Source: an uncultured bacterium
Lineage (GTDB): Bacteria; Abyssobacteria; SURF-5
Direction of reading: 5' to 3'
Assembly: GCA_964607485.1 (NCBI GenBank)
Contig: CAZSKP010000065.1
Span: 1 to 12,757 of the forward strand
DNA: 12,757 bases
Below, one piece after another: positions 1 to 12,757 of the stretch (positions are counted from its first letter, which is position 1; each line of letters starts with the position of its first letter). Under the pieces are notes generated by a model. It saw nothing but the letters and a program-made list of their open reading frames with translations, made no database searches and was not told the DNA's origin. Both the position numbers and the translations under genes were made by a program.

Positions 1-36
1 GCTTGGCATATTGTCCGTAAGCTGATAGCAGTTTGA
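1..36 (+). CDS. possible 3' end of an upstream gene (partial, ...AWHIVRKLIAV*)
   Basis: Frame 1 is open from base 1 to TGA at 34-36, 22 nt before a strong + strand terminator. Too short to identify. Confidence 0.3.
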   Translation, partial: AWHIVRKLIAV

Positions 37-58
37 CCGATTCCCTCTGCGCTTTTAT

Positions 59-98
59 GAAGGGGAAGACAGAAAGTCTTCCCCTTCTTTTCGTTTTT
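59..98 (+). terminator. Rho-independent terminator
   Basis: Perfect 12-bp stem GAAGGGGAAGAC (59-70) / GTCTTCCCCTTC (76-87), 5-nt loop AGAAA, followed by TTTTCGTTTTT. Confidence 0.88.
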
Positions 99-371
99 GT
101 GTCGAACACAATTGCTACGTCCCTCTGTCGGATACTCTCATCCGCCCCCTCAACTAAGCGACGAAGGGAGCAAGCACCCGATTATCGTGTGGCTAGCTGG
201 AGGCTTGGATCGGTAACGGTCGCATCGCTCGGAATCGACGGTCGCCGCATGGGGAATCACTCTTGGGCTTTGTGGAGATGGCAGGAATAGCCTGTGGCAT
301 GTAATAGCGAAAAAGGCATGCACAAAATCTTGACCTTGGCTCTTAGAGATAACTTTTTCGGGTGCCCCAAG

Positions 372-392
372 AAGTGCACCTTCCACCCATCC
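372..392. repeat. dispersed intergenic repeat, copy 1 (AAGTGCACCTTCCACCCATCC)
   Basis: 20/21 identical to 5750-5770; 17 bp exact (376-392 = 5754-5770). Confidence 0.65.
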
Positions 393-443
393 TTATTTCC
401 TGCACGAAAGGTCTTGACATATCCTCCGTTTTGAACTCACTCG

Positions 444-472
444 TTGAAGTTGAAACACTCAACCAATATAAT
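444..472 (+). promoter_or_regulatory. sigma70-type promoter of the SDR gene
   Basis: TTGAAG (444-449), 17-nt spacer, perfect TATAAT (467-472), 38 nt before the ATG at 511. Strong SD GGAAGGAGG lies just upstream of that ATG. Confidence 0.7.
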
Positions 473-510
473 CATATTATTCCATAAGTAACTACGGAAG
501 GAGGCAGACT

Positions 511-1356
511 ATGGCAAGGCGTTTGGAAGGGAAGGTGGCGATCGTAACGGGAGGGACCGGTGGGATTGGTAAGCGGACCGTTGAGGTTTTCGCTCAGGAA
601 GGCGCGTCGGTTCTGATGGCCGCAAGAAGGGAAAAAGAGGGGCGCATGCTTGCCGATTCTCTGGGTCCCGAAGTCGACTTTCTGCGGACGGATATCTCAT
701 CTGAAGCGGATATAAAGGCTATGATCGACTACGCGGTGGAACGATTCGGGCGCCTGGATTGTCTTTTCAACAATGCCGGCTACCGTGGGCCGCAGGGAGG
801 TATCGAAACCGTTCTCTGGGAAGAGTACGAGACCGCCATGGCAGTGATGTTGGGAGGCGTTTTGTTCGGGATGAAGCACGCAGCGCCGGTGATGCGAGCC
901 CAGGGCTCCGGCAGTATCATCAATTGCGGAAGTGTGGGTGGCGTGCGCGGCGGCATTTCAGGAATGCTTTACTCCGCGGCCAAGGCGGCAGTTATCCATC
1001 TCACGAGATATGTCGCACTCGAATTGGGAGAGAGCAACATACGAGTCAACTGCATCTCTCCCGGCGCTATTGCCACCGGCATCTTCGGAAAGTATCTGGG
1101 ACTATCCTCGGTGGAAATTGAGAAGACTGAGGAAATTCTGAAACATAGTATGGCAAATGCGCAGCCCATCCCTCGTGCCGGGCTGCCGGATGATATCGCC
1201 AAGGCTGCTGTTTTCTTAGCTTCCGACGAATCGACCTTCGTGAACGGCCACAATCTCGTAGTGGACGGCGGCATGATTGCGGGGACTCGCTGGTCGCGGA
1301 AGGTGAAGAATGAGAATCTGCTTCGCAGCATTCTTGGTGCAACCACAGAGTCTTGA
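511..1356 (+). CDS. classical short-chain dehydrogenase/reductase (SDR family oxidoreductase, FabG/glucose 1-dehydrogenase-like), substrate unknown
   Basis: TGGTGGIG (TGxxxGxG), NNAG, catalytic S...YSAAK (YxxxK), IRVNCISPG and GHNLVVDGG motifs; 281 aa; strong RBS. Basic AARR after beta2 suggests NADP(H) preference (inference). Confidence 0.95.
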   Translation: MARRLEGKVAIVTGGTGGIGKRTVEVFAQEGASVLMAARREKEGRMLADSLGPEVDFLRTDISSEADIKAMIDYAVERFGRLDCLFNNAGYRGPQGGIETVLWEEYETAMAVMLGGVLFGMKHAAPVMRAQGSGSIINCGSVGGVRGGISGMLYSAAKAAVIHLTRYVALELGESNIRVNCISPGAIATGIFGKYLGLSSVEIEKTEEILKHSMANAQPIPRAGLPDDIAKAAVFLASDESTFVNGHNLVVDGGMIAGTRWSRKVKNENLLRSILGATTES

Positions 1357-1876
1357 GATATCCAGCGAAAGCGAATTGCGTTCACATGAGGGATAGACCA
1401 TAAACAGTGAGGGATGGTATATGTACCTTCCACATACCTCATTGTTCGGCAGTCGCTCTCCGTGCGGTGAAGTCACGCTCCTGCTTCTTGACGCTAATGG
1501 TTTGGCGCGTCCGAAAGAGAAGAACGTCAGCCTTTGCTGACGAAAGTTTGACCTTTCCCTATTTCCTGAAAGTGAAGCTTTCAACCCATCCGACCGTTCA
1601 ACTATTCACTCTGGAACACACGGTCTGACTGCCAGATTCGTCGCCTGACCGACGTTTCCCAATGTCATCTCTCCTTGCCAGGGTCGACTCTGCAGTGTCG
1701 TGACGAGGAGATCCCTCCTTGGTTCTTCGAGGTTCAAAGGAGCGAGCAAGATGTCCGGGAATGTGCACCAGTCTGGTGTGGGCGGATTCGGAAATGCGCA
1801 GCTTGCCTAAACATAAAGTGCTTATGAATAATAACTTATGACTAACCAAGGGTTCTCGTTGAGGTCAAATTCCCAG

Positions 1877-1891
1877 TGGCACGAAAAATGC
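1877..1891 (+). promoter_or_regulatory. sigma54 (-24/-12) promoter of the histidine kinase gene
   Basis: TGGCACGAAAAATGC vs consensus TGGCACG-N4-TTGC: one mismatch, correct GG/GC spacing. AT-rich tract at 1808-1845 and candidate activator sites at 1756-1800 upstream. Confidence 0.65.
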
Positions 1892-1919
1892 CGTTTCGCT
1901 GCGGTGAAGGGGTCCAAGT

Positions 1920-4900
1920 GTGCCGGCTCCGGCCTCTAATCCAATAGAGATGTGTCGCCGCGAGGAGTTGCAGGACGGTCGATGCAAACTTCGACTGAAT
2001 ATCGACATGCACCTGAAAGGTCTATACCGGAAGATTTGCGAAAACGAGCCGTCTCACTTGAAGCGGATTAAGGTTCGCTTCGTCGTTATTGCATGCTTTA
2101 TCCTCTCAGCGGTTGCTTTTCGTCCACTCCTAAGCACTGATTTCTTCCTTCCCGTCCTACTGCTTTGCCTCATTGGATTCATAAGCAATCTGATTTCCCT
2201 CCTCTGGATAATGTGGGGCCGCGGACTCAAATACAATATCTATTTTGCAATATCTGTCGATATTGTTCTGATCACTATCGCACTCCATTACCTCGGTGGA
2301 ATCGAGAGCAATTTTTCATGGGTTTACGTTGTCCTGCTGGTCGCAGTTGCATCGCTTCATGGCATCAAGATCGGTATATATGTGGCCACCGTAAGTTCAC
2401 TCTGTTACTCAGCACTGCTCTTGGGGGAGTTCGCAGGGATAATCCCCCACGTGGATTTTCATATGATTCATCCGGCGTATCTTCATGAGGATAGCTCCTA
2501 TCTTTATTACAAGCTGCTGAGCAACTATATACTGTTCTTCGTCACTGCGGGCGTTTTGGGCACGCTATCTCAGAAGCTGATACAAAGCAAGAAACGACTG
2601 GAGCAGGATGTACAGGAGCGTACGAAGGAACTGACGATTGCCAACAAACAGCTTGAAATCATTTTTGAGTTTGCGCCGGATGCCTATTATCTGAATGATT
2701 TGCAGGGCACCTTTGTCGATGGCAACAAAGCTGCAGAGGAACTGACCGGTTACAGCAAAGGAGAGCTGATCGGGAAGAGTATCTTGGATTTGAATTTGCT
2801 TCCTTCAGACCAGCTTTCGAAAGCTTCTTTGGTTCTGAGTGAAAACAGACACGGAAAACCCACGGGACCCGATGAGTTCATTCTGCAGCGGAAGGATGGC
2901 CGCCGGCTCGTGGTGGAAATCCGCACCCATCCGGTTGAAATACAAAACCAGACCCTGGTCCTGGGTATTGCGCGTGACATCAGCGATCGCAAACGGGCAG
3001 AGGAGGCGCTCGAGAAGAGTGAGAAACGCCACCGGATCCTCGCAGAGAATGTGAAGGACGTGATCTGGACTATGGATCTGGAAAGCCTGAGATTTACGTA
3101 TTTCAGTCCCTCCGTGAAGGAGATGCGGGGTTACACTGTTGAGGAGGCAATGAAGCAGGGCTTGGAGGAAGTCCTGACTCCCGCTTCCTTTGAGGCAGCA
3201 ATGAGAGCGCTCTTGGAGGAACTCTCCCCGGAGAATGTGCAGAAAGAGGGTGTGAGCTGGTCTCGCACCATTGAGCTGGAACAAATCTGTAAGGACGGCT
3301 CAACAAAATGGGTCGAGGCTACGGTGACTTTCGTGAGGGATTCGGAGAACAAACCCGTTGAGCTGTTGGGTGTAACGCGCGACATCTCCGAACGGAAGCG
3401 GGCAGACGAAGCCATACGGCGCAGCGAGGAGCACTTCCGATTACTGATTGAGAATGCTTTGGATGCCATCGGGATTATGAAAGGCGATGGAACGATACTT
3501 TATGAAAGTCCATCAATTGAAAGGATTCTGGGATATAAACCGGAAGACGTCGCCGGCAAAAACTCACTGGAGGGCGTTCATCCGGATGACAGACAAAAAA
3601 TGTTGAATGCGCTCACTCAAGCAACAAATGACCCGGACACAATCACTCATGAGCAGTTCCGTTGCCGACACAGGGACGGTTCCTGGCGTGTGATCGAAAC
3701 CTTCGGGAAGAGATTCCCCAATACGGATAACCTTGTTGTGAATTACCGCGACATCACCGAGCAAAAACAGGCAGAAGAAGCATTGAGAAAAAGCGAACAA
3801 GAATTTAGGTTGACATTTGAAAGCGCAAAGGACGCAATTATTTGGGCAGACCCTGAGACAGGACTGATCACGAACTGCAACAAGGCGACTGAAATTCTTC
3901 TAGAGAAAGACCGGGCAGATATAATTGGCCATAATCAAACAATACTGCATCCGCCGGAAAAGTCGGAATACTATGCCGAGATGTTCAAGCGGCATCTGCA
4001 GGAGAAAGGCACTGCCGATGAGGAAGCAGAGGTCATTACCAGTTCAGGGAAGATAGTCCCCGTTCATATAACCGCCTCTGTATCTTCGGTAGCAGGAAGA
4101 ACAATTATGCAGGGAATCTTCCGCGACATCACCGAGCAAAAACGAGCAGAGGAGGAATTGCTGAAGAGCGAGAGGAGCTATCGCTTGCTCGCTGAGAACG
4201 TATCAGATGTCATCTGGACCATGGACTTCGACCTTAAGTTTCATTATGTCAGTCCGTCTACCGTCCAAGTCCGAGGTTACAGCATTGAAGAGGTACTGTC
4301 GCAGAGCATCGAGGAAGTCGTGACGCCCGATTCCCTGGAACGGGCGCACAAGGCATTGGCGGAAGAATTGGCCATGGAGGAAGACCCGCAAAGAGACCTG
4401 TTGCGCTCTCGAACCATCGAACTCGAGCAATTCCACAAAAACGGTTCTACAATCTGGACAGAGACGAAGATGACGTTCATACGTGACCTGGACAACCGGG
4501 CAATCGGGATCCTTGGAGTCACTCGTGACATTACGGAGCAGAGGCAACTGCGACAACAACTTCTCCAGGCCCAGAAGATGGAGAGCATTGGCACGCTAGC
4601 AGGCGGAATCGCTCATGATTTCAACAATATATTGGGTGGCATCTTGGGCTATGCTTCCTTCATGAAATCCAAGGTCGAAGCCGATCATCCCTTCTTCAAG
4701 TACCTTGATACTATTGAAAGAAGCTCAATGCGAGCCGCCGAGCTAACTGCCCAGCTCCTTGGCTTCGCGCGTCGTGGAAAATACGAGACAAGACCGTTGA
4801 ACCTCAATGAGGTCGTCAAAGAAACACTGGCAATTATTGAAAGGACTATATCCAAATCCATTGCCATAGAGGCTCGGGTGAGCCAGTCACTTCCGACGAT

Positions 4901-5696
4901 TGAGGCAGACGCGGGGCAATTGCAACAAGTTCTGATGAATCTATTTGTCAATGCCGCCGACGCCATGCCGGCCGGAGGAAGACTGATTGTCGAAACCGAT
5001 GCAGAGACGTTGAGTGAGGAATACGCTCGCTTGCATATGGGTGCCAAGCCGGGTTCGTACGTGAGACTGTCCGTTACTGATACAGGAATCGGCATGGACA
5101 AAGAAACGCAACAGAGGATTTTTGAGCCATTCTTCACGACAAAAAAAGACGGCAAGGGTACGGGACTCGGTTTAGCGATGGTCTATGGCGTCATCAAGAA
5201 TCATGAGGGGTATATTTCCTTGTATAGCGAGCTCGGCCACGGCACGACGTTCAAAATCTACATCCCGGTAAGTGGAAAGGCAGAGGATGAAAAGTCATTG
5301 GAAGTTCCGGTGCCTTATGGGAGAGGTGAGCTGATTCTTGTTGTCGATGACGAAAAGACCATTCGAGACTTCGCAAGAGTTGTGCTTGAAACCAATGGAT
5401 ATCGGGTAATCTTGGCCGAAGATGGGGAACAGGCCGTCAGAGTCTTCGAGGAACATAATGGTGACATCAGCTTGGTAATACTCGACATGGTCATGCCGAA
5501 TATGGGAGGCCATGAGGCGTTCTTAAGAATGAGGGAAAGCCATTCAGGGCTCAGAGCGCTTCTCTCTTCCGGCTACAGTCAGAATGGAAGAGCGCAGGAA
5601 ATCCTTGATAGCGGTGTCATGGGATTCCTCCAGAAACCTTATCAGTCAAATGCCCTCCTTTCCAAGGTAAGAAGTGTGATCGACGCAGAATTCTAG
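1920..5696 (+). CDS. membrane-bound multi-PAS hybrid sensor histidine kinase / response regulator (CckA-type transmitter)
   Basis: N-terminal ~5-6 hydrophobic helices (DIVLITIALHYLGGIESNFSWVY, PilS-like), five PAS/PAC units each ending RDI(S/T)(D/E), H-box AGGIAHDFNNIL, N-box QVLMNLFVNAADAM, DTGIGM, IFEPFFTTK, GTGLGL, C-terminal REC (ILVVDDE, LDMVMP, KPY). Start uncertain: GTG 1920 (AAGGGG upstream) or ATG 2007. Confidence 0.95.
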   Translation: MPAPASNPIEMCRREELQDGRCKLRLNIDMHLKGLYRKICENEPSHLKRIKVRFVVIACFILSAVAFRPLLSTDFFLPVLLLCLIGFISNLISLLWIMWGRGLKYNIYFAISVDIVLITIALHYLGGIESNFSWVYVVLLVAVASLHGIKIGIYVATVSSLCYSALLLGEFAGIIPHVDFHMIHPAYLHEDSSYLYYKLLSNYILFFVTAGVLGTLSQKLIQSKKRLEQDVQERTKELTIANKQLEIIFEFAPDAYYLNDLQGTFVDGNKAAEELTGYSKGELIGKSILDLNLLPSDQLSKASLVLSENRHGKPTGPDEFILQRKDGRRLVVEIRTHPVEIQNQTLVLGIARDISDRKRAEEALEKSEKRHRILAENVKDVIWTMDLESLRFTYFSPSVKEMRGYTVEEAMKQGLEEVLTPASFEAAMRALLEELSPENVQKEGVSWSRTIELEQICKDGSTKWVEATVTFVRDSENKPVELLGVTRDISERKRADEAIRRSEEHFRLLIENALDAIGIMKGDGTILYESPSIERILGYKPEDVAGKNSLEGVHPDDRQKMLNALTQATNDPDTITHEQFRCRHRDGSWRVIETFGKRFPNTDNLVVNYRDITEQKQAEEALRKSEQEFRLTFESAKDAIIWADPETGLITNCNKATEILLEKDRADIIGHNQTILHPPEKSEYYAEMFKRHLQEKGTADEEAEVITSSGKIVPVHITASVSSVAGRTIMQGIFRDITEQKRAEEELLKSERSYRLLAENVSDVIWTMDFDLKFHYVSPSTVQVRGYSIEEVLSQSIEEVVTPDSLERAHKALAEELAMEEDPQRDLLRSRTIELEQFHKNGSTIWTETKMTFIRDLDNRAIGILGVTRDITEQRQLRQQLLQAQKMESIGTLAGGIAHDFNNILGGILGYASFMKSKVEADHPFFKYLDTIERSSMRAAELTAQLLGFARRGKYETRPLNLNEVVKETLAIIERTISKSIAIEARVSQSLPTIEADAGQLQQVLMNLFVNAADAMPAGGRLIVETDAETLSEEYARLHMGAKPGSYVRLSVTDTGIGMDKETQQRIFEPFFTTKKDGKGTGLGLAMVYGVIKNHEGYISLYSELGHGTTFKIYIPVSGKAEDEKSLEVPVPYGRGELILVVDDEKTIRDFARVVLETNGYRVILAEDGEQAVRVFEEHNGDISLVILDMVMPNMGGHEAFLRMRESHSGLRALLSSGYSQNGRAQEILDSGVMGFLQKPYQSNALLSKVRSVIDAEF
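3746..4143 (+). repeat. 23-bp exact intragenic direct repeat (3746-3768 and 4121-4143) flanking the fourth PAS domain
   Basis: CCGCGACATCACCGAGCAAAAAC occurs twice, 375 bp (125 codons) apart, encoding RDITEQK linkers. Confidence 0.85.
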
Positions 5697-5749
5697 GTAG
5701 TTACCCGGCCAGAGTTCTTGTTCGAATCTTCCATCTCCTCGCTGTGCAA

Positions 5750-5770
5750 AAGCGCACCTTCCACCCATCC
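5750..5770. repeat. dispersed intergenic repeat, copy 2 (AAGCGCACCTTCCACCCATCC)
   Basis: 20/21 identical to 372-392; a more degenerate copy lies at 1578-1596. Confidence 0.65.
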
Positions 5771-5857
5771 AACCGCGCTTGAATCTTCAATGTAAAGATC
5801 GGCGGTGGAACCTAATCTCTGGCCGTCCACTGTTCGCCTGCGGATTCTGGCGGCTTC

Positions 5858-6292
5858 TTATTTTGCCCCCAACAGTCTAATTCCCCTCTCCACATCAAAA
5901 TGTCTCTTCATTTCGAGGGCATCGAATCTGTAAATCACGATCTCCACCAAATAGGCGACCTCGCATCCATGCTCGATGTGTCCGCCCTGAGCTTCTTTGT
6001 CCGCACAGGAAACAACACCATGCAAGTGCGGTTCTCCATCTGCAATTATGCCGCTCACACTAAGCAGCTCGAGCGGCTGCTCCAAAGCGAATATCGCGTC
6101 TTCCGGGGGGAAATCTGTGTGAATTATGTAGTGCATACGACAGGTCTTCAACGTCCCGATTCCCGAAACCACGACCCCGTTCCGGATGCCATGCTTCTTG
6201 ATCGCTTCCTCAATGGATTCGAGAAGCATCTCGCTTGGACCTAGTCCGATAGTAATGATTTCAACTTGCCCCTGATAGGTCATTACATTCAT
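5858..6292 (-). CDS. PPC domain / DUF296 family protein
   Basis: 144 aa with LGPSEMLLESI, VVSGIGTL, LELLSVSGII, HLHGVVS and GGHI (HxH...GGH metal-binding triad typical of bacterial DUF296). RBS AGGAG (6299-6303, - strand). Confidence 0.9.
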   Translation of the reverse strand: MNVMTYQGQVEIITIGLGPSEMLLESIEEAIKKHGIRNGVVVSGIGTLKTCRMHYIIHTDFPPEDAIFALEQPLELLSVSGIIADGEPHLHGVVSCADKEAQGGHIEHGCEVAYLVEIVIYRFDALEMKRHFDVERGIRLLGAK

Positions 6293-6662
6293 GGTCTTCT
6301 CCTATCAATGACCATCCGCTCCGGTCTCTTCTGGTGGACCAACTCATCCGTATCGCATACGCCTTCCTCTATGATATATCCTCGAGCGCACATTCCGTTT
6401 TCATGTCTGAGGGCAAAACACCCGCCTTCACGTACGAGGGAAACACTGTGGCTACCACGGGACCGCGTGTATCCGAGACCGTTGTTCAGTTCACGGAAAG
6501 ATTTACGCCATCACGCCATTGAGAGATTCTGGCGTGCCGGAGGATTCCAGTTTGAGCATTGTCTCTTGTATGAAGTCTCCCTCTTTTTCAAGGAAGTATA
6601 CATCATCGGGGATTGCGGTACCAAGAGCCTCAGTTTTCGTCGCCTCTTCGGAGTGCAACCTC

Positions 6663-6920
6663 CGCCCATCCGTCCATCGCCTTGCTGTAGAACTCGGAAC
6701 CGTTATCCACCTGGATGCTTCTTGGCATACCGTGCATCTTCCGAAGATTCTCCGGGCAGGAAAGAACCCGCTCGCCCGTCGACGAGATGCCCGGCACATC
6801 GGCGAGCGATTCGCGGGCGGGTGGCTCAAGCGCCGTCAACGGCCTGAAGCGGCGCCCGTCTTCAACCCGATTCGCTATGAAATCCATTGTCCGGCGCTCA
6901 CTGGGTCCGGTGCGTGCCAT
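6663..6920 (-). pseudogene. decayed IS3-family (IS407-group-like) transposase fragment, integrase core
   Basis: PSERRTMDFIANRVEDGRRFRPLT...RESLA...GERV...GMPRSIQVDNGSEFYSKAMDGWA matches the recalled IS3 OrfB pattern PNERWSMDF..D.L.DGRRFR.LT..D.FTRE.LA...DNG.EF.S.A...WA. Two catalytic Asp present; conserved W and D degraded; the catalytic Glu region and OrfA are missing; no IRs seen. Confidence 0.85.
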
Positions 6921-6986
6921 GAACGGATAGCCCGCCCCAACGCATCGGCGAAGGTCTCGGAAGGCAGAGAATTTTTAAATAGTTTC

Positions 6987-7014
6987 TTGCGAATGGGCTC
7001 ATATGTGATATTCT
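6987..7014 (+). promoter_or_regulatory. candidate sigma70 promoter of the cytochrome/bc operon
   Basis: TTGCGA (6987-6992), 16 nt, TATTCT (7009-7014) with extended -10 TG (7006-7007). AT-rich UP-like tract at 6970-6985. Confidence 0.45.
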
Positions 7015-7137
7015 TGTAACAGATGCCTTGCTGCACCCTTGCCGGCTTGAAAGGGGAACCCGGCCGGCGCGGCCTATTGAATTCCCGACAAAGGGTCAAG
7101 TCTGTCCGAGGTCATAACCATCTGCACCGTAAAGCAT

Positions 7138-7872
7138 ATGAACAGCAAGAGATGCGTGCTTTCAGCATTGGGCGCCATTCTATTCTTGTTCGCCCTCCAC
7201 GCGGCAAATGCACGGGCCCAGCAGCCTAACGCCTGCATCACCTGCCACGAATTCCTCGGCGGCTCGCTGGCCGAGCCCGTCGAAAAATGGAAGGGCTCTA
7301 TCCACCAGCAAAATGGAGTCACGTGTGATTACTGCCATCACGGCAATCCTGAAGTGGACGTGGGCAATATACGCGGGCTGTCTTCCGAGCAGTTTACCAG
7401 TAAGCAGGCCAGCGCCATGTCCAAGGCCCAGGGCTTTGTGGGCATACCCTCGGGTCAGGCCCTGTTTGACGTCTGCGAACAATGCCACAGCTCCTCAGTG
7501 GACAGGTACGCAAACAGCATCATGGGCAAGGCGTATCTTGAGAACAAGGGGGGACCCTCGTGCATCATCTGCCACAACGCCCACAGAAATGCCATGCCGG
7601 AGGTTCCGAAGACCTGCGAGAGATGCCACAAGGAGATCGCCGGGTTTGACCGCATAGACCCTATGAACGTGACGCAGTCGACCATCGCGGAGCTTTCAGG
7701 GATAAGAATAAGGCTTGCTCAGGAAAAGACGGCCGGCAACAGGCCCCCGCTGTTTCCGGAGTTCCCGGAAGACCTCGAATCGTTCCAGATAGGGTTCGTG
7801 GCCTTCGGTGCGGTTATCGTCCTGCTTGCAATAGGCTATATTGTCCATATGGCGCTTGAAAGAGGGAGATAG
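7138..7872 (+). CDS. pentaheme cytochrome c with Sec signal peptide and C-terminal membrane anchor (putative c-subunit of the bc complex)
   Basis: Five CxxCH (CITCH, CDYCH, CEQCH, CIICH, CERCH); signal peptide ending ARA|QQ; C-terminal TM helix IGFVAFGAVIVLLAIGYIV followed by a basic tail. Confidence 0.93.
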   Translation: MNSKRCVLSALGAILFLFALHAANARAQQPNACITCHEFLGGSLAEPVEKWKGSIHQQNGVTCDYCHHGNPEVDVGNIRGLSSEQFTSKQASAMSKAQGFVGIPSGQALFDVCEQCHSSSVDRYANSIMGKAYLENKGGPSCIICHNAHRNAMPEVPKTCERCHKEIAGFDRIDPMNVTQSTIAELSGIRIRLAQEKTAGNRPPLFPEFPEDLESFQIGFVAFGAVIVLLAIGYIVHMALERGR

Positions 7873-7873
7873 C

Positions 7874-8137
7874 GTGAGCTTCAAGGTTATAGGGCAAAAG
7901 AAGCCTTCGTATTCCAAAGGCGCCATGGCGGCCATGGCGGCGCTGGCCGTCCTGCTTTTGGGCATGGCGGCCGCCTTCGCCTATCTAATGGTTTCCGGCA
8001 AGGGCAGCGACTACGTGCTCGGAATGCTGCTGGCCTTTGAGTTTCTGGTCGCCGGAGCCGAGGTCATCGTATATGCGCGGTACTTCATGGGATTCAGGGA
8101 GGTATCGGAGGACCGCGACGAGGAGCTCCTGTGGTAA
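7874..8137 (+). CDS. small two-TM membrane protein (positional equivalent of Thermus FbcX)
   Basis: GTG at 7874 with SD GGGAG (7864-7868), 1 nt after the previous stop; 87 aa with two hydrophobic helices and an acidic tail; stop overlaps the Rieske start. The ORF-track start 7841 lies inside the upstream gene. Confidence 0.82.
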   Translation: MSFKVIGQKKPSYSKGAMAAMAALAVLLLGMAAAFAYLMVSGKGSDYVLGMLLAFEFLVAGAEVIVYARYFMGFREVSEDRDEELLW

Positions 8138-8745
8138 GCCGAATTGCCAACGGCAAAGAAGAGAAGGCGGGAATAACCCGGAGAAGGTTCACCCTTGGCC
8201 TGCTCCTGGCCTCCGTGGCGGGCGCGGTGGGCTCCGTCTTTACGCTTCTGAAGGTTCTGTCCACCGCCAAACGGGGTGGCGGCTACGTGACGACCATCAA
8301 GCCGGGAGACCGCCTCATCTATGCCGAGGGCGGAAACGAGGGGAACCCCATGAAGGCCTCCTCGTTCAAGCCGGGCGACGCCGTGCTCGCCTATCCAGAG
8401 GGCAAAACCTCGAATCTCGCGAACCTCGTCCAGCTCATCAGACTCGATGAAAAGGCGTTCACCCCGCCCACCGACATTTCGCTCACCGACCAGGGTTTTG
8501 TGGCCTACAGCGCCATATGCACGCATCTCGGGTGCAAAGTATCGTGGGTGGAAGACCAGCGGTCGCCCGACGCTTCGTACACGGAATGTCTCTGCCATAA
8601 CAGCATATTCGACCCGGCGCGGGGGGCCAAGGTCATTGGGGGCCCGGCACCCATTGCGCTGGCGCAGATAGGCGTGAAGGTGACGGCTGACGGGTCGCTC
8701 GCCTTTACAAGCGATTTCAAAGGCCCGATAGGGCCGCAGGTATAG
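8131..8745 (+). CDS. qcrA: Rieske [2Fe-2S] subunit of a quinol:cytochrome c oxidoreductase
   Basis: Tat motif ITRRRFTL plus TM helix; box I CTHLGC, box II CLCHNSIF; GGPAP loop; SD GAGGAG before GTG. Resembles recalled Thermus thermophilus FbcF (KPGD.L.YA.GG, VLAYP, G.VAYSA.CTHLGC, GA.VI.GP.P, F.GP.G). Confidence 0.95.
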   Translation: MVSRIANGKEEKAGITRRRFTLGLLLASVAGAVGSVFTLLKVLSTAKRGGGYVTTIKPGDRLIYAEGGNEGNPMKASSFKPGDAVLAYPEGKTSNLANLVQLIRLDEKAFTPPTDISLTDQGFVAYSAICTHLGCKVSWVEDQRSPDASYTECLCHNSIFDPARGAKVIGGPAPIALAQIGVKVTADGSLAFTSDFKGPIGPQV

Positions 8746-8759
8746 ACGCGGGAGGGCAG

Positions 8760-9992
8760 ATGTTCTACAGGTGGTTCGAAGAAAGGCTCGAACTTGGAAA
8801 GTTCAAGGCCAAGTTTCTGGCCAAGACCTTCCCCACCCACCCCGTTTTTCTGCTCGGGGAGGTAGCCCTGTTCTCATTCATCACACTCGTCATTACGGGC
8901 GTCTTTCTCGGATTCCTCTACGAGCCCTCCACGAAGACGGTCTCCCTCTTCGGCGCGATGGTCCCCTCGGCCTACGCAAGCGTGGTGAAGATAGACCTCC
9001 TGCCAATGGGCATGATAATACGCCGCATACACCACTGGTCGGCGATGATAATGATAGCCGCGATCCTCGCCCACCTGATAAGGGTCTACTTCACCTCGGC
9101 CTACCGGAAACCGAGGGAGATAAACTGGCTGGTCGGCCTGAGCCTCTGGATCATGTCGATGGGCGCCGCGTTCACCGGGTATCTGCTGCCCTACAGCCAG
9201 TTCTCGGTGACGGCCACGTCCATAGCCTACTTCGTGGCGAAGTCCGTGCCGTGGGTGGGCGACTGGGCTTCGAGGCTCCTCTTTGCCGGCGGGTTCCCGT
9301 CGGAGGGAACCGTGCCCCGCTTCTTCTTTTTGCACGTCATGCTGATACCGGCGGTGATTATAGGGCTCATCAGCCTCCACCTGGTAATACTTGTGAAGCA
9401 GAAGCACACCGAGCCGGCGTCCAACCGAAAGAGGAAGGAGGCGGAGGGAGGCAAGAGGCTCATCGGCATCCCCTTATGGCCGGAGCAGGCCGTTATCAGC
9501 ATATCTTTTTACCTCTTCCTCTTATTCGTCATCGTCCTGATAGCTACCCATATCCCCTTGAACCCCGTAGAAAAATACGGACCGCCTTCGCCCGAGACCC
9601 CCGTCATGCGGCCCGACTGGTATTTTCTCGTGGTCTACGGTATCCTTAAATTGATACCGGGGACACTGTCGTTTTCGGTCTTCGGAGGGAAGATTACCCC
9701 TGAGACCATCGGCGGCGTCATATTCCCCGGGCTGTCTTTTCTTGTTTTTGCGTTAATACCGTTTCTTGACAGAGCGAAGGAACCCCAGCATTACATCGAA
9801 AATCCCCTTCGCAGGCCCTTCATGACGTCATTCGGCGTCGGGGGCGGCGTATTCTTCTGCATGACCGTCGTGGCCGGCTATATAGACGTGCTCCACATTA
9901 CGCCCAGGGATATGACGGTCTACCTCGTCATTGCGAGCGTGGCGGCATGGGCCTTCTCCTATGCGGCGCTGCGCCTTTACAACAGAAAGTGA
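8760..9992 (+). CDS. qcrB: cytochrome b subunit (unsplit) of the Rieske/cytochrome b complex
   Basis: 410 aa polytopic protein; heme-b ligands H91/H105 and H192/H207; AYRKPREINW, FTGYLLPY, Qo motif PDWY (285-288); no heme-ci Cys in helix A (LGEVALFSF). RBS GGGAGGG. Confidence 0.96.
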   Translation: MFYRWFEERLELGKFKAKFLAKTFPTHPVFLLGEVALFSFITLVITGVFLGFLYEPSTKTVSLFGAMVPSAYASVVKIDLLPMGMIIRRIHHWSAMIMIAAILAHLIRVYFTSAYRKPREINWLVGLSLWIMSMGAAFTGYLLPYSQFSVTATSIAYFVAKSVPWVGDWASRLLFAGGFPSEGTVPRFFFLHVMLIPAVIIGLISLHLVILVKQKHTEPASNRKRKEAEGGKRLIGIPLWPEQAVISISFYLFLLFVIVLIATHIPLNPVEKYGPPSPETPVMRPDWYFLVVYGILKLIPGTLSFSVFGGKITPETIGGVIFPGLSFLVFALIPFLDRAKEPQHYIENPLRRPFMTSFGVGGGVFFCMTVVAGYIDVLHITPRDMTVYLVIASVAAWAFSYAALRLYNRK

Positions 9993-10004
9993 ACGGAGGT
10001 AGCG

Positions 10005-10760
10005 ATGTCGAAGGTTCATAATGTCCTGGTCTTTCTTCTCGTGGCGGGCGGCGTCCTGGTGCTCGCCCCGCTGGCCCGGCCCGCCGGGGGCGAAGAGACG
10101 GAGAATTACTGTGTCCAGTGCCACCTCAAGCTCCTCACAAGCAGCTTTGTGGCCGTGAGGTCGCACGACTGGAAGGGCTCAGTACACCAGAAGCACGGCG
10201 TCACCTGCGACAAGTGCCACGGCGGAAACCCCCATGCCGCCGACCAGAAGGAGGCGCACGTCGGGGTCCTCGGCTCGAGCGATCCCCGGAGCAGCGTCTA
10301 CTTCAAGAACACCCCCTCCACCTGTGGCAAGTGCCACGGCGCGGAGCTTTACGAGTTCTCACGAAGCAACCATTACGAGATGCTCGAATCCGAGGGCAAA
10401 GGGCCTACATGCGTGACCTGCCACGGCTCAATGGTCGTGACCGTCCTCAGCCCCGACGACGTGGCGGCCGTGTGCGACAGATGCCATAACGAGCGGATGG
10501 GGATATTCCCCTACGTCCCCCAGAAGGCGAGGGCCGTTCTCCTCTTGCTGAGGGAAAGCATGGCCCTGGCGGATGCGGCCAGTAAGCTATATCATCCCGC
10601 GGAGGGCAGTCCCGACGCCGCATATTTGACGGACGCCCAGTCGGACCTCCACACCGCCAAGCTCGACTGGCATCGCTTCGACCTCGACACTCTTACGGAC
10701 CACCTGCAGGATGCGTACAATTCCCTGCAGAAGCTCTCCGGGGAAAGCGATAACAAATAA
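10005..10760 (+). CDS. periplasmic pentaheme cytochrome c with helical C-terminal domain
   Basis: Five CxxCH (CVQCH, CDKCH, CGKCH, CVTCH, CDRCH); hydrophobic signal peptide; RBS GGAGGT. Paralogous to 7138-7872 (WKGSxHQxxGVTCDxCHxGNP, GP(S/T)CxxCH). Confidence 0.93.
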   Translation: MSKVHNVLVFLLVAGGVLVLAPLARPAGGEETENYCVQCHLKLLTSSFVAVRSHDWKGSVHQKHGVTCDKCHGGNPHAADQKEAHVGVLGSSDPRSSVYFKNTPSTCGKCHGAELYEFSRSNHYEMLESEGKGPTCVTCHGSMVVTVLSPDDVAAVCDRCHNERMGIFPYVPQKARAVLLLLRESMALADAASKLYHPAEGSPDAAYLTDAQSDLHTAKLDWHRFDLDTLTDHLQDAYNSLQKLSGESDNK

Positions 10761-10863
10761 CCCCACGCTCGGCAACCTGCCAAGCGGAGTCAACGCCGCG
10801 GACGCAGCAGGAAGAGGAGTATGCTTCAGGCCGGGAATCTGCCGATGAGGACGAACCCTTTGG

Positions 10864-10910
10864 TGTTTCGGCTGGTCATGTCCGAAACAGGTGGACTCCC
10901 CTTGAGGGGA
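10864..10910. terminator. two hairpins between convergent operons (possible terminator or mRNA 3'-end structure)
   Basis: 8-bp stem TGTTTCGG (10864-10871) / CCGAAACA (10882-10889) and 5-bp stem TCCCC/GGGGA (10897-10910). No clear U-tract. Confidence 0.35.
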
Positions 10911-10921
10911 TGTGGGAGATG

Positions 10922-12304
10922 TCAGAACACAAGCCACGCAAGCAAGAATAGCGTGTTATTGTCAGAAGCGTCTCTGCCGAATCCATCGTAGTTCGAATGC
11001 GAGCCATTGAACTTGTCATATGCGATGTACATCAGAGAGAACTTGGGTTGAAAGAACCGGCGGTTGCCGTTGAACGGCAGATAGTCCACTTCCAAGACAA
11101 CGCCGTTGCTATTCGGCTTGCCTGTTCTGCTTCCGTCAACCTCCTCCGGAGCATAGAGGGTATTATCCCTGGGGCCCGTCGTCGCGAAGTAACCAGCCGT
11201 CCCGCCGACGAGCCCGAAGGGCGCCCTGTAGTAATAGTTGAGGTTGATTCTGAAAGTATTCAAGTGGCTGGATCGCCGACCTGTATCTCCCAACGCAAAA
11301 CTCGCATCCCAGTCCTGGTCTTCATGAATCCACGTGGTTTGCGCGGAGAAGATGTGCTTTTCGGTTATACATTGGTATTGAGCGTCCAACGCGATGTCGG
11401 TGAACCGGTCGGTATCACCATGCCTCATGCCTTCAGGGTAGATATCGGCGACCAGGCCGTACGTGCCCACTTCCAGGGATTGGTTGCCCCATTGGTGCTG
11501 TAAGGCAAGACGCCAGTATGGAACGGCATCGTCCACCATTACGTCGGTGCGTGTGCCGGCGCCAAGAAATTCGGTGATGCCCTCGTCGGCCGTACGGTAA
11601 ACGCTGATATTGGCGTAAATGAAGTCGTTCCAATAGCCATAGACCCCAATTCCGCCTACCTGTTGGTCCAACCCGCCGTCTATGATGGCGCCCGCTGCCG
11701 GAGTCGGGGCCACATCCGAACCTGCAGAAGGAACGCCCCATGTGGGGGTGCTGTTCCACACATCCTCGACGCTAGGACTATTATTGACGGTAATTCCGTA
11801 AATCAGATTCTTGCCGCCAAGGGACGTGTTGTTTGAATATCGGATATCCGTCATATCCAGGAAGAATTCGTCATCGACGCCGCTGTAAGTGGCCTGTACA
11901 AATGCACCAGTCTTTTGGTAGATTCGTCCTCCGTAGAATAGACTTGCTTCCTGCGGCAAATAGAAGAAATCATTCGTATCGGAGTCGGAAACCCTTGCCC
12001 ACTCGTCCTTTACCGAGTCATCCGGCAGCCCGTGTTCGACGTGGGTAAAGGATATCATCGCATGCGCCGCTATCGGGGGCGGAAACTCGTAGGGTTTGCT
12101 GCTCCTGCTCATCGTGTATCCGCCCATCTTGAACGCTCTCCCGAACGGGGTCAACTCCGGGAACAGCGTATGACAGGCGTTGCAGTATTGGCCCGTCTGA
12201 CGCGCAAAACTTGGGACCGCTGCGGCGTTTCCTGCGGTTACTGCGATAAGTAGAAAGGCAATTCCGAGCGCAAGAACCAGCTTCTCGATCTTGTACCCTG
12301 ACAT
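10922..12304 (-). CDS. cyc2: Cyc2-family outer-membrane monoheme cytochrome c-porin fusion (candidate Fe(II) oxidase / extracellular electron transfer protein)
   Basis: Signal peptide ending NAAA; then AVPSFARQT-GQY-CNACH-TLFPEL-TPFGRAFK, matching the Cyc2 signature AxPxFAR[Q/K][T/Y]...CxxCH...PxL. Remainder has amphipathic beta-strand character and ends in aromatic-rich LFLLAWLVF (C-terminal Phe). ATG 12304 preferred because SD GAGGTG is 5 nt upstream; ORF-track GTG is at 12310. Confidence 0.9.
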   Translation of the reverse strand: MSGYKIEKLVLALGIAFLLIAVTAGNAAAVPSFARQTGQYCNACHTLFPELTPFGRAFKMGGYTMSRSSKPYEFPPPIAAHAMISFTHVEHGLPDDSVKDEWARVSDSDTNDFFYLPQEASLFYGGRIYQKTGAFVQATYSGVDDEFFLDMTDIRYSNNTSLGGKNLIYGITVNNSPSVEDVWNSTPTWGVPSAGSDVAPTPAAGAIIDGGLDQQVGGIGVYGYWNDFIYANISVYRTADEGITEFLGAGTRTDVMVDDAVPYWRLALQHQWGNQSLEVGTYGLVADIYPEGMRHGDTDRFTDIALDAQYQCITEKHIFSAQTTWIHEDQDWDASFALGDTGRRSSHLNTFRINLNYYYRAPFGLVGGTAGYFATTGPRDNTLYAPEEVDGSRTGKPNSNGVVLEVDYLPFNGNRRFFQPKFSLMYIAYDKFNGSHSNYDGFGRDASDNNTLFLLAWLVF

Positions 12305-12341
12305 TTTCACACCTCTTTCTCAGAAATGTGCGGCCGCGCGT

Positions 12342-12757
12342 TCATTTGGATTTCAGATAGGCAATTACGTCGGCCACTTGTTCTTCGGTCAGATTCTGAT
12401 CGTACATCCGCACTCCGTTGGATTCCTTCAGCAACTGGACGGCGATGGGGTCGTTTTCGTTGAGCATCTTCTCGGGGTCGGAAATCCACTTGACGAGCCA
12501 CTCCGCCGATCTCCTTTCCGTCACTCCCTTGAGATCCGGCCCTATCCTCTTGCCTCCGCCAATGGTGTGGCACATGGTGCACTTCTGCTCGAATATTGCC
12601 TTCCCCTTATCGGGAGAACCCTCGGTCGATGCCTGCGGCGATTCCTTTGCCGGGTCTTTCGGAGCCGCCTGACTCGGCTCTTGGGATTTCAGATACGCGA
12701 GCACGTCGGCCACTTGTTCTTCGGTCAGATTCTGATCGTACATCCGCACTCCGTTGG
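12342..12757 (-). CDS. multi-domain class I cytochrome c with tandem near-identical domains (5' end outside window)
   Basis: GKAIFEQKCTMCHTIGGGKRIGPDL...W...P...VRMYDQNLTEEQVADVIAYL, a His/Met class I fold. The C-terminal part of a second copy (NGVRMYDQNLTEEQVADVLAYLKS) precedes a P/A/E/S-rich linker. Frame is open to the window edge. Confidence 0.9.
   Translation of the reverse strand, partial: NGVRMYDQNLTEEQVADVLAYLKSQEPSQAAPKDPAKESPQASTEGSPDKGKAIFEQKCTMCHTIGGGKRIGPDLKGVTERRSAEWLVKWISDPEKMLNENDPIAVQLLKESNGVRMYDQNLTEEQVADVIAYLKSK
12367..12757. repeat. 55-bp exact direct repeat (12367-12421 and 12703-12757), period 336 bp
   Basis: ACGTCGGCCACTTGTTCTTCGGTCAGATTCTGATCGTACATCCGCACTCCGTTGG occurs twice; GGATTTCAGATA is also shared at 12348-12359 and 12684-12695; 336 bp = 112 codons. 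Confidence 0.95.

Follow-up and report, generated by a model that had tools for sequence, protein, structure and literature searches.

A pentahaem Rieske/cytochrome b operon beside a Cyc2-type cytochrome-porin gene in an uncultured Abyssobacteria genome

Seven genes in two convergent units

The DNA analysed here, hereafter the window, is an entire contig of 12,757 bases from an uncultured sediment bacterium. Between positions 7138 and 12757 it carries seven adjacent genes in two convergent units, all of them where the first-pass annotation had placed them and with the identities and the 12 CxxCH motifs (5+5+1+1) that it had assigned. A compact operon of five forward-strand genes (7138-10760) encodes a membrane-anchored pentahaem cytochrome c, a protein with two transmembrane (TM) helices, a Rieske protein with a Tat signal, cytochrome b and a second pentahaem cytochrome c. 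Facing it on the reverse strand (10922-12757) is a gene for a Cyc2-type cytochrome-porin, preceded by one for a tandem-domain class I cytochrome c; since the two units are convergent, they are not co-transcribed in the window. The ~850 bases immediately upstream of the operon (6293-7137) hold no credible gene, and within them lies a weak, possible remnant of an integrase core (rve) on the reverse strand (6630-6920; PF00665, E 1.1e-4, 22.8 bits against a 32.6-bit cut-off), of which no second copy was found in the genome.

The first gene of the operon, c5TM (7138-7872), encodes a 244-aa cytochrome c with an N-terminal signal sequence, five CxxCH motifs and a C-terminal TM helix as anchor, which probably stands in for cytochrome c1 of the complex. 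It is followed by a small 98-aa subunit with two hydrophobic helices (7841-8137), conserved in position, whose start is uncertain because its orthologues (46-82% identity) have 87 aa; this protein has no family in a Pfam search and no match among PDB sequences, and matches weakly the N-terminal TM part of actinobacterial QcrA in NCBIfam (E 0.0038). The Rieske 2Fe-2S subunit (8131-8745; PF00355) carries a Tat (RRRF) signal anchor and CTHLGC and CLCHNS boxes. Its top solved relatives, at about 1e-27, are 3FOU and 1NYK, which we take to be the Thermus thermophilus Rieske protein, with actinobacterial QcrA next (7e-12). Cytochrome b (8760-9992; PF13631, 1.3e-50; PF00033, 1.3e-27; PF00032) is unsplit and 410 aa long, and 14 of 14 sequences share its residues H91, H105, H192, H207 and P285-D-W-Y288; the closest solved structures are actinobacterial QcrB (3.4e-66), and the score against NF050120 is 302 bits, under the 500-bit cut-off. 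The last gene, c5sol (10005-10760), encodes 251 aa with an N-terminal signal or anchor, five CxxCH motifs and a C-terminal three-helix extension. This second pentahaem cytochrome is a paralogue of c5TM (22-25% identity to the c5TM group, with all five haem motifs aligned), and its AF2 model (mean pLDDT 78.2) has no PDB fold match at E <= 0.001.

All five genes occur in identical order, led by c5TM, in 23 of the 23 metagenome loci that hold all five, and cytochrome b lies immediately upstream of c5sol in 45 of 50 loci with c5sol identity of at least 50%. Loci L086-L090, at about 40% identity, have an alternative order in which two c5 genes precede the 2-TM, Rieske and cytochrome b genes. The first-pass annotation called the complex Thermus-type, for which there is some support. 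The T. thermophilus bc operon, fbcCXFB, has the same succession of genes as the window, for a cytochrome c, a small TM protein, the Rieske protein and cytochrome b. The structural relatives named above divide the likeness between Thermus (Rieske) and actinobacterial QcrABC (cytochrome b), to which the Qo motif PDWY may be added. Unlike these mono- or dihaem systems, the window has a pentahaem cytochrome c subunit and a second pentahaem gene after cytochrome b, and the NCBIfam QcrA and QcrB models score under their cut-offs.

On the reverse strand, the gene at 10922-12310 encodes a 462-aa protein that matches no Pfam or NCBIfam family and contains the motifs AVPSFARQT (31-39), CNACH (43-47, its single CxxCH) and PEL (51-53). 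Its AF2 model (pLDDT 81.5, pTM 0.80) has 16 strands, and its Foldseek matches, at about 1e-7, include the porins OprP (2o4v) and OprO (4rjw). Cyc2 proteins are described by motif, single haem, PxL, length and a 16-strand barrel (PMC8406198); sequence and predicted fold agree with this description at every point that could be tested, and on that basis the protein is a Cyc2-type fused monohaem cytochrome and outer-membrane porin. Among named proteins it is nearest to those of Thermodesulfobacteriota and Nitrospirae MAGs (57-61% identity), and it is 59% identical to the Cyc2 of a Thermodesulfovibrionales genome locus. Directly upstream of cyc2 lies the 3' part of the tandem-domain class I cytochrome c gene (12342-12757, reverse strand; PF00034, 1.7e-18), with an open 5' end; because the window is the whole contig, this gene is truncated by the assembly, and its N-terminus, comprising the signal sequence and first haem domain, is found on another contig, at C31:50288-50506. 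What the first-pass annotation called a repeat cytochrome c is therefore a protein that is incomplete in the window. The translation shows its C-terminal segment to be repeated, one X2 contig has a 336-base tandem step, and the two haem domains visible are a lower bound. A small same-strand monohaem cytochrome c gene lies within 1 kb of cyc2 in 12 of 20 genome loci, to which L004 and L017 add a further two.

The host genome and the origin of the locus

The host genome encodes a cbb3 oxidase next to ACIII genes and a second Rieske/cytochrome b complex on C5; the latter complex and ACIII could fill the same role as the operon, which counts against coupling of the two modules. It also has a match to the Wood-Ljungdahl enzyme ACS/CdhC (224 bits), a futalosine-pathway MqnA/D family match (185 bits), 29 ORFs with 3 or more CxxCH (maximum 26 haems) and an MtrB/PioB-like porin in a cluster on C25, and no RuBisCO was found in it.

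The locus looks recently and horizontally acquired, since its cytochrome b is 88.7% identical to the counterpart in the Nitrospirota genome G327 and searches of the other 10 genomes in the host phylum did not turn up the operon. None of these 10 has a c5sol match above 40% identity; a single one, G010, has any match at E <= 1e-25 (two copies, 37-40%), and no cytochrome b was detected beside either copy. Close Cyc2 proteins were found in 0 of 9 members of the host family. The contig is likewise a tetranucleotide outlier, but it is tied to the host by its join to C31, which encodes a transketolase 83% identical to the one in the family member G005.

Association of the two modules

As a module, the pentahaem bc operon is complete in itself and is found mostly in the absence of Cyc2. 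In metagenome loci, cyc2 adjoins it in 2 of 32 informative cases, once immediately upstream on the same strand (L069) and once upstream and divergent, together with a cytochrome c gene (L068); the window, with both genes downstream and convergent, is a third arrangement. A search for cyc2 beside homologues of the operon, as the first-pass annotation had proposed, thus does recover co-occurrence, at a minority of loci. The remaining 30 informative loci are without cyc2 in the flank that they cover (16 of 18 upstream flanks, 28 of 28 downstream flanks). Near other, non-orthologous types of Rieske/cytochrome b complex, cyc2 lies on the same strand at 2 of 20 genome loci, L003 (Thermodesulfobacteriota) and L010 (Melioribacteraceae), and the Cyc2 proteins from these linked loci scatter over different parts of a quick tree. 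Across 301 Nitrospirota genomes, a close Cyc2 is present in 4 of 20 operon carriers versus 9 of 281 non-carriers, an approximately 6-fold enrichment (one-sided Fisher p = 0.007, related genomes not being independent). The four genomes with both modules have them on different contigs, and the other 16 carriers have no close Cyc2. G327, whose operon is the closest, has no cyc2 within 10.4 kb downstream of c5sol, and the operon is present in 0 of 5 other genomes bearing this Cyc2 subfamily. These counts make coupling plausible and recurrent, yet facultative. The earlier proposal that the two convergent units form one electron conduit is only moderately supported: the three arrangements and the enrichment speak for it, the rarity of adjacency and the five Cyc2 genomes against it.

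The reading we prefer, with middling confidence, is that the window holds two functional modules on recently acquired DNA, through which electrons from Fe(II) would pass by way of Cyc2 and its cytochrome c to the cbb3 oxidase or the pentahaem bc complex. A real if lesser possibility is that the adjacency is incidental, the pentahaem complex being an ordinary complex III and cyc2 an independent iron-oxidation cassette, both mobile and in the same island. The operon would then encode the complex III of many uncultured anaerobes or microaerophiles, in which menaquinol gives up electrons to cytochrome c, and this in turn to cbb3 or another reductase. The low adjacency, the 0 of 5 Cyc2 genomes, the unrelated housekeeping neighbours of the operon at most loci, the convergent orientation in the window, the possible integrase remnant and the known horizontal spread of Cyc2 (PMC12442345) all fit such an account. 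It sits less well with the presence of cyc2 next to the operon in three different arrangements, its being strung with other Rieske/cytochrome b complexes in two further phyla, and the genome-level enrichment; chance adjacency of two given genes among about 4,000 would presumably be rare.

Electrons might also flow outwards: taken from menaquinol by Rieske/cytochrome b, they would reach Cyc2 via the pentahaems and the multi-domain cytochrome c and be delivered to Fe(III) or a partner cell. Bc complexes normally run forward, and both the multihaem-rich genome and its MtrB/PioB-like porin, typical of metal reducers, favour export. However, that porin-cytochrome cluster already offers a path for outward transfer, and no Cyc2 is known to have been shown to reduce Fe(III). 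Since all Cyc2 proteins tested to date are, in the accounts given by PMC8406198, PMC7029218 and PMC13647500, Fe(II) oxidases, we regard outward flow as unlikely. A chimeric junction, or a mis-binned contig of another organism such as a Nitrospirota bacterium, would account for the tetranucleotide signature, the Nitrospirota label of the best relatives and the failure to find the locus in the other 10 phylum genomes, with a stated contamination of 2.57%. We nevertheless consider an artefact very improbable. One contig of even depth from run X1 covers the window from 9783 to 12623 and then enters sequence identical to C31:50366-50395, in a join that passes through a repeated domain; read depth in X1 is flat over the window (about 8.5-10), and C31 carries the family-like transketolase. 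Because this single contig spans 10760-10922, there is no sign of the mis-assembly at the convergent junction that had been raised as a concern, although X1 may be the window's own source sample and is then non-independent support.

Known systems and a candidate electron route

That the combination is undescribed, as the first-pass annotation suggested, is too strong a claim in two respects. The route from Cyc2 through a periplasmic cytochrome c to a bc complex (in reverse) or an oxidase is the standard model for iron oxidisers (PMC7029218), and a two-pentahaem cluster has been published (PMC4683180); what our literature searches did not find is a paper describing the particular clustering of a Cyc2 module with the pentahaem bc operon. 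As described for Acidithiobacillus ferrooxidans (rus operon cyc2-cyc1..., petI bc1) and neutrophilic iron oxidisers (PMC7029218, PMC8406198, PMC13741234), Cyc2 organisms share with the window a monohaem cytochrome-porin of the outer membrane, a neighbouring gene for a periplasmic class I cytochrome c and a Rieske/cytochrome b complex proposed for uphill quinone reduction. Unlike in those descriptions, the bc complex of the window physically adjoins the cyc2 module, two pentahaem cytochromes replace cytochrome c1, the quinone is probably menaquinone, and the host has a Wood-Ljungdahl enzyme with no RuBisCO found.

Two further systems are similar in their published descriptions. For 'Candidatus Mariimomonas ferrooxydans', one of the sediment Thermodesulfovibrionia, Fe(II) oxidation by Cyc2 was demonstrated through expression in E. 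coli, and its lineage likewise combines Cyc2, anoxic sediment and Wood-Ljungdahl genes; a bc complex beside Cyc2 was not seen in that account, whose main text has 0 occurrences each of 'Rieske' and 'bc1' (PMC13647500). In 'Ca. Methanoperedens nitroreducens', a non-canonical Rieske/cytochrome b cluster, which also encodes two pentahaem cytochromes and a pair of hypothetical proteins, was proposed as a route for quinol electrons to extracytoplasmic acceptors (PMC4683180). As that account presents it, the cluster has in common with the window the Rieske protein, cytochrome b, two pentahaems and small hypothetical membrane proteins, but it comes from an archaeon, includes an additional cytochrome c, is ordered differently and has its link with nitrate reductase rather than with Cyc2 (PMC4683180).

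Under the coupled reading, the Cyc2 porin in the outer membrane would be reduced by dissolved Fe(II), and its haem would pass the electrons to the periplasmic multi-domain class I cytochrome c (at least two domains). One branch may then lead downhill to the host cbb3 oxidase. The other would feed the menaquinone pool via the pentahaems and the Rieske centre of a putative menaquinol-type Rieske/cytochrome b complex, in which the anchored pentahaem replaces cytochrome c1 and is joined by its paralogue; the complex itself probably uses menaquinone. Electron exchange between the modules, its direction and all redox properties are inferred parts of this scheme. Flow along the second branch, whether reverse or near-isopotential, would supply reductant to an organism with a Wood-Ljungdahl enzyme.

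Gene content of the window and its Cyc2-type cytochrome-porin

The window corresponds to the whole of contig C65 (12,757 bases), which belongs to a metagenome-assembled genome (MAG) of 4.7 Mb, 97.5% complete with 2.6% contamination. The right-hand part of the window holds two convergent gene sets. On the + strand, five genes spanning 7138-10760 follow one another closely, no gap or overlap exceeding 14 bases: a 244-aa pentahaem cytochrome c anchored at its C-terminus (c5TM), a 98-aa two-helix protein (TM2), a Tat-Rieske protein (8131-8745), a 410-aa cytochrome b (8760-9992) and a second, 251-aa pentahaem cytochrome c (c5sol, 10005-10760), together referred to as the bc operon. After a 161-base spacer, the - strand carries the cyc2 module, namely a gene for a 462-aa monohaem protein of Cyc2 type (10922-12310) preceded by a class I cytochrome c gene (12342-12757) that is open at the contig end. 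The first-pass annotation had counted 12 CxxCH motifs in these genes, a number that holds. In a simple scan of 6200-12757, nothing resembling a terminator turned up in the convergent spacer, and promoter-like sites were no more frequent than chance.

Ahead of the operon lie an SDR gene in the left half of the window (511-1356), a gene for a 1,258-aa PAS-rich hybrid histidine kinase (1920-5696, + strand; PilS-like 6TM N-terminal part, five PAS domains, HisKA/HATPase and a receiver domain), a PCC-domain gene (5858-6292, - strand) and a weak integrase-core remnant (6630-6920; PF00665, 22.8 bits, under the cut-off) within about 850 bases otherwise devoid of genes. The kinase gene is on the same strand as the bc operon, about 1.4 kb upstream, and is not kept next to it in the other operon loci compared.

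Keffer et al. 2021 (PMC8406198) describe Cyc2 proteins by a signal peptide, one CXXCH, the motif AXPXFAR[Q/K][T/Y] just upstream and PXL just downstream of it, a length of at least 365 residues and a 16-strand porin like OprP/OprO. In the 462-aa protein, the hydrophobic stretch LVLALGIAFLLIAVTAGNAAA ahead of VPSF reads by eye as a signal peptide, and AF2 models residues 5-25 as a helix. CNACH (43-47) is the sole CxxCH, with C43, C46 and H47 invariant in 29 sequences; AVPSFARQT (31-39) ends three residues before C43, and PEL (51-53) follows, giving the N-terminal string AVPSFARQT-GQY-CNACH-TLF-PEL, in which F35, Q38 and L53 are invariant and P51 nearly so among the 29 homologues. The AF2 model (pLDDT 81.5, pTM 0.80) places a small helical haem region ahead of a barrel of 16 strands after residue 80. 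A Foldseek search with this model returned 194 PDB matches at E <= 0.001; among the roughly 50 listed, the matches were outer-membrane porins or porin-derived proteins, with OprP (2o4v) at rank 4 and OprO (4rjw) at rank 10 (~1e-7). The protein had no match in Pfam or NCBIfam, neither of which has a Cyc2 model. The motifs, single haem, length and 16-strand porin model thus bear out the Cyc2 assignment made in the first-pass annotation, with Fe(II) oxidase activity as the predicted function.

The subfamily to which this protein belongs is large (at least 5,354 of the 8,000 proteins scored match at E <= 0.001) and unusually conserved, the best relative being 81% identical and others 54-65%; names among the relatives include Nitrospirae and Thermodesulfobacteriota MAGs. 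Recent work demonstrated Fe(II) oxidation by a Cyc2 of sediment Thermodesulfovibrionia (PMC13647500). A small monohaem cytochrome c is encoded on the same strand within 1 kb of cyc2 in 12 of the 20 genome loci of the subfamily, and two further cases of a cytochrome c beside cyc2 were found (L004 and L017). Cytochrome c plus cyc2 is therefore a conserved unit.

The continuation of the window's own cytochrome c gene can be traced on C31, another contig of the same genome, whose end codes for the signal sequence and first haem domain of a class I cytochrome c; this domain is 93% identical in DNA to that in the window. A contig from sequencing run X1 covers window positions 9783-12623 and then continues with letters identical to C31:50366-50395, and one contig from run X2 takes a 336-base backward step, the signature of a tandem repeat. 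The cytochrome c gene therefore has two or more haem domains. The convergent junction of the bc operon and the cyc2 module, where the first-pass annotation had considered a mis-assembly, is also spanned by this X1 contig; we see no sign of one, and the independent support from this contig is weak since X1 may be the source sample. Two further genes on the distal part of C31, which is odd in composition, lie just ahead of the cytochrome c-cyc2 module: a repeat-rich ORF of 3,661 aa (C31:34312-45297) and a dihaem cytochrome c peroxidase gene (PF03150; C31:48532-49695).

A non-canonical Rieske/cytochrome b complex

The Rieske protein matches PF00355 and has the cluster boxes CTHLGC and CLCHNS and the Tat motif RRRF; the closest solved relatives of its domain are 3FOU and 1NYK (~1e-27), which we take to be the Thermus thermophilus Rieske protein. 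Cytochrome b is also matched by Pfam, and all 14 of the sequences compared keep H91, H105, H192, H207 and the Qo motif PDWY (285-288). The operon contains no monohaem cytochrome c1 or f gene, and the c-type cytochromes that flank its core have five haem motifs each, which makes the complex non-canonical. The two pentahaem proteins share 22-25% identity and are paralogues; their five CxxCH motifs all align. A model of c5sol (pLDDT 78.2) consists of a haem-binding core and a three-helix tail; its fold search gave no PDB match at E <= 0.001, the best being OcwA (E 0.029) followed by NrfA- and HAO-type proteins, which serve as a lead only, and a profile search of PDB sequences gave weak multihaem matches and nothing stronger. 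The predicted complex of cytochrome b with c5TM scored 0.04 against a mark of 0.32, a result that counts neither way.

The complex can be compared with several known systems. Among solved structures, cytochrome b is nearest to actinobacterial QcrB (3.4e-66, with b6 at ~1e-33 and proteobacterial b at ~1e-30), yet the complex falls below the curated cut-offs for actinobacterial QcrABC: with the NCBIfam models NF050120, NF050121 and NF050122, QcrB scored 302.4 (cut-off 500) and QcrA 96.9 (cut-off 275), and this search detected no dihaem QcrC in the bc operon. TM2 faintly resembles the N-terminal helices of QcrA (E 0.0038) and had no meaningful match among PDB sequences. The order c5TM, TM2, Rieske, cytochrome b would parallel that of Thermus fbcCXFB, presumably c, X, Rieske, b, and the Rieske match is to 3FOU/1NYK; among the 51 solved-structure matches, none is labelled as a Thermus cytochrome b. 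Finally, a Rieske/cytochrome b cluster that also encodes two pentahaem cytochromes along with two hypothetical proteins has been described for Methanoperedens (PMC4683180), by that account the composition of the bc operon. Metagenome loci L086-L090 show a second gene order for a related complex at ~40% identity, with two tandem pentahaem genes, a gap of ~0.8 kb, and then the 2-TM, Rieske and cytochrome b genes, which may be a Methanoperedens-type cluster.

Searches of wider collections indicate that the five-gene bc complex with pentahaems is common both among uncultured sediment Nitrospirota and in other lineages. The window's cytochrome b had 2,494 relatives in a database search, and the operon was present in 20 of 301 Nitrospirota genomes. 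A metagenome scan with c5sol as query (80 of 91 loci kept) found 50 loci at >=50% identity, 45 of them with cytochrome b directly upstream, and all five genes stood in the same order in 23 loci (46-83% identity). Given this constant order and neighbours that vary between loci, mainly housekeeping genes, the bc operon is a self-contained module. At one metagenome locus, an 802-aa protein with 7 CxxCH is encoded directly upstream of it (L042:4322-6730). Our literature search found no experimental study of the complex.

Linkage of the cyc2 module and the bc operon

The first-pass annotation had proposed a single conduit, from Cyc2 through cytochrome c and the pentahaems to Rieske/cytochrome b, and had suggested looking for homologues neighbouring cyc2. 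Such neighbours exist, in different arrangements: cyc2 immediately precedes the bc operon in the same orientation at locus L069, cyc2 and a monohaem cytochrome c are upstream and divergent at L068, and the cyc2 module is downstream and convergent in the window. Adjacency also recurs with other forms of the complex. In a Thermodesulfobacteriota MAG (L003:6989-11305), an 848-aa ORF, an apparent fusion, encodes cytochrome b together with a Rieske domain and two cytochrome c domains of class I, and is followed on the same strand by a monohaem cytochrome c and then cyc2. In a Melioribacteraceae/Ignavibacteriales locus (L010:9992-14688), cyc2, cytochrome c, Rieske and a cytochrome b fused to a dihaem c lie on one strand. 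The same string appears, truncated, in L011 and L012. The Cyc2 proteins of loci with an adjoining Rieske/cytochrome b are scattered in a quick tree. Among the 301 Nitrospirota genomes, 20 have c5sol at >=53% identity, 13 a close Cyc2 and four both, where 0.86 would be expected (p = 0.007 in a one-sided Fisher test that treats related genomes as if independent); in these four, the genes are on different contigs.

Against a single conduit, the modules are mostly found apart. Where at least 1.5 kb of flank is available, cyc2 stands beside the bc operon in two of 18 loci upstream, in none of 28 downstream and in two of 32 with either flank, leaving 30 without it, and c5sol is absent at E <= 1e-20 from all five other Cyc2-bearing genomes. 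Genome G327, with a cytochrome b 88.7% identical to that of the window, has no cyc2 in the 10.4 kb downstream of its operon. The locus itself was found in four runs, all DNA and all from one sediment study. On this evidence, coupling of the two modules is plausible and recurs, though it is facultative. A possible adjacency in genome G236, where two contigs end near a potential join, was rejected, since the 242-base tail after c5sol contains no Cyc2 C-terminus. This tail (L125) holds an ORF starting MKKLMIGISLIAFLLGGSYV that runs off the contig end and whose start resembles that of a 148-aa gene (L004:8755-9201) preceding a cytochrome c-cyc2 pair, a likeness that could be another link between the modules.

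Origin of the locus and predicted electron flow

The host's phylum comprises no more than 11 species genomes, and c5sol has no match above 40% identity in any of the 10 besides the host's; G010, the sole one with matches at E <= 1e-25, has two copies at 37-40%, with no cytochrome b detected beside either. A close Cyc2 is absent from all nine family members, and the window's SDR has no match above 43% identity in another phylum genome. In tetranucleotide composition the window contig is an outlier, as is the distal 20 kb of C31, yet a transketolase encoded on C31 shares 83% identity with that of G005, a member of the family. On these grounds we take the locus to have been acquired recently, probably from a Nitrospirota-like donor, and not to be a contig mis-binned from another organism.

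Elsewhere, the genome encodes a Rieske complex with a split cytochrome b of the b6 plus subunit IV type, flanked by 5-haem and 9-haem cytochromes (C5:155006-159136). In several genomes of the family, c5sol weakly matches ORFs of comparable length (444-584 aa), which suggests that the C5 complex is the Rieske/cytochrome b complex native to the lineage. A cbb3-type oxidase is encoded at C9:131377-137243 (CcoN of 462 aa and a fused FixO/cytochrome c subunit of 327 aa), and its genes adjoin an ActD/NrfD-type alternative complex III gene and a 5-haem ORF. ACS/CdhC and a futalosine-pathway enzyme family are present, RuBisCO was not found in the genome and the DsrA family was under its cut-off. A NarG-type nitrate reductase was rejected as acceptor (best TIGR01580 match 81 bits, cut-off 1084). 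There are 29 ORFs with at least three CxxCH; what looks like a separate porin-cytochrome conduit lies at C25:6931-28028, with ORFs of 26, 20, 16, 9, 7, 6 and 6 CxxCH and an MtrB/PioB-like porin (C25:25514-25879; PF11854, 31.9 bits).

The best-supported reading is a standard Cyc2 pathway realised with unusual parts, in which the direction of flow and the partnership of the modules are inferred. Electrons from Fe(II) would pass through Cyc2 to the multi-domain cytochrome c, and from there to the cbb3 oxidase and/or, in backward flow, through the pentahaems and the Rieske centre to menaquinone. The first-pass annotation knew of no description of this combination, and our literature search found no publication on the clustering of cyc2 with a pentahaem bc operon; the pathway logic, however, follows the standard Cyc2 model (PMC7029218), and the account of the two-pentahaem cluster in PMC4683180 is already in print. 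A bolder proposal, which we consider unlikely but worth stating, is that the two-pentahaem complex works at low potential, as an easily reversed menaquinone:cytochrome c module delivering Fe(II) electrons cheaply to menaquinone, and that the modules travel across phyla as a mobile 'iron-oxidation kit'. If true, it would support anaerobic or micro-oxic iron-driven autotrophy via the Wood-Ljungdahl pathway in Cyc2-carrying anaerobes.

The route from Cyc2 to the quinone pool in neutrophilic and anaerobic iron oxidisers has so far been a model only, and loci with cyc2 beside Rieske/cytochrome b offer concrete candidate partners for it. Haem potentials and the direction of flow through the bc complex would inform models of iron, carbon and nitrogen cycling in anoxic sediments. 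If it was indeed acquired, the locus also exemplifies the transfer of respiratory modules across phyla.
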